Shown: positions 1 through 64,000 of the stretch, one piece after another
Layout of the letters: each line of letters starts with the position of its first letter
Numbering within the stretch: the stretch's first letter is position 1
Origin: an uncultured Sulfitobacter sp.
Lineage (GTDB): Bacteria > Pseudomonadota > Alphaproteobacteria > Rhodobacterales > Rhodobacteraceae
Direction of reading: 5' to 3'
Assembly (NCBI GenBank): GCA_937138475.1
Contig: CAKZPD010000015.1
Location: 6,256 to 70,255 of the forward strand
Length of the DNA: 64,000 nt
Translations under genes and position numbers: made by a program
The notes under the pieces: model-generated
Told to the model about the DNA's origin: nothing
Databases searched by the model: none
The model's input: only the letters and a program-made list of their open reading frames with translations

Positions 1-1328
1 CGGCCGACGCCCGCGCCATCTGCCCCGAGCTGATCACCCGGCCCGCTGATTTGGCGCAGGGAGCGGCCGCACTGGCAGGCCTTAGGCGCTGGATGGTGCG
101 TTATTCGCCGATGGTGGCGCGGGATGGCTCGGACGGGCTGATCGCTGATATTTCGGGCGTGCCGCATCTTTTCGGGGGCGAGGCCGAGATGCGGGCCGAC
201 ATACACGCGCGGCTGGAGCGGGTTGGTCTGACCCTCTCGAGCGCCATCGCCGAAACCCGTGGCGCGGCCCAGGCGCTGGCCCGCCATGGTGGAGGCATCC
301 TACCCGAGAGTGCGGTAAAGGAAGGTATCGCCGGCCTGCCGGTCTCGGCGCTCCGGATCGGGAGCGATGTGGCCCAGGGCCTTGCCTGGGTGGGGCTGAA
401 CAGGATCGGTGATCTTGCCGATCTGCCGCGTGCCCCGCTTGCACGGCGGTTTGGCCCGGGGCTCGTGCTGCGGCTCGATCAAGCGCTTGGCCTTCAATCG
501 GAACCGGTGGCCCCGGAGGCAGATGCGCCTTATTTCGGGGTGCGCATGACCATGCCGGACCCCATCGGCCTCGAGGCCGATGTTATGTCGGGTCTGTCCC
601 GCCTGCTTGCTCGGCTCTGCGGCACACTGGGTCAACATCATCGTGGCGCACGGCGGCTGCGGCTCGAACTGCACCGGGTCGACCGGGAAACGGTGCAGGT
701 CGAGATCGGGCTTGCCCGACCGATGCGCGATCCCGAGCGGATTGCAGCGCTTTTCAAAAAAGGCGTGTCTGAGGTCGAGGCCGGGTTCGGGATCGAGGCG
801 ATGCGCCTCGTCGCCCATGTGACCGAAGACCTGCAGCCAGAGCAAATCGGTGGCCCCAGAACGATAACCCGCGAGGACGCGCTGGCGGATCTTTTTTCGC
901 GGCTCGGTAATCGGCTGGGTTTCGATCGGGTTTTGCGGCTCCTGCCCGCCACCAGCAAGATTCCCGAACGCAGTTTCCTGGTGGCGCCGGCCGCCTATAG
1001 CGCGGCGGAACAGCAGCCGCCGTATCGCGGGCCGGATCGGCCGATCATCCTCTTTCCACCCGAGCCGGTCACAACGAAAGGAATGAGTCAGCCCGGGCAT
1101 CCACCGGCCCGTTTTGCCTGGCGGCGCATGTCCTTTACCACCCTGCGCGCGGACGGACCCGAACGGATTGCGCCGGAATGGTGGTTTGACGATCCTGCCT
1201 GGCGCTCCGGTCTGCGCGATTACTGGCGGGTGGAGACCCGCGAAGGCGCACGGCTCTGGCTGTTCCACACCCCGCAGTCCCCAGCCTGGCCCGCGCAGAG
1301 CTGGTTCGCACAGGGTGAGTTCGCATGA
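1..1328 (+). CDS. imuB: ImuB, Y-family-polymerase-like protein of the imuA-imuB-dnaE2 mutagenesis cassette (5' end outside window)
   Basis: The reading frame is open from nt 3 (ADARAICPELITRPADL...), so the gene starts upstream of the window. Sequence is ImuB-like. Its stop overlaps the dnaE2 start (ATGA at 1325-1328). Confidence 0.85.
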   Translation, partial: ADARAICPELITRPADLAQGAAALAGLRRWMVRYSPMVARDGSDGLIADISGVPHLFGGEAEMRADIHARLERVGLTLSSAIAETRGAAQALARHGGGILPESAVKEGIAGLPVSALRIGSDVAQGLAWVGLNRIGDLADLPRAPLARRFGPGLVLRLDQALGLQSEPVAPEADAPYFGVRMTMPDPIGLEADVMSGLSRLLARLCGTLGQHHRGARRLRLELHRVDRETVQVEIGLARPMRDPERIAALFKKGVSEVEAGFGIEAMRLVAHVTEDLQPEQIGGPRTITREDALADLFSRLGNRLGFDRVLRLLPATSKIPERSFLVAPAAYSAAEQQPPYRGPDRPIILFPPEPVTTKGMSQPGHPPARFAWRRMSFTTLRADGPERIAPEWWFDDPAWRSGLRDYWRVETREGARLWLFHTPQSPAWPAQSWFAQGEFA

Positions 1329-4300
1329 CCGGCTATGCGGAGCTTTGCGTGACCAGCAATTTCACCTTCCTGACCGGGGCCTCGCATCCCGAGGAGCTGG
1401 TCACGCGGGCCGCCGAACTGGGTCTGAACGCCATCGCCATCACGGATTGCAATTCGGTGGCGGGCGTGGTGCGGGCCTTTTCTGCCTTGAAGGAGCTGGC
1501 CCGGCTGCGCGACGAAGCACGCGCGGCGAGCGACGGAGCCGAGACCGGCCCGACAATCCGATCCCGGCAAGTGACCGATCATTCCAGCCGCCAAACGGTG
1601 CAACTTCATACCCTCGCAGATTCAACCGTTCAGATCCCACAAGGCACCGCCTTGCCCAAGCTTATACCTGGCGCCCGGATCGTGCTGACTGACAGCGAGG
1701 TTGACTGGCTGGCCCTGCCTACGGATGTTGTGGCCTGGTCGCGGTTGACCCGGCTTCTTTCGCTGGGCAAGCGGCGGGCTGTGAAAGGCGAATGCCATCT
1801 GACGCGCAAGGATTTGCTGGATTGGGGTCAGGGCATGGTGCTGATCGCGTTGCCCCCTGATGCGATGGACCACCCGGTCCAGACGTATACCAGCGACCTG
1901 CGGCAAATGTTGCGCAGCTTTCCCGGCCAATGCTTCCTTGGCGCGGCTCCGCGCTATGATGGCCGCGACCCCTTGCGCTTTGAGCGGCTGGAGCGCCTTG
2001 CTCATGATACCGGCCTTCCGCTGGTGGCGGTTGGCGATGTTATGATGCATCGCTCGGCCAGGCGTCCGCTGGCCGATGTCCTGACCTGCTTGCGCGAGGG
2101 CTGCACGATTGACACAATCGGCGAGCGCCGGCTGACCAATGGCGAACACCGGCTTAAATCCCCGAGCGAGATGGCACGCATGTTCCATCGCTATCCGGCG
2201 GCAATCCGACGCACGCTTGAGATCGCCGACCGTTGCGCCTTTCGGCTGGATGATCTGCGTTATCAATACCCCGACGAGGCGCGCAGCGGCGAACCCGCTC
2301 AGGCCCGGCTTGAACGCCTCTCACAGGAGGGGCTGCATTGGCGCTATCCAAAGGGACCGCCGGCCAGGATCATTGCCCGGGTCGACAAGGAACTGAGGCT
2401 CATCAATGAGATGGGCTATGCGCCCTATTTCCTGACGGTGCATGACATCGTGGCCTTCGCGCGCTCAAAGGGGATTCTTTGTCAGGGCCGTGGGTCGGCC
2501 GCCAATTCGGTCGTTTGCTACCTGCTCGGCGTGACAGAGGTGCCCCCCGAAAGCATCACGTTAATCTTTGAGCGCTTCATCTCAAAGGAACGCGGTGAAC
2601 CGCCGGACATCGACGTGGATTTTGAGCATGAGCGGCGTGAGGAAGTGATCCAGTGGATCTATGAGCAATACGGACGCCATCGCGCCGGGCTGACTGCCAC
2701 CGTGATCCATTTCCGCTCTCGTGCTGCAATCCGCGAGGTCGGCAAGGTGATGGGGCTCAGCCAGGATGTGATCGCCCGGCTCGCGGGTCAGATCTGGGGT
2801 TGGTCGTCCAGTGCACCGGGCGAGGACCGGATGCGTGATGCCGGGATCGATCCGGCGGATGGGCGCGTGGCGCTTGCGGCGAGATTGATCGGCGAGATCA
2901 TCGGCTTTCCCCGCCACCTAAGCCAGCATGTCGGCGGCTTTGTCATCACCCATGGCCGGCTTGATGAGCTTTGCCCAATTGAGAACGCGGCAATGGAGGA
3001 TCGCACCGTCATCGAGTGGGACAAGGACGATATCGATGCGCTCGGTCTTCTGAAGGTCGATGTGCTGGGCCTCGGCATGCTGACCTGCATCCGCAAGGCC
3101 TTCGGGTTGTTAAGGGATCACCGTCACCTGCGGCTGACCCTCGCCAATGTCCCACCAGAGGATCCGGCGGTTTACGACATGCTCTGCAGCGCGGATGCGG
3201 TCGGGGTCTTCCAGGTTGAAAGTCGGGCACAGCTCAACTTCCTGCCCCGGATGCAGCCCCGAAAATTCTATGATCTGGTGTGCGAGGTCGCCATCATTCG
3301 GCCCGGCCCGATCCAGGGCGGCATGGTTCATCCCTTCATCAATCGCCGCCAGGGCAAAGAGGCCGTCGAAGACCTTGGGCCCGCCATGATGGAGGTGTTG
3401 GGACGCACCTATGGCGTCCCTCTCTTTCAAGAGCAGGCCATGCAGATCGCGGTCGTCGCGGCCGGGTTCACGGCGGCCGAGGCCGACCGGCTGCGCCGCT
3501 CGCTTGCTACCTTCAAGCGGATGGGCACCATCGGCGCGTTCCGCGAGCGATTCATCTCGGGGATGCTTGCGCGCGGCTATGAGGCCGGGTTCGCGGAGCG
3601 ATGCTTTGCCCAGATCGAGGGCTTTGGCAGCTATGGCTTCCCTGAAAGCCATGCGGCGAGCTTTGCGCGGCTGGTCTATATTTCGGCCTGGCTAAAGCGG
3701 CACCATCCGGCGGTCTTTACCTGCGCTCTGCTGAACAGCCAACCGATGGGCTTTTATGCCCCGGCGCAGCTCGTGCGCGACGCGCGCGAGCATGGCGTTG
3801 AAATCCGCGCCGTTTCTGTCAATCATTCGGCTTGGGACTGCACCCTAGAGCCGCGCAGTGACGGTGGCTTGGCGCTGCGCCTCGGCTTTCGGCAGATCAA
3901 AGGGATGCGCGAAGAGGATGCGATCTGGATCGAGGCGGCCCGAGGCAATGGCTATCCAGATGTGGAAAGCCTCTGGCGCAGGGCCGGGGTCAGGCCTGAT
4001 GCGCTGGAGCGGTTGGCCGAAGGGGATGCGTTTGCCTCGCTTGGTCTCAATCGGCGCGATGCGCTTTGGGCCGCCCGGGCGCTGCAAGGGCCCAAGCCAC
4101 TGCCCCTCTTCGGGACCGATGGCGAGGGCGGAGCGGAACCTGAGGTTGCACTGCCGGCGATGACGCTGGGCCAGGAGGTGATCGAGGATTATCTGGCGCT
4201 GCGGCTGTCCCTGCGCGCCCATCCGGTTGAACTCCTACGCTCGCGCCTTCCGGAAAGCCTGCCCCATGAGCGGCTGGACCGGGCCACCGGGCGCATCACG

Positions 4301-4678
4301 GTGGCGGGCCTCGTCATCACGCGGCAACGTCCCGGCACCGCCGCGGGCGTGATCTTCCTGACGCTGGAGGATGAGACCGGTGTGTCCAATGTGGTTGTCT
4401 GGAACCGGGTTTATAAGACCTTCCGCAAGGCGGTGATCGCAGGGCGGCTCTTGCGTGTCTCAGGCCGGATCGAACGCGAAGGCCAGGTTGTTCATGTGAT
4501 CGCCGAGCGGGTCGAGGACATCTCGCCAATGCTCTCAAGTCTCGGAGAACCGGCCATCGACGCATGTGATCGCCAAGTTGCAGCGGTGGATCACACCGCC
4601 CGCAGCGCTGGAGGATCAAGCGCACGCCATCCGCGCGAACAGGCCAAGCAGCTGTTCCCGAGCCGGGATTTTCATTAG
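1325..4678 (+). CDS. dnaE2: Error-prone DNA polymerase DnaE2 (Pol III alpha paralog)
   Basis: 1117 aa. It has a PHP-type N-terminus (CVTSNFTFLTGASHPEEL), Pol III alpha core motifs (GRGSAANS, PPDIDVDFEH) and an OB-fold-like C-terminus. It is translationally coupled to imuB. Confidence 0.95.
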   Translation: MTGYAELCVTSNFTFLTGASHPEELVTRAAELGLNAIAITDCNSVAGVVRAFSALKELARLRDEARAASDGAETGPTIRSRQVTDHSSRQTVQLHTLADSTVQIPQGTALPKLIPGARIVLTDSEVDWLALPTDVVAWSRLTRLLSLGKRRAVKGECHLTRKDLLDWGQGMVLIALPPDAMDHPVQTYTSDLRQMLRSFPGQCFLGAAPRYDGRDPLRFERLERLAHDTGLPLVAVGDVMMHRSARRPLADVLTCLREGCTIDTIGERRLTNGEHRLKSPSEMARMFHRYPAAIRRTLEIADRCAFRLDDLRYQYPDEARSGEPAQARLERLSQEGLHWRYPKGPPARIIARVDKELRLINEMGYAPYFLTVHDIVAFARSKGILCQGRGSAANSVVCYLLGVTEVPPESITLIFERFISKERGEPPDIDVDFEHERREEVIQWIYEQYGRHRAGLTATVIHFRSRAAIREVGKVMGLSQDVIARLAGQIWGWSSSAPGEDRMRDAGIDPADGRVALAARLIGEIIGFPRHLSQHVGGFVITHGRLDELCPIENAAMEDRTVIEWDKDDIDALGLLKVDVLGLGMLTCIRKAFGLLRDHRHLRLTLANVPPEDPAVYDMLCSADAVGVFQVESRAQLNFLPRMQPRKFYDLVCEVAIIRPGPIQGGMVHPFINRRQGKEAVEDLGPAMMEVLGRTYGVPLFQEQAMQIAVVAAGFTAAEADRLRRSLATFKRMGTIGAFRERFISGMLARGYEAGFAERCFAQIEGFGSYGFPESHAASFARLVYISAWLKRHHPAVFTCALLNSQPMGFYAPAQLVRDAREHGVEIRAVSVNHSAWDCTLEPRSDGGLALRLGFRQIKGMREEDAIWIEAARGNGYPDVESLWRRAGVRPDALERLAEGDAFASLGLNRRDALWAARALQGPKPLPLFGTDGEGGAEPEVALPAMTLGQEVIEDYLALRLSLRAHPVELLRSRLPESLPHERLDRATGRITVAGLVITRQRPGTAAGVIFLTLEDETGVSNVVVWNRVYKTFRKAVIAGRLLRVSGRIEREGQVVHVIAERVEDISPMLSSLGEPAIDACDRQVAAVDHTARSAGGSSARHPREQAKQLFPSRDFH

Positions 4679-5184
4679 GTGTTCGCTCCCGATCTCCGGT
4701 GGATCGGAATTAGGAACAATCGCAAAAAAAACGGCGATTTGACTGCCATCGGGTGAATTCTGCTGCGCAGCAAGCGGGGGTCTTTGGGACGTGACACATC
4801 CTGATCCCACCTTCCCAATTAGGCCAAAACGTACAAATTTTTGCCCATTTGCTGCGGCGGGGTTGCGTCCACCCGGTACCAGTATTCTAATCGAGGCGTC
4901 GATTCCGATCCTCGCTTTTTAACCTTGTTGACCTAAATCACAGGCCGGGCGTGCGGGCCGCCTGATCAAGCGTCACCAACTCTTGCCCATATTTCTTTCC
5001 CGGTAATTTACCCTTCTGAGTAGGGCGGGCCCGCAACCTTGGCTGCAAACAATAATCTCAACTTGCCTTGCTACTTAGCCCAGGCAGTCAATCCATCGCA
5101 ATCTGAAATGGCGGGCGAATTGGGGGATGCGGTTGAACTATTTGGACTTAAAGCTTTGATTTATAAGAATTAAACCAAATGTAG

Positions 5185-5274
5185 TGGCGGAGACGAAGGG
5201 ATTCGAACCCTCGAGACCCTTCCGGGCCTACTCCCTTAGCAGGGGAGCGCCTTCGACCACTCGGCCACGTCTCC
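5185..5274 (-). tRNA. tRNA-Ser (anticodon GCT), CCA encoded
   Basis: The reverse complement reads GGAGACG-TG-GCCGAGTGGTCGAAGGC-...CTCCC CTGCTAA GGGAG-long variable arm-GAGGGTTCGAATCCCTT-CGTCTCC-G-CCA. The acceptor stem has 7 bp, the anticodon loop is CUGCUAA, and the long variable arm is class II. Confidence 0.9.
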
Positions 5275-5281
5275 GTGGATC

Positions 5282-5310
5282 GGGATACTTGCTCGGGAAG
5301 GGGGTTGCAA
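5282..5310 (-). promoter_or_regulatory. Candidate sigma70-type promoter for tRNA-Ser
   Basis: On the minus strand there is TTGCAA (5310-5305), a 17-nt spacer and TATCCC (5287-5282), ending about 7 nt before the tRNA 5' end. The -10 element is weak. Confidence 0.35.
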
Positions 5311-5401
5311 GGCATGATTTACCCAAAACGGTGGAAAAATCTTTGCCTGAAAATCAGGGGGGTGCGCCCTGCCCCGGTTGTGGCAGGACGCAAGCCGGGG
5401 G

Positions 5402-6292
5402 TTAGAGTGACGCCTGATAGATTTGATTGATCTGCGTGCCCAGCGCCGCGTTGAATTCGGCATCTGACATGCGCACGTTCAGCCCTTCGGTCAGGGCGCG
5501 GCTGAAGCTGGCGATCATCTTGCGGTTTTGCGACAGCTTTTGGCAGGCATCAGCAGTCGAATAGCCGCCCGACAGGGCCACAATGCGCAGCACATTGGGG
5601 TGATCGGCCAAGACATCATACAGCCCGGCCACATCGGGCAATGTCAGCTTGAGCATGACTTCGGCGTTTTGTGGCAGTGCATCCAGATGTGCCGACAGCG
5701 CGGCAAGCAAAAGGTCTTCGGCCTTGGCTTTGCTGGGGGAATGGATATTCACCTCGGGTTCGATAATCGGGACCAGCCCGGCATCAACCACCTGTTGGGC
5801 CACGTCAAACTGCTGGGCGACCACCTTGTCGATCCCCTGCCCGTTCGCGCCGTGAATGACCGATCGTTCCTTGGTGCCGAAAATTCCCTTGGCGCGGGCC
5901 TGGGCCAGCAGATCGTCAAGGCCCGGCATCGGCTTGAGCAGCTGCACATCCTCGGCCTGGTCTTCCAACCCTTTGTCAATCTTGAGGAATGGCACCACAC
6001 CGCGATCTTCCCACAATAGTTTGGCGACCTCTTTGCCGGTGATGGTTTCGTTCATTGTGCGTTCGAACAAGATGGCACCGATGACTTTGTCCGAAGTAAA
6101 CCCGTCGGCCAGAATGATCCGCGCGCGCATGTCGTGCATAGCCTGAAACATTTCTGCCTCAGAGGAATAATCGCTGGGTTCCACGCCATAAAGGCTCAGC
6201 GCTTTTGGCGTTGAGCCGCCCGATTGATCCAATGCGGCGATAAAGCCTGCGCCAGATTTCATTTGCGCGCGCATGGTGGGCTGGTTCGACAT
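5402..6292 (-). CDS. fba: Fructose-bisphosphate aldolase, class I (short bacterial type)
   Basis: 296 aa. The N-terminus GAGFIAALDQSGGSTPKAL and the overall sequence fit the roughly 300-aa bacterial class I FBA family. Confidence 0.85.
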   Translation of the reverse strand: MSNQPTMRAQMKSGAGFIAALDQSGGSTPKALSLYGVEPSDYSSEAEMFQAMHDMRARIILADGFTSDKVIGAILFERTMNETITGKEVAKLLWEDRGVVPFLKIDKGLEDQAEDVQLLKPMPGLDDLLAQARAKGIFGTKERSVIHGANGQGIDKVVAQQFDVAQQVVDAGLVPIIEPEVNIHSPSKAKAEDLLLAALSAHLDALPQNAEVMLKLTLPDVAGLYDVLADHPNVLRIVALSGGYSTADACQKLSQNRKMIASFSRALTEGLNVRMSDAEFNAALGTQINQIYQASL

Positions 6293-6382
6293 GGTGTGCT
6301 CCGTCTTGTGATTCCTGATTTGCGCCCTTTTAGATCAGCTTTCAGGCGGATGATATATGTTTGCGGCGGACAAAACCGCCGA

Positions 6383-7153
6383 TTATCCCAAGGACCCAAG
6401 CGCGGGAAAGCGTTCAAGAAGCCACCAGGACAAACTGGTAAACGCGCCGGTCAAAAGCGCCAGCCCCACCAACAAAAGCAAGGCCCCCATGCCGCGTTCA
6501 ATCAGCTTCATATGTTTCTTGATGCGGTTCATCAGATGCACGGCACGCGCGATGAACAATGCCGCCAGAATGAACGGCAGGCCCAGACCGATGGCATAGA
6601 CCCCCAAAAGAAACGTGCCGCGCATGACCGAGGCCTCGCCGGCGGCGAGGGACAAGATCGCGCCCAGCTGCGGCCCAATGCAGGGCGTCCAGCCAAAGGC
6701 AAAGGCCAGCCCCAGCACATAGGCGCCAAAGGCCGATCCGCCGTGTTGACCGGCGTCGATCCGGGCCTCTTGATCCAGCAGGGCAATCCGGAACACGCCC
6801 AGGAAATGCAGGCCAAAGACGATGACAACAATGCCTGAAATTCTGGCGAAAACCTCTTGGTTTTGCAGAAAAAATGCCCCAAAGACCGAGGCGGTGAACC
6901 CCAATATCAAAAACACAGTGCTGAGGCCCATAACAAAGAACAGCGCCGCCAAAAACGCTTTGCGCCGGGCGTGCCCGCCCTGGGCCATATCGCCGATGGA
7001 TACCCCGCTCATATAGGCAAGATAGGGCGGCACAATCGGCAGCACGCAGGGGCTGAGAAAGCTGATGCCCCCGGCCACCAGCGCCACAAATATCGCCGGC
7101 AAAAGCGCAGCGTCGATGATTTCAATTCCGAACATAACCGTGGCATACGCCAT
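6383..7153 (-). CDS. ccdA: Cytochrome c biogenesis / thiol-disulfide transporter CcdA family membrane protein
   Basis: Multi-pass membrane protein with the FLSPCVLPIVPPYL core motif. The track ORF (to 7291) is over-extended. I chose the ATG at 7153; the ATG at 7135 is also possible. Confidence 0.8.
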   Translation of the reverse strand: MAYATVMFGIEIIDAALLPAIFVALVAGGISFLSPCVLPIVPPYLAYMSGVSIGDMAQGGHARRKAFLAALFFVMGLSTVFLILGFTASVFGAFFLQNQEVFARISGIVVIVFGLHFLGVFRIALLDQEARIDAGQHGGSAFGAYVLGLAFAFGWTPCIGPQLGAILSLAAGEASVMRGTFLLGVYAIGLGLPFILAALFIARAVHLMNRIKKHMKLIERGMGALLLLVGLALLTGAFTSLSWWLLERFPALGSLG

Positions 7154-7227
7154 TCCTGCGGCCAGGTCACGCGCCGCATTGTCACAACCTTGTGGACAGC
7201 TTTGACGATCCTGCGTATCACAGCGCC

Positions 7228-7464
7228 ATGACGATGGATGCAGATCTTGATGCACGCGGATTGCTGTGCCCGCTGCCGGTTTTGAAGGCACGCAAGCGGC
7301 TTCAGGCGCTTAGGGCCGGGGCGCTGTTGACCGTGTGGGCCGATGATCCGGCCGCAGTGATCGACATTCCGCATTTTTGCACCCAAGCCGGTCATACGCT
7401 GGTGTCAGCGCAGGAAGACGGCCCGGTTCAGGTCTATGTTATTCGCAAAGGCGACCGGGGCTAA
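7228..7464 (+). CDS. TusA/SirA-family sulfur-carrier protein
   Basis: 78 aa with the CPxP active-site motif ([15 protein letters not shown]). The ATG at 7228 gives the usual family length. Confidence 0.8.
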
Positions 7465-8939
7465 ACCGCAAGGGTGGCTTGGACCGCCCTGCCCCATGCT
7501 TGGTATTTTCGCGCGCGGATTTCTGGGGCCATGGCCGGTGAAAATCGCCGTTCGGCCTGCCAATTTGCCTGAAAACCGCTTTGGTCTGGATAGATACCCG
7601 CCTGCATACCCGCCAGCCACGCGGCCCCCAGCGCCGTTGTTTCAAGGGTCTTGGGGCGCTCGACCGGGGCGTTAATCATATCGGACAGAAATTGCATGGT
7701 CCAATCCGACGCGGCCATGCCCCCATCGACCTTCAAAACCTGAAGCGCGCCCCAATCTTGGGTCATTGCCTCGATCAGGTCGCGCGATTGCAGCCCCACG
7801 CTTTCAAGGGCGGCGCGGGCAATTTCGCGCCGCGTGGTGCCGCGCGTCAGGCCAAAGATTGCGCCGCGGCACTGCGGGTTCCAATACGGCGCCCCAAGGC
7901 CGGTGAAGGCCGGCACAAAAGTGACCTGCTGATCGGGGTCCGAGGTCTTGGCCAATGTCTCGGATTGGCTGGCCGTGTCGATGATGTTCAAACCATCGCG
8001 CAACCACTGAACCGCCGCCCCCGCCACAAAGATCGACCCCTCAAGCGCGTAAGACGCGGTTCCGTTGAATTGAAAGGCAATGGTGGTCAGCAGCCGCGCC
8101 TGCGATTGAACCGCCTGCCTGCCGGTGTTCATCAGGGCAAAACAGCCGGTGCCATAGGTGGCCTTGATCATGCCCGGTTGAAAGCACGCCTGCCCGATGG
8201 CGGCGGCCTGTTGATCGCCGGCAACGCCCAAGATCGGGATTTCAGCCCCCAGAATGCTGGGATCAAGCTGTCCGAAATGACCGGCGCAATCTTGCACCTG
8301 CGGCAGCATTTGCATGGGAATATCAAGGGCTTTGCAGATATCAGGGCACCAGTGACCCTTGTGAATGTCAAAGATCATCGTGCGTGATGCGTTGGTGGCA
8401 TCGCAGACATGTGCGGCCCCGCCGGTTAGGCGCCAGATCAAAAAGCTGTCGACAGTGCCGAACAAAAGCTGCCCGTTTTCGGCCTTGGCGCGCGCGCCGG
8501 CATGATGATCCAGGATCCACTTGATCTTGGTGCCGGAAAAATAAGGATCCAACAGCAAACCGGTGCGGGCGGTGATTGTCGGGCCAAGCCCCTGTTGTTC
8601 CAGCGCGGCGCAAGTGTCTTGGGTGCGTCGGTCCTGCCAGACGATGGCACGCCCCACCGGCTGGCCGGTGGTTTTATCCCAAACCACCGTCGTTTCGCGT
8701 TGATTGGTGATGCCGATGGCCGCGATCTGATCGGCGGTGATCCCCGCCTTGGCCACCGCCTCGCGCAGCGCGCGCAGCACCCCCTGCCAGATGTCTTCCG
8801 GGTCGTGTTCAACCCAGCCCGGCTTGGGAAAATGCTGGGTGAATTCGTGCTGGGCCATGGCCCGGATCTGCATGTCTGCATCAAAGACCATCGCCCGGCT
8901 TGAGGTTGTTCCTTGATCTATCGCCAGCACAAAGCCCAT
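7461..8939 (-). CDS. glpK: Glycerol kinase
   Basis: 492 aa FGGY kinase with [16 protein letters not shown] at the N-terminus and GTGCF, and GlpK-like sequence throughout. Confidence 0.95.
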
Positions 8940-9005
8940 CGCACGCCCCCCGTTTGCCCGGCCCTATCTGGCAACAGGCCGGGGCCGGGTGCAAATGAAA
9001 ACTGC

Positions 9006-12000
9006 CTAAAGCGCTTTGAAAACGCCGATGATCCGTTTGATGGTGCCTTGTTCATCCGCCTTGCCAAGGCCGATACATTCCACCACCATCATCCGCCCAT
9101 CCCGCCGGATCAAACGATGGGTAAAGCGGAATTCGCCGCCGTTCTTGGTCACGTTTTCGATGTGCTGGCTGACCTTGACGCGGTCATCGGGGTGATAAAA
9201 GTTAATCGCAGTGGTCATATTTGGCACAAAGGCTCTTGGGTCTTCACCATGGATGCGGAACACCTCGTCCGACCAATAAAGGTTAGCGGTGTCCAAATCC
9301 AACGACCAATAACCGGTCTCGGCCAGATTTTGCAGCAAGACAAGCTGTTCGGCCGTGTCCTCGGCCTGACGCTGTGCATCGACAACCGGGGTGACGTCAA
9401 TCGCCACGGAATAGACGGTGCTTTCATGCAAGGATGGGTGTTCGAACACGAAACGTTCGGAATTCATCCAGATCTTGCCGCCGGTTTCCTTGCTGGGAAT
9501 ACAGGCCAGATGGTTGGCGCGCTTGGAACTGCTGCGCAACACCTCAAGATCCTGGGCCTGCACGATCTTGCCCTCTTCCCCGTCAAGGATGTCGTACAGG
9601 TTCTTTCCCTCGGCCTCGCTGCGCGACATGCCCAGCACCCGCGCCGATCGTTCGCTGATGCGCAAAATGGTGCCATCTTTGGCACGGTTCATCATCAAGA
9701 TATGGGTGTTGCTCAGCAACAGGTCCAGTTCCTGCGCCAGTCCGGGGAATTCAGCCACCACCATCGTGACCCCTTTGACCTGTTCGCGCGCGTCGAAAAA
9801 CGGCGAACACATCATCTTGACGCGCGCGCCGTTGCTGGTGAATTCGCGCAGCATGGATGTTTTTTGCTGCATGGCCGCGTTACACAGCGGCGCAAGGGCA
9901 GGATAATTGGCCGGCACGGCGCATTGGCTGACATGCATCGACATCAGCGGCCGCTCAAGCTGAAACAGCTCGGTTGCGGCATTGGTCGCCTGCGTCACCT
10001 GAAGGGCGGTGTCCAGAACCAAGATCGCCAGCGGCGCGGTTTCCAGAACCGAGATCAGCTCGCCTGTGCGGCCGCTCAGCTCGGCCGCGGTGATCTGAAG
10101 CTCTTCGTTGACGGTGATCAGCTCTTCGTTGGTGGATTGCAGCTCCTCGTTCGAGGTTTCAAGCTCTTCGTTGGTGGCTTGCAATTCCTCGTTTGTGGAT
10201 TGCATTTCCTCGCTTAGCGATTGCAATTCCTCGTTCGAGGTTTCCAATTCCTGAATGGTTTGCTGCAAGGCCTCGCGGGTGTTTGACAGCTCTGTTTCAA
10301 GAAAGCTGATCCGTTCGGCCGCGCCCTGCTCTGAAACGCTCAGCCGGGCCAGATTGGTGGTTTTCTTTGGTTCTGGGTCCAGTTGTTCAAAAACGATCAA
10401 CGCCAGGCGTTCGTTGATTTCCTTGGCCAAAATCGGTTGCACCAGCAGACGCAGATCTTTTTCGTCTGTTTCATTCAACTTGTGGCGCATCCCGATGCGG
10501 CGGTCTTCGTTTTTAAATGCCAGGGTGATCAGGGTCCGGGCCTCTTCGCGCAGGGGGCGGCGCAGCAAATCCATGTGGATTTTCAAGGCGCTGTCGCCGC
10601 TGACCTCGACATAGGGGCTGATGTCGCCATACACCCGGACGATGGAATATTCATCGGTGACCAAAACCGAATTCTTGCCCAATGATTGCGCCAGCGCCTC
10701 GAACATCTGCCGGTCTGTCGATGGGCTGGGCACCGGTGCTTTGGCGCGGGCGCGCGGGGTAAAAACCGAATTGCCGGCACGGGTTCCCATCGGCGCTTGC
10801 GGGCGCCGCAAATAGCGCTTGCGATAGATATGCATCGCCGCGCCATGTTGGCTAAAGAGCTCATCCGAGCCCGAAACATTTTCAGCGGTTCCCAAAAACA
10901 ACAACGAGGAATCGGTCATGGAATAATTGAACCTTGTCATGACCTTGCGTTGCAATGCGACACCAAAATAGATCAACAAATTGCGGCAGCACAACAGGTC
11001 GATGCGCTGAAAAGGCGGCGCGTGACAGACGTTGTGTTCGGAAAACAAGATGGCGCTGCGCAGGTTGTCGATGGCCCGGATGGTGTCATTTTCCCGGATA
11101 AAATATTTGTCTGCCAATCCTTTGGGCAGATCATTCAACGCCGATTCGCTGTAAACGCCGCGCCGGGCCACGGCCAGGGCATCGCGGTCAATATCCGTGG
11201 CATAGATCTGCACATGGTCGCTTAGGTCGATCTTGGGGCCGCCCAGGGCCTCGGACAGTAAAATCGCGATGGAATAGGCCTCTTCCCCCGTGGCGCAACC
11301 GCTGATCCACACCCGAAGCGGCTTGTGATCACATTTTTCAATCAGCTCAGGAAGATGCTTTTCCAGCTGATCAAATTCACTGCGATCGCGGAAAAACCGG
11401 GTGACGGATATCAACAGTTCCTTGAACAGATCATCAACCGCCTGCGGGTTTTCGCGGCAATGTTGGGTATAGGTGTCGATATCTTCGATGCCCAACGCCA
11501 CCATACGCCGTTCAATCCGCCGATTGACGGTCGATTGCTTGTATTCACTGAAATCAACGCGGGTGCGCGCGTATAAAATCTCAAGCAGTTGGTCAATCTG
11601 GCTCGGCTCGCCGGTGCCTTTGCGATAGGTGGTGAAATCACGCGGCGAGGTCAGGATTTTGCGCAGATGTTTGCCAATGGCATCGGGCGGTAAAATCAAA
11701 TCAATACAACCGGTTTGCACAGCGGTGGCCGGCATCCCGTCATATTTGGCGGTATCGCTGTCCTGGGCGATGGTGATCCCGCCCGCCTCGCGGATGGCGC
11801 GCACCCCATAGGCGCCATCGGTGCCGGTGCCCGACAAAATCACCGCCACCGATTTTTCACCGTGTTTCTCGGCAAGGCTTAGCAAAAACCGATCAACCGA
11901 TGGTTTGGGCGTTGATACCTTCAGGCTGGGTTTGACCAGCCACAGCTTGCCTTCGTCAAAGATCACATCGGTTTTGGGCGGGGTGATATAGATGACATTG

Positions 12001-12227
12001 GCTTGCGGCATTGTGCCATCAGTGATGGTTTCCACCTTCAAAGACGTTTGCCGCCCCACCAGTTCGGCCATCAGGCTTTTGTGATTGGGCGACATATGCT
12101 GCACGATGACATAGGCCACCGGCATATTGGATGGCACGGTTGACACCAGTTCCCTCAGGGCCTCAAGCCCGCCCGCAGATGAGCCAATGCCAATAATCGT
12201 CAGGCTGCTACTGTCTTGTTCGCTCAT
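9006..12227 (-). CDS. CheB-methylesterase / CheR-methyltransferase fusion protein with coiled coil and about three C-terminal PAS domains; no recognisable output domain
   Basis: It has a CheB-like N-terminus (IIGIGSSAGGLEAL, VILSGTGTDG), a CheR SAM-methyltransferase region (VWISGCATGEEAYSIA), NEELQ heptad repeats and PAS-like segments running to the C-terminus. The ATG at 12227 has a GGGAGA RBS; the track start at 12263 is a TTG. Confidence 0.85.
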   Translation of the reverse strand: MSEQDSSSLTIIGIGSSAGGLEALRELVSTVPSNMPVAYVIVQHMSPNHKSLMAELVGRQTSLKVETITDGTMPQANVIYITPPKTDVIFDEGKLWLVKPSLKVSTPKPSVDRFLLSLAEKHGEKSVAVILSGTGTDGAYGVRAIREAGGITIAQDSDTAKYDGMPATAVQTGCIDLILPPDAIGKHLRKILTSPRDFTTYRKGTGEPSQIDQLLEILYARTRVDFSEYKQSTVNRRIERRMVALGIEDIDTYTQHCRENPQAVDDLFKELLISVTRFFRDRSEFDQLEKHLPELIEKCDHKPLRVWISGCATGEEAYSIAILLSEALGGPKIDLSDHVQIYATDIDRDALAVARRGVYSESALNDLPKGLADKYFIRENDTIRAIDNLRSAILFSEHNVCHAPPFQRIDLLCCRNLLIYFGVALQRKVMTRFNYSMTDSSLLFLGTAENVSGSDELFSQHGAAMHIYRKRYLRRPQAPMGTRAGNSVFTPRARAKAPVPSPSTDRQMFEALAQSLGKNSVLVTDEYSIVRVYGDISPYVEVSGDSALKIHMDLLRRPLREEARTLITLAFKNEDRRIGMRHKLNETDEKDLRLLVQPILAKEINERLALIVFEQLDPEPKKTTNLARLSVSEQGAAERISFLETELSNTREALQQTIQELETSNEELQSLSEEMQSTNEELQATNEELETSNEELQSTNEELITVNEELQITAAELSGRTGELISVLETAPLAILVLDTALQVTQATNAATELFQLERPLMSMHVSQCAVPANYPALAPLCNAAMQQKTSMLREFTSNGARVKMMCSPFFDAREQVKGVTMVVAEFPGLAQELDLLLSNTHILMMNRAKDGTILRISERSARVLGMSRSEAEGKNLYDILDGEEGKIVQAQDLEVLRSSSKRANHLACIPSKETGGKIWMNSERFVFEHPSLHESTVYSVAIDVTPVVDAQRQAEDTAEQLVLLQNLAETGYWSLDLDTANLYWSDEVFRIHGEDPRAFVPNMTTAINFYHPDDRVKVSQHIENVTKNGGEFRFTHRLIRRDGRMMVVECIGLGKADEQGTIKRIIGVFKAL
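10101..10247 (-). repeat. Seven tandem 21-bp units encoding the (S/T)NEELQx heptad coiled coil of the CheB-CheR-PAS protein
   Basis: The plus strand reads ctcttcgttgacggtgatcag / ctcttcgttggtggattgcag / ctcctcgttcgaggtttcaag and so on for seven units. The repeat is in frame and coding, and is a known hallmark of this protein family. Confidence 0.85.
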
Positions 12228-12470
12228 CGAATTCTCCCACCTACGCGTATTAGTGTTATTCAAAACAACTTTAAGAAGTGTTAAACTTTCTACATTTATC
12301 TTAAAGTTGATTATACTTTGCTGTCGAGATGTTGATATTCTGACCCCAACTGGGACGTGGAACAGTTATGAGAATGTTAAGCGCGGTCATGGCGAACTGT
12401 CGGCTAACGGTTTCAGGGCGCGAGCTGTGATAGCAATGGGACGTTGGCGAAATGATCGTGGGACAAAACA

Positions 12471-13136
12471 ATGACGGCCCGTAAAACAAATTTCCAAATG
12501 TCCTCTGATTTGTCGGGGCGTCAAATGTTCCTGAATCTGGCGATTCAGGAAAACGGCCGAATCTATGTGCGCTCGTGCGAGATCGTCGGCCCCAAGTTCC
12601 GCACCCGCACATCGTTTCATGATCTAAGCGACATTGATGACATCTTGATGCCGCAACTGGCCGAAACGGTTAAGGACTGTCTGAAGGAAATGCCCGAAGG
12701 GTCGCAGGTGGTATCCCTGCCCGAGCTGTTCGTCGAAATGCCGGGTCTGGTGCTGTCCAGCGCGCATGTTCTGGTGATGACGGTCAATGATGGGGTGCGC
12801 CATGCGATTGTGCGCTTTAAGGAATTTCTGGGCGCGGTGAACCGGGCCTTTTTGCCGCAGATCGGCTTTCAGGATTCGATCCTGACCTATAACGAACGGC
12901 TGGCCACCAATATCCTGCGCGAAGTTTGCCTGCCGATCCTGAACATGTGCCGCGAGCTAGAGTTCGTGGACAAAGGCGCCGGCAATTTTCCGAAACGGTT
13001 GGCCGAGCGCTCGAACGAGTTCGAATTCCAGACCGAGCTGCTTAAACGATATATCCGCAGCACCTCGCCCGCCGATACAGAAGAGCGCAAAAAGATTGCC
13101 AATGAAAATCAAAAGCGCCTTGGCGATGATGGCTAA
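12471..13136 (+). CDS. Hypothetical protein (orphan, no motif recognised)
   Basis: 221-aa ORF with coding-like composition but lower GC than its surroundings. It is divergent from the CheB-CheR-PAS gene across an AT-rich spacer. The start is uncertain (ATGs at 12471, 12498 and 12525). Confidence 0.55.
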   Translation: MTARKTNFQMSSDLSGRQMFLNLAIQENGRIYVRSCEIVGPKFRTRTSFHDLSDIDDILMPQLAETVKDCLKEMPEGSQVVSLPELFVEMPGLVLSSAHVLVMTVNDGVRHAIVRFKEFLGAVNRAFLPQIGFQDSILTYNERLATNILREVCLPILNMCRELEFVDKGAGNFPKRLAERSNEFEFQTELLKRYIRSTSPADTEERKKIANENQKRLGDDG

Positions 13137-13370
13137 AATTTGAAAAATCCGCCTTGTTTACGGCAGATATCGGTCACAGAATATTTGTGTCTTTCCACTA
13201 GGGTCGGGGCAATGCCCAAGACATTTGGAAAGGTGGACCGCAATGCAACCCGACAAAACCCCAAGCATACCCAAGGCAACCGCCCGGCGCCCGATGCCAC
13301 GGCCAAAGCCGTTGATCACCGATTACGCAAGTCTCTAGCGCCTGAACCGGCTTCGCCGTAAGCTGATCGG

Positions 13371-13703
13371 ATGCAAGAACCGGTCTCAGCCATTCGAAAC
13401 ATAGGCCCAGCCCTTGAGAAAGAGTTTTCCAAGGCGGGGCTTTCCTTTGCGCAGCAGGTGCGCGATTTGGGTGCGGATGCGGCCTATGCCTTGCTGCTTG
13501 CCCATGGGGTGCGCCCACATTTCATCGGATATTACGCGCTGGTTATGGGGCTTCAGGGCAGGCCGTGGAACGATTGCCAAGGCAGCGAAAAGCAGGATCT
13601 GCGCAAAAGGTTTGACAAGATCAAAGCCGCGTCGATCAAGGCGCCCGCCGGGCAAGGCGAATTTGAACGCATGATGGATCAGATCGGCATCATTGAACGG
13701 TAA
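13371..13703 (+). CDS. TfoX/Sxy C-terminal-domain protein
   Basis: 110 aa. IRNIGPALEKEFSKAGLSFAQQVRDLGADAAYALL resembles the helix-hairpin-helix TfoX_C domain. There is no TfoX N-domain. Confidence 0.7.
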   Translation: MQEPVSAIRNIGPALEKEFSKAGLSFAQQVRDLGADAAYALLLAHGVRPHFIGYYALVMGLQGRPWNDCQGSEKQDLRKRFDKIKAASIKAPAGQGEFERMMDQIGIIER

Positions 13704-13714
13704 GCAAATATCAA

Positions 13715-13750
13715 ACCAAACAAAAAGGCCGCCCGAAATGGGGCGGCCTT
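13715..13750 (-). terminator. Rho-independent terminator of ndk (may also serve tfoX-like gene)
   Basis: A perfect 10-bp stem (AAGGCCGCCC/GGGCGGCCTT, 13725-13734/13741-13750) with a 6-nt loop. On the minus strand it is followed by a T-rich run. Confidence 0.75.
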
Positions 13751-13770
13751 GAGTTTAACGGGGTGCGATA

Positions 13771-14193
13771 TTAGCCGACCAGCTCAAGCCCGGAAAAGAA
13801 ATACGCGATTTCCACGGCGGCTGTTTCCGGTGCATCGGATCCATGAACCGAGTTTTCGCCAACGCTCTGGGCGAATTCGGCGCGGATGGTGCCGGGGGCC
13901 GCATCGGCAGGGTTGGTCGCGCCCATCACTTCGCGGTTCTTGGCAATGGCGCCTTCGCCTTCCAGAACCTGAACAACAACCGGCGCCGAGGCCATGAATT
14001 CGCACAGTTCGTCATAGAACGGGCGTTCGGCGTGCACGGCATAGAAAACGCCGGCTTGGGCTTTGGTCATGTGAATGCGCTTTTGCGCAACGATGCGCAG
14101 GCCGGCGTCTTCGAATTTGGCGTTGATTTTGCCGGTCAGATTGCGGGCGGTTGCATCGGGTTTGATGATCGAAAAGGTGCGCTCAAGGGCCAT
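13771..14193 (-). CDS. ndk: Nucleoside diphosphate kinase
   Basis: 140 aa starting [14 protein letters not shown] and containing NSVHGSD. The ATG at 14193 is preceded by an AGGAGA RBS. Confidence 0.95.
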
Positions 14194-14330
14194 TATTGTT
14201 TCTCCTAAGGGGGCAAAAGCCGTGAATTTCGCGCCCACCTAACATGGGATTTGCGCCATGAAAAGCCGTGATTACCGGGTTTTGAAACAGGGTGGTTGAC
14301 GGGCCGGTTGCAATGGGGCATCCGCCTTGC

Positions 14331-16181
14331 ATGTTACGCATTTCAGACATCAGCTATTCCGTCGAAGGCCGCCCCCTGCTTGAGGGCGCCTCAGCCACAA
14401 TTCCCGAAGGCCACAAAGTTGGCCTGATCGGCCGAAACGGTGCGGGAAAAACCACACTTTTCAAGCTGATACGCGGGGAAATTGCGCTGGATGGCGGGGC
14501 CATTTCGTTGCCATCCAAGGCCAAGATCGGCGGCGTCGCCCAAGAGGTGCCCTCGTCTGCTACCTCGTTGCTGGATACCGTGCTTGAGGCCGATACAGAG
14601 CGCGCCGCGCTGATGCGCGAGGCCGACCACGCCACCGATCCGGCCCGCATTGCTGAAATCCAGACCCGTCTGGCCGATATCGACGCCTGGTCGGCCGAGG
14701 CGCGCGCCGCCACGATTTTGAAGGGGCTTGGCTTTGATGATGCCCAGCAATTGCTGCCCTGTTCGGATTTTTCCGGTGGCTGGCGTATGCGCGTGGCGCT
14801 GGCGGCGGTCTTGTTTGCCCAGCCTGATCTGCTGCTGCTTGATGAACCGACCAACTATCTTGATCTGGAAGGCGCGCTGTGGCTCGAGGCGTATCTGGCC
14901 AAATATCCCCATACAGTCATCATCATCAGCCACGATCGCGGCTTGTTGAACCGGGCGGTCGGGGCGATTTTGCATTTGGACGAACGGCGCCTGACCTATT
15001 ATCAGGGCCCCTATGACCAATTCGCCCGTCAGCGCGCCGAACAGCGCGCGGTGCAGGCGGCGATGGCCAAGAAACAACAGGCCCGGCGCGATCATATGCA
15101 AGCCTTTGTCGATCGCTTCAAGGCCAAGGCATCCAAGGCCAAACAGGCGCAATCGCGGCTGAAGATGATTGAAAAGATGGATATGATCGCCTCGCCCGAG
15201 CAGGCGGCGAAACGGGTCTTTACCTTTCCCGAACCAGAAGAGCTGTCGCCCCCGATCATCAGCATCGAAGGCGGGGCGGTTGGCTATGGCGGTGATCCGG
15301 TTCTGGCCCGCCTGAACCTGCGGATTGACCAAGACGACCGTATCGCGTTGCTGGGCAAGAACGGTCAGGGCAAATCGACCCTGTCCAAATTGCTGTCGAA
15401 CCGGCTGACGTTGATGTCCGGAAAAGAGGTGCGTTCCAACAAGCTGCGGATCGGTTTTTTCGCACAACATCAAGTGGATGAGCTGCACATAGACGAAACG
15501 CCCCTGGCGCATATGATTTCCGCCCGCCCCGGCGTGCTGCATTCCAAGCTGCGGGCGCAATTGGCCGGTTTCGGCCTTGGCCCCGATCAGGCCGAAACCG
15601 AGGTCGGGCGCCTGTCGGGTGGGCAAAAGGCGCGGCTTTCGCTGTTGCTGGCCACATTGGATGCGCCGCATCTGTTGATCCTGGACGAGCCAACCAACCA
15701 CCTGGACATCGAATCCCGCGAGGCCCTGGTCGAGGCGCTGACCCGCTATTCCGGGGCGGTGATCCTTGTCAGCCACGATATGCACCTTTTGTCGATGGTC
15801 GCCGACCGGCTTTGGCTGGTGTCGAATGGCACGGTCAAACCCTTTGAGGACGATCTTGAGGCCTATCGCAAGATGTTGCTGACCCCGGACAAGCCGGTCA
15901 GCAAATCGGCGCCAAAGCCGGCCCCTGCCCCCAAGCGCGCCAGCCGCGAGGATATTCTGGCGCTGCGCTCTGAGGTGCGCAAATCCGAGGCCCGCGTCGA
16001 CAAGCTGAACCAGATGCGTGACAAACTGGCCAGCAAACTGGCAGATCCGGCCCTGTATGAAGACAGCAAAACCGGAGAGCTGGCGGTCTGGAACAAGAAA
16101 TATGCCGAAGTGATGGACGCGCTTGAGCGCGCCGAATCCCTTTGGGTCAGCGCCTTGGAAAAGCTGGAAACCGCCCAGTAA
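14331..16181 (+). CDS. ABC-F family ATPase (translation-associated, no membrane domain)
   Basis: Two ABC cassettes (GRNGAGKTT and GKNGQGKST Walker A motifs, LSGG signatures) with a charged linker and a C-terminal coiled coil. Confidence 0.9.
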   Translation: MLRISDISYSVEGRPLLEGASATIPEGHKVGLIGRNGAGKTTLFKLIRGEIALDGGAISLPSKAKIGGVAQEVPSSATSLLDTVLEADTERAALMREADHATDPARIAEIQTRLADIDAWSAEARAATILKGLGFDDAQQLLPCSDFSGGWRMRVALAAVLFAQPDLLLLDEPTNYLDLEGALWLEAYLAKYPHTVIIISHDRGLLNRAVGAILHLDERRLTYYQGPYDQFARQRAEQRAVQAAMAKKQQARRDHMQAFVDRFKAKASKAKQAQSRLKMIEKMDMIASPEQAAKRVFTFPEPEELSPPIISIEGGAVGYGGDPVLARLNLRIDQDDRIALLGKNGQGKSTLSKLLSNRLTLMSGKEVRSNKLRIGFFAQHQVDELHIDETPLAHMISARPGVLHSKLRAQLAGFGLGPDQAETEVGRLSGGQKARLSLLLATLDAPHLLILDEPTNHLDIESREALVEALTRYSGAVILVSHDMHLLSMVADRLWLVSNGTVKPFEDDLEAYRKMLLTPDKPVSKSAPKPAPAPKRASREDILALRSEVRKSEARVDKLNQMRDKLASKLADPALYEDSKTGELAVWNKKYAEVMDALERAESLWVSALEKLETAQ

Positions 16182-16192
16182 GGAACCCCGCA

Positions 16193-16822
16193 ATGATCAT
16201 TGATACCGCCTTTTTGATCACCGCCTTTGTCACAATGTTTGTGGTGATTGACCCGATTGGCCTTGCGCCGCTTTTTGTTGCGCTGACCCAAGGGATGTCA
16301 TTTGCCGCCCGCCGGAAAATCGCAGTGCGGGCCTGTTTGGTTGCCATTGCCATCTTGTTGATTTTTGCGTTGTTCGGCGATGCGGTCTTGGCCTTTGCCG
16401 GCATTTCGATGGCCGCTTTTCGGGTTTCGGGCGGGGCGCTGTTGTTTCTGACCGCGCTTGACATGTTGTTTGAACGGCGCAGCAAACGCCGCGAGGACCA
16501 AACCGAAGAAGAGCACAACGACCCTTCGGTTTTTCCGTTGGCGATACCGCTTATTGCCGGGCCTGGGGCGATTGCGTCGATTGTCTTGTTGGTTGGGCAA
16601 CGGCCCGGTCTGGATGGTCTGGTCATGGTTATGGGCGTCAGCTTTGCCGTGTTAGGCATTGTTATGGCGCTATTTTTGTCCAGCGCGCTGATCGAAAGGG
16701 CGTTGGGTAAAACCGGTATCACCGTGATCAGCCGCCTGTTGGGAATGTTGCTTGCCGCGCTGTCGGTGCAATTCATTCTGGACGGGTTGCGCGCCTTTGG
16801 CTTTGCCTCGGGTCTTGGGTAA
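16193..16822 (+). CDS. MarC family (UPF0056) integral membrane protein
   Basis: About 209 aa multi-pass membrane protein starting MIIDTAFLITAFVTMFVVIDPIG, which is typical of the family. An AGGAA RBS precedes the ATG at 16193. Confidence 0.8.
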   Translation: MIIDTAFLITAFVTMFVVIDPIGLAPLFVALTQGMSFAARRKIAVRACLVAIAILLIFALFGDAVLAFAGISMAAFRVSGGALLFLTALDMLFERRSKRREDQTEEEHNDPSVFPLAIPLIAGPGAIASIVLLVGQRPGLDGLVMVMGVSFAVLGIVMALFLSSALIERALGKTGITVISRLLGMLLAALSVQFILDGLRAFGFASGLG

Positions 16823-16876
16823 GCAGCCGGCGCGGCCTATATTCCACAAGGGACGGCAGAAAAGGCACAAACCCAA

Positions 16877-17458
16877 ATGGAGAACCCGGATTTTGCACGG
16901 TTGGTTTATCTTGGCATCATCGCGGTGGTGCTGATTGGATGGTTTGTCGCCCAGGCGCGCGCGTCTTTGAACAAAACCTTGCAACAGGCCAGCATCTGGG
17001 GGCTGATCTTTTTGGGCGTTATTGCTGCGGTCGGGTTGTGGCAGGATATCTCGCAGACGCTGCGGCCCCGGCAAATCGCGCTGGCATCCGGTCAGGTAAT
17101 CGAGGTGCCGCGCCACAGGGATGGGCATTATTATCTGCGCCTCAGGGTCAACGACGCGCCTGTTGAATTTGTGGTGGATACCGGGGCCACCAATATGGTC
17201 CTGACCCAAAAAGACGCGCGCGCGGCGGGGTTGGAGCCGGCCACGCTGAATTATTTTGGCCGGGCCAACACCGCCAACGGTCAGGTGCAAACCGCGCCTG
17301 TGGTGCTGAAATCGGTTCGGCTTGGCGAAATCACGGATCACGATGTCCCGGCCACGGTGAATCGCGCGCCAATGGGGCAATCGCTGCTTGGCATGGGCTA
17401 TCTTGAGCGCTGGGGCCAGATTGAGATCACCCAAGGCACGTTGCGCCTTAGCCGTTAA
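16877..17458 (+). CDS. Membrane-anchored retropepsin-like (clan AA) aspartic protease
   Basis: It has N-terminal TM helices followed by the VVDTGATNMVLT active-site motif. Confidence 0.8.
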   Translation: MENPDFARLVYLGIIAVVLIGWFVAQARASLNKTLQQASIWGLIFLGVIAAVGLWQDISQTLRPRQIALASGQVIEVPRHRDGHYYLRLRVNDAPVEFVVDTGATNMVLTQKDARAAGLEPATLNYFGRANTANGQVQTAPVVLKSVRLGEITDHDVPATVNRAPMGQSLLGMGYLERWGQIEITQGTLRLSR

Positions 17459-17904
17459 TTCGTCTTGGCCTTCATTTCCCAGCGGCCCGAATCCTCGGAC
17501 CAATACTGGGCCTCGCAGCCGGCGTTCTTGACCGCCAGCCATTGCGCCCGCGCCTTGTTCACCGCTGCGTCATCCGTGCCATCGAACAAGACGCAAAGGC
17601 GCTCAAGCCCGGCGATTTCCGCCGGATCCAGATCGGCGCCGTCGATGGTCATGACGCATTGTGGCCCATTGGGCGCCGCCGCGTCACAGGTCAACAAAAC
17701 CGGTTGATGCCGATCATGGGGGCCGCCCGCCACACCATGCGCCAAAAAGCTGTCGTCGGGGCCAAGCCACAGCGCGGCGTCCAGCGCTTGCATCCGGGCC
17801 GGGGTGGTGCCGCGCACGGCCACGCGCCACCCGGCGCCTTGGGCCTTGCCCACAAGCATCCGCAGCGTGTCCTCAAGCGGGCGCTGGGTCAGGTGATAAA
17901 ACAT
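17455..17904 (-). CDS. holC: DNA polymerase III chi subunit
   Basis: 149 aa starting MFYHLTQRPLEDTL. Its position beside pepA is conserved. Its stop overlaps the convergent protease stop (TTAA). Confidence 0.85.
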   Translation of the reverse strand: MFYHLTQRPLEDTLRMLVGKAQGAGWRVAVRGTTPARMQALDAALWLGPDDSFLAHGVAGGPHDRHQPVLLTCDAAAPNGPQCVMTIDGADLDPAEIAGLERLCVLFDGTDDAAVNKARAQWLAVKNAGCEAQYWSEDSGRWEMKAKTN

Positions 17905-17920
17905 GGCCGTGCCCATGGGG

Positions 17921-19402
17921 TTAACCTTCCTCGAACATGTTCTGCACCAGACGGTTCAGCGCGCGCACCCCCCAACCGGTGGCGCCTTTGGGGGCAAAGG
18001 TGCTGTCGGTTTTCAGATCGGCCACACCGGCGATATCCAGGTGAATCCAGGGGGTGTCGTCCTTGACAAACCGCTGCAGGAATTGCGCCGCGGTGATGGA
18101 TCCGGCCGGGCGGCCACCGATATTCTTCATATCCGCCACATTGGATTTCAACATATCGTCATAGGCTTTGCCCAAAGGCATGCGCCAGGCGCCCTCTTCC
18201 TCTTGGGTGGCGGCCTTCAGAAAGGCGGAGCACAGCGCATCATTGTTGGAAAACACACCGGCGTTTTCATGGCCCAGACCGATAATGATCGCCCCGGTCA
18301 GGGTTGCCAGATCAATCATGCCCGCCGGCGCAAAGCGTTCTTGGGCATACCACATGATATCGCACAACACCAAGCGCCCCTCGGCGTCAGTGTTGAGGAT
18401 TTCAACCGTGTCGCCTTTCATCGAACGGACAACATCGCCGGGGCGCACCGCATTGCCCGATGGCATGTTTTCCACCAATCCGACGATGCCAACCACATTG
18501 GCCTTGGCCCGGCGTTTCGCCAGGGCGCACATGGCCCCGGCAACCGTTCCCGCCCCGCCCATATCCATGGTCATGTCTTCCATCCCGGCGGCAGGTTTCA
18601 GGCTGATGCCGCCGGTGTCAAACACCACACCCTTGCCGATCAAGGCCAAGGGCGCCGCGTCTTGTGCCCCGCCGCGCCATTCCATCACCACAACCTTGGA
18701 CGGGCTGTCCGACCCCTGCCCGACCGCCAGCAAGGTGCGCATGCCAAGGGCCTCAAGCGCGTCTTCCTCCAGCACCTCAACCTTCAGGCCCAGATCCTGC
18801 ATCTGAACCAGGCGTTCTGCAAAGCTGGTTGTGGTCAATACGTTTGCCGGCTCATTCACCAGGTCGCGGGTCAGGAACGTTCCGGCGGCCACGGCCAACA
18901 ATGGCGCAGCATCGGTGCGGGCCTGATCCGGGGCGCTGCACATAACGGTGATCGCGCCTTTGGGCGCCTCGTCCCCGGTTTTGTGATCGGCAAAGCGGTA
19001 ATCGCGCAGCACCGCACCCATGGCCAATTCGGCTGGCCTGACCAAGGTGCCGGCACAAATCAACAGATCGGCCTTGCCGCGCAGCTTGCCAAGGTTGGCC
19101 CCGGCCTTGCGGGCCAATGCAGCGCTGGCGCTGCGCGGCAAACAGATGACATCCAGCGCCTCGGCCTCCATTCCGGCCGGGAAATCCAAGGTGAAATGCC
19201 CCGCCTCGGTCAAACCGCCATCTTTGCTTGCGGCTTTGGTGGCCAAGGCCCGCGCCAGCGCCCCACGGGTCAACCGGTTGACCCGCCGCCCCGCCGCATC
19301 CAGCCGCCCGGTTTTGTCGACAATCACCGCCACCCGGCCCCGTGTCTGCTTGATCTGTTCAATATCCGTTGCGTCAAAGGAAACTTTGGTCAGCTGTGTC
19401 AT
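17921..19402 (-). CDS. pepA: Leucyl aminopeptidase (M17)
   Basis: 493 aa with GKGVVFDTGGISLKP and NTDAEGRLVL motifs. Confidence 0.95.
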   Translation of the reverse strand: MTQLTKVSFDATDIEQIKQTRGRVAVIVDKTGRLDAAGRRVNRLTRGALARALATKAASKDGGLTEAGHFTLDFPAGMEAEALDVICLPRSASAALARKAGANLGKLRGKADLLICAGTLVRPAELAMGAVLRDYRFADHKTGDEAPKGAITVMCSAPDQARTDAAPLLAVAAGTFLTRDLVNEPANVLTTTSFAERLVQMQDLGLKVEVLEEDALEALGMRTLLAVGQGSDSPSKVVVMEWRGGAQDAAPLALIGKGVVFDTGGISLKPAAGMEDMTMDMGGAGTVAGAMCALAKRRAKANVVGIVGLVENMPSGNAVRPGDVVRSMKGDTVEILNTDAEGRLVLCDIMWYAQERFAPAGMIDLATLTGAIIIGLGHENAGVFSNNDALCSAFLKAATQEEEGAWRMPLGKAYDDMLKSNVADMKNIGGRPAGSITAAQFLQRFVKDDTPWIHLDIAGVADLKTDSTFAPKGATGWGVRALNRLVQNMFEEG

Positions 19403-19535
19403 TTTGTGGCCCTTTATCTGTTGCTTGGCTCAGACCTAGCGCGCTAAGGAGGGCTTGACCAGATAGCAGTTTTCCATGCCTGTCATTTGGTTTAACCTAT
19501 GCCACAACATCTAGTATCACGCGCAAGGGGGGACC

Positions 19536-20633
19536 GTGGCCAGATTTGACCGATATGTGCTGGCGCAGCTTTTGGTCATGTTTGGCTTTTTTGCCCTGAT
19601 TTTGGTCGCTGTTTTCTGGATCAACCGCGCGGTGGTGCTGTTTGATCGGCTGATTGGCGATGGTCAATCGGCGCTGGTCTTTGCTGAATTTACCGCCCTT
19701 GGCCTGCCGTCGCTGATCTTTACGGTATTGCCCATCGCCAGCTTTGGCGCCGCGGTTTATGTCACCAACCGTCTTAGCAACGAGAGTGAGCTGTTGGTGA
19801 TGCAAGCCACCGGTTCGGGTCCGCTGGCCTTGGCGCGGCCCTTTGTGGTCTTTGCCGCGATTGTCGTGGTTATGGCTTCGGCGCTTAGCCATTATTTGCA
19901 ACCCTTGGCCAAGGCCCAACTGTCACTGCGCGAGGCTGAGATTTCGCGCAACATCACCGCGCGGCTGTTGACCGAGGGCACCTTCCTGCATCCCACACGG
20001 GGCGTCACATTCTATACCCGCGAAATCGGCGGGGATGGTGTGTTGCGTGATGTGTTCTTATCGGATCGTCGCACCCCCGGCGAAGGGGTCATCTATTCGG
20101 CAAGCGAAGCATACCTGGTGCAAAATGACGGTGAAAGCACGTTGATCATGGTAAACGGGTTGGCGCAACGGCTTGATGTTCAGGCGAAAAATCTTGCAAC
20201 CGCCCGATTTCGCGATCTTAGCTTTGATATCTCGAACTTGATGCGCCGGGGGGATCCCGGCGAGGCGGTTCTTGATTATATGACCACCCCTGCCCTGATC
20301 TTGACTCCGCCCAGCGGCGACCGGGCCGAGGCCTTGCACAGCCGGCTTGCCCGCCCGCTGTTTGCCGGGGTCGCCGCGCTTGTCGGGTTTAGCGCGCTGT
20401 TGATCGGCGGATTTTCCCGGTTTGGCGTCTGGCGCGAGGTCATCTGGGCCTTTGGCCTTTTGCTGGTGTTGGACGGGATGCGCGGGGCATTGCAGGCCAG
20501 CTTGCGCAGCGACCCGTCGCATTGGCCGCTGGCCTATCTGCCGGCCGGTTTGGGAATGATCCTGACCGCATTGATGCTGCGCCATGCGGCCGTGCCGTTT
20601 TGGCTGCACCGCCTTCGGAGACGCCCGGCATGA
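19536..20633 (+). CDS. lptF: LPS export ABC permease LptF
   Basis: YjgP/YjgQ family. GTG start with a GGGGGG RBS. N-terminus MARFDRYVLAQ. Confidence 0.9.
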   Translation: MARFDRYVLAQLLVMFGFFALILVAVFWINRAVVLFDRLIGDGQSALVFAEFTALGLPSLIFTVLPIASFGAAVYVTNRLSNESELLVMQATGSGPLALARPFVVFAAIVVVMASALSHYLQPLAKAQLSLREAEISRNITARLLTEGTFLHPTRGVTFYTREIGGDGVLRDVFLSDRRTPGEGVIYSASEAYLVQNDGESTLIMVNGLAQRLDVQAKNLATARFRDLSFDISNLMRRGDPGEAVLDYMTTPALILTPPSGDRAEALHSRLARPLFAGVAALVGFSALLIGGFSRFGVWREVIWAFGLLLVLDGMRGALQASLRSDPSHWPLAYLPAGLGMILTALMLRHAAVPFWLHRLRRRPA

Positions 20634-21730
20634 TCTTGCATTTCTATTTCGCCCGGCGGTTCCTGGCCAGTTTCGCGTTGATTTTTATCGTGCTTTTTGC
20701 CCTGGTGATGCTGGTTGATCTGGTGGATCAGTCGCGCCGCTTTGCCGAAGACGGCCTTGGGTTCGATCAATTGCTGGGCCTTTCGCTGCTAAGCGTGCCG
20801 GAAACGATCAATCAAATATTGCCGCTTATGATGATCTTGGCGACCGTGACGCTGTTTACCCGCCTGGCGCGCAGTTCCGAGCTGGTGGCGACACGGGCGG
20901 CGGGGCGGTCTGGCCTGACGTTCTTGGCCGGCCCTTTGGCGGTGGCGGGGGTGATCGGCCTGTTGGCGGTGGCGGTGCTGAACCCGATTGTCGCCGCCAC
21001 GTCAAAGCAATTCGCCCAAAAGTCTGAGGTATATAAAACCGGTGGGCGCGCCGCATTGTCGATTTCAGACGAAGGTCTTTGGCTGCGCCAAGGCAATCCA
21101 GGCGGCGGGCAAACGGTGATCCGGGCCTGGCGGTCGAATGCCGATGCCTCGGTCTTGTATGACGTGACCTTTGTGGATTACGCCCCTGATCAGGGACCGG
21201 TGCGCCGGATCGAAGCCCAAAGCGCCGCGCTTGGGGCCGGTGGCTGGCATCTGAGCCAGGCCAAGATTTGGCCGCTGAATGCCGGCACCAACCCGGAAAC
21301 CAATGCGCAAGTTTTTGACCGCTTTGACCTTGAAACGACCCTGACATTGGACCGGATACGCGACAGTTTCGGCACCCCCAGCACCCTGCCCATTTGGGAT
21401 CTTCCGGCGTTTATCACCCAGCTTGAGCAGGCCGGCTTTTCGGCGCGTCTGCATCAGGTGTGGCTGCAATCTGAATTGGCCCGCCCGCTGTTTCTGATCG
21501 CCATGGTGTTGGTGGCCAGCGCCTTTACCATGCGCCACAGCCGGTTTGGCGGCACCGGGGTGGCGGTGTTGACGGCGGTGTTGCTGGGGTTTGGCCTTTA
21601 TTTCATTCGCAGTTTCGCGCTTATTCTGGGCGAAAACGGCCAGATTTCGGTGCTGTTGGCGGCCTGGGCCGCGCCGCTGGCTTCGGTTATGTTGGCGCTG
21701 GGGTTGGTGCTGCACATGGAGGACGGATAA
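20630..21730 (+). CDS. lptG: LPS export ABC permease LptG
   Basis: YjgP/YjgQ family. The ATG at 20630 overlaps the lptF stop (ATGA). The track ORF is over-extended at its 5' end. Confidence 0.9.
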   Translation: MILHFYFARRFLASFALIFIVLFALVMLVDLVDQSRRFAEDGLGFDQLLGLSLLSVPETINQILPLMMILATVTLFTRLARSSELVATRAAGRSGLTFLAGPLAVAGVIGLLAVAVLNPIVAATSKQFAQKSEVYKTGGRAALSISDEGLWLRQGNPGGGQTVIRAWRSNADASVLYDVTFVDYAPDQGPVRRIEAQSAALGAGGWHLSQAKIWPLNAGTNPETNAQVFDRFDLETTLTLDRIRDSFGTPSTLPIWDLPAFITQLEQAGFSARLHQVWLQSELARPLFLIAMVLVASAFTMRHSRFGGTGVAVLTAVLLGFGLYFIRSFALILGENGQISVLLAAWAAPLASVMLALGLVLHMEDG

Positions 21731-21732
21731 CC

Positions 21733-23832
21733 ATGCGCGCCTTTTTCTTTGCGACGCTGATGGCGTTGATGCCTTTGGCCGGCCTGGCCCAAAGCGCGGC
21801 AACATTGATCGCCGACCGGCTGGTGATCGACCAAAACCGCCGGCTTATCGCCACCGGCAACGTCGAGGCATTTCTGGGCAGCGCGCGGCTGACGGCGCGT
21901 GAAATTCGGTTTGATCGTGGCAGCGGCCGCCTTGAGATCATCGGGCCGATCACCTTGCAAGATGGCGAGGATATTCAGATTTTGGCCAATGCCGCCTCGC
22001 TGGATCCAAAGCTGCAATCGGGGTTGCTCAGCGGGGCGCGGCTGATCCTTAATCAACAGTTGCGGCTGAATGCCGATCAAATCAAGCGCAGCCAAGGCCA
22101 TCTCACAGAACTTGAAGAGCCAAGCGTAACATCCTGTAAGATATGCGGAAACGAGACACCATTGTGGCAAATCAAGGCCCAACGTGTGGTGCATGATCAA
22201 ACGTTGCAGCGGCTTTACTTTTATCAGGCGCGGCTGCTGATCAAGGATGTTCCGGTCCTTTATATCCCGCGCCTGCACCTGCCCGATCCTTCGGTCGAAA
22301 GGGCAAGCGGTTTTTTGATCCCGTCGCTGGTCAGCACCTCTCAGCTTGGCACAGGTGTGCGGGTGCCGTATTTCTGGGCGCTGGATGCGCACCGCGATCT
22401 GACCATTACCCCCTATCTTTCGGCGCGCACGCGCACGGTGGGCTTGCGCTATCGGCAGGCTTTTGTAACGGGGGATCTTCAGGTTGACTGGGCGCTGACC
22501 GATGACACCCTGCGGCCGGGGGCGACGCGCGGCTTTGTCTTTGCCCAAGGTCAATATGCCCTGCCCGATGATTTCAATTTTGGCTTTGCCCTCGAGGTGG
22601 TCAGCGATGACGCCTATCTTCAGGAATATGGCGTTTCGGCCAAGGACCGGTTGACCAACGATGTGTCGCTGTGGCGGGCGCGGGCGGATCAATACATCGG
22701 GCTCAGTGCGCTGAACTTTAAGTCGTTGCGCGAAGGCGAGGAAAACGCCACCCTGCCAACCCTGGTTCTGGATGGCACCTATGAGGCGCGGATGCCGGCG
22801 ATGCTGGGCGGCACGCTTCAGACCAGCCTCAGCAGCCACAGCCATTACCGAACCTCGACTGCGGATGTGCTTGGGCGCGATGTGAACCGTCTGAACGCCG
22901 AGGCCGATTGGCTGCGGCAATGGACCCTGTCCAGCGGTGTTCAGCTGGCCGCCCAGTTTGGCACGACAATGGATGCCTTTCGCATTCACCAAGACAGCGG
23001 TTTTGACAGCGCACAGGCCGCCATGGCCCCGCGCGCGGCGCTGACCCTGCGTTTGCCCATGCAGCGACAGACCAAACAGGCACGCCAAAACCTTGAGCCG
23101 GTGGCGATGATCGGCTGGGCCGGCGATACCGGCCTGGCGCTGCCCAACGACGAAAGCACCCGCGTTGAATTTGACGAAGGGAACCTGTTTGCCTTGTCGC
23201 GCTTTCCACGCCCCGACCGGCGCGAGGCCGGCGCCTTTGGCGCCTTTGGCCTGGGCTGGAGCCGCCTGCCCCCGAACGGCGGCAGCCAAAGCCTGACCTT
23301 TGGGCAGATCCTGCGCGCCGCGCCCGACAGCGGTTTTACCCTGTCCTCGGGGCTGAGCGGTGGCAGCTCTGATCTGTTGATGGCCGGACAGATCATCGCC
23401 CCCGGCGGCAACGCCCTGGCCCTGCGCAGCCTGTTCAACGAACGGCTTGATTTCACCAAGGCCGAACTGCGCGGCACATGGCAGGCCGGCGGCCACAGCT
23501 TGTCGGGCAGCTATTTGTGGCTGCGAGAAGACAGCGCCGAGCTGCGTTTGCGCGATACCTCTGAATTCAACCTGTCCAGCGGCGTCAAGCTGACCCGCCA
23601 TTGGCAGGCAAACGCCGATTGGCGCTTTGATTTGGCCGACGATCGGTCGGCCACGGCGGGCTTGGGTCTGACCTATAACAATGAATGTGTGACGGTTAAC
23701 TTTTCCGTCGACCGGCGCTATACCGCATCGACCAGTCTGGAACCTTCGACCAATTTGGGATTTACCGTTGGCTTGCGCGGGTTTTCAGCGCAAAAAGGGA
23801 CCGAACGCTTTGCACGCACTTGCAGAAAGTAA
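21733..23832 (+). CDS. lptD: LPS assembly outer-membrane protein LptD
   Basis: 699 aa with a signal peptide, an OstA-like N-domain and a beta-barrel-type C-terminus. It is syntenic with surA-pdxA-rsmA. Confidence 0.9.
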   Translation: MRAFFFATLMALMPLAGLAQSAATLIADRLVIDQNRRLIATGNVEAFLGSARLTAREIRFDRGSGRLEIIGPITLQDGEDIQILANAASLDPKLQSGLLSGARLILNQQLRLNADQIKRSQGHLTELEEPSVTSCKICGNETPLWQIKAQRVVHDQTLQRLYFYQARLLIKDVPVLYIPRLHLPDPSVERASGFLIPSLVSTSQLGTGVRVPYFWALDAHRDLTITPYLSARTRTVGLRYRQAFVTGDLQVDWALTDDTLRPGATRGFVFAQGQYALPDDFNFGFALEVVSDDAYLQEYGVSAKDRLTNDVSLWRARADQYIGLSALNFKSLREGEENATLPTLVLDGTYEARMPAMLGGTLQTSLSSHSHYRTSTADVLGRDVNRLNAEADWLRQWTLSSGVQLAAQFGTTMDAFRIHQDSGFDSAQAAMAPRAALTLRLPMQRQTKQARQNLEPVAMIGWAGDTGLALPNDESTRVEFDEGNLFALSRFPRPDRREAGAFGAFGLGWSRLPPNGGSQSLTFGQILRAAPDSGFTLSSGLSGGSSDLLMAGQIIAPGGNALALRSLFNERLDFTKAELRGTWQAGGHSLSGSYLWLREDSAELRLRDTSEFNLSSGVKLTRHWQANADWRFDLADDRSATAGLGLTYNNECVTVNFSVDRRYTASTSLEPSTNLGFTVGLRGFSAQKGTERFARTCRK

Positions 23833-23835
23833 ACC

Positions 23836-25038
23836 ATGATGATTTCAGTTTCGTTCAAATCCTTGTTGCTGGCGGGTCTGACCTGTGTGTCCCTGACCGG
23901 GGCGGCGCTGGCCCAAAACCTGTTTTCCGTCGTGGTCAAGGTAAATGACCGGGTCGTCACAGAATACGAGGTACAACAGCGGCAATTATTCCTGCGGACG
24001 CTGAATGCGCCGGGGGGCGGCCGTGATGCGGTGATCGAGGCCCTGATCGAAGATCGCCTGCGCATGGGCGCGGCCCAAGCGGCCGGGCTGGCGCTGACCG
24101 ACGAGGGCACACAGGCCGCGCTGGCCGAATTCGCCGCCCGTGCCAATATGGACACCGACAGCTTTGTCCAGGCGCTGCAAGACAGCGGCGTGTCCCGTGA
24201 AACCTTTCGCGATTATGTGGTGAATGGCACCTTGTGGCGCGAAGTCGTGCGGGCCCGCTATGGCAATTTGGTGCAGATCAGCGAAGCCGAAATCGACCGC
24301 GCCCTGGCCGCCGCCACCGCCGGAAGCGGCCTGCGGGTTCTGGTGTCGGAAATCATTTTGCCCCTGCAACAAGGCAACGAACAAGCTGCCGCCCAATTGG
24401 CCGAGGACATTGCCCAGATCACCGATCAGGCGCTGTTCTCGCAATATGCACAGCGCTATTCCGCGGCGCCCTCGCGCGGCAATGGCGGCCGGCTTGACTG
24501 GCAGGATATCAGCAAATTACCGGCCAGTTTGCGGCCGATCCTGTTGGGGCTGGCGCCCGGCGATGTGACCGACCCCTTGACCATTCCCGGCGCCCTGGCC
24601 CTGTTTCAGCTGCGCGACATCACCGAGGTCGCAGGCCAATCAGGCCAGGCGGCTGACGCGGCGCTTGATTATGCCGTCTATTCGCTGGCCAATCCGGCCC
24701 GCGCCGACCAGCTGCGCCAAAGCGTTGACACCTGTGATGATCTTTATGGGGCCGCCCTTGGTAATCCGGGCGAAACGCTGCTGCGTCAAACCACGGCGCC
24801 CGGCGAAATATCAAGCGATATCAGGGGAAAACTTGCCGATCTTGATGCAGACGAAAGCGTGATCATGCCGCGCGATGATGGGGTGGTTCTGGTCATGCTG
24901 TGCGGGCGCACGGCCTTGATCAACCAAGACACCAGCCGCGAAGACATGGCCAACAGCCTGCGCGGCGCCCGGCTTGAGGGGTATGCCGCGACCTTGCTTG
25001 AACAATTGCGTGCCGACGCCCGTATCTTGTGGCAATGA
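23836..25038 (+). CDS. surA: Periplasmic chaperone / peptidyl-prolyl isomerase SurA
   Basis: Signal peptide, SurA N-domain-like sequence, and conserved lptD-surA-pdxA synteny. Confidence 0.85.
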   Translation: MMISVSFKSLLLAGLTCVSLTGAALAQNLFSVVVKVNDRVVTEYEVQQRQLFLRTLNAPGGGRDAVIEALIEDRLRMGAAQAAGLALTDEGTQAALAEFAARANMDTDSFVQALQDSGVSRETFRDYVVNGTLWREVVRARYGNLVQISEAEIDRALAAATAGSGLRVLVSEIILPLQQGNEQAAAQLAEDIAQITDQALFSQYAQRYSAAPSRGNGGRLDWQDISKLPASLRPILLGLAPGDVTDPLTIPGALALFQLRDITEVAGQSGQAADAALDYAVYSLANPARADQLRQSVDTCDDLYGAALGNPGETLLRQTTAPGEISSDIRGKLADLDADESVIMPRDDGVVLVMLCGRTALINQDTSREDMANSLRGARLEGYAATLLEQLRADARILWQ

Positions 25039-26003
25039 CCGCCCCGATTGCAATCACCTGCGGTGAGCCGTCGGGCATCGGCCCTGAAATTGCCTATCGT
25101 GCCTGGCAAAAGCTGGGGGAAACCATGGCGCTGTTCTGGATCGGAGACCCGCGCCACCTGCCCAAGGGCGCGCGGTTTGACGAAATCACCCGGCCCCAGG
25201 ATGCCCGCGCCGGCGCCGGCGCTTTGCCGGTGTTGCCGCATGTTTTTGCCGGCGCCGCCACCCCCGGCCGCCCCGATCCGCGCAACGCCCAAGGGGTGAT
25301 TGATGTGATCGCCCGTGCGGTCGATCTGGTCCAATCTGGTCACGCATCGGCCCTGTGCACCGCGCCCATTCACAAAAAGGCATTGGTGGATGGGGCGGGA
25401 TTTGCCTATCCCGGCCACACCGAATATCTGGCCGCTTTGGCGGGGGATGTGCCGGTGGTGATGATGCTGGCCTCGGACCGGCTCCGGGTGGTGCCTGCCA
25501 CCATTCATATCGCCCTTGATCAGGTGGCAACGCGGCTGACCCCGCACCTGCTTGAGCAAACGATCATCCTGACCGACCGGGCGCTGCGCAATCAGTTTGG
25601 CATCCAGGCGCCGCGCATTGCCGTGGCAGGGTTGAACCCCCACGCCGGCGAAGGTGGCCAGATGGGCACGCAAGAAGGTCTGTGGATCACCGGGTTGATT
25701 GACCGGATGCGCCAAGACGGGCTTGACCTGCAAGGCCCGCTGCCCGCCGATACGATGTTTCACGCCGCCGCCCGCCGGCGCTATGACGCGGCGATTGCCA
25801 TGTATCACGATCAGGCGCTGATCCCGATCAAGACGCTGGATTTTGATCGCGGTGTCAATGTGACGCTGGGCCTGCCGTTTGTCCGCACCTCGCCCGATCA
25901 TGGCACGGCGTTTGATATCGCCGGACAAGGCATCGCCAACCCGACCAGTATGATCTGTGCCCTGCAAATGGCTGCGGATATGGCAAAAAAGGCCCAAAGA
26001 TGA
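25035..26003 (+). CDS. pdxA: 4-hydroxythreonine-4-phosphate dehydrogenase
   Basis: [20 protein letters not shown] and [13 protein letters not shown] motifs. The ATG at 25035 overlaps the surA stop (ATGA). Confidence 0.95.
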
Positions 26004-26842
26004 GCACAATCGACACCCTGCCGCCGCTGCGCGAGGTTCTGACCACCCATGATCTTCAGGCGCGCAAGTCCATGGGCCAGAACTTTTTGCTGGATCTGAA
26101 CCTGACCGCCAAGATTGCCCGACAGGCCGGTGATTTGACCGGCTGTGACGTTCTGGAAATCGGCCCCGGTCCGGGCGGTTTGACCCGTGGTTTGTTGGCC
26201 GAAGGGGCGCGCCGGGTGCTGGCCATCGAAAAAGACCGCCGCTGTTTGCCGGCGCTGGCTGAAATTCAGGCCGCCTATCCAGATCGTCTGGCGGTGATCG
26301 AAGGGGACGCCCTTGAAATCGACCCGCTGTCGCATTTGTCTGCGCCGATCCGCGTGGTGGCCAACCTGCCCTATAACGTCGGGACCGAATTGTTGGTGCG
26401 CTGGCTGACGCCCAAGACCTGGCCGCCGTTCTGGCAAAGCCTGACCTTGATGTTCCAACGCGAGGTCGCGGAACGTATCGTCGCCACACCAGGCAGCAAA
26501 GCCTATGGCCGGTTGGCGATCTTGGCCCAGTGGCGCAGCGACGCGCGCATTGTGCTTCAGCTCCCGCCCGAGGCCTTTACCCCGCCGCCAAAAGTTTCCA
26601 GCAGCGTGGTGCATTTGACCGCCCTGCCCAAGCCACGATTTGAGGCCGACGCCGCAGTGTTGTCGCGGGTTGTTGCGGCGGGCTTTAATCAACGCCGCAA
26701 GATGCTGCGGGCCTCGCTCAAGGGGGTTGCCCCCGATATCGAAGACCGCCTTCTGGCCGCCGGAATTGCCCCGACTGAACGCGCTGAAAAAGTCGATCTA
26801 GAGCGGTTTTGCGCCCTGGCGCGCGCTGTCGCGAAACCCTAA
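26000..26842 (+). CDS. rsmA: 16S rRNA (adenine1518/1519-N6)-dimethyltransferase
   Basis: [15 protein letters not shown] motif and NLPYNVG. The start overlaps the pdxA stop. Confidence 0.95.
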
Positions 26843-26849
26843 ATTCCAA

Positions 26850-26878
26850 ATAAAAACGCCAGCTTGCAGGCTGGCGTT
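26850..26878 (-). terminator. Rho-independent terminator downstream of the DUF4167 gene
   Basis: A 9-bp stem (AACGCCAGC/GCTGGCGTT, 26855-26863/26870-26878) with a 6-nt loop, followed on the minus strand by TTTTTATTT. Confidence 0.7.
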
Positions 26879-26882
26879 CATG

Positions 26883-27416
26883 TTATTCTGCGGCTTCTGT
26901 GCCACTGTCCGTGGGCGGCGTCTGATCCGCCGGTTTCGGCCGGGGTTTGCGGCGCGGCGCCCGCTTGGGTTTGGGCTGGCTTTCGGGGGTTTCCACCAGA
27001 TTGCTGTCGCCGTCGTCGTCGCTGCTGGTGCTGATCACATCGGGTTGCGGCGCATCGGCGGGATCGGCGGCATCACGTTCCTGACGTTCGGCGCGCTCGC
27101 GGTCGCGTTCGGCCTGGCGTTCCTTGTTCTGGCGCTCTTGCTCTTCGCGGCGGGCGTCCATCTCGCGCTGTGCTTCGCTAAGCAGGCGGGTATAGTGTTC
27201 GGCGTGCTGTTGAAAATTCTCAAAGGCCACACGGTCGTTGCTAAGATGCGCATCACGGGCCAGCTGATTATATTTTTCAATGATTTGCTGCGGCGTGCCG
27301 CGGACTTTGCCCTCGGGGCCCGAGCTGTCGAAAACCCGGTTGATGACGTTGCCGCCGGTATGGGGCGATCTGTTGCGATTGCCTTTTGAACGTGACCGTG
27401 ATCGTGAGGATTTCAT
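26883..27416 (-). CDS. DUF4167 domain protein (basic N-terminus, acidic/charged C-terminus)
   Basis: The N-terminus (RSRSKGNRNR...VFDSSGPEGKVRGTPQQIIEKYNQLARDA) matches the conserved alphaproteobacterial DUF4167 pattern. Confidence 0.75.
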   Translation of the reverse strand: MKSSRSRSRSKGNRNRSPHTGGNVINRVFDSSGPEGKVRGTPQQIIEKYNQLARDAHLSNDRVAFENFQQHAEHYTRLLSEAQREMDARREEQERQNKERQAERDRERAERQERDAADPADAPQPDVISTSSDDDGDSNLVETPESQPKPKRAPRRKPRPKPADQTPPTDSGTEAAE

Positions 27417-27635
27417 GAAGTAAGCTCAGCCTTCGTGCTGTGGATCGGTGAACCGGATGCGCATGCTACGCGATAAATCTTGCCGGAAGTTCGAATTGTT
27501 GGGCATAATGCCGCTCGGGACGCGAAACCGCATCCACCGCTGCAACACCTTTGAATAACCACGACAAACGCGGCGCCGCAAGGGTAAATCCCAAAATTTC
27601 CCCGAATATGGCGCATTTAGGTGAAAATATGGTTT

Positions 27636-28478
27636 TTAGGCGGCACGCATGGCGATCAAAATGCGGGGTCGGTCATCCAGATCGTTCAAAATCGTCAACG
27701 CGTCCCAACCGGCATCGGCGAAAATTTTGCGGACCTGGGGGGCTTGGCCGGCGCCAAATTCAACGATGACCCGGCCATCGGGGTGCAAAAATGGCATCGC
27801 CTGATGTGCGATAATCCGATAGGCGCTCAGCCCGTCGGCCTCGTCTGTCAGGGCCATGCGCGGCTCATAATCGCGCAGCTCGGGTTGCACGCTGTGCATT
27901 TCCTCCGCCGCCAGATAGGGCGGATTCGAGACGATCAGATCAAACTGACCGCTGGCAGCGGCAAACCAATCAGATTGCGCAATAACCGCGCGGCCCGCCA
28001 CCCCGTGGCGCAGCGCATTGGCGCTGGCTTGCAGGCAGGCGGCCTCGCTTAGGTCCAGTCCGACGCCGGTCGCCTGCGGGGCCTCGGACAGCAAGGTCAC
28101 CAAGATACATCCCGACCCGGTGCCCAGATCCAGCAGCTGGCCAAACGGCTGTGCCAGTGCTGCCTCGATCAGGGTTTCTGTTTCGGGGCGCGGATCCAGA
28201 ACATCGCCGCTGACCATGAACTTGCGGCCATAAAAGGCGCGCTCTCCGATCAGGTGCGATACCGGAACCCGCACCGCACGCAGCGAAATCAGCGCCTCGA
28301 ACCGTTCGGCAATCTCGGGCGATATTGCCTCGGGGGCGATCAGGGTGACGCGGGCGGCATCGACCTTGGCCGCATGGGCCAGCAACAGGCGGGCATCGCG
28401 CGCCGGATCGGGCACCCCTGCCGCCCGCAGCTTGGCCGCCGCCGCCGCCATGGCCATGGCTGCTGTTGGCGCGCTCAT
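27636..28478 (-). CDS. prmC: Release-factor glutamine methyltransferase
   Basis: [12 protein letters not shown] motif and NPPY catalytic motif. The start overlaps the prfA stop. Confidence 0.9.
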
Positions 28479-29530
28479 TGTCCCATCTGCGCCATCTGGC
28501 GGGCCTGGGCATCGGCGGTCAGCGCGTCGATGATTTCATCCAGATCGCCCTGCAAAATGGCATCCAGACGATACAGCGTCAGATTGATCCGGTGATCGGT
28601 CATCCGGCCTTGCGGAAAATTATAGGTTCTGATCCGCTCTGACCGGTCGCCGCTGCCGACCTGGGCGGCGCGGTCGGCTGACCGGGCGCTGTCCATCCGC
28701 TGGCGTTCCAGATCATAAAGCCGGGTTTTCAGCACCTGCATGGCGATCTCGCGGTTGCGGTGCTGGGATTTCTCCGAGCTGGTGACAACGATGCCGCTGG
28801 GCAGGTGGGTGATCCGCACCGCTGAATCGGTGGTGTTGACGTGCTGCCCCCCCGCCCCGCTGGCGCGCATGGTGTCGATGCGGATATCACCGGGGTCGAT
28901 CTGAATATCCACGTCCACGGCCTCGGGCAGCACGGCAACCGTCGCAGCCGATGTGTGGATGCGCCCACCGCTTTCGGTGCTGGGCACGCGCTGCACCCGG
29001 TGCACGCCGCTTTCGTATTTCAGCCGGGCAAAGACGTTCTGCCCCTTGATATGGGCGACCACCTCTTTGATGCCGCCCAATTCGGTTTCCTGCAATTCGA
29101 TGATGTCGAACTGCCAACCGCGGGCCTCGGCAAAGCGCTGATACATCCGCAGCAGATCACCGGCAAACAGCGCCGCCTCGTCACCGCCGGTGCCGGGGCG
29201 GATTTCCAGCATCGCCGGGCGGGCATCGGCCGCATCCTTGGGCAACAGCGCCAGTTGCAGCGCCGCCTCGGCGGCCGGCAGGGCGGCTTTCAGGCGCGGC
29301 AGCTCTTCCTCGGCCAGCTCGGCCATATCGGGGTCGGCCAGCAGGCTGCGCGCCTCGTCCATATCGGCCAAAAGCTGCCGATAGGCGGCGATTTGTTCCA
29401 CCACGGGGCGCAGATCTGAATATTCGCGCGCCAGCGTTGCAATATCCGCGCCGCCCCCGCCCAAGGCCATGGCCGCTTCCAGATACTCAAAGCGCTGTTT
29501 TATTTGTTCAAGTCGGTCAATTGGGATCAT
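28475..29530 (-). CDS. prfA: Peptide chain release factor 1
   Basis: GGQ motif ([11 protein letters not shown]) and RF1-type PST tripeptide (RVPSTES). Confidence 0.95.
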
Positions 29531-29591
29531 GCCTGTCTGTGCGGTATTGAAAGGTTTTGGTCAAGGTGCCGCGCTATGATAGACTGTGATT

Positions 29592-29879
29592 ATGAGACAG
29601 ATTGCCATCATATTGCTGTTGACGGCATCCCCCCTTGGGGCGGATGTGACAAGCCCCAGCGGTAAAACGGTTGATTGCTATTGCACCGACCGCCAAGGCG
29701 CGCGGATCGAACTTGGTGAAACCATTTGCCTTCAGGTTGATGGCCGCATGTTCATGGCGCAATGCCAGATGTCGCTGAATGTGCCCATGTGGCGCGAGGT
29801 GGCGCAGGGCTGCCTGTCATCGCAGCTGCACAGCCCGCAACAGCCGCCCCAGACGCCGGGCGCCGACGCTGCGATCTGA
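29592..29879 (+). CDS. Small secreted cysteine-containing hypothetical protein
   Basis: 95 aa with a signal-peptide-like N-terminus (MRQIAIILLLTASPLGA) and five Cys. No motif recognised. Confidence 0.5.
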   Translation: MRQIAIILLLTASPLGADVTSPSGKTVDCYCTDRQGARIELGETICLQVDGRMFMAQCQMSLNVPMWREVAQGCLSSQLHSPQQPPQTPGADAAI

Positions 29880-29903
29880 CTTGCCAAGCACCGGCCGCAC
29901 GCC

Positions 29904-30857
29904 CTAGCGATAATGAACGCCGGGCAGAACCGACAGCAGCTCAAACAGGATATTCGCCCCGGTCAGCGCCGTGTTGCCGCTGGTGTCATAGGGCGGCGAG
30001 ACCTCGACCAGATCGCACCCAACGATGTTAAGGCCCCGCAGCGCCCGGATCAACTGCAACGCCTGCGGGCTGGTCAACCCGCCGATTTCCGGCGTGCCGG
30101 TGCCGGGGGCAAAGGCCGGGTCAAGGCTGTCGATATCATAGGTGATATAGACCTTCTGTTTCGGGCCGATCTGCTGGGCGATATCCTGGCCCAACTGGCT
30201 GAAATCGCGGTTCCAGATCTGATGCGCGGGAAATTGCTGAAAGCCCCAGCCGGCGGCTTCGGTGAAATCTTCGGCGGAATATCCCGACCCGCGCAGCCCG
30301 ATCTGAAAGGTGCGATCGGGCAGAATCAACCCCTCTTCATAGGCACGGCGAAAGACGGTGCCATGGGTTTCGCGTTCTCCGAACATCTCATCGTTGACAT
30401 CTGCATGGGCATCCACATGGATCAGCGCCACCGGCCCGTGCCGCGCGTGAATGGCCCGCAGGATCGGCAGGGTGATCGAATGATCGCCGCCCATCGCCAT
30501 GGGGATCACCCCGTGGGACAGCACGTCGCGGTAATGGGCCTCAATGATCTTCAGGCTTTTGGCCAATGAAAACGTATTGATCGGCAGATCGCCAACATCC
30601 GCGACCTGCAAACTGTCAAAGGGCGCCGCCCCCGTCGCCAGATTATAGGGACGGATCATCGCCGATTCCGCCCGGATCGCCTTGGGGCCAAACCGCGTGC
30701 CCGACCGCCAAGAGGTGCCGATATCCATCGGAATCCCCAAAACCGCCACATCAAGGCCCGCCGCCGTTTCGGCCGATGGCAGGCGCATAAAGGTGTTCGG
30801 CCCGGAAAACCGCGCCAGATCATTGCCGCTGATCGGTTGGTTCTTCAGATCATCCAT
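29904..30857 (-). CDS. Ureohydrolase (agmatinase/guanidino-acid hydrolase family), paralog 2
   Basis: Arginase-fold metal motifs are intact: GGDHS, DAHADVND, DIDSLDPAFAPGTGTP. The ATG at 30857 overlaps the upstream paralog's stop by 8 nt. Confidence 0.85.
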   Translation of the reverse strand: MDDLKNQPISGNDLARFSGPNTFMRLPSAETAAGLDVAVLGIPMDIGTSWRSGTRFGPKAIRAESAMIRPYNLATGAAPFDSLQVADVGDLPINTFSLAKSLKIIEAHYRDVLSHGVIPMAMGGDHSITLPILRAIHARHGPVALIHVDAHADVNDEMFGERETHGTVFRRAYEEGLILPDRTFQIGLRGSGYSAEDFTEAAGWGFQQFPAHQIWNRDFSQLGQDIAQQIGPKQKVYITYDIDSLDPAFAPGTGTPEIGGLTSPQALQLIRALRGLNIVGCDLVEVSPPYDTSGNTALTGANILFELLSVLPGVHYR

Positions 30858-31815
30858 GCCGCAAATTCCACCCCAGCAAACACAGTATCTCTGTGGCGAC
30901 ATGGGCGCCCGCGATGGCGGTGGCGCCAGTGGTATCAAAAGGCGGGCTGACCTCGACCACATCGCCGCCCTTGATGTTGATCCCGGCCAGATCCCGCAGC
31001 ATGATCGCCGCCTGCGCCGACGTCAGCCCGCCCCAAACCGGGGTTCCCGTGCCCGGCGCAAAGGCCGGGTCAAGCGCGTCGATATCAAACGTCAGATAGG
31101 TCGGCGCATCGCCCAGAATATCCTTGATCTTGGCCACGGCGGCCTGCGGGCCTTTTTCGTGAACCTCGCGGGCATCAATCGTATGCACGCCCAATGTATC
31201 GGGGTTGGTCGTGCGGATCCCCACCTGCACCGACCGGGCCGGATCAACGATCCCCGATTTTACCGCCTTGTAGAACATGGTTCCGTGATCAATGCGGGTG
31301 AAATCATCATCGGGCCATGTGTCGGAATGGGCATCGAAATGCAAAAGGCTGAGCGGGCCGTATTTCTCGGCATAGGCCTTGAGTATGGGAAAGCTGATGT
31401 AATGATCCCCCCCCAACACAACCGAGGCCGCCCCGGCATCCAATATCCCGCGAATATGGGCGGTCAGCGTGTCTGGAAATTGCGCCACATGCCCATAATC
31501 AAAGGCCAGATCGCCATAATCGACGATGCTGCAATCGGTCATGACATCAAAGGGCCAGCCATAGGGCGGATCATAGGGTTGCAGGCTGGATGCCTCGCGG
31601 ATTGCCCGCGGCCCCAGACGGGTGCCGGGGCGGTTGGTCACCGCCTGATCAAACGGCACCCCGGTGACGGCGATATCGACGCCGCTCAGATCCTTGGTAT
31701 AGCGTCGGCGCAAAAAGGACGTGGCCCCGCCAAAGGCGTTCTCAAAGCTGTTTCCGCGTAAACTTTCACGGGTAAATGCCTGATCTACTTGGGTTTTGGC
31801 GTCCTCAAGGGCCAT
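30850..31815 (-). CDS. Ureohydrolase (agmatinase-like), paralog 1
   Basis: GGDHY, DAHSDTWPDD and DIDALDPAFAPGTGTP motifs. Its start shares one nt with the M20 stop (TAATG). Confidence 0.85.
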   Translation of the reverse strand: MALEDAKTQVDQAFTRESLRGNSFENAFGGATSFLRRRYTKDLSGVDIAVTGVPFDQAVTNRPGTRLGPRAIREASSLQPYDPPYGWPFDVMTDCSIVDYGDLAFDYGHVAQFPDTLTAHIRGILDAGAASVVLGGDHYISFPILKAYAEKYGPLSLLHFDAHSDTWPDDDFTRIDHGTMFYKAVKSGIVDPARSVQVGIRTTNPDTLGVHTIDAREVHEKGPQAAVAKIKDILGDAPTYLTFDIDALDPAFAPGTGTPVWGGLTSAQAAIMLRDLAGINIKGGDVVEVSPPFDTTGATAIAGAHVATEILCLLGWNLRHG

Positions 31816-32987
31816 TATCTCTCTCCTCTCAGGGGTTGGGCGGTTTCGACGATACGGGCAAAGAATGATGCCCCGACCGGCGCGATATCATCGTTGAAGT
31901 TATAGGCCTCGTGATGCAATCCCGCCGTATTGCCCTGCCCCAGGAACAGATAGGCGCCGGGCCGCTTTTCCAGCATATAGGCGAAATCCTCGGCGCCCAT
32001 TTCGCGGCCCTGATCGGGCACCACCTTGCCGGCCCCGGCCACATCCTGGGCCACCTGCACCGCAAAGGCGCATTTTTCCGCATCATTCACCGTGGGGGGA
32101 TAGCCGCGCTCATAGCGCAGCTGGGCCTCCAGATCGAATGAGGCGGCCTGACCGGCCACGATCTGCGCCATGCGCCGTTCGACCATATCGCGCACCGCCC
32201 CGTCAAAGGTGCGCACCGTGCCGTTGATATAGGCGGTTTCGGGGATCACATTATCGGCGCTGCCGGTGTGGATTTGCGTCACCGACACCACCAGATCATC
32301 CTGGGCATAGTTGTTGCGGCTGACGATGGTCTGGATCGCCTGGGCAATGGCACAGGCCGCCATCACCGGATCCTTGGTGTCATGCGGCATGGCGCCATGA
32401 CCGCCTATCCCTTTGATATCAATGTGAAACGTGTCCACAGCCGCCATGATTGGGCCTGGCTCGGTGTAAAATCCGCCGGCCTCGAACCCTGGCGCGTTAT
32501 GCAGCGCAAAGACCTGATCAATGGCGAAATGATCCAACAATCCCTCTTGGACCATACGCTCGGCGCCGCCGCCGGTTTCCTCGGCGGGTTGGAAAATCAA
32601 CGCCACACGCCCCGAAAAATTGCGCGTCTCGGCCAGATATTTCGCCGCGCCCAGCAACATGGCGGTATGGCCATCATGGCCGCAGGCGTGCATTTTGCCG
32701 GGGTGCTGGCTGGCATAGTCAAGCCCCGTCGCCTCATGGATGGGCAGCGCATCCATATCGGCCCGCAACCCAACCGTGCCCCCCGGCCCCTGCCCGTTGA
32801 TGATCGCGACAATCCCGGTTTCGGCCCACCCCTCGTGCAGCTCGTCCACACCAAATTCGCGCAGGCGCTCGGCGATGAAATGGGCGGTTTTGTGGCAGGC
32901 CGTGCCCAGTTCGGGAATGGTATGCAGATGGCGCCGCCACCCGGTCATGTCATCTGCAAAGGCGGCGATACGGTTGACGACGGGCAT
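31815..32987 (-). CDS. M20-family amidohydrolase (hippurate hydrolase / N-acyl-amino-acid deacylase type)
   Basis: 390 aa with the HACGHDGH metal-binding motif. An AAGGAG RBS precedes the start. Confidence 0.85.
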   Translation of the reverse strand: MPVVNRIAAFADDMTGWRRHLHTIPELGTACHKTAHFIAERLREFGVDELHEGWAETGIVAIINGQGPGGTVGLRADMDALPIHEATGLDYASQHPGKMHACGHDGHTAMLLGAAKYLAETRNFSGRVALIFQPAEETGGGAERMVQEGLLDHFAIDQVFALHNAPGFEAGGFYTEPGPIMAAVDTFHIDIKGIGGHGAMPHDTKDPVMAACAIAQAIQTIVSRNNYAQDDLVVSVTQIHTGSADNVIPETAYINGTVRTFDGAVRDMVERRMAQIVAGQAASFDLEAQLRYERGYPPTVNDAEKCAFAVQVAQDVAGAGKVVPDQGREMGAEDFAYMLEKRPGAYLFLGQGNTAGLHHEAYNFNDDIAPVGASFFARIVETAQPLRGER

Positions 32988-33050
32988 TGCGAAGGGCTCC
33001 TTGCCGGAATACTAATTTGCGCATCTGACACATCAAACAAGGATGCTGCA

Positions 33051-33860
33051 ATGCCCGATGATCTGATCCATAACCAAAACGCGGGGATCGACCGGCTTTT
33101 GCAGATCATGAAGCGCCTGCGCGACCCACAGACCGGATGCCCTTGGGATATCGCCCAGGATTTCGACACCATCGCCCCCTATACGATCGAAGAGGCCTAT
33201 GAGGTTGCCGATGCCGCCACCCGCCGCGATTGGGCCGATCTTGAGGGCGAATTGGGCGATCTGCTGCTTCAGACGGTCTATTTCACCCAGATGGCCGCCG
33301 AGGCAGGGCATTTCACCTTTCAATCGGTGGTGCAAAACATCAGCGACAAGATGGTGGCGCGCCATCCACATGTGTTCGGCAACGAAAGCCGCGACAAGAC
33401 CGCCGATCAGCAAACCCGCGACTGGGAAACCATAAAGGCCCGCGAACGGGCGCAAAAGCAACAAGGCGGGGCGCTGGATGGGGTGGCGCTGGCCTTGCCG
33501 GCCTTGCTGCGCGCGCTCAAGCTGCAAAAGCGGGCGGCGCGTGTGGGGTTTGACTGGCCCGATGTGGCGCAGGTTCTGGACAAGATCACCGAGGAAACCC
33601 AAGAACTGACCGAGGCCCGCGATACCCTTGGCCCCAAAGAGATCGAAGAAGAATACGGCGATCTGCTGTTTGTCATGGCCAATCTGGGCCGGCACCTTGG
33701 GTTGGACCCAGAGGCGGCGCTGCGGTCGGCCAATGCCAAGTTCACCCGCCGCTTTCAAGCGGTAGAGCGCCTGTTGGCCGAAATGGGAAAGTCGCCCAAA
33801 GACAGCACATTAGAAGAAATGGATCGTCTGTGGGATCAGGTAAAGGCGCAAAAGGTTTAA
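33051..33860 (+). CDS. mazG: Nucleoside triphosphate pyrophosphohydrolase MazG
   Basis: 269 aa with CPWDIAQDF and EEAYEVADA, and a tandem MazG-domain layout. The upstream 260 codons of the track ORF are antisense to the M20 gene and were discarded. Confidence 0.9.
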   Translation: MPDDLIHNQNAGIDRLLQIMKRLRDPQTGCPWDIAQDFDTIAPYTIEEAYEVADAATRRDWADLEGELGDLLLQTVYFTQMAAEAGHFTFQSVVQNISDKMVARHPHVFGNESRDKTADQQTRDWETIKARERAQKQQGGALDGVALALPALLRALKLQKRAARVGFDWPDVAQVLDKITEETQELTEARDTLGPKEIEEEYGDLLFVMANLGRHLGLDPEAALRSANAKFTRRFQAVERLLAEMGKSPKDSTLEEMDRLWDQVKAQKV

Positions 33861-33924
33861 CGCTGGACAACCCGCCGCCCGCTTGTCAGGGTGGGCGCCT
33901 GGACCGGCATTGGAAAGGGGCACC

Positions 33925-34866
33925 ATGACTGCGCGCAAGATCATTATTGATACCGATCCGGGCCAGGATGACGCGGTGGCAATTCTGCTGGCGCTGGCCA
34001 GCCCGTCCGAGATCGACCTTTTGGGCATCACCTGTGTTGCCGGCAACGTGCCGCTGGATTTGACCACGCGCAATGCGCGGATCATCTGCGAATTGGCCGG
34101 CCGCCCTGATATGCCGGTGTTCGCTGGCTGCGACCGACCGCTGCGGCGGGCTTTGGTCACGGCCGAACATGTGCATGGCAAGACCGGGCTTGATGGGCCG
34201 ACCCTGCCAGAGCCGACCATGCCGCTGCAATCTGCCCATGCGGTCGATTTCATCATCGACACCCTGCGCCAACACCCGGCAAACAGCGTGACGCTTTGCC
34301 CGCTTGGGCCGCTGACCAATATCGCCACCGCGCTGCAAAAGGCCCCCGATATTGCCGGGCGCATTGAACAGATCGTGCTGATGGGCGGCGCGTATTTCGA
34401 GGTTGGGAACATCACCCCCACCGCTGAATTCAACATCTATGTCGATCCAGAAGCCGCTGATATTGTGTTTAAATCCGGCGTAAAGATCACGGTTTTGCCT
34501 TTGGATGTCACCCATAAGGCGCTGGTGACAGCGGCGCGCAACGATGCCTTTCGCGCCCTCAATACCCCGGTGGGGATTGCCGTCGCCCAGATGACCGATT
34601 TCTTTGAACGTTTCGACAAAGAGAAATACGGATCAGACGGGGCGCCGCTGCATGATCCTTGTGTCATTGCCTATCTTCTGGCGCCCCAACTGTTCGCCGG
34701 GCGCCATATCAATATCGAGATCGAAACCACATCGCCCCTGACCCTTGGCATGACCGTTGCCGATTGGTGGCGCGTTACCGACCGCGCGCCCAATGCGCTG
34801 TTTCTCAGGGATGTTGACGCGGACGGGCTTTTTGATCTGCTGACCCACCGGATCGCCCGGATATGA
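33925..34866 (+). CDS. Inosine/uridine-preferring nucleoside hydrolase family protein
   Basis: N-terminal IIIDTDPGQDDAVAIL (DxDxxxDD Ca-binding motif). A GAAAGGGG RBS precedes the ATG at 33925. Confidence 0.9.
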   Translation: MTARKIIIDTDPGQDDAVAILLALASPSEIDLLGITCVAGNVPLDLTTRNARIICELAGRPDMPVFAGCDRPLRRALVTAEHVHGKTGLDGPTLPEPTMPLQSAHAVDFIIDTLRQHPANSVTLCPLGPLTNIATALQKAPDIAGRIEQIVLMGGAYFEVGNITPTAEFNIYVDPEAADIVFKSGVKITVLPLDVTHKALVTAARNDAFRALNTPVGIAVAQMTDFFERFDKEKYGSDGAPLHDPCVIAYLLAPQLFAGRHINIEIETTSPLTLGMTVADWWRVTDRAPNALFLRDVDADGLFDLLTHRIARI

Positions 34867-35315
34867 GCGCGGCCCTCACCCTTGCCGGCCCCGCCAACCT
34901 TGAAAAGCTGGATGGGCTGGTGGCGGCCTTTCACCGCGAAGCCGGTCTGGCCATCAGCGACAGCGCCCGTCAGGCGGCGCTTGTCCCCCTGCTTGAGGGG
35001 ATCCCCCATGGCGTTGCCTATCTGATCGGGCCGGCGCGGGCGCCCATCGGCTATATCATCGTGACCTTTGGCTGGTCGGTGGAATTTGGCGGGCTGGATG
35101 GGTTCATCGACGAAATCTATATCCGCCCGGCGGTGCGCAATCGTGGTCTGGCCACCGATACGTTACAGGCGCTGCCGGTGGCCCTGGCCGGCGCGGGCTT
35201 GCGGGCCCTGCACCTTGAGGTGGCGCGCGATGCCCTGGCCGCGCAGGGGCTTTATCGGCGCTGTGGCTTTGTGGATCGCGATGATGTGTTGACCATGACC
35301 CGGATCTTGGCGTGA
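34863..35315 (+). CDS. GNAT family N-acetyltransferase
   Basis: 150 aa with motif A (IRPAVRNRGLATD). The start overlaps the upstream stop (ATGA). Confidence 0.8.
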   Translation: MSAALTLAGPANLEKLDGLVAAFHREAGLAISDSARQAALVPLLEGIPHGVAYLIGPARAPIGYIIVTFGWSVEFGGLDGFIDEIYIRPAVRNRGLATDTLQALPVALAGAGLRALHLEVARDALAAQGLYRRCGFVDRDDVLTMTRILA

Positions 35316-35388
35316 CGGCAATGCCCCCTGTCAACTTTCCCATAAAGGGCGCTGGCCCTTTGCGGGGCTTGGACCTATCTTGTCACCG

Positions 35389-36807
35389 ATGACCTTGCAA
35401 ATCCCCTTTGACAACAGCTTTGCCGCCTTGGGCGATGGCTTTTTCACGCGGGTTCATCCGACCCCCCTGCCCGATCCTGAATTGTTGATCTATAACAAAT
35501 CATTGGCTGATGATCTTAATATATCCGGGGATCAGGGCGCAGTGGATATTTTTGCCGGAAATCAAATTCCGCAGGGGGCCGACCCCTTGGCCCAGCTTTA
35601 TGCCGGTCATCAGTTTGGCACCTATAATCCGCGTCTGGGCGACGGGCGGGCGATCTTGCTGGGCGAGGTCACAGACAAATCCGGGATACGCCGCGATATT
35701 CAGCTCAAGGGGGCGGGCCAGACCCCCTATTCGCGGGCCGGCGATGGCCGGGCGTGGCTGGGGCCGGTGTTGCGCGAATATGTCGTGTCCGAAGCCATGC
35801 ACGCCTTGGGCATTCCCACCACCCGCGCCCTGGCCGCCGTGCGCAGCCCGCAGGTGATCTTTCGCGAAGGGCCGCTGCCCGCTGCGGTGCTGACCCGCGT
35901 GGCCGCCAGCCATCTGCGCGTCGGCAGTTTCAGCGTATTTGCCTATCAGGGCGACCGCGCGGCGCTTCGCCAGCTGACCGATTACGCCATCGCGCGCCAT
36001 TATCCAGGCGCCCAGGGGCCGCTGGGGCTTTTGCAAGCGGTTTGTGACGCCCAGGCGCGCCTGATCGCTGCCTGGATGGCGGTTGGGTTTATTCACGGGG
36101 TGATGAACACCGACAACTGCGCCATCTCGGGCGAGACGATTGATTATGGCCCCTGCGCCTTTATGGATGCCTATCACCCGGCGACGGCATTCAGCGCGAT
36201 TGATCGGATGGGGCGCTATGCCTATGGCAATCAGCCCAGCATTGCGGTTTGGAATATGGCGCAATTTGCCACTGCGCTGATCCAGCAATGCGATGACCGC
36301 CAGGCCGCCGCAGATGCGGCAACCCAGATCGTTCACGCCATGCCTGATCAGATCAAGGCCGCGACGCTGGATCGTTTCGCCGCCAAGCTTGGCCTTGAGG
36401 CGCCGCAGCCCGGCGATCAGGCGCTGGTCGATGATCTGTTGACCTTGATGCAGACGCAGCGGGCCGATTTCACCACTGTCTTTGATGCCCTGACCCATGG
36501 CGATGTCACCCAGGCCTTTTCCGACCCGGCGCCGGTTGCGGCGTGGCACGCCCGCTGGCAGGCGCGGCTGCGCCAGGGCGCGGATGGCGGCGCCGGGGCC
36601 AAGGCGCTGATGCAGCGCAGCAACCCGCGGGTGATTCCCCGCAACCACCAGATTGAGACGATGATCGCCGCCGCCCTTCAGGGCGATTACGCGCCGCTGC
36701 ATCGGTTGATGGCGGCGCTTGGGTCGCCCTTTGCCTGCACCGACCCGGCGCTGCGCCAGCCCCCCACCCCCGCCGAGGAGGTGCAAGCGACTTTTTGCGG
36801 CACCTGA
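35389..36807 (+). CDS. selO: Protein adenylyltransferase SelO (YdiU/UPF0061)
   Basis: AGHQFGTYNPRLGDGRAILLGEV and HGVMNTDN motifs. I chose the ATG at 35389; the track start at 35380 is a TTG. Confidence 0.9.
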   Translation: MTLQIPFDNSFAALGDGFFTRVHPTPLPDPELLIYNKSLADDLNISGDQGAVDIFAGNQIPQGADPLAQLYAGHQFGTYNPRLGDGRAILLGEVTDKSGIRRDIQLKGAGQTPYSRAGDGRAWLGPVLREYVVSEAMHALGIPTTRALAAVRSPQVIFREGPLPAAVLTRVAASHLRVGSFSVFAYQGDRAALRQLTDYAIARHYPGAQGPLGLLQAVCDAQARLIAAWMAVGFIHGVMNTDNCAISGETIDYGPCAFMDAYHPATAFSAIDRMGRYAYGNQPSIAVWNMAQFATALIQQCDDRQAAADAATQIVHAMPDQIKAATLDRFAAKLGLEAPQPGDQALVDDLLTLMQTQRADFTTVFDALTHGDVTQAFSDPAPVAAWHARWQARLRQGADGGAGAKALMQRSNPRVIPRNHQIETMIAAALQGDYAPLHRLMAALGSPFACTDPALRQPPTPAEEVQATFCGT

Positions 36808-36821
36808 CCGCGCCCCGGCAT

Positions 36822-36993
36822 ATGGATGATTTATGATGCGGTGCGGGCACATCCATCATCCATTGGCCGGTGATAAATCATCCATTGATGGGTGATTTTC
36901 TATCCATCCGGGTTTTTCCCGGCCGCGGGGTTGATCCATGTTTCAACCAACAGCCGGACGGTATAGGTTCACGTCAAATGCGGCCCAATGGAT
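36822..36993. promoter_or_regulatory. Array of seven ATCCAT/ATGGAT hexamers, including a perfect 13-bp inverted repeat, upstream of ssb
   Basis: Hexamers lie at 36822, 36851, 36858, 36880, 36902, 36934 and 36988. The inverted repeat is ATGGATGATTTAT (36822-36834) / ATAAATCATCCAT (36873-36885). Confidence 0.6.
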
Positions 36994-37054
36994 TCGGATC
37001 ACGCCAGATCTGTCCGGGCAAGCACAACAGCAAATGCGAAAGGGGCGCTTAGTT

Positions 37055-37558
37055 ATGGCCGGATCTGTGAACAAGGTTATTCTTATCGGAAATTTGGGGC
37101 GCGACCCCGAGGTGCGCAATTTCCAGAACGGCGGCAAGGTCTGCAACCTGCGTATCGCCACATCCGAGACCTGGAAAGACAAAAACACCGGAGAGCGCCG
37201 CGAACGCACCGAATGGCATTCCGTGGCGATCTTCCAAGAGGGTCTGGTGCGGATTGCCGAACAATATTTGCGCAAAGGGTCCAAGGTTTACGTCGAAGGC
37301 AAGCTGCAAACCCGCAAGTGGCAGGATCAATCGGGCAATGACCGCTATTCCACCGAGGTTGTCTTGCAAGGCTATGACGGCGTGTTGACCATGCTGGATG
37401 GCCGCGATGGCGGCGCCGGCGGCGGCGGCGGTGGCCAGATCGGTGGCGGCTATGACAGCGGCCCGTCGGGTGGCGGATATGGTGGGGGCTATGACAGTGG
37501 ACCTGCCAGTTCTGGCGGCGCCTCATCGCGCGATCTGGACGATGAGATCCCGTTTTAA
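37055..37558 (+). CDS. ssb: Single-stranded DNA-binding protein
   Basis: OB-fold N-terminus ([15 protein letters not shown]), a Gly-rich linker and the acidic tail DDEIPF. Confidence 0.95.
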
Positions 37559-37574
37559 GCGCCAAATAAAACAT

Positions 37575-37608
37575 GACGCAAAAGGGCGCCCTTTGGGCGT
37601 CCTTTTTC
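37575..37608 (+). terminator. Rho-independent terminator of ssb
   Basis: GACGC-AAAGGGCGCCCTTT-GGCGTC hairpin followed by CTTTTTC. Confidence 0.75.
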
Positions 37609-37644
37609 ATTTGGATCAGCCGCAGCGCGGCTGAGGGGGCGTTT

Positions 37645-37727
37645 TGCGCGCGGGTGCCCATTTGGCGCCGCGTTCTGTGCGGCGCGGGCAGGAGCCTCCG
37701 GCGGGGATATTTAGGAACAAAAGAAGG
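37645..37727 (+). repeat. Intergenic 'host' repeat, unoccupied copy (core GCGGCGCGGGCAGGAGCCTCCGGCGGGGATATTTAGGAACAAAAGAAGG)
   Basis: It matches the sequences flanking both hairpin elements (rc of 43589-43603 plus 43705-43790, and 49626-49650 plus 49753-49767) but lacks the 101-bp insert. Confidence 0.8.
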
Positions 37728-37763
37728 CCGTGGTTTTCGCCCGTGGATTTTGCCCGTGGTTTT
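37727..37763 (+). repeat. Three tandem 12-13 bp units GCC(C)GTGG(A)TTTT abutting/overlapping the aroB stop codon
   Basis: The sequence reads gccgtggttttc gcccgtggatttt gcccgtggtttta directly. Confidence 0.7.
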
Positions 37764-38910
37764 AGCCTGCTGCGAGCGTTTTGAGGATTGCCGTTTCGGG
37801 AACCGACGAGGCGACGAAGGCCTGGCCGATGCCATGGGCCAGGATAAAGCGCAATTGGCCGTCGACGACCTTTTTGTCCTGGCCCATCAGGGTCAGCAGC
37901 GTCGCCGCATCGGGCAATGTGCCGGGGATATTGGCCAGGCCTTTGTGCAGGCCCATGGTGTCGAGGTGGGCGCGCACGCGGCTTGGGTCTTCCTGGGCGC
38001 AGAGCCCGAGGCGGGCCGAGAGGTCAAAGGCCATGGCACAGCCGATGGCGACGCCTTCGCCGTGTAGCAGGCGGTCGCCATAGCCGGTGGCCGCTTCGAG
38101 GGCGTGGCCGAAGGTATGGCCAAGGTTCAACAGCGCCCGTTCGCCTTGTTCGGTTTCATCGCGCGTGACGATGTCGGCCTTCATCTGCACCGAGCGGCGC
38201 ACCGCCTCTTGGCGCAGGGATGTGTCGCCTGCGGCCAAGGCTGGCCCGTTATGTTCCAGCCATTCAAAGAAGTCTGCATCGCCCAGCAGCCCGTATTTCA
38301 TGACCTCGCCGTAGCCGGCCAGGAAATCGCGGCGGCAAAGGGTGCCGAGCACGTTGATATCGGCCAGCACCAGTGACGGTTGGTGGAAGGCGCCGATCAG
38401 GTTTTTGCCCTGGGCGGCGTTGATGCCGGTTTTGCCCCCGACCGAGCTGTCGACCTGGGCCAGAAGCGAGGTGGGGATTTGCACAAAGCGCACGCCGCGG
38501 CGCAAAATGGCGGCGGCAAAGCCCACCAGATCACCGATCACCCCTCCGCCAAGCGCGATGACCAGATCGCCCCGTTCGATCTTTTGGTCAAGCAGCCAAT
38601 CGACGCATTGTTGCAGCGGCCCCCAGGATTTTGTCGCTTCGCCCGGAGGGAGGGTCAGGGCGCTGGCGCTGATCCCGGCCTGCGACAGCCCGGCGCGCAG
38701 GCCGCTTAGGTGCAGCGCGCCGACCGTTTCATCGGTGATCACCGCAACGCGTGGGCGCCGCAGCAGCGGGGCGATCAGCGTCCCGGCCCCGGTCAGCAGA
38801 TCGGCGCCGATGTGGATGTCATAGGCGCGGCCGGGCAGCGGCACATGCACGGTGGTGACATCTGCGGCCTTGTTTGCGGCAAGGGCGGTATTTGGCGGGT
38901 GGTCAGTCAT
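37762..38910 (-). CDS. aroB: 3-dehydroquinate synthase
   Basis: GGGVIGDLVGFAAA nucleotide-binding motif and aroK-aroB synteny. The ATG at 38910 overlaps the aroK stop by 8 nt. Confidence 0.95.
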   Translation of the reverse strand: MTDHPPNTALAANKAADVTTVHVPLPGRAYDIHIGADLLTGAGTLIAPLLRRPRVAVITDETVGALHLSGLRAGLSQAGISASALTLPPGEATKSWGPLQQCVDWLLDQKIERGDLVIALGGGVIGDLVGFAAAILRRGVRFVQIPTSLLAQVDSSVGGKTGINAAQGKNLIGAFHQPSLVLADINVLGTLCRRDFLAGYGEVMKYGLLGDADFFEWLEHNGPALAAGDTSLRQEAVRRSVQMKADIVTRDETEQGERALLNLGHTFGHALEAATGYGDRLLHGEGVAIGCAMAFDLSARLGLCAQEDPSRVRAHLDTMGLHKGLANIPGTLPDAATLLTLMGQDKKVVDGQLRFILAHGIGQAFVASSVPETAILKTLAAG

Positions 38911-39496
38911 GGCGGGGCTCCAGCACATCGGGGCGGGTCAGCAGTTTTTGCACCACACGTTCGGCCATCATTTCGATTGAGACTGACGGGGCGCAGTTCA
39001 CATGCAGATCGGCCTTTTGATATTGCGGCACGCGGGCGTGATAAAGATCGGTCAGGGTTTGCAGCGGGTTGCTGGTGCGCAGCAAGGGGCGCGTATCGCG
39101 GTGTTTGACGCGCGACCACAGAAGGTCGATATCGCCGTTCAGCCAGACCGAGACCCCTTTGTTATGGATATTCTGTTGGTTAAGCGGCGACATGAAAGCC
39201 CCGCCCCCGGTCGAGAGTACGCATTTCTGGCTGTCTAGCAGCCGCGAGATCACCTGGGTTTCGCGGTCGCGAAAGAAGGGTTCGCCGTCGCGGGCAAAGA
39301 TTTCTGGCACGCTCATGTTTGCTGCGACCTCGATTTCGTTGTCAGAATCAAGGAATGGCACCCCAAGCGCCAGCGCCAGCGCCCGCCCCACAGCGGTTTT
39401 TCCGGCCCCCATCAGCCCCACCAGCACGACGGTTTTCTTTAGGTCATAGTTTGGTTTGTCTGGCATTTCGGCCATGGCGTGCTCAATTTTGCTCAT
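38903..39496 (-). CDS. aroK: Shikimate kinase
   Basis: Walker A motif GLMGAGKTAVGR. The ATG at 39496 has an AGGGGAA RBS. The track ORF is over-extended. Confidence 0.9.
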   Translation of the reverse strand: MSKIEHAMAEMPDKPNYDLKKTVVLVGLMGAGKTAVGRALALALGVPFLDSDNEIEVAANMSVPEIFARDGEPFFRDRETQVISRLLDSQKCVLSTGGGAFMSPLNQQNIHNKGVSVWLNGDIDLLWSRVKHRDTRPLLRTSNPLQTLTDLYHARVPQYQKADLHVNCAPSVSIEMMAERVVQKLLTRPDVLEPRHD

Positions 39497-39578
39497 ATTC
39501 CCCTGAATGACGTGATATTGTCGAAAAGGCCATATATAAGACATAAAAAAGAGCAGCAGAAAACAAAGAGGCAAAACC

Positions 39579-39728
39579 GTGGGACGAATTTTCAAGGCCC
39601 TGATTTACCTGGCAATCATCGGGTTCATTGGGCTTGTGGGCTATGCGTATGTGGGGCCGTTTTTCGGCGTCGATTTTTCGGCGCCTCAGGTGGAAAAGCG
39701 TGTGCCCGTGACCCTTGATGGCGATTGA
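39579..39728 (+). CDS. Small (49 aa) single-pass membrane protein, not in ORF track
   Basis: GTG start preceded by an AAGAGG RBS. It encodes VGRIFKALIYLAIIGFIGLVGYAYVGPFF... Its stop overlaps the next gene's start by 11 nt. Confidence 0.5.
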   Translation: MGRIFKALIYLAIIGFIGLVGYAYVGPFFGVDFSAPQVEKRVPVTLDGD

Positions 39729-41220
39729 TCGCCCCCTGCATTGGCTGGTGGCGGGGCTGCTGGCCTTTGGTGCGGGGGGGGCGGCCGCCCAAGAGCCGCT
39801 TTCGATTATTGATTGGTTGGACACGGTTCCGACCCCCGCCGCGCCGCGCGTCATTGCGCCGCCGGCGCCGGTGATCGTGACGCCCCTGGCCGCGTCCGAG
39901 CCGACGCGCATCGGCCTTGCGCCGCCGCAGATCAGCGGCTTGGCCCATGATATCTGGCAAAGCCTGGATGGCGCGGCCTTGGCGCAAACATTGGCGGGCT
40001 TGCCGGATCAAGGCCTGCCGGCTGGGCAGGCGCTGTTGATGACGCTGCTTTTGGCCGAAACCACAAATCCCCCCGCGACCCCGCAGGCGCAGGATCAATT
40101 CCTGTTGGCCCGCGTTGATATGTTGATCCATTACGGCGCGATGGAACCGGCGCTGGCCCTGTTGCAAAGCGCCGGGGCCACGGCCACGCCGGACCGTTTT
40201 GCCCGGTTTATGGATGTGGCGCTGTTGCTGGGGCTTGAGGATGCGGCCTGTGCGCAGCTGTTGGCCCAGGCGCATTTGGCCCCGTCGCAGGCGCATCTGG
40301 TGTTTTGTCTGGCCCGTGCCGGGGATTGGCGCGGCGCCGACGTGGTGTTGGGCGCCCATATGGCCCTGGCGCAAGAGGACGCGCCGCTTGATCAGCTGTT
40401 GTTGCGGTTTTTACACCCCGATGCCTTTGAAGACAGCCCCCTGCCCGATGTCCCGCTGTCGCCGCTGATGTTCCGGTTGCGCGAAAGCATAGGAGAGCCA
40501 TTGCCGACCCGCCCCTTGCCGCGCGCCTATGCGGTGGCGGATCTGCGCGATATTGCCGGCTGGAAGGCCCAGCTGGACGCCGCGGAACGTTTGGCGCGCA
40601 GCGGCGCCTTGGCGGATAATCGTTTGTTGGGGCTTTATTCGGAACGGATTGCTGCGGCCTCGGGCGGGGTTTGGGACCGGGTGCGCGCGGTGCAACAGCT
40701 TGAAAGCGCGTTGCAAATCGGCGAAGCCGCGCGGATTGAACGGGCGTTGATCACCGCCTGGGACGTCATGTTCGAGGCCGGTCTGGCGCCGCAGCTGGCG
40801 GTGCTTTTTGCCGATCAACTGGCCGCGGTGCCCCTGCGTGGCCCGGCCCGCCAGATCGCCCTGCGGTTGCAGCTGTTGTCCCCCGGATACAGGGCCGCGG
40901 CGCAATCGGCCGGGACGGAAATTCCCGCCGTGCTGCGGGCGCTGGCGTTGGGGCAATCGGCGACGCCCCATACCCCGCTGGATGATGCCCTGCTTGAGGG
41001 CGCCATACTTGAAGAGGCGGCGCCAAACACCGCCCATCCCGCAGACCCACAGGCCCTTGGCGCCGCCCTGTTGACGGCCCTGGCCTTGTTGCAACGCGGC
41101 GCCGATGGCGATCTTGGCGCCTTAACGTCATCGCTTAATATCCTGAATATGAATGGATTTACTGACGCAGCGCGCCGGGCGTCCTTACAGATGCTTTTGC
41201 TGGCTGACGGTGGCATATGA
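39718..41220 (+). CDS. Secreted Ala/Leu-rich hypothetical protein
   Basis: 500 aa with a signal peptide (…LLAFGAGGAAAQEP) and helical-repeat-like composition. Its stop overlaps the xerD start (ATGA at 41217-41220). Confidence 0.7.
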   Translation: MAIDRPLHWLVAGLLAFGAGGAAAQEPLSIIDWLDTVPTPAAPRVIAPPAPVIVTPLAASEPTRIGLAPPQISGLAHDIWQSLDGAALAQTLAGLPDQGLPAGQALLMTLLLAETTNPPATPQAQDQFLLARVDMLIHYGAMEPALALLQSAGATATPDRFARFMDVALLLGLEDAACAQLLAQAHLAPSQAHLVFCLARAGDWRGADVVLGAHMALAQEDAPLDQLLLRFLHPDAFEDSPLPDVPLSPLMFRLRESIGEPLPTRPLPRAYAVADLRDIAGWKAQLDAAERLARSGALADNRLLGLYSERIAAASGGVWDRVRAVQQLESALQIGEAARIERALITAWDVMFEAGLAPQLAVLFADQLAAVPLRGPARQIALRLQLLSPGYRAAAQSAGTEIPAVLRALALGQSATPHTPLDDALLEGAILEEAAPNTAHPADPQALGAALLTALALLQRGADGDLGALTSSLNILNMNGFTDAARRASLQMLLLADGGI

Positions 41221-42164
41221 ATTTTGACAGCTGGATATCCACCTTTCTTGAGGCCCAAGCCGCCGAACTGGGCGCGGCCCGCAACACGCTTTTGGCCTAT
41301 GGGCGGGATCTGCGCGACGTGGCGCAATGGCTGGGGCGCAAAGGCAAGACATTTGACACCCTCAGCCAGCGCGACGCCGAAGATTACCTGGTGTTTTGCG
41401 ACCAACAGGGCCTGGCAACCAGCACCCGCGCCCGCAAGCTTTCTGCGCTCAAGCAGCTGTATCGCTTTGCCTTCGAGGAAGGCTGGCGCGCCGATAACCC
41501 GGTGGTGCAAATCAAGGGTCCGGGGCGCAGCAAACGCCTGCCAAAAACCCTCAGCTTTGCCGAGGTTGACCGCCTGCTTGTTGCGGCGCGATCCTGGGGG
41601 CGCAACACGCACGAGCGGCTGCGCAACACCTGTTTGATGGAACTGCTTTATGCCACGGGGCTGCGGGTCACCGAACTGGTCAGCCTGCCGGTCAGCGCGG
41701 CACGGGGGGATCCGGCGCTGTTGCTGGTGCGCGGCAAGGGCGGCAAGGAACGAATGGTGCCGCTGTCTTCGTCGGCCCGCGCGGCGCTGGCGGATTGGAT
41801 CAAGGTGCGTGATGACCACGACCAGGCCCAGCAGGCCAAGGGCAAGGAACCCTCGGGGTTTTTGTTTCCTGCGCGCGGGCGCGGCGGCCATATGACCCGG
41901 CACCGGTTTTACCTGCTGATCAAGGAAATCGCCGCCGCCGGCGGGGTTCAGCCGGCGGCCGTCACCCCGCATGGGCTGCGCCATGCCTTTGCCACCCACC
42001 TGCTGGCCAATGGCGCCGATCTTCGGGCCATTCAGATGCTGCTGGGCCATGCCGATATCGCAACGACCGAAATCTATACCCATGTGCTTGAGGACCGTCT
42101 TAGCGCGCTTGTCCTCAGCGCCCATCCGCTGGCCGCCAAAACCGACCCCGCCAGCAAGGCTTGA
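41217..42164 (+). CDS. xerD: Site-specific tyrosine recombinase XerD
   Basis: 315 aa. The N-terminal core-binding domain carries the NTLLAYGRDL motif. The C-terminus has HGLRHAFATHLL...GHADIATTEIYTHV with the catalytic Tyr. Confidence 0.9.
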   Translation: MNFDSWISTFLEAQAAELGAARNTLLAYGRDLRDVAQWLGRKGKTFDTLSQRDAEDYLVFCDQQGLATSTRARKLSALKQLYRFAFEEGWRADNPVVQIKGPGRSKRLPKTLSFAEVDRLLVAARSWGRNTHERLRNTCLMELLYATGLRVTELVSLPVSAARGDPALLLVRGKGGKERMVPLSSSARAALADWIKVRDDHDQAQQAKGKEPSGFLFPARGRGGHMTRHRFYLLIKEIAAAGGVQPAAVTPHGLRHAFATHLLANGADLRAIQMLLGHADIATTEIYTHVLEDRLSALVLSAHPLAAKTDPASKA

Positions 42165-42220
42165 TTGCTGGCCCCGCGCAGCCCATAACACGTTGACCCG
42201 TCACCACAAGGATACCGACC

Positions 42221-43510
42221 ATGGACCCCACCGGCGCAACATTCGACAGCGCATTTTGGATCACCTCGGGGGTGATCTTGCTGCTTTTGGTGCTGTCCGG
42301 GTTCTTTTCCGGGTCGGAAACCGCGCTGACCGCGGCCTCGCGCGGGAAACTGCGCGCCCAGGCCGACAAAGGATCAGGCGGGGCGCAGCGGGCGCTGAAA
42401 ATCACCGAAGATAATGAACGGCTGATCGGCTCGGTGCTGCTGGGCAACAACCTGGTGAATATCCTTGCCGCGTCGCTTGCCACTGCCCTCTTTACCCGCG
42501 CCTTTGGCGAAAGCGGCGTGGCGCTGGCCACGTTGGTCATGACCCTCTTGGTGCTGATCTTTGCCGAGGTGCTGCCCAAGACCTATGCCATCAGCAACGC
42601 CGAAACCGCCGCGGCGCTGGTGTCTCGCCCGATCGGAATTATCGTCATGGTGTTTTCGCCGATCGTGGCGGCGGTGCGCCTGCTGGTGCGCGGGGTGTTG
42701 CGCATTTTTGGCGTGACCATCGACCCCGACAGCCACATCCTGGCGGTGCGCGAAGAAATCGCCGGCGCCTTGCAGCTGGGCCATTCCGAAGGGGTGGTGG
42801 AAAAGGAAGACCGCGACCGCATTCTGGGCGCGCTTGACCTGGGGGACCGCACGGTCGAAGAAATCATGCTCCACCGCTCGGGCATTGAAATGATCAACGC
42901 CGATGACCCGCCCGAGGCCATCGTCGCCCAATGCCTGCAATCAAGCCACACCCGCCTGCCCGTCTATCGCGACGATCCCGAAAACATCATCGGTGTCATC
43001 CATGCAAAAGACCTGCTGCGCGCCATGTACAAGGCAGGGCAATCCACGGCGGGGGGGCTGAAAATCACCGATGTGGCCATGACCCCGTATTTCGTGCCGG
43101 AAACATCGACGCTGGATGAACAAATGCGCCAGTTTCTGCGCCGGCGCACGCATTTTGCCCTGGTGGTGGATGAATACGGATCCCTGCAAGGGCTGATCAC
43201 GCTGGAAGATATCCTAGAGGAAATCGTCGGGGAAATCACCGATGAATTCGACCCCGACGCCGACCACCCGGTCACCAAGGCCGAAGACGGCCAATACCTG
43301 ATCGACGGGGCAATGACGATCCGCGACCTCAATCGCGCCACCGACTGGAACCTGCCCGACGACGAGGCCAATACCGTCGCCGGCCTGGTCATCCACGAGG
43401 CACAAATGATCCCGGTGACCGGCCAGGTGTTCTCGTTTCACGGCTTTCGCTTCGAAGTCCTGAAACGCGATGGAAACCGAATTACCCAGTTGAAAATCCG
43501 CCCGCTTTAA
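42221..43510 (+). CDS. HlyC/CorC-family (CNNM) transporter: DUF21 membrane domain, CBS pair, CorC_HlyC domain
   Basis: 429 aa with the typical tripartite sequence (…SGSETALTA…, CBS region, C-terminal …GFRFEVL…). Confidence 0.85.
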   Translation: MDPTGATFDSAFWITSGVILLLLVLSGFFSGSETALTAASRGKLRAQADKGSGGAQRALKITEDNERLIGSVLLGNNLVNILAASLATALFTRAFGESGVALATLVMTLLVLIFAEVLPKTYAISNAETAAALVSRPIGIIVMVFSPIVAAVRLLVRGVLRIFGVTIDPDSHILAVREEIAGALQLGHSEGVVEKEDRDRILGALDLGDRTVEEIMLHRSGIEMINADDPPEAIVAQCLQSSHTRLPVYRDDPENIIGVIHAKDLLRAMYKAGQSTAGGLKITDVAMTPYFVPETSTLDEQMRQFLRRRTHFALVVDEYGSLQGLITLEDILEEIVGEITDEFDPDADHPVTKAEDGQYLIDGAMTIRDLNRATDWNLPDDEANTVAGLVIHEAQMIPVTGQVFSFHGFRFEVLKRDGNRITQLKIRPL

Positions 43511-43603
43511 CCCCAAGCCCAACGGAAAAACAGGCCAAAGGCGCCGCGCCGCCCTGCATCACCTCTGGAATAACCCTGGCCCGCCTGGCTTCTTTTGTTC
43601 TTA

Positions 43604-43704
43604 AAGCATTTCGGCTTCAACTTGAATCACCTATCGCTGCCTGAAATCAGAGATTTCAACGCAATAGGTGATGAGTGATCATTTTTGGTAAAGCCGAAAC
43701 GCTC
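43604..43704 (-). mobile_element. MITE-like hairpin element, copy A (101 bp, no coding capacity)
   Basis: Its reverse complement is about 95% identical to 49651-49752. It has imperfect terminal inverted repeats, and TA dinucleotides flank both ends (43602-43603 and 43705-43706). Confidence 0.75.
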
Positions 43705-43761
43705 TATATCCCCGCCGGAGGCTCCTGCCCGCGCCGCAAGCGCTGCGCGTGAACGGGGGCA

Positions 43762-43838
43762 CCGCGCGCGGGGGCATCGAACCCCCGCGCGCGGGCGGGC
43801 CTTGAGGGTTTCGGGCCACCCCGAAACGTTCAAGGCCC
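43762..43838 (-). other. Two consecutive GC-rich hairpins immediately 3' of the minus-strand DMGDH-family gene
   Basis: The first is a 13-bp perfect stem (43762-43774/43782-43794) with a 7-nt loop. The second is a roughly 18-bp imperfect stem (43797-43814/43821-43838). Neither has a U-tract. Confidence 0.6.
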
Positions 43839-43843
43839 GCGGG

Positions 43844-46264
43844 TTACGCCCGCAGACGTTCGCCCTTGGGATCGAAGGGTGGCTCGCTTAGGATCACCGC
43901 ATCATGGGGCTGGCCCAGCACCATGACCTGAACCGTGTCTCCGGCCACGGCGTTCTTGACGAACCCCAACGCCAGGCTTTTGCCGACGGTATAGCCATAG
44001 GCGCCCGATGTCACCCGGCCGATCCCTGCGCCGTCCTTGAAGATCGGCTCGCCGCCTGTGGCATCTGCATTGGACGCATCGGTCTGCGCCCCGTCCAGTT
44101 CAAGCAGCACCAGCGTTTCGCGCGCGGTTTTGCCAAGGGTTTCGGCGACGGCGGCTTTGTTCAGGAAATCCTTGTCCATCTTGCACAACCGATCCAGCGC
44201 CACCTCTTGTGGCCAGTATTCGGGCGAATATTCGCGCGACCAGCTGCCATAGCCTTTCTCGACCCGCAGGCTCATCAATGCGCGCGACCCCACCGGGCCT
44301 GCGCCAAAATCGCGGCCCGCATCAAGCAGGGCCTGCAACAGGCGCGCCTGGTCCTTGGCTTCGCAGTGCAGCTCCCAGCCCAGATCGCCGGTAAAGGACA
44401 CCCGCAGCGCCAGCACGGTGATCCCGGCCAGCTCGATCCACTTGGACCGCATGAACGGGAAATCCGGCGTTGCAAGCGAGGTATTGGTCAGGCGCTGCAA
44501 CATATCGCGCGATTTCGGCCCGGCGACGTTGAACCCGCACCAATCTTGCGTCTTGCTTTCAAAGGTTGTGCCCTCTGGCAGGGGCAGCTCTTTGAAGAAG
44601 CGCTTGTGATAGCGTTCGGCCATGCCAGAGCCGATGATCCAGAATTCATCCTCGGCCATGCGGGTGACGGTGAAATCCCCGGCAATGCCGCCGCGCTTGC
44701 CGATCAGCGGTGTCAGGCACGACCGTCCGACCGATTTGGGCATATTATTGGCGAAAATGCTGTTCAGCCAGCTTTCGGCATCCGGCCCCTTGCAGCGGTA
44801 TTTGGCAAAGTTCGAAATATCAATGATCCCGGCCTTTTCGCGCAGCATCTTGCATTCGCGGCCCACCGGTTCCCACCAGTTCTGGCGGGTGAACCCGTCG
44901 GTGTCCTTGGTGCCGGGCGTGTCGGCATACCACAGCGGGTGTTCCCAGCCAAAGTTAAGGCCCATGACCGCGCCCAGATCCAGCTGCATCTGATAGGCGC
45001 TGCGGGTGCGCACCGGGCGGCCTGCTTCGCGTTCTTCGTTGGGGAAATGGATCTTGAAACGGTTGGCGTATTGATCACCCACCCGCGCCTTGGTGAATTT
45101 CTTGTCGGCCCATTCGCCAAAGCGCGCCATATCCCAGGCGAACATGTCATAACGCGTCTCGCCGGTGACGATCCAATCGGCCGCCAAAAGGCCCATGCCG
45201 CCCGATTGGCTAAAGCCGGGAATGATGCCGTTGCAGCAAAAATAATTCGACAGCTCGGGCGCCGGGCCGAACAGCACGTTGGAATCAGGGGACCAGATCA
45301 TCGGCCCGTTGATCACCCGTTTGATCCCGGCGGTGCCCACCACCGGCACACGGTCGATGGCGCGCATCATGTTGTCTTCGATCCGTTCCAGATCGTCGGC
45401 GAACAGCTCGTGACCAAAGCCCGCGGGGGTGCCGTCTTCGGCCCAGAACCGCATATCCTTTTCATAGGCACCGACCAGCAGGCCTTTGCCCTCTTGGCGC
45501 AGGTAATATTCACCGTCGCGATCCGCAACGGATGGCAGGCGGCGGTCCATCGCGTCAATCTCGGCGATGGTTTCGGTGACGAAATACTGATGCTCGGTCG
45601 GTTGCAGCGGCAGGTTCAGACCGGCCATCGCCGCGACCTCGCGGCCCCAAAGACCGGCGGCATTGACCACCCATTGGGTGTGAATATCGCCCTTGGGCGT
45701 GCGCACGATCCAGCTGCCATCGGGCTGTTGTTCGGTTGCGGTTACGGGGCAAAAGCGCACGATCTCGGCGCCGTTCTGACGCGCGCCGCTGGCATAGGCG
45801 TTGGTGACGCCCGACGGATCGACGTTGCCGCCATCGGGTTCCCACATGATACAGCGAATGCCATCATAATTGACCAGCGGGTGCAGGCGCTCGGCCTCGT
45901 CGCGGGACACTTCGTGAAAGTTCATGCCATAAAGCTTGGCCTTGGCGGCCTGAAGGCGCAGCTGATGTTCGCGTTCCTTGGTTTGCGCCAGATACAGCGA
46001 TCCGGGCTGAAACACGCCGCAGCTTTGGCCGGTTTCGGCCTCAAGCTGGTTATACAGCGTCATGGTATAGTGCTGAATGCGGCTGATGTTGGTGCTGTCA
46101 TGCAACCCGTGGATGTTGGCGGCCGCGTGCCAGGTTGATCCTGATGTCAGTTCGTCGCGCTCAAGCAGAACGACATCTGTCCACCCAAGTTTTGTCAGGT
46201 GATACAAGATAGAGCAACCGATTACGCCGCCTCCGATGACGACGGCTTGGGCATGGGTCCGCAT
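43844..46264 (-). CDS. FAD-dependent oxidoreductase of the dimethylglycine/sarcosine dehydrogenase family (DAO domain + GcvT-like folate-binding domain), paralog 1
   Basis: 806 aa with an N-terminal Rossmann motif (VVIGGGVIGCS), the TSGSTWHAA flavinylation-region motif and a GcvT-like C-terminal half. I chose the ATG at 46264. Confidence 0.9.
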   Translation of the reverse strand: MRTHAQAVVIGGGVIGCSILYHLTKLGWTDVVLLERDELTSGSTWHAAANIHGLHDSTNISRIQHYTMTLYNQLEAETGQSCGVFQPGSLYLAQTKEREHQLRLQAAKAKLYGMNFHEVSRDEAERLHPLVNYDGIRCIMWEPDGGNVDPSGVTNAYASGARQNGAEIVRFCPVTATEQQPDGSWIVRTPKGDIHTQWVVNAAGLWGREVAAMAGLNLPLQPTEHQYFVTETIAEIDAMDRRLPSVADRDGEYYLRQEGKGLLVGAYEKDMRFWAEDGTPAGFGHELFADDLERIEDNMMRAIDRVPVVGTAGIKRVINGPMIWSPDSNVLFGPAPELSNYFCCNGIIPGFSQSGGMGLLAADWIVTGETRYDMFAWDMARFGEWADKKFTKARVGDQYANRFKIHFPNEEREAGRPVRTRSAYQMQLDLGAVMGLNFGWEHPLWYADTPGTKDTDGFTRQNWWEPVGRECKMLREKAGIIDISNFAKYRCKGPDAESWLNSIFANNMPKSVGRSCLTPLIGKRGGIAGDFTVTRMAEDEFWIIGSGMAERYHKRFFKELPLPEGTTFESKTQDWCGFNVAGPKSRDMLQRLTNTSLATPDFPFMRSKWIELAGITVLALRVSFTGDLGWELHCEAKDQARLLQALLDAGRDFGAGPVGSRALMSLRVEKGYGSWSREYSPEYWPQEVALDRLCKMDKDFLNKAAVAETLGKTARETLVLLELDGAQTDASNADATGGEPIFKDGAGIGRVTSGAYGYTVGKSLALGFVKNAVAGDTVQVMVLGQPHDAVILSEPPFDPKGERLRA

Positions 46265-46483
46265 GGGGATGGTCCTTGATATGAATTTCAATGTGGCGCA
46301 AATTGCACCTGTTTTTGCCCCCATTGATTGCCCGAACACGACATATTCCGTCGGCGGTTTTACAGCCTGGCGATTATTTCACCCCTGATCACTGACTGCG
46401 ACATGCTGTGTCGCAAAAAAACAATGCAACCGTGTATGTTTCCGCTTAGCCTGCGCAAAACACCCTGAGCAAAAGGCAATCTT

Positions 46484-48892
46484 ATGAAAACCACCACCCG
46501 TGTTGTCGTCATCGGCGGAGGCGTTGTAGGCGCATCTGTTCTGTATCACCTGACCAAATTGGGGTGGTCCGATGTCATGCTGCTTGAACGGTCTGAATTG
46601 ACGTCGGGATCGACATGGCATGCGGCGGGCGGGTTTCACACGCTGAATGGCGATACCAATATGGCCGCGCTTCAGGGGTATACCATTCGTCTTTACAAAG
46701 AGCTGGAAGAGATCACCGGCATGTCCTGCGGGCTGCACCATGTGGGCGGCGTGACCCTGGCCGACACCCAAGAGCGGTTCGACATGATGCTGGCCGAACG
46801 GGCCAAGCACCGCTTTATGGGGCTGGATACCGAAATCGTCGGCCCCGAGGAAATCGCCAAGATCGCCCCGATCACCAATCTGGATGGGATTATCGGCGGG
46901 CTTTATGATCCGCTGGACGGGCATCTGGATCCATCGGGCACCACACACGCCTATGCCAAGGCGGCGCGCATGGGCGGGGCCACCATTGAAACCCATTGTA
47001 TGGTGCGCGAAACCAATCAGCGCCCCGATGGCACCTGGGATGTGGTGACCGACAAGGGCACCATCCATGCCGAACATATTGTCAACGCCGGGGGCCTGTG
47101 GGCGCGCGAAGTGGGCGCGATGGCGGGCATTTATTTCCCGCTGCACCCGATGGAGCATCAGTATATCGTCACCGATGACATCCCCGAGATTTACGAGATG
47201 GGCGAAGAACACCCCCATGTGATGGACCCGGCCGGGGAAAGCTATCTGCGCCAGGAAGGGCGCGGGTTGTGCATCGGGTTTTATGAACAGCCCTGCAAAC
47301 CCTGGGCGGTCGATGGCACACCATGGGATTTCGGCCACGAGCTGTTGCAGGATGATTTCGACAAGATCGAAGACAGCATCAACTTTGCCTACAAGCGCTT
47401 TCCGGTGCTGGCCAAGGCAGGCGTCAAATCGGTCATTCATGGCCCGTTCACCTTTGCCCCCGATGGCAACCCGCTGGTGGGTCCGGTGCCGGGCGTGCGC
47501 AATTATTGGTCGGCTTGCGGGGTTATGGCCGGGTTCAGCCAGGGCGGCGGCGTTGGCCTGACCCTTGCGCAATGGATGATCGAGGGCGAACCCGAGCGCG
47601 ACGTGATGGCCATGGATGTGGCGCGATTCGGCAAGTGGATCTCCCCCGGCTATACCCGCCCCAAGGTGATCGAAAACTATCAAAAGCGGTTCTCGGTCGC
47701 TTATCCCAACGAAGAGCTGCCCGCCGCGCGGCCCAACCGCACCACGCCGATGTATGACATCTTTACCGGGATGGGGGCGGTCTGGGGTCAGCAATACGGC
47801 CTTGAGGTGGCCAATTACTTTGCCCAGGGCGATGAGCCCACCTTTGAAACACCGTCCTTCCGGCGGTCGGATGCCTTTGACGCCACCGCCCGCGAGGTCA
47901 AGGCCGTGCGCAGCGGCGTTGGCATCAACGAGGTGCAGAACTTTGGCAAATACCTGATCAAGGGCACGGGCGCGCGCGCATGGCTGGACCGGGTCATGGC
48001 AGGCCGTGTGCCCAAACCGGGCCGCCTGTCGCTGACGCCGATGCTGTCGGAAAAGGGCAAGCTGATCGGGGATTTCACCATTTCCTGCCTGTCCGAAGAG
48101 GAATTCCAGCTGACCGCATCCTATGGGGCGCAGGCGTTCCACATGCGCTGGTTCTTGCAGCATCAAGACGCCGATGTGCAGATCGAGAACATCTCGGATC
48201 AGCGCACCGGGTTCCAGATCGCCGGCCCCAAGGCCCGCGATGTTCTGGCCGCCTGCACCCGCAGCGACATCAGCGATATGAAATTCCTTGATGTGCGCAA
48301 GATCACCGTGGGCATGACCGACTGTATCGTGCAGCGCGTCAGCTATACCGGCGATCTGGGGTTCGAGATCTATTGCGATCCGGTCGGCCAGCGGGCGCTG
48401 TGGACCGCGCTGTGGTCCGAGGGGCAAAAGCACGCCATGGTGCCCTTTGGGATGCGGGCGATGATGTCGCTGCGGCTTGATAAATTCTTTGGCAGCTGGA
48501 TGTCCGAATTTTCCCCCGATTACACCGCGGCGGAAACCGGGCTGGATCGGTTCATCAGCTTCAAGAAAAACACCGATTTCATCGGGCGGGCCGCGGCAGA
48601 GGCAGAGCGCGCGAATGGCACCGCGCGGCAGCTGGTGGCGTTTGAGGTCGATGCGCTGGACGCGGATGTGCATGGCTATGAGCCGATCTGGCTGGACGGC
48701 GAAGTGGTCGGGTTCTGCACCTCGGGCGGGTATTCGCACCACACCGGGACATCCATTGCCATGGGGTTCCTGCCCACCCACCGCGTGGCCGAAACCCCCA
48801 GCGTCGAGATCGAGATCCTCGGCCAGATGCGCCCCGCGCGTATGTTGACCGAGGTGCCATTCGACGCCGATGGCGCGCGGATGCGCGGCTGA
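46484..48892 (+). CDS. Dimethylglycine/sarcosine dehydrogenase family oxidoreductase, paralog 2
   Basis: 802 aa with VVIGGGVVGAS, TSGSTWHAAG and a GcvT-like C-terminal half. By eye it is roughly half identical to paralog 1. Confidence 0.9.
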   Translation: MKTTTRVVVIGGGVVGASVLYHLTKLGWSDVMLLERSELTSGSTWHAAGGFHTLNGDTNMAALQGYTIRLYKELEEITGMSCGLHHVGGVTLADTQERFDMMLAERAKHRFMGLDTEIVGPEEIAKIAPITNLDGIIGGLYDPLDGHLDPSGTTHAYAKAARMGGATIETHCMVRETNQRPDGTWDVVTDKGTIHAEHIVNAGGLWAREVGAMAGIYFPLHPMEHQYIVTDDIPEIYEMGEEHPHVMDPAGESYLRQEGRGLCIGFYEQPCKPWAVDGTPWDFGHELLQDDFDKIEDSINFAYKRFPVLAKAGVKSVIHGPFTFAPDGNPLVGPVPGVRNYWSACGVMAGFSQGGGVGLTLAQWMIEGEPERDVMAMDVARFGKWISPGYTRPKVIENYQKRFSVAYPNEELPAARPNRTTPMYDIFTGMGAVWGQQYGLEVANYFAQGDEPTFETPSFRRSDAFDATAREVKAVRSGVGINEVQNFGKYLIKGTGARAWLDRVMAGRVPKPGRLSLTPMLSEKGKLIGDFTISCLSEEEFQLTASYGAQAFHMRWFLQHQDADVQIENISDQRTGFQIAGPKARDVLAACTRSDISDMKFLDVRKITVGMTDCIVQRVSYTGDLGFEIYCDPVGQRALWTALWSEGQKHAMVPFGMRAMMSLRLDKFFGSWMSEFSPDYTAAETGLDRFISFKKNTDFIGRAAAEAERANGTARQLVAFEVDALDADVHGYEPIWLDGEVVGFCTSGGYSHHTGTSIAMGFLPTHRVAETPSVEIEILGQMRPARMLTEVPFDADGARMRG

Positions 48893-48975
48893 TCAACGCC
48901 GAGGACAGCGAGGATTGCTGCGGGGGGCTGATGCCCCCCGTTTGCCTTTGCACGGGGCGCTGTTAAGGTTTGCCC

Positions 48976-49578
48976 ATGAACGATATTGCGATCTTGATCC
49001 TTGCGGCGGGGCGGTCGGCCCGGATGGGCGGCGTTGACAAGCTGATGGAGCCGGTGGCCGGGGTGCCCCTGTTGCGGCGCACGGCGCAGATTGCGCTGGC
49101 GGCGCGCGCGGGGCCGGTTTGGGCGGTGCTGCCCCCCAAGCAACCGGGGCCGGACCTGCGCCGCGCCGCGCTGAGCGGGCTGGATGTGCATATCTGCCGG
49201 GCGGTCGATCCGGCGCGCGGATTGTCGCACAGCCTGCAAGTCGGGATCGCCGCCCTGCCCGCCTGCACGCCGGCGGTGATGATCCTTTTGGCCGATCTGC
49301 CAGCGCTGGAGAGCACGGATTTGAACAAAGTTCTGATCGCCGTGCAGCGCGGCGGCCCCGCCGAGGTCTGGCGCGGTGCCACGCAGGACGGTCTGCCCGG
49401 CCACCCGATCGTCTTTGCCGCCAGCCGGTTTGCCGCGATCAACGCCCTTGCCGGGGATAAGGGGGCGCAGGATCTGGCCCGTGATGCGCAATTGGTGCCG
49501 CTGGCCGGTCAGCGGGCGCGCTGGGATCTGGATACGCCCGAGGATTGGCGGCGCTGGCGCGCGCAAGAGGGCGCCTGA
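48976..49578 (+). CDS. MobA/MocA-like nucleotidyltransferase (molybdenum-cofactor cytidylyl/guanylyl-transferase family)
   Basis: 200 aa with N-terminal ILILAAGRSARMGGVDKL and the LADLP motif. An AAGG RBS precedes the ATG at 48976. Confidence 0.75.
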   Translation: MNDIAILILAAGRSARMGGVDKLMEPVAGVPLLRRTAQIALAARAGPVWAVLPPKQPGPDLRRAALSGLDVHICRAVDPARGLSHSLQVGIAALPACTPAVMILLADLPALESTDLNKVLIAVQRGGPAEVWRGATQDGLPGHPIVFAASRFAAINALAGDKGAQDLARDAQLVPLAGQRARWDLDTPEDWRRWRAQEGA

Positions 49579-49650
49579 CGGACCCGGCGGCGCCGATGTC
49601 GCGCAAATGGCCGGGCGGATGGCCAGGGCGGGAGCCTCCGGCGGGGATTA

Positions 49651-49752
49651 GAGCGTTTCGGCTTTACCAAAAATGATCACTCATCACCTATTGCGCCCAA
49701 AATCTCGGATTTCAGGCAGCGATAGGTGATTCAAGTTGAAGCCGAAATGCTT
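49651..49752 (+). mobile_element. MITE-like hairpin element, copy B (102 bp)
   Basis: See copy A. TA flanks lie at 49649-49650 and 49753-49754. It is embedded in the host repeat (49626-49650 and 49753-49767). Confidence 0.75.
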
Positions 49753-49852
49753 TAAGAACAAAAGAAGGGGCGCGGCGCGGAAAATTGCGCCCGCTGGATC
49801 ACAGCGGCCTGCACGGCCAAGGGGCCGGCAGTTAATCGGGGTGCGGATGAGT

Positions 49853-49936
49853 TGGTACCCAAGGCCGGACTCGAACCGGCACGCCTCGCGGCGGGAGATT
49901 TTGAATCTCCTGCGTCTACCATTCCGCCACTTGGGC
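49853..49936 (-). tRNA. tRNA-Leu (anticodon CAA), CCA encoded
   Basis: The reverse complement reads GCCCAAG-TG-GCGGAATGGTAGACGC-A-GGAGA TTCAAAA TCTCC-long variable arm-GCCGGTTCGAGTCCGGC-CTTGGGT-A-CCA. Confidence 0.9.
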
Positions 49937-50052
49937 ACTGAGGGGGATGTAACGCGACTGTGCGGGCTGGGCAAGCGGATTTTCACCCGCGTCTGCTTGA
50001 CGGCCCTGCGAGGTCGTGGTTTTCCTGCGGGGCACAATAAAAAAGGGCAGAT

Positions 50053-50631
50053 ATGATCCGCAGGCTTTATGATTGGGTGCTGGGATTGGCCGAGCATCCG
50101 CAGGCGCTTTGGGCTTTGGCGGCGGTTTCTTTCGTTGAAAGTTCGGTGTTTCCGATTCCGCCCGATGTGTTGATGATTCCGATGATTCTGGCGCGGCCGT
50201 CGCGTGCCTGGCTGGTGGCGCTGGTGGCTTTGGTGGCATCGGTGCTGGGCGGGCTTTTGGGCTATGGTATTGGGGCGCTGGCGTTTGACAGCCTGGGCGC
50301 GCCGATCTTGCACAGCCTGGGCAAGGGCGATGCGATGGCGGCCTTTAACGCGCGGTTCAACGATATGGGGTTTTGGGCGGTATTGACCGCCGGCGTGACC
50401 CCGTTTCCCTATAAGGTGATTACCATCATGTCAGGCTGGAGCGGCATGCCGCTGGGGACGTTCCTGGCCACATCGGTTTTGGCGCGCGGGCTGCGATTCT
50501 TTTTGGTGGCGGGGCTTTTGTGGAAATTTGGCGCCCCAGTGCGGGCGTTTATCGAACGGCGGCTGGGGCTGATGTTCAGCCTGTTTGTCGCCGTGTTGTT
50601 CGCGGGATTTTTTGCGGTGCGGTATCTATGA
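50053..50631 (+). CDS. YqaA/DedA-like membrane protein
   Basis: 192 aa. The motif FVESSVFPIPPDVLMIPM is typical of the YqaA family. Confidence 0.8.
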   Translation: MIRRLYDWVLGLAEHPQALWALAAVSFVESSVFPIPPDVLMIPMILARPSRAWLVALVALVASVLGGLLGYGIGALAFDSLGAPILHSLGKGDAMAAFNARFNDMGFWAVLTAGVTPFPYKVITIMSGWSGMPLGTFLATSVLARGLRFFLVAGLLWKFGAPVRAFIERRLGLMFSLFVAVLFAGFFAVRYL

Positions 50632-51122
50632 GCGTGCGATGGATCATCACCCTGGCGGCGGCGGGGTCGGCGGCGCTTTTGCTGGGGGCTTGGGGGTTTC
50701 AATATCTGGGCGGCATGGCGCCGTGCAAGCTGTGTTATTGGCAACGCTATCCGCATCAGGCGGCGGTGTTGATCGGGCTGGTGGCCTTGATCTGGCCGCG
50801 GGTCTGGCTGGCGATTGGCGGGGGCGTGGCGGCGGCGGCAACGGCGGCGATTGGCGCCTATCACAGCGGGGTTGAGGCCGGGTTTTGGCAGGGGCCGACA
50901 TCGTGCACATCGGCGGCGGTTTCGGGGCTGAGCGCCGAGGATCTGATGGCCCGGATCATGGCCGCGCCCCTGGTGCGTTGCGACGATATCGCCTGGCAGA
51001 TGGCGGGGATCAGCATGGCCGGCTGGAATGCGCTGATGTCTTTGGTGCTTTGCGCGGTCTGGCTGTGGGCGGCTTGGTCTATTTACGCGCCGAGAGCAGC
51101 AGCGACGTTTCCGAGGCGGTGA
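50628..51122 (+). CDS. dsbB: DsbB-family disulfide bond formation protein
   Basis: Four-TM protein with CKLC in the first periplasmic loop and a second Cys pair. The ATG at 50628 overlaps the yqaA stop (ATGA). Confidence 0.8.
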   Translation: MSVRWIITLAAAGSAALLLGAWGFQYLGGMAPCKLCYWQRYPHQAAVLIGLVALIWPRVWLAIGGGVAAAATAAIGAYHSGVEAGFWQGPTSCTSAAVSGLSAEDLMARIMAAPLVRCDDIAWQMAGISMAGWNALMSLVLCAVWLWAAWSIYAPRAAATFPRR

Positions 51123-51498
51123 CGCCGTCGATGCGGCGGATGTGGAACAGCGCCTGGTCGAATTGTTCCAAGGTCGCGGTGCCAATTTCGACAATCACAT
51201 CCCAGCGCCCGTTGGTCGAATAGATCGAGCGCACCTCGGGCAGGCCATGCAATTGCCGGATAATCCGGTCGGTGCCGCGCCCTTCGATTTCGATCATCAT
51301 CAAGCCACGCACCGGATCGACCAGCTGGTCTTCTTTCATCACCACGCGAAACCCAAGGATATCGCCGCGGGCCCGCAGGCGGGCGATGCGGCTGCGCACC
51401 GTGGTGCGGGAAATCCCCACAAGCGCCGCCAAATCGCTGAGCGCCATGCGCGCGTCGTGGCGCAGGGCGGCCACCAGTTTTTTGTCCGTATCGTCCAT
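51079..51498 (-). CDS. Lrp/AsnC family transcriptional regulator
   Basis: 139 aa with an HTH (LSDLAALVGISRTTVRSRIARL) and a RAM-domain-like C-terminus. It is divergent from the arginase gene. The track ORF is heavily over-extended. Confidence 0.85.
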   Translation of the reverse strand: MDDTDKKLVAALRHDARMALSDLAALVGISRTTVRSRIARLRARGDILGFRVVMKEDQLVDPVRGLMMIEIEGRGTDRIIRQLHGLPEVRSIYSTNGRWDVIVEIGTATLEQFDQALFHIRRIDGVTASETSLLLSARK

Positions 51499-51606
51499 TT
51501 TAACATCCGTTTTGATCAGTATGTAAGCAATATGGTCAAAATGTAGCCTTGTCCATGTCACAAAATGCGCGGTATTTCGGGGAAACTTGGAAAGGATGCG
51601 CAGCCC

Positions 51607-52527
51607 ATGGCACAGAAAACCTGCATTTTGATCGGCGCCCCGATGGACAGCGGCAAGCGGCGTACGGGCTGTTTGATGGGGCCAGATGCCTATCGCACGG
51701 CGGGGCTGCGCGCGGCGCTTGCGGATCTGGGGCATCACGTCCTGGACGAAGGCAATTGCCAGCCTGATCCCTTTACCGCCAGCCCCCACCCCAAGATTCA
51801 CGCGCTTGAGGAAACCATCGCCTGGACCAAGGCGTTGGCGCGGGCGGCCCAAGCGGCGCTGCCGCGCGGGGTGCCGATCTTTTTGGGGGGCGATCATGCG
51901 CTGTCGCTGGGCACGGTGTTGGGGGCGATGCGCCATGCCGCCGATGTGGGGCGGCCGCTTTTTGTTTTGTGGCTGGACGCCCACAGTGATTTTCACACCC
52001 CCCAGACCACCGATTCAGGCAATCTGCATGGCACGCCGCTGGGCTATGTCACCGGGCGGCCGGACTTTGATGGTTTTGACCCGATCACCGCGCCAATCCC
52101 GCAGGAAAACATCGCCATTATTGGTTTGCGCTCTGTTGATACCGCCGAGCGGCTGGCGCTTCAGCAAAGCCAGATCACCCGCGTGGATATGCGCGATATC
52201 GACGAAGGTGGTATTGCCCGCCCGCTGGCGGCGTTTCTGGACCGGGTTGCGGCGGCAAATGGCATGTTGCATGTATCGCTGGACGTTGATTTCCTGGATC
52301 CGATGATTGCCCCGGCGGTTGGCACGACGGTGCCCGGCGGTGCCACCATCCGCGAAGGGCATTTGGTGATGGAAATGCTGCACGACAGCGGGCTTATGAC
52401 ATCGCTTGACCTGGTGGAACTGAACCCCTTTTTGGATGAACGCGGCCGCACCGCCCAGGTGATGGTCGATCTGGCGGCCTCGGCGCTGGGGCGGCGGGTA
52501 TTCGACCGCCCGACCCGCGCCTATTAA
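51607..52527 (+). CDS. rocF: Arginase
   Basis: GGDHALS, DAHSDFHT and SLDVDFLDP Mn-binding motifs. It is paired with ornithine cyclodeaminase. Confidence 0.9.
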   Translation: MAQKTCILIGAPMDSGKRRTGCLMGPDAYRTAGLRAALADLGHHVLDEGNCQPDPFTASPHPKIHALEETIAWTKALARAAQAALPRGVPIFLGGDHALSLGTVLGAMRHAADVGRPLFVLWLDAHSDFHTPQTTDSGNLHGTPLGYVTGRPDFDGFDPITAPIPQENIAIIGLRSVDTAERLALQQSQITRVDMRDIDEGGIARPLAAFLDRVAAANGMLHVSLDVDFLDPMIAPAVGTTVPGGATIREGHLVMEMLHDSGLMTSLDLVELNPFLDERGRTAQVMVDLAASALGRRVFDRPTRAY

Positions 52528-52544
52528 CGGAACTGGACCCTGAT

Positions 52545-53621
52545 ATGACCCAACTTGCCCCCTCGGCCAAGGCGCTGGTGCCTTTTGTATCTGTCGATCA
52601 CATGATGAAGCTGATCCATCACATCGGCATTGAACCGATGCTGCGCGGGCTTGCCAGCTATATCGAGTCCGATTTCAAACGCTGGGAGCTGTTTGACAAA
52701 ACGCCTCGGGTTGCCAGCCATTCGGCCGAAGGGGTGATTGAGCTGATGCCGACCTCGGATGGTGAGGTCTATGGCTTTAAATATGTCAACGGCCACCCAA
52801 AGAACACCGCCGAAGGGTTGCAAACGGTCACCGCTTTTGGGCTGTTGGCGGATGTGGGCAATGGCTATCCGGTTTTGCTCAGTGAAATGACCCTGCTGAC
52901 GGCGATGCGCACGGCGGCCACCTCGGCCCTTGTGGCGCGTGTGCTGGCCCCCAAAGGCAGCACCACCATGGCGATGATCGGCAATGGCGCGCAATCGGAA
53001 TTCCAAACCATCGCGATGAAGGCGATCTGTGGTCTGACCCATGTGCGGCTTTTTGATACCGATCCGGGGGCAACGGCGAAATGCGCCGCCAATCTGGCCG
53101 GTTACGGGCTGCACGTCACTGCCTGCAACTCGGCGCAAGAGGCCATTCTGGGCGCGCAAATCATCACCACCTGCACAGCCGACAAGCAATATGCCACGAT
53201 CCTCAGCGACAATATGGTGGGCGCCGGGGTGCATATCAACGCGATTGGCGGCGATTGCCCCGGCAAAACCGAGCTGGCGCCAGCGATCCTGCATCGGTCT
53301 GATATCTTTGTGGAATACCCCGAGCAAACCCGGATCGAAGGCGAAATCCAGCAGTTGGCTCCGGACCACCCGGTGACCGAAATCTGGCAGGTGCTGACCG
53401 GTCAGGCGCCGGGGCGCAGCGCCGACAAGCAGATCACCCTGTTTGACAGTGTCGGCTTTGCCATCGAAGATTTCAGCGCCCTGCGCTATGTGCGCGATCA
53501 GATTAAGACAACCGGCCTGTTCCACCCGCTGGATTTGCTGGCCGACCCGGATGATCCGCGTGACCTTTTCGGAATGCTCGATCGCGCAGCGCCGCACCCT
53601 CACGTCGCAAGCGCCAAATAA
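52545..53621 (+). CDS. ocd: Ornithine cyclodeaminase
   Basis: 358 aa of the mu-crystallin/OCD family with a Rossmann motif (IGNGAQSEFQ). This is the classical arginase-ocd pair of alphaproteobacteria. Confidence 0.9.
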   Translation: MTQLAPSAKALVPFVSVDHMMKLIHHIGIEPMLRGLASYIESDFKRWELFDKTPRVASHSAEGVIELMPTSDGEVYGFKYVNGHPKNTAEGLQTVTAFGLLADVGNGYPVLLSEMTLLTAMRTAATSALVARVLAPKGSTTMAMIGNGAQSEFQTIAMKAICGLTHVRLFDTDPGATAKCAANLAGYGLHVTACNSAQEAILGAQIITTCTADKQYATILSDNMVGAGVHINAIGGDCPGKTELAPAILHRSDIFVEYPEQTRIEGEIQQLAPDHPVTEIWQVLTGQAPGRSADKQITLFDSVGFAIEDFSALRYVRDQIKTTGLFHPLDLLADPDDPRDLFGMLDRAAPHPHVASAK

Positions 53622-53631
53622 AATATCGCGT

Positions 53632-53654
53632 GCGCGCCGCAGGCGCGCTCCTTT
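53632..53654 (+). terminator. Candidate terminator of ocd
   Basis: GCGCGCC-GCA-GGCGCGC hairpin followed by TCCTTT. The loop is short and the U-tract weak. Confidence 0.45.
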
Positions 53655-53744
53655 GGATCACGGCGATCATGATCGGCGGGATGGTCACGGGATGGGTCGC
53701 GGCGCGGCGGGGTGGCGACGGGGTGCAGTGGCCCCTGTTGCCTT

Positions 53745-54872
53745 CTATTGCGCTGTCACATCAACGCCATAGATCCAGTCAAACGCCCGCATCATCCGCT
53801 CTGGTGCCAGTTGCGATCCCAGGCGCAGGCCCAGGTGCGCGGCTTGGCGCAGCGGCCCTTCGCGCAGGTGATAGCGCCGGGCATTGGCATTGGCCGCCGC
53901 GACCACCTTGACCGCCCGCGCCCGGCGCAGGCGCGTCAGGGCCGGGCCGCCATGGGCGGCCAGCACCCAGGCATCCTCAAGCGCCAGATTGGCGCCTTGC
54001 GCCATGAACGGCAGGGTCGGATGGGCGGCATCCCCCAAGATCGCCGCCCCGTTGCGATACCAGCATTGGGCGACGTCGTGGCGAAACAGCCCCCACAGGT
54101 GAACCTGTTCAACCCGCTCCAGCAGCGCGCGCGCCGGGCCGGTAAATGTTGCAAAAGCGGCCCGCAAATTGGCCGGGTCATCACGATGAAACCAACCCTC
54201 TTGCGCCCAATCTTTGCGCTCTTGCACGGCGACGATGTTGGTTAATGACCCGCCGCGCAGCGGATAGCTGACCATATGCGCCCCCGGCCCCATGGTCACG
54301 CGCGCCACCGGCTGTTCCATGCCTGTCGGCGTTTCAACCAGCGCGCGCCAAGCGACTTGCCCGGTAAAAAACGGGTCCGAGGCAGGGTTCAGCGCCGCGC
54401 GGACAACAGAATGCAGCCCGTCCGCCCCGATGATCAGCTCGGCGTGCGCTGTGCCCATTGGGCCGTGCAACCCGTTGTTGGTCAGGCCGGACATCCGCTG
54501 CCCCAGGTGGATCTGAACCCCCAGCGCCGCCGCGCGTTCGGCCAATGTTTCAATCAGGTCGGCGCGATGAACAAACAAATAACGCTGATCGCGCAGCCGG
54601 CCCAGATCAAGCCGGGCAACCGTGCCGGCGCGCTTGTAATCGGCCAGAACCACGGCGCGGGCCTGCACCGATCCGCGCGCCATCAGCGCCGCTTCAACCC
54701 CCAGCGCCCGCAGCACCACCAGCCCATTCGGGCTGATTTGCAAACCGGCGCCGACCTCGGTGATTTGCGCCGCCTGCTCAAAAATCTGCACTTGGGTGCC
54801 GCGCTGCGCCAAAGCAATCGCCGCCGCCAATCCGCCGATACCGGCCCCGACCACGATTGCATCTTTAACCAT
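53745..54872 (-). CDS. FAD-dependent aromatic-ring monooxygenase (salicylate/3-hydroxybenzoate hydroxylase-like)
   Basis: N-terminal VVGAGIGGLAAAIAL, and GDAAHPTLPFMAQGANLALED. Confidence 0.8.
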   Translation of the reverse strand: MVKDAIVVGAGIGGLAAAIALAQRGTQVQIFEQAAQITEVGAGLQISPNGLVVLRALGVEAALMARGSVQARAVVLADYKRAGTVARLDLGRLRDQRYLFVHRADLIETLAERAAALGVQIHLGQRMSGLTNNGLHGPMGTAHAELIIGADGLHSVVRAALNPASDPFFTGQVAWRALVETPTGMEQPVARVTMGPGAHMVSYPLRGGSLTNIVAVQERKDWAQEGWFHRDDPANLRAAFATFTGPARALLERVEQVHLWGLFRHDVAQCWYRNGAAILGDAAHPTLPFMAQGANLALEDAWVLAAHGGPALTRLRRARAVKVVAAANANARRYHLREGPLRQAAHLGLRLGSQLAPERMMRAFDWIYGVDVTAQ

Positions 54873-55052
54873 TCTTGTGCCTTTCAAAGCAAAAAGCGCC
54901 GTGGCCATTGGCCCGGCGCCTTAAAGTGCCCCCTTGGGGTCTTGGTGAACCCCAGTCCGGGCCAACCAGCCTGCCACGATCATTTGCTGCCGTGCAGCAG
55001 ATCGGCAGCGCGCCCCAGATCTGTCCCAGATCTGTTTCAGCCCCGGCGCGCC

Positions 55053-55475
55053 TTAATCGTCGCGGTGCACTTTTTCGCGCCGCTCATGACGTTCTTGGGC
55101 CTCAAGGCTCATGGTGGCGATGGGCCGCGCGTCCAAACGCTTGAGCGAGATGGGATCGCCGGTGACGCTGCAATAGCCAAATTCGCCCTCGTCTATCCGG
55201 CGCAGCGCCGCGTCGATCTTGGACACCAGCTTGCGCTGACGGTCGCGGGTGCGCAGCTCAAGCGCGCGGTCGGTTTCCTCCGAGGCGCGATCTGCAACGT
55301 CTGGAATATTCCGGGTGCCGTCTTGTAATCCTTCTATCGTGTCCTTGCTTCCGGCCAAAAGCTCTGCACGCCAATTCAATAATTTACGTCTAAAATATTC
55401 AATCTGCCGATCATTCATAAATGGTTCATCATCAGCAGGTCGGTAATCGTCAGCAAGAAACAATTCTTGTTTCAT
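55053..55475 (-). CDS. dksA: RNA polymerase-binding transcription factor DksA
   Basis: 140 aa with the coiled-coil tip motif DVADRASEE and a TraR/DksA-type C-terminus. An AGGGGAG RBS precedes the start. Confidence 0.9.
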   Translation of the reverse strand: MKQELFLADDYRPADDEPFMNDRQIEYFRRKLLNWRAELLAGSKDTIEGLQDGTRNIPDVADRASEETDRALELRTRDRQRKLVSKIDAALRRIDEGEFGYCSVTGDPISLKRLDARPIATMSLEAQERHERREKVHRDD

Positions 55476-55651
55476 ATGGCTCCCCTTAACGTGGATGACA
55501 TTCGTTAAATCCGTCATATCCGCCTGTCCCTTGGGCCAAAGCCCCCTCTGGCCCAGCATCTACCGCAGGTAATGTGGATTGTCACTACACAATCCCGTCG
55601 ATTTGCGGCAAAACCACCTGCAACGGCAGACAGCAAAAGGGTGACAAGCAG

Positions 55652-56491
55652 ATGAAATTTAACGGCACCGCCGACTATGTGGCGACAGATGATTTGACCG
55701 TGGCTGTGAACGCCGCTGTGACGCTTGAGCGCCCGCTTTTGGTCAAGGGAGAGCCGGGCACAGGCAAGACCGAATTGGCCCGGCAGGTTGCCACATCGCT
55801 GGGGTTGGAGATGATCGAATGGAACATCAAATCCACCACCCGTGCCCAGCAAGGCCTTTATGAATATGACGCAGTAAGCCGTCTGCGCGACAGCCAGCTG
55901 GGCGAAGAACGCGTTCACGATGTGAAAAACTATATCAAAAAGGGCAAGCTTTGGCAGGCGTTCGAGGCGCCGACAAAGACGGTTCTGTTGATTGATGAAA
56001 TTGACAAGGCTGATATCGAATTTCCGAATGATCTGCTGCAAGAGCTCGATAAAATGGAGTTCTTTGTCTATGAAACCGGCGAAACCATCCGCGCCGTCAA
56101 TCGCCCGATTGTGATTATTACGTCAAACAATGAAAAGGAATTGCCCGATGCGTTTTTGCGCCGGTGCTTTTTCCACTATATCCGATTCCCCGAAATAGAC
56201 ACATTGCGCAAAATCGTCGAAGTGCATCACCCCGGCATCAAGGATGCCCTTCTGACCACGGCCCTGACCCAGTTTTACGAAATCCGCGAACAGGCGGGAT
56301 TGAAGAAAAAGCCGTCCACGTCAGAGGTGCTTGATTGGCTCAAGCTGTTGCTGGCCGAGGATCTGAACGCCGAAGACCTGCGCCAAAGCGGCGGCAGCGC
56401 CTTGCCGAAACTGCATGGCGCGCTGCTTAAGAACGAACAGGATGTGCAATTGTTTGAACGCCTGGCCTTTATGGCCCGTGCCCAGCGATAA
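55652..56491 (+). CDS. MoxR-class AAA+ ATPase (CoxD-like)
   Basis: Walker A GEPGTGKTELA and Walker B VLLIDEIDKAD, with the roughly 280-aa single-AAA architecture. Confidence 0.85.
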   Translation: MKFNGTADYVATDDLTVAVNAAVTLERPLLVKGEPGTGKTELARQVATSLGLEMIEWNIKSTTRAQQGLYEYDAVSRLRDSQLGEERVHDVKNYIKKGKLWQAFEAPTKTVLLIDEIDKADIEFPNDLLQELDKMEFFVYETGETIRAVNRPIVIITSNNEKELPDAFLRRCFFHYIRFPEIDTLRKIVEVHHPGIKDALLTTALTQFYEIREQAGLKKKPSTSEVLDWLKLLLAEDLNAEDLRQSGGSALPKLHGALLKNEQDVQLFERLAFMARAQR

Positions 56492-56502
56492 GGAACCGCG
56501 CA

Positions 56503-56670
56503 ATGATCGTGATATCAGCCATTGTTATTGGGGTGATCTGGGGCGTCATGTCGGCCCGCCGGCGCGGTGGCAACGCCAAGGATCTGGCCCAATATGCCGC
56601 TGCCCATGCCATCGCCTTTGGTTTGGTCGGGGTGATTGTCACCCTGATCGTACACCGTTTGGCGCTCTGA
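56503..56670 (+). CDS. Small (55 aa) two-TM membrane protein, not in ORF track
   Basis: ATG preceded by an AAGGAA RBS. It encodes MIVISAIVIGVIWGVMSARRRGGNAKDLAQYAAAHAIAFGLVGVIVTLIVHRLAL. Its stop lies 1 nt before the VWA gene ATG. Confidence 0.5.
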   Translation: MIVISAIVIGVIWGVMSARRRGGNAKDLAQYAAAHAIAFGLVGVIVTLIVHRLAL

Positions 56671-56671
56671 G

Positions 56672-57859
56672 ATGTTTTTGCCCTTCTTTGAAAACCTGCG
56701 CAAACATAATGTGCCGGTCAGCCTGCGCGAATTTCTGGCCTTTCTGGAAGGGCTGCGCGCCGGCCTTGTGACCTATGACCCCGAGGCATTCTATTTTCTG
56801 GCCCGTGCCATCATGGTCAAGGATGAACGCAACATAGACAAGTTCGACCGGGCGTTTTCACAAAGCTTTTCGGGGTTGGAAAACATCACCGCCGATCAAG
56901 TGCTTGAGGCCGTGGACATCCCCCGCGACTGGCTTGAGAAAATGGCCGAAAAGCATCTGAGCGCCGAGGAAAAGGCCGAAATCGAAGCCCTTGGCGGTTT
57001 TGACAAGCTGATGGAGACCCTGAAGAAACGGCTTGAGGAACAAAAAGGCCGCCATCAGGGGGGCAACAAATGGGTCGGCACCGCCGGCACGTCACCGTTC
57101 GGGGCCTATGGGTACAACCCCGAAGGCGTGCGCATCGGCCAAAACGAAAGCCGCCATCAACGGGCGGTCAAGGTCTGGGACAAACGCGAATTTCGCAATC
57201 TGGATGACAATGTCGAACTGGGCACCCGCAACATCAAGGTGGCGCTGAAACGTCTGCGCCGCTGGGCGCGGGACGGGGCAGCAGACGAGCTGGACCTGAA
57301 CGGGACCATTCGCGCCACCGCCGAACACGGCTATCTTGATGTGCAAACCCGGCCCGAGCGGCGCAACGCGGTCAAGGTCTTGCTGTTTTTGGATGTGGGC
57401 GGATCAATGGACCCGCATATCAAAGTGGTCGAAGAGCTGTTTTCCGCGGCGCGGGCCGAATTCAAGCATATGGAATATTACTATTTCCATAATTGCCTTT
57501 ACGAAGGGGTGTGGCGCGACAATCGCCGCCGCTGGGATGCGCAGATCCCAACCCACGAGGTGCTGCGCACTTATGGGCCTGATTATAAATGTATTTTCGT
57601 TGGTGATGCCTCGATGTCACCCTATGAGATTGCCTATCCGGGCGGCGCGTCCGAACATTGGAACGCCGAAAGCGGCGCCACCTGGCTGACCCGCGCGCGC
57701 GATCATTGGGGATCAACCCTGTGGATCAACCCCGTGCCGGAAAAATACTGGCCCTATACCCAGTCCATCGGAATGATTTGCGATCTGATGGGGGCGGACA
57801 ACATGGTGCCGATGACCCTTGAGGGGCTGTCGCGCGGGATGCGGGCGCTGACGCGTTAG
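56672..57859 (+). CDS. VWA-domain protein (CoxE-like partner of MoxR ATPase)
   Basis: 395 aa with a C-terminal VWA domain carrying a MIDAS-like LLFLDVGGSMD motif. It lies immediately downstream of the MoxR ATPase. Confidence 0.8.
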   Translation: MFLPFFENLRKHNVPVSLREFLAFLEGLRAGLVTYDPEAFYFLARAIMVKDERNIDKFDRAFSQSFSGLENITADQVLEAVDIPRDWLEKMAEKHLSAEEKAEIEALGGFDKLMETLKKRLEEQKGRHQGGNKWVGTAGTSPFGAYGYNPEGVRIGQNESRHQRAVKVWDKREFRNLDDNVELGTRNIKVALKRLRRWARDGAADELDLNGTIRATAEHGYLDVQTRPERRNAVKVLLFLDVGGSMDPHIKVVEELFSAARAEFKHMEYYYFHNCLYEGVWRDNRRRWDAQIPTHEVLRTYGPDYKCIFVGDASMSPYEIAYPGGASEHWNAESGATWLTRARDHWGSTLWINPVPEKYWPYTQSIGMICDLMGADNMVPMTLEGLSRGMRALTR

Positions 57860-57898
57860 GGCCTTGCCCTTGGTCCTGCCCTGCCCCATATCTGGGAG

Positions 57899-58576
57899 AT
57901 GCTCAAGTTTACCCCCATCCTCGCGGCGCTGCTTTATGGTTTGGCGATGTATCGCTTTTCGGCGTGGCGCACCGCCCGCGCCTTGGATGCCAAATCGACA
58001 GAACTGGTTGATCCGGCGCTGAAGACGCTGACCGATAAAATGGCGCAGGCGCTGGATTTACCGCGCGTGCGGGTGCATATTTATGAGATTGATCCGATCA
58101 ATGGCTTGGCCGCCCCCGATGGCCGCATTTTCATAACACGCGGGTTTTACAACAAATTTCGGGCTTCGGACATCAGCGCCGAGGAATTGGCCAGTGTTAT
58201 CGCCCATGAATTGGGCCATGTGGCATTGGGCCATTCACGGCGACGCATGATTGATTTTTCGGGTCAGAACGCCTTGCGCACCGCCTTGGGCATGGTGCTG
58301 GGCCGATTTATTCCGGGGCTGGGCATGTGGTTGGCCAGCATGGTCACATCGCTTTTGGCCGCGCGCCTGTCGCGCAAGGACGAATACGAGGCCGACGCCT
58401 ATGCCGCCGCATTGCTGACCAAAGCCGGGATCGGCATTGCGCCACAAATCAGCATGTTTGAAAAGCTGGACAAGCTGTCGGCGGGGGCCCATGCCCCGGC
58501 CTGGTTGTTAAGCCACCCCAAAACCCAAGACCGCATCAACGCGTTGCGTCAGTTGGATGGCAAGTGGAACCCCTAA
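57899..58576 (+). CDS. M48-family zinc metallopeptidase
   Basis: HELGH zinc motif and an N-terminal TM segment. Confidence 0.8.
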   Translation: MLKFTPILAALLYGLAMYRFSAWRTARALDAKSTELVDPALKTLTDKMAQALDLPRVRVHIYEIDPINGLAAPDGRIFITRGFYNKFRASDISAEELASVIAHELGHVALGHSRRRMIDFSGQNALRTALGMVLGRFIPGLGMWLASMVTSLLAARLSRKDEYEADAYAAALLTKAGIGIAPQISMFEKLDKLSAGAHAPAWLLSHPKTQDRINALRQLDGKWNP

Positions 58577-58636
58577 GGGCCGGCCCATCGCACGCTGCCC
58601 ATCTTTCGGCGCCCAAAGCGCTGTTGTATCACCGGC

Positions 58637-59179
58637 CTAGGCCAGCGCTTTGGCCAATCGCGGCAGCCGCGCCTTTTTAAGCAGCGCGCGCATCTGCCAA
58701 CCGCCCCCGGATATCTGGTTGGCTTGCGCCAATACTTGTGCGGCAACCGTCTGGACGCGGGCCGGATTGCTAAGCCATTGATCCATCAAGACCCCATCGG
58801 GATCCAGCCGCACCAGCCCTTCGGCATCCAAGGTTCCACGGGGAAAATCTTTTGCATTCAACGTTATAATCGCATCAGCTGATGTAGAAACCGCCAGCGC
58901 CAGAACATGCAGATCATTGGGATCAGGCAACCACAGCTTTTGCGCGATATGCGGGGCTTCGGGGTGGCAGGCCTTGGGGAAATCCACCGAAAGGACGGCG
59001 ATTTCCGCCCTGGCTTGCGCCGCCCCCTCTGGCCCCAGCTTGATCGCGGCGCGGGCCCATTCCTCAAGGATGCGCGGCGACCAGATCGGGGTGAACCCGC
59101 CGGCGCGGGCGACGCCAAGCAGCATTTCACGCATGACGGTTGGATAAAGGACACAAGTGTCCAGAACGATGCGGGTCAC
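58637..59179 (-). CDS. PIN-domain protein (VapC-like nuclease fold) with C-terminal extension
   Basis: IVLDTCVLYP, EEW, DPNDLHVLALAV and ITLNAKDF match the four conserved PIN positions. The GTG at 59179 overlaps the rlmI stop (GTGA). The upstream part of the track ORF is antisense to rlmI. Confidence 0.7.
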   Translation of the reverse strand: MTRIVLDTCVLYPTVMREMLLGVARAGGFTPIWSPRILEEWARAAIKLGPEGAAQARAEIAVLSVDFPKACHPEAPHIAQKLWLPDPNDLHVLALAVSTSADAIITLNAKDFPRGTLDAEGLVRLDPDGVLMDQWLSNPARVQTVAAQVLAQANQISGGGWQMRALLKKARLPRLAKALA

Positions 59180-60372
59180 AGGCGGAAGAACAGCGATTTC
59201 AAATAGCCGCTTTCGGCCAGCTGCGGCAACTGTGGATGATCGGGACCGGCAAAGCCGGTATAGATCAGCGCGCCCTGCCGGCCTGCCCGGCCTATTCCGC
59301 GCACCGATGCCCCGCGAAACGCGGTCAGATCTGCGGCATGAGAACACGAGCAGAGGCCCAATATTCCATCCGGCGCCACCAAGGGCGCCGCCAAGCGCGC
59401 GACCTTTTCATAGGCCCGCAGCCCGGCATCAAGCGCCCCGCGCGACGGGGCAAAGGCGGGCGGATCACAGATGACCATATCGAATTGCGCGCCCTCTTGG
59501 GCCAAGGCGGTCAATACGTCAAAGGCATCGCCGCGCCGGGTGGTGAAACGGTCGCCTGCGCCCATCAGTTCGGCGCCGCCGCTGGCCAGATCAAGCGCGG
59601 GGGCAGATCCATCGACCGCCACGGCCGACGCCGCGCCCTGGGCCAGTGCCGCAAGGGAAAACCCACCCACATGCGAGAAAACATCAAGCACGCGCAAGCC
59701 TTTGGCCATCGTCGCCGCAAAGGCGTGATTGGGCCGCTGATCGTAAAAGATACCGGTTTTCTGTCCGCCGGTCAGATCGGCAAGATAACGGGCGCCGTTC
59801 ATCGGCACGGGCACCGGCCCAACCGGGGCGGCGCCATGCAGAACCGCGCTTTGGTCGTCCAGCCCCTCCAGGGTGCGGGTGCGCCCGGCGGCGTTTTTGA
59901 TCACAGTGCTTACGCCCGTTACCCGGACCAGCGCGGCGCTTAGCGCCTCAAGATGGGTTTCGGCCCAGGCGGCATTGGGTTGGATCACGCAGATATCGCC
60001 AAAACGGTCGATAATCACCCCTGGCAGGCCGTCCGCCTCGGCGTGGATCAACCGATAGAAGGGCGCGTCGAACAATTTGTCGCGAAGCAACAGCGCCCGG
60101 TGCAGGCGCGCCTCAAGCCAGACGGCATCAACCGTTGCGGTGACATCGCGGTCAAGCACCCGCGCGATGATCTTTGACGCGGGGTTGACGCTGACCAGGG
60201 CCAGCGGTTGGCGGTTTTCGTCCTCAAGCACCGCCAATGCCCCCGGCGCCATGCCTCGGGTGCGCCGGTCTGTCACCAGCTCGTTTGCGTAAACCCATGG
60301 AAATCCATGACGAATGGCGCGCGCATTGGTTTTGGGGCGCAGGCGCACAACGGGAAGATCTGAATATGTCAT
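59176..60372 (-). CDS. rlmI: Class I SAM-dependent 23S rRNA m5C methyltransferase (RlmI-like)
   Basis: 398 aa with a PUA-like N-terminus (RHGFPWVYANEL) and a SAM methyltransferase core (VLDVFSHVGGFS, DPPAF). Confidence 0.8.
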   Translation of the reverse strand: MTYSDLPVVRLRPKTNARAIRHGFPWVYANELVTDRRTRGMAPGALAVLEDENRQPLALVSVNPASKIIARVLDRDVTATVDAVWLEARLHRALLLRDKLFDAPFYRLIHAEADGLPGVIIDRFGDICVIQPNAAWAETHLEALSAALVRVTGVSTVIKNAAGRTRTLEGLDDQSAVLHGAAPVGPVPVPMNGARYLADLTGGQKTGIFYDQRPNHAFAATMAKGLRVLDVFSHVGGFSLAALAQGAASAVAVDGSAPALDLASGGAELMGAGDRFTTRRGDAFDVLTALAQEGAQFDMVICDPPAFAPSRGALDAGLRAYEKVARLAAPLVAPDGILGLCSCSHAADLTAFRGASVRGIGRAGRQGALIYTGFAGPDHPQLPQLAESGYLKSLFFRL

Positions 60373-60411
60373 AGCGTTCCCATAGTGGTTTATCCCGGCG
60401 CTGAAAAGCGG

Positions 60412-60696
60412 CTAGTTTTGCGGCGCGTTTCGGGGGCGCGAACGCCATCCGCCGCGACGGCGCGGCGCGGTCATAGTGGTTAGCCCCTCGCTCAGGACTT
60501 CGGTCATCGGGTGATCGGGGTGTTGCGCCCCATATTGCCCCAGCAAACGGCGCAGCACGGTGCCGGTGTCTTCTTCGATCGGCAAGCTAAGCGCCCAGTC
60601 CAAAAAGATCGAACGACATTCGCTTTTTTGAATTCCGTCAATGCGATAGGCCTCAAAGATCAAGCCCTTTGGATCATCGGCGTTGCCCTTACCCAT
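60412..60696 (-). CDS. Conserved-looking hypothetical protein (94 aa)
   Basis: The ATG at 60696 overlaps the glnE stop by 8 nt. No motif recognised. Confidence 0.5.
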   Translation of the reverse strand: MGKGNADDPKGLIFEAYRIDGIQKSECRSIFLDWALSLPIEEDTGTVLRRLLGQYGAQHPDHPMTEVLSEGLTTMTAPRRRGGWRSRPRNAPQN

Positions 60697-63481
60697 GGTC
60701 CACGGCCCCTGTTTCAAAGGGGGCCAATGCGCGGGCAATCGCGGCGGCTGTGCGCGAAATGCTCTGTTCCAGTTGTGTCTCAAGCGTCTTCATATCCGTC
60801 TCTTGCGCGGCGCGCAGTAAAAAGCTTTGGCCGGCCTTGCCCAACGTCGCCGTGTCGAGGGGCCGATCCGACAGCAGGCGCGCAGCCAGCTGCACCTGCG
60901 CACAAAGCAGATAAGTGGCCTTAACGTCCGCCAAATCTGCGGCATCTAAAAGCCCAACAGCGACGGATGCGTCCAATCCATCCAAGGTATCGCGCGACGG
61001 CGTGCCCATCAACAGCCCCCCCGCCTGCGCGAGCAATTCGATATCCTGCATCCGCCCTGCCCCCTGCTTGGGATCCCACAGCGCCCCCGGCCCTTTGGCG
61101 GCCTGAATGCGGGCGCGCATGGCGATCACCTCGGCGGTGACATCGGCCAGATCGCGTTTGCGCTGCAACAGCTGGATGCGAAATGTCTCGATGCGTTGGC
61201 CAAGGGCGGCTGGCCCGGTGATCACGCGGGCCCGCGTCAGGGCCAGATGTTCCCAAAGCCACGCTTGGGTTTCCTGATAGCTTTCGAACGATGCCACGCT
61301 GGTGGCCACCGGCCCTTGATTGCCCGAAGGCCGCAACCGCATGTCGACCTCGTAAAGGCGCCCCTGCGCCATTGGCGCGCTGATGGCGGTGATCAGCGCC
61401 TGCGTTAGCCGGGCATAATAGGTCCGCGTGGCCAGCGGCTTGGCCCCGGTGGATATGTCCTGATCCTGGGGATCGTAAATGACGATCAAATCCAGATCTG
61501 ATCCGGCGTTCAACTGCCCCGCGCCAAGCGACCCCATACCAACAATCGCCGCCCCTGCCCCCGGCGGCGGGCCATGGCGCAGGGCGAATTTATCGATGAC
61601 CAGCGGCCAAAGCACCACCAGAATCGCGCGGGCCAGGTCGGCGTATTGCCTGGCCGCCTGGGGGCCCTGGGTCAAGCCGCGCAAATGATGCACCCCGATC
61701 CGAAAGTGCCATTCCTTGCACCACAAACGCGCCCGGTCCAGGCGCGCCTCGTAGTCGGGCAGATCGTTCAACAGGGCTGACAGCTCTTGCTCAAGGTGGG
61801 GTTGCCCCGGCCAGTCGCTGAAGAAATCACCGCCGATCACCGCATCAAACACCTGGGCGTTGCGCGATAAATGCTGGGCCAGGGCGGGCGAAGTGCCGAC
61901 AATGTCAATCAGCAGATCCCGCAGGTGCGGGTTGGCGTCCAGCAGGGAAAACAGCTGCACCCCGGCGGGCAGGCCGGCCAGAAACCCATCAAAGGCCAAC
62001 AGCGCTTCGTCTGGCTTGGTGGCGCGCGACAGCCGGTCCAATAGATCCGGGCGCAGGCGGTTAAACAGCTGGGCCGAACGGGCGCTGCGCAGCGCCGGAT
62101 AGCTGCGCCAACGATCCAGCACGCCTTCGTCAAAGGCGTGGCCGGGTGCGGCGGTTGGCTTGGCGGGGGCGAAGAACCCTTCGGTCAATTCATGCACCTC
62201 GGTCAGGCGGCGGGTCAGATCCGCCCGCAGCGCCACGGGGTCTTGATCCATCATCATCGCGATGCGGGTGATTTCCTCGGGGGATTTGGGCATCCTGTGG
62301 GTTTGCGCGTCATTGACCATCTGAATGCGGTGTTCAACAGTGCGGTGCATCACATAATGATCGGCCAGCCGCTGTGTCACATCGGCGTCGATCCAGCCCT
62401 TGTCAGTCAGCGCCCGCAATCCATCAATCGTGCCGCGCGGACGCAGATCCGCATCGCGCCCACCGGCAATCAGCTGGCGGGTCTGGGTGAAAAATTCGAT
62501 CTCGCGGATGCCGCCACGCCCCAGCTTCATGTCATGACCGGCCAGTGCAATCGGCCCGCCAAGGCCTTTGTGCTCTCGGATGGCCAGACGCATGTCATGG
62601 GCATCCTGGATGGCGGCAAAATCAAGATGCTTGCGCCAGACGAATGGGGTCAAGGTTTTCAAAAACCCATTGCCCGCCGCCTGATCGCCGGCGCAAACGC
62701 GGGCCTTGATATAGGCGGCGCGTTCCCAGGTGCGGCCCAGGCTTTCGTAATACCGCTCGGCCGCTTCCATTGCCATGCAGACAGGCGTCACCGCCGGATC
62801 AGGCCGCAATCGCAGATCGGTGCGGAACACATAACCATCGGCGGTCAGATCGCTAAGGTTGGCGCACATGGCGCGGGTCGCCTTGACAAATGCCGCCCGC
62901 GCATCGTGAAAATCCGCCGGATCAAAGCGCGTTTCATCAAAAAGCACGATCAGATCAATATCGGACGAATAATTCAGCTCTCGGGCGCCCATTTTGCCCA
63001 TCGCCAGAACGCTGACCCCGCAGGCGGTGTCCAGATCGGCCTGGGTCATGCCGGGAATTTTTCCCCGCTTTAGCTGCTGAAGCAAACCCGCCCTCAGCGC
63101 CGTTTCCGTGGCGGTGTCGGCAAATTCCGTCAACGCCTGCGTGACCTTGGCCAAGGGCCAGGCGCCACAAAGATCGGCCAGCCCTGTCAGCAAGGCCAGA
63201 CGCCGCTTGCCAGCGCGCAAACCGGCGCCAATCTGATCGGGGGGACAGGTTTTCGCATCCAAGATTATGCGCGCAAGGCTTTGATCTGGATCACTTATGG
63301 CCGCTGGCAACCATTCGCGTTCCTTTTGGATCAGCCCGGCCAAATAGGGGCTTGATCCGGCGGCGCCGATGATCAGCTCTCGCAGTTCTGGAGGGCATTC
63401 CGGCAACAACGCCAGCGCCTCGTGGCCGCGATCGGGATCAAAGGGGCGCGGGGTGCGGATCATCAAAGAAGCAAGTGTCAT
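60689..63481 (-). CDS. glnE: Bifunctional glutamine synthetase adenylyltransferase/adenylyl-removing enzyme
   Basis: 930 aa with two nucleotidyltransferase domains (GKMGARELNYSSDIDL and GMGSLGAGQLNAGSDLDL). I chose the ATG at 63481; the upstream 123 codons of the track ORF were discarded. Confidence 0.95.
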   Translation of the reverse strand: MTLASLMIRTPRPFDPDRGHEALALLPECPPELRELIIGAAGSSPYLAGLIQKEREWLPAAISDPDQSLARIILDAKTCPPDQIGAGLRAGKRRLALLTGLADLCGAWPLAKVTQALTEFADTATETALRAGLLQQLKRGKIPGMTQADLDTACGVSVLAMGKMGARELNYSSDIDLIVLFDETRFDPADFHDARAAFVKATRAMCANLSDLTADGYVFRTDLRLRPDPAVTPVCMAMEAAERYYESLGRTWERAAYIKARVCAGDQAAGNGFLKTLTPFVWRKHLDFAAIQDAHDMRLAIREHKGLGGPIALAGHDMKLGRGGIREIEFFTQTRQLIAGGRDADLRPRGTIDGLRALTDKGWIDADVTQRLADHYVMHRTVEHRIQMVNDAQTHRMPKSPEEITRIAMMMDQDPVALRADLTRRLTEVHELTEGFFAPAKPTAAPGHAFDEGVLDRWRSYPALRSARSAQLFNRLRPDLLDRLSRATKPDEALLAFDGFLAGLPAGVQLFSLLDANPHLRDLLIDIVGTSPALAQHLSRNAQVFDAVIGGDFFSDWPGQPHLEQELSALLNDLPDYEARLDRARLWCKEWHFRIGVHHLRGLTQGPQAARQYADLARAILVVLWPLVIDKFALRHGPPPGAGAAIVGMGSLGAGQLNAGSDLDLIVIYDPQDQDISTGAKPLATRTYYARLTQALITAISAPMAQGRLYEVDMRLRPSGNQGPVATSVASFESYQETQAWLWEHLALTRARVITGPAALGQRIETFRIQLLQRKRDLADVTAEVIAMRARIQAAKGPGALWDPKQGAGRMQDIELLAQAGGLLMGTPSRDTLDGLDASVAVGLLDAADLADVKATYLLCAQVQLAARLLSDRPLDTATLGKAGQSFLLRAAQETDMKTLETQLEQSISRTAAAIARALAPFETGAVDHG

Positions 63482-63557
63482 ACCCAAGTTGTGCGGCCAG
63501 ATCCTGCGGTCGTCAATGGCTGTTGCAACCCCAGCCGCCCTGCCCCATTCTGCACCA

Positions 63558-64000
63558 ATGAGCAAAAGCCTGAAACGTGTCCGCACCGTGTTGCAAACCG
63601 CCGGCCTTGACGCGCAGATCACCCAAACCGATCTGGCGCGCACGGCGCGTGATGCCGCCCTTGCCGTAGGGTGCGAGGTGGACCAGATCGCCAAATCCAT
63701 CATTTTCCAGGGGCAAACCAGCGGCCAGGCCGTGTTGTTCATCACCGCAGGCGGGCGCACCGTTGATCCCGCCCGCGCCAGCGCCCTTGCGGACGAGCCA
63801 TTGGGCCGCGCTGACCCGGCATTGGTGCGGGCACAAACCGGCTTTGCCATTGGCGGTGTGTCGCCGGTTGGGCATCTGTCGCCGATCCGCGCGTGGTTCG
63901 ACCAAACCTTGCTGGCTTTTGATCAGATCTGGGCCGCAGCCGGCACGCCGCATCACGTCTTTTGCCTGTCCCCTGCGCAATTGTTGCAGATTTCCGGTGC
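63558..64000 (+). CDS. YbaK/EbsC-type aminoacyl-tRNA editing domain protein (3' end outside window)
   Basis: An ATG at 63558 opens a frame that runs to the window edge: MSKSLKRVRTVLQTAGLDAQI...KSIIF...GFAIGGVSPVGH. This pattern is typical of the YbaK family. Confidence 0.7.
   Translation, partial: MSKSLKRVRTVLQTAGLDAQITQTDLARTARDAALAVGCEVDQIAKSIIFQGQTSGQAVLFITAGGRTVDPARASALADEPLGRADPALVRAQTGFAIGGVSPVGHLSPIRAWFDQTLLAFDQIWAAAGTPHHVFCLSPAQLLQISG

Follow-up and report, generated by a model that had tools for sequence, protein, structure and literature searches.

Bacterial MITEs are small, non-coding elements of about 100–200 bp with TIRs, and most of the families on record are from enterobacteria, Neisseria, pneumococci, rickettsiae, and cyanobacteria. 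In the Correia family the TIRs are approximately 24 bp in length, and some forms contain an IHF site. The ERIC (or IRU) sequences are imperfect palindromes of approximately 100–130 bp with short TIRs and 5'-TA-3' termini, which are found in intergenic regions and are co-transcribed; the transcript adopts a long stem-loop, and its orientation matters for the effect on mRNA stability (PMC2229807). The Correia elements of Neisseria (also called NEMIS) are TA-flanked MITEs of approximately 105–155 bp with TIRs, and the transcribed hairpins can be processed by RNase III (PMC2229807). The RUP element of pneumococcus is 107 bp in length, has TIRs, and uses a TA target (PMC2229807; PMC10969869). Pneumococcal repeats are also known to insert into one another (PMC10969869).

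In this report, we describe a family of hairpin-forming elements that, by analogy, is the same kind of structured MITE as ERIC, Correia, and RUP; its membership in the IS630-derived class, the hallmarks of which are a strict TA target with TA duplication and a transposase-encoding IS with matching ends in the same genomes, is not established. Each hairpin is probably a non-autonomous MITE copy of approximately 103–106 nt, belonging to a structured family that is carried by Sulfitobacter-like members of the Roseobacter group and by plasmids. The family resembles ERIC in size class, TA ends, a strand-specific fold, and a preference for the sense orientation when it follows a gene. Unlike ERIC, with which it has no sequence similarity, its host clade is the Rhodobacterales, and it also occurs inside the T4SS operons of plasmids and often overlaps the upstream stop codon. 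The Correia elements are likewise TA-flanked, with TIRs, length variants, and many copies, whereas in the hairpin family only about 12 nt of the terminus is conserved and no IHF-like site was identified. The nesting seen among pneumococcal repeats has a counterpart here, where the hairpin lies inside another repeat unit. For RUP there is a candidate parent IS (IS630-Spn1) with matching TIRs, but no parent was found for the hairpin family.

The window, by which we mean the entire 64,000-nucleotide stretch of DNA that was analyzed, is from a Sulfitobacter-like member of the Roseobacter group and contains two copies of the hairpin, designated A and B (Table 1), and these are the only copies visible for the source organism, within this DNA stretch. 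An initial annotation of the window had proposed that the reverse complement of 43604–43704 aligns with 49651–49752, and realignment confirmed this. From TA to TA the two copies are approximately 95% identical, with 5 differences in about 102 aligned positions; as originally described, these are 4 substitutions and 1 indel, every one inside the apical 12 nt. The arms were also said to be identical over 45 nt at one end and roughly 39 nt at the other, and the prefix is indeed 45 nt, but the suffix is 45 nt as well. The termini are imperfect inverted repeats with 13 of 17 positions matched, in agreement with the earlier description. The annotated 101 bp delimit the element correctly, since with the TA added they coincide with the family boundaries TA-n-AGCG...CGCT-n-TA. 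They do not, however, represent the full homology between A and B, which extends over approximately 137–142 bp (43589–43730 on the minus strand versus 49626–49767 on the plus strand) and runs on past the TA. The TA dinucleotides at 43602-03, 43705-06, 49649-50, and 49753-54 are present as reported, but because the flanks beyond them are also shared, they cannot be read locally, and by themselves, as two independent target duplications.

Table 1. Coordinates of the hairpin copies, the host repeat units, and the neighboring genes in the window.
Feature	Position	Strand	Remarks
Hairpin copy A (probable MITE)	43602..43706, TA to TA	-	reads TA-GAGCGTTTCGGC...GCCGAAATGCTT-TA
Hairpin copy B (probable MITE)	49649..49754, TA to TA	+	apex holds all differences from copy A
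Host unit, 5' part, site A (GGGCAGGAGCCTCCGGCGGGGATA)	43707..43730	-	profile match 43727-43706, E 1.4e-6
Host unit, 3' part, site A (AGAACAAAAGAAG)	43589..43601	-	matches 3' half of the intact unit, 37712-37727
Host unit, 5' part, site B (GGGCGGGAGCCTCCGGCGGGGAT)	49626..49648	+	profile match 49629-49648, E 6e-5
Host unit, 3' part, site B (AGAACAAAAGAAGG)	49755..49768	+	
Intact host unit without hairpin (CAGGAGCCTCCGGCGGGGATATTTAGGAACAAAAGAAGGCCGT)	37689..37731	+	ssb-aroB spacer; 45.4 bits, E 3.7e-13
XerD-type recombinase gene	41217-42164		only recombinase within the window
DMGDH-like gene (DAO and GCV_T domains)	43844..46339	-	copy A lies 137 nt downstream of the stop codon, in sense
MobA-like NTP-transferase gene	48970..49578	+	copy B lies 71 nt downstream of the stop codon, in sense

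Chance is excluded by the strong z scores of the fold and by the counts of the terminal 17- and 18-mers, each of which has exactly two occurrences in the window where 0.06–0.22 would be expected. Both copies form the three-tier hairpin that had been recognized from the outset, and its outer, middle, and apical stems measure about 16 bp, about 12–13 bp, and 5–7 bp, respectively. The hairpin folding energies range from –36 to –48 kcal/mol, with z scores of –5.2 to –7.7 relative to shuffles. When folded as RNA, copy A (minus strand) gave –52.6 kcal/mol with a z score of –6.0 and copy B gave –54.9 kcal/mol with a z score of –6.1. Against the family profile the nhmmer scores were 69.9 bits for copy A and 66.4 bits for copy B. 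The covariance model scored copy A at 92.5 bits on the minus strand versus 31 on the plus strand, and copy B at 88.3 bits on the plus strand versus 31.8 on the minus strand. The two copies are non-coding, as first noted; the sole internal ATG frame is not conserved between them, with a length of 8 aa in A as opposed to 18 aa in B. The statement that no transposase is present in the window also held when the gene-calling gaps and the annotation were checked; the three gaps encode LptF/G, arginase, DksA, and TfoX.

A degenerate, core-only pattern, made from the columns that are invariant between the two hairpin types, was used in a single metagenome scan for other members of the family. The scan returned 30 matches at approximately 22 distinct loci with unrelated flanks, so that further copies do exist in relatives. 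Nine contigs of the Sulfitobacter sample Ga0189278, the nearest relative of which is strain G21635-S1, bear copies that are 95–100% identical to one another and have unrelated flanks. The family consensus of approximately 103 nt reads TA-n-AGCGTTTCG, a variable stem, CATCACTTTTCGCGTTCGACCGAAGGGAGAGGCAGCGAACAAGTGAT, a second variable stem, and CGAAACGCT-n-TA, and the lengths range from 103 to 116 nt. The termini AGCGTTTCG/CGAAACGCT are near-invariant and constitute inverted repeats of the form (TA)nAGCGTTTCG...CGAAACGCTn(TA). Most copies are flanked by TA, which is found at about 20 of 24 5' ends and about 19 of 24 3' ends. Some termini read TA-CAG(C/T)G, a resemblance to Tc1-type ends that serves as a lead only. 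In one locus (L148), a younger copy and an older, diverged copy have a single TA in common. The apex of the window subfamily differs from that of the main subfamily.

The family is lineage-restricted; profile and covariance-model searches of 700–950 kb sampled from other Rhodobacterales genera each gave no copies. No viral contigs were matched by either the outer-stem core pattern or the core-only pattern, and the single match obtained there with a framework-plus-core pattern was judged to be due to chance. Neither the window copies nor one main-subfamily copy has a match in Rfam 15, and the family appears to be undescribed in the searchable literature and in Rfam.

A comparison of filled and empty orthologous sites was obtained at one locus, with the order lepA, a small lipoprotein gene, the element, and a GNAT gene. 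The distance between fixed anchors is 109 nt in three filled loci, L146, L171, and L172 (from Ga0189278, Sulfitobacter sp. G21635-S1, and, for L172, one further contig), where the allele reads TTTC-TA-[100 nt]-TA-A. The same distance is 8 nt in three empty loci, L175, L176, and L177, which include Sulfitobacter sp. EhC04 and S. alexandrii (TTCCGAAA and CCTCGAGG). The element at this locus is thus a true insertion into the AT-rich center of a palindromic spacer. The net gain is +101 nt; a core with a duplicated TA predicts +102 nt, and a model in which TA belongs to the element and nothing is duplicated predicts +104 nt. Duplication of TA is the better fit, within 1 nt, but falls short of proof: the species with empty alleles are only 84–87% identical in the adjacent protein, and at this divergence the exact junction is lost. 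A second comparison of filled and empty sites, upstream of yjdM (L175 versus L171), was too diverged for alignment.

The initial annotation had called the hairpins MITE-like mobile elements, and this assignment is now supported by the family (dispersed copies, TA ends, and a filled/empty site) rather than by the TA flanks in the window, and it withstands the refuting conditions set in that annotation. The orthologous empty alleles it had looked to were found at the GNAT-lipoprotein spacer, where two strains have the element and two related species lack it. No such polymorphism was seen at sites A and B, which are filled in every syntenic relative sampled (L001, L004, and L005); site B of L004 and L005 does hold a different subfamily. 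Plasmids of Aliiroseovarius carry a separate element of approximately 115 nt, in 3–5 copies per plasmid, which has the same TA-flanked termini and a different interior, and the combination of common termini with an unrelated interior fits end recognition by a transposase. One copy, at site A of L005, is decaying and has no 3' arm. No transposase with the family termini is present in the window. The approximately 1.5 Mb of fetched loci contained no long elements with the family termini and no TA-flanked inverted pairs at an IS-like spacing, and no transposase-encoding partner was found under the 29 plasmid matches described below. A parent IS was also sought in the first 100 kb of the Aliiroseovarius replicon NZ_CP080787.1, in which no transposase is annotated.

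The stems of the hairpin are conserved as base pairs. In an alignment of 25 distinct copies, 96.1% of the alignment cells are paired, compared with 33–45% in controls with slid partners. Nine pairs (48 cells) have changed at both positions, and the observed values were attained in 0 of 500 shuffles. Among the one-sided changes, G.U or U.G is found in 26 cells versus 2 for A.C or C.A; as the cells are non-independent, these correspond to roughly 8–10 events versus 2. Across the family the covariance model gives approximately 90 bits for the top strand versus approximately 31 bits for the bottom strand. The gene on the 5' side is co-oriented with the element at about 16 of 20 distinct loci, and at 12 of 13 when that gene is no more than 200 nt away. 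Several copies provide, with the first TAA or TAG of the element, the stop codon of the upstream gene.

The main subfamily matches 29 Rhodobacteraceae plasmids, 19 of which are conjugative; a query of the window type gave no match to plasmids. In each of the three plasmids examined, the element fills, in sense, a spacer inside a virB-type T4SS operon. The middle stem of the plasmid copies has been switched in a compensatory manner from ATCAC/GTGAT to ATCGG/CCGAT, and the AGGCAGCGA motif, which contains GGCAG, is retained. One T4SS operon contains a second, more diverged member in another spacer. A terminator scan found no terminator-like site at either window copy, neither of which is followed by a U-tract, and no promoter belonging to the hairpin was detected. 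Intrinsic terminators are GC-rich hairpins at operon ends with a U-tract directly after them, and the placement inside operons and the missing U-tract argue against such a role. By analogy with the described families, the hairpin would act in the transcript, most plausibly as a decay barrier or a processing site, a role that is documented for ERIC and has been proposed for Correia (PMC2229807).

Both window copies split a second repeat, the host unit, which is approximately 38–40 nt in length with the consensus GGAGCCTCCGGCGGGGATATTT nn G nn CA AGA nGAAAG. A profile search located exactly 3 units in the window, and the hairpin interrupts 2 of them. The third, intact unit was identified by a sensitive search as the two shared flanks joined without a hairpin (GGAGCCTCCGGCGGGGATAT-TTAGGAACAAAAGAAGG), and it represents the paralogous "empty" state. 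It was rejected as an exact empty site on account of an ambiguous junction, with GGGGATATTTAGGAAC in the empty unit versus GGGGAT(A)-TA...TA-AGAAC in the filled copies, the latter being 2–3 nt short of canonical. The unit was not found in the ssb-aroB spacer of L004, and this spacer is too diverged between the window and L004 to define the boundaries of an inserted unit. A few copies of the hairpin elsewhere (TARA contigs) again lie in a unit-like context, and most lie outside of such a context. Among approximately 115 units sampled from other genera, none contains an insert.

The host unit is a dispersed repeat conserved across the Rhodobacterales. Among the matches listed, there are more than 119 stretches in species-representative genomes of both the Roseobacteraceae and the Paracoccaceae. 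An exact-pattern scan gave 9 genuine matches in viral and GTA-like contigs, one of which is located in an RcGTA-like cluster, with the terminase gene on one side and the portal gene on the other. Placement was analyzed for 130 instances, which lie about 40 nt from a stop codon. The units are nearly absent from divergent spacers (4 of 99), and they show no strand preference in co-directional spacers (32 versus 34). Doublets occur as 12 head-to-head pairs at a fixed spacing of 13–14 nt and as 9 tail-to-tail pairs. The intact unit has no match in Rfam 15, and the unit has none in the searchable literature. We rejected the unit as a promoter, since it shuns divergent spacers and the gene that follows tends to be on the opposite strand, and as the C-terminus of a small ORF, since by eye no frame is consistent across copies. 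An ORF bracketed by inverted units in L059 was considered as a mobilizing enzyme and rejected, as it encodes an HPP/CBS membrane protein.

REPs and REPIN doublets are known for their placement at gene ends, for occurring in both orientations, and for doublets of fixed spacing. The host unit behaves in a REP/BIME/REPIN-like manner by analogy, in that it is 38–40 nt long, is located near stop codons in either orientation, forms doublets, and avoids the divergent, promoter-bearing spacers. Unlike a REP, the single unit is poorly palindromic and has no GTAG head, and its core of 18–22 nt is identical throughout the order, a degree of conservation that is unusual for REPs.

An alternative to a MITE is that the hairpin is first of all a structured RNA, either a cis-regulatory module or a small-RNA gene family, recognized by a protein through the GGCAG internal loop and the apex and spread by selection for this function instead of by a parasitic transposase-driven process. 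We regard this as unlikely as a full account of the family. The compensatory stems, the G.U strand bias, the strand-specific covariance score, and the sense orientation right after stop codons are what such an RNA would display, as are the second copy within one T4SS operon and the long retention in the T4SS spacers of different genera, where the stems have changed in compensation and AGGCAGCGA has stayed invariant. The center of the element is also unusually conserved as the stems co-vary, which is unexpected for a purely selfish MITE and gives this reading some weight. Near-identical copies with unrelated flanks in one genome, the precise insertion polymorphism in an AT-rich spacer, the TA-bounded inverted termini common to an element with an unrelated interior, and the decaying copy all speak for mobility instead. 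Further points against a primarily functional RNA are that the window subfamily has a different apex, that neither a promoter nor a terminator belonging to the element was detected, and that no Rfam family matches. The RNA reading is compatible with the MITE explanation and does not exclude it. An origin of the two hairpins as the ordinary intrinsic terminators of the DMGDH-like and mobA-like genes, similar by accident, is a very remote prospect. Both hairpins are strong and lie downstream of convergent genes, but there is no U-tract after either of them and the terminator scan is empty there, family members are found between co-transcribed T4SS genes, and 96% identity over 137 bp together with the copies in other genomes is beyond convergence.

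The REP and REPIN sequences are short palindromes of 20–40 nt that begin with a conserved 5' GTAG/GTGG head and are associated with a RAYT gene. A mechanism of this type, in which the hairpin moves as single-stranded DNA through a RAYT or an IS200/IS605-type Y1 transposase, would accommodate the strand asymmetry of the hairpin, its association with a REP-like unit that forms doublets of fixed spacing, and the unproven TA duplication (+101 versus +102 nt). It is nevertheless highly unlikely, given the symmetric, TA-bounded inverted termini of at least about 12 nt, a length of approximately 105 nt that is far above that of a REP, and the tandem copies with a single common TA. The hairpin also has no conserved 5' GTAG/GTGG tetranucleotide, and no Y1 transposase was seen, the sole unit-bracketed ORF being that for the HPP/CBS protein. 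Copies A and B might instead delimit a 6-kb segment that is mobile or invertible, either a composite transposon or a recombination switch, and that carries the two DMGDH-like genes and mobA. Inverted repeats of 142 bp placed 6 kb apart could allow inversion by homologous recombination, but these genes are arranged and oriented identically in L001, L004, and L005, and no sampled relative has the inverted arrangement. More distant relatives that lack the element also have the genes, separated by additional ones, and the ends in L004 bear different subfamilies. This reading is barely credible; the segment is ancestral, it is not a composite transposon, and no switch by inversion was observed. An integron attC site is an imperfect palindrome bounded by RYYYAAC and GTTRRRY core sites and adjacent to an integron integrase; it was rejected from the termini AGCGTTTCG/CGAAACGCT, with no GTTRRRY present, and the nearby recombinase was rejected as an integron integrase, since it is of the chromosomal XerD type within a conserved aroK-aroB...xerD synteny.

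For the preferred reading of the hairpins as MITE copies, we propose that the element inserts at TA dinucleotides in AT-rich spots of otherwise GC-rich genomes. Typical targets would be stop codons, palindromic spacers, and the ATATTTA stretch of the approximately 38-nt host unit, a repeat unrelated to the hairpin, and both window copies would have landed in a host unit or been copied together with one. Once inserted, the element would be transcribed within the 3' end of the upstream gene to give a long RNA hairpin, which selection may then keep. The role of such a hairpin would be that of an exonuclease barrier or a processing site that tunes the stability of upstream or intra-operon mRNA, as for ERIC and Correia.

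These observations extend a known element class to a new clade, the ecologically important marine Roseobacter group, and they do not overturn current ideas. Through insertion polymorphism at the strain level, the hairpin family offers a marker of recent genome dynamics, and it is a candidate post-transcriptional element in 3' UTRs and in conjugation (T4SS) operons. A further contribution is the host unit itself, with its base-level conservation across the order and its position at gene ends. The most interesting loose ends are the retention in T4SS operons with compensatory evolution and the REP-like, order-wide host unit. A bolder and quite tentative proposal, which we hold to be possible rather than probable, is that the hairpin, beyond being a selfish MITE, is a mobile, protein-recognized RNA module (with the invariant GGCAG loop and the conserved apex) that Roseobacter conjugative plasmids have long retained in their T4SS operons, where it tunes the expression of individual genes, and that now seeds chromosomal 3' UTRs, and that the GGAGCCTCCGGCGGGGATATTT unit is an order-wide, vertically maintained, REPIN-like landing pad with its own undiscovered enzyme or binding protein. 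If so, the window would hold two interacting layers of intergenic "regulatory parasites".

Copies A and B most likely became so alike only after their species had separated from its nearest sampled relative, through duplication or gene conversion that included the host-unit flanks. In the relatives L004 and L005, in which CorC is 93% identical, the gene order is the same and units are present at both sites. Site A of these relatives holds the same hairpin type, and the window copy is 89% identical to copy A of L004, a divergence close to that of the flanks, which are 83–87% identical. Site B holds a strongly diverged hairpin of the same architecture (main subfamily) at the same position in the host unit. 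Copies A and B of the window are 96% identical over 137 bp, which exceeds the 89% of the orthologue and indicates that they were duplicated or homogenized after the species split. They also have in common the atypical left junction GGGGAT(A)-TA, in place of the canonical GGGGATATT-TA at site B of L004, and an identical 3' piece of the unit. These 3' pieces are species-specific, ending in ...AAAAGAAG in 3 of 3 window units and in ...AAAAGTAG in 3 of 3 pieces from L004, which, despite the orthologous units at sites A and B, points to concerted evolution. The evidence favors gene conversion, or duplication of a composite of unit and hairpin, over two clean and independent TA insertions; independent insertion into a hotspot may be an alternative source of A and B. 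The five differences between A and B are confined to the apex, which would be very unlikely under uniform neutral change, with odds of roughly (12/137)^5. This apical variation may have come from recombination between variants of the family or from a relaxation of constraint on the window-type apex, and a similar apical dimorphism distinguishes L004 from L005 at site A.

The host unit is a sequence of ~38–40 nt, GGAGCCTCCGGCGGGGATATTTnnGnnCAAGAnGAAAG, for which a second variant, GGAACGCTCCGCGGGGGATATTT, was also found. Outside the window, instances were identified among the matches listed in the viral or GTA-like loci L010–L013 and L016–L020 and in the species-representative genome loci L022–L140. 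Among these listed matches, a core of 18–22 nt is identical Rhodobacterales-wide, the distance from the stop codon to the unit is ~40 nt, divergent spacers are avoided, and there is no strand preference. Doublets among the same matches are either head-to-head, at a constant spacing of 13–14 nt, or tail-to-tail. The unit is absent from Rfam, and its sequence was not found in the searchable literature. The coordinates of the features described here are collected in the table.

Coordinates of host units, TA-flanked elements, and neighboring genes
Feature	Location	Strand or sense	Remarks
Intact unit	window 37689-37731	+	
Split unit, site A	window 43589-43601 + 43707-43730	-	
Split unit, site B	window 49626-49648 + 49755-49768	+	
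DMGDH/sarcosine-dehydrogenase-like paralogue	window 43844-46339	-	DAO + FAO_M + GCV_T
DMGDH/sarcosine-dehydrogenase-like paralogue	window 46484-48892	+	DAO + FAO_M + GCV_T
Hairpin-family member	L178 4002-4106	in sense	T4SS operon spacer, plasmid CP104101
Hairpin-family members, two	L179 3976-4080 and 4744-4849	in sense	T4SS operon spacers, plasmid NZ_CP049814
Hairpin-family member	L180 3996-4100	in sense	T4SS operon spacer, plasmid NZ_CP022419
~115-nt element	L181 3000-3116		Aliiroseovarius crassostreae plasmid
~115-nt element	L182 3000-3116		Aliiroseovarius crassostreae plasmid

In RcGTA-like gene clusters, the unit occupies the spacer that separates the stop of the large-terminase gene from the start of the portal gene, in sense orientation (L010, ~8250-8480). 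This placement recurs in L011, L013, and L016–L019, and in L010 and L017 the spacer contains two tandem units ~95 nt apart. Directly 3' of the intact unit in the window, just ahead of the aroB stop codon, the sequence CCGTGG(A)TTTTnGCC occurs three times in tandem (37728-37768).

Members of the hairpin family fill spacers of virB-type T4SS operons in the three roseobacter plasmids examined, namely virB6-like/virB8-like, virB8-like/virB9, and virB10/virB11. In these copies the first TAA/TAG of the hairpin is the stop codon of the upstream gene, and the stems carry compensatory changes. The family matches 29 plasmid records, 19 of which are typed as conjugative; among the three plasmids examined, that of L178 is typed as mobilizable. 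The Aliiroseovarius element is distinct from this family. It has TA-flanked termini of the same kind, TA-AAGCGTTTCGGG...CCGAAACGCTT-TA, with an interior made up of additional copies of the terminal motif, and is found at 3–5 copies per replicon in unrelated contexts.

Site A differs between two strains of the same species (L005 1447-1527 vs L004 11384-11485). The L005 hairpin has lost its 3' outer arm, and its apical variant differs from that of L004, the resemblance being to window copy B and not to copy A. Between the site A unit and the stop codon of the DMGDH-like gene, the window contains two strong hairpins of high GC content, CGCGCGCGGGGGcatcgaaCCCCCGCGCGCG and GGCCTTGAgggtttcgggccaccccgaaacgTTCAAGGCC (43740-43835), which are probably the real terminator region of that gene. 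At the matching position, L004 and L005 have GC-rich hairpin-forming sequence diverged at several bases. The two DMGDH-like paralogues are divergently arranged in the window, and in the more distant relatives L006 and L008 unrelated genes are inserted between them. In L143, the sequence directly upstream of a Sulfitobacter hairpin copy (~4770-4815) is a series of palindromic repeats of the GACATGTCA type (gacatgtcatgcatgacatgtcaaaaatgacatgtc) that is unrelated to the hairpin.
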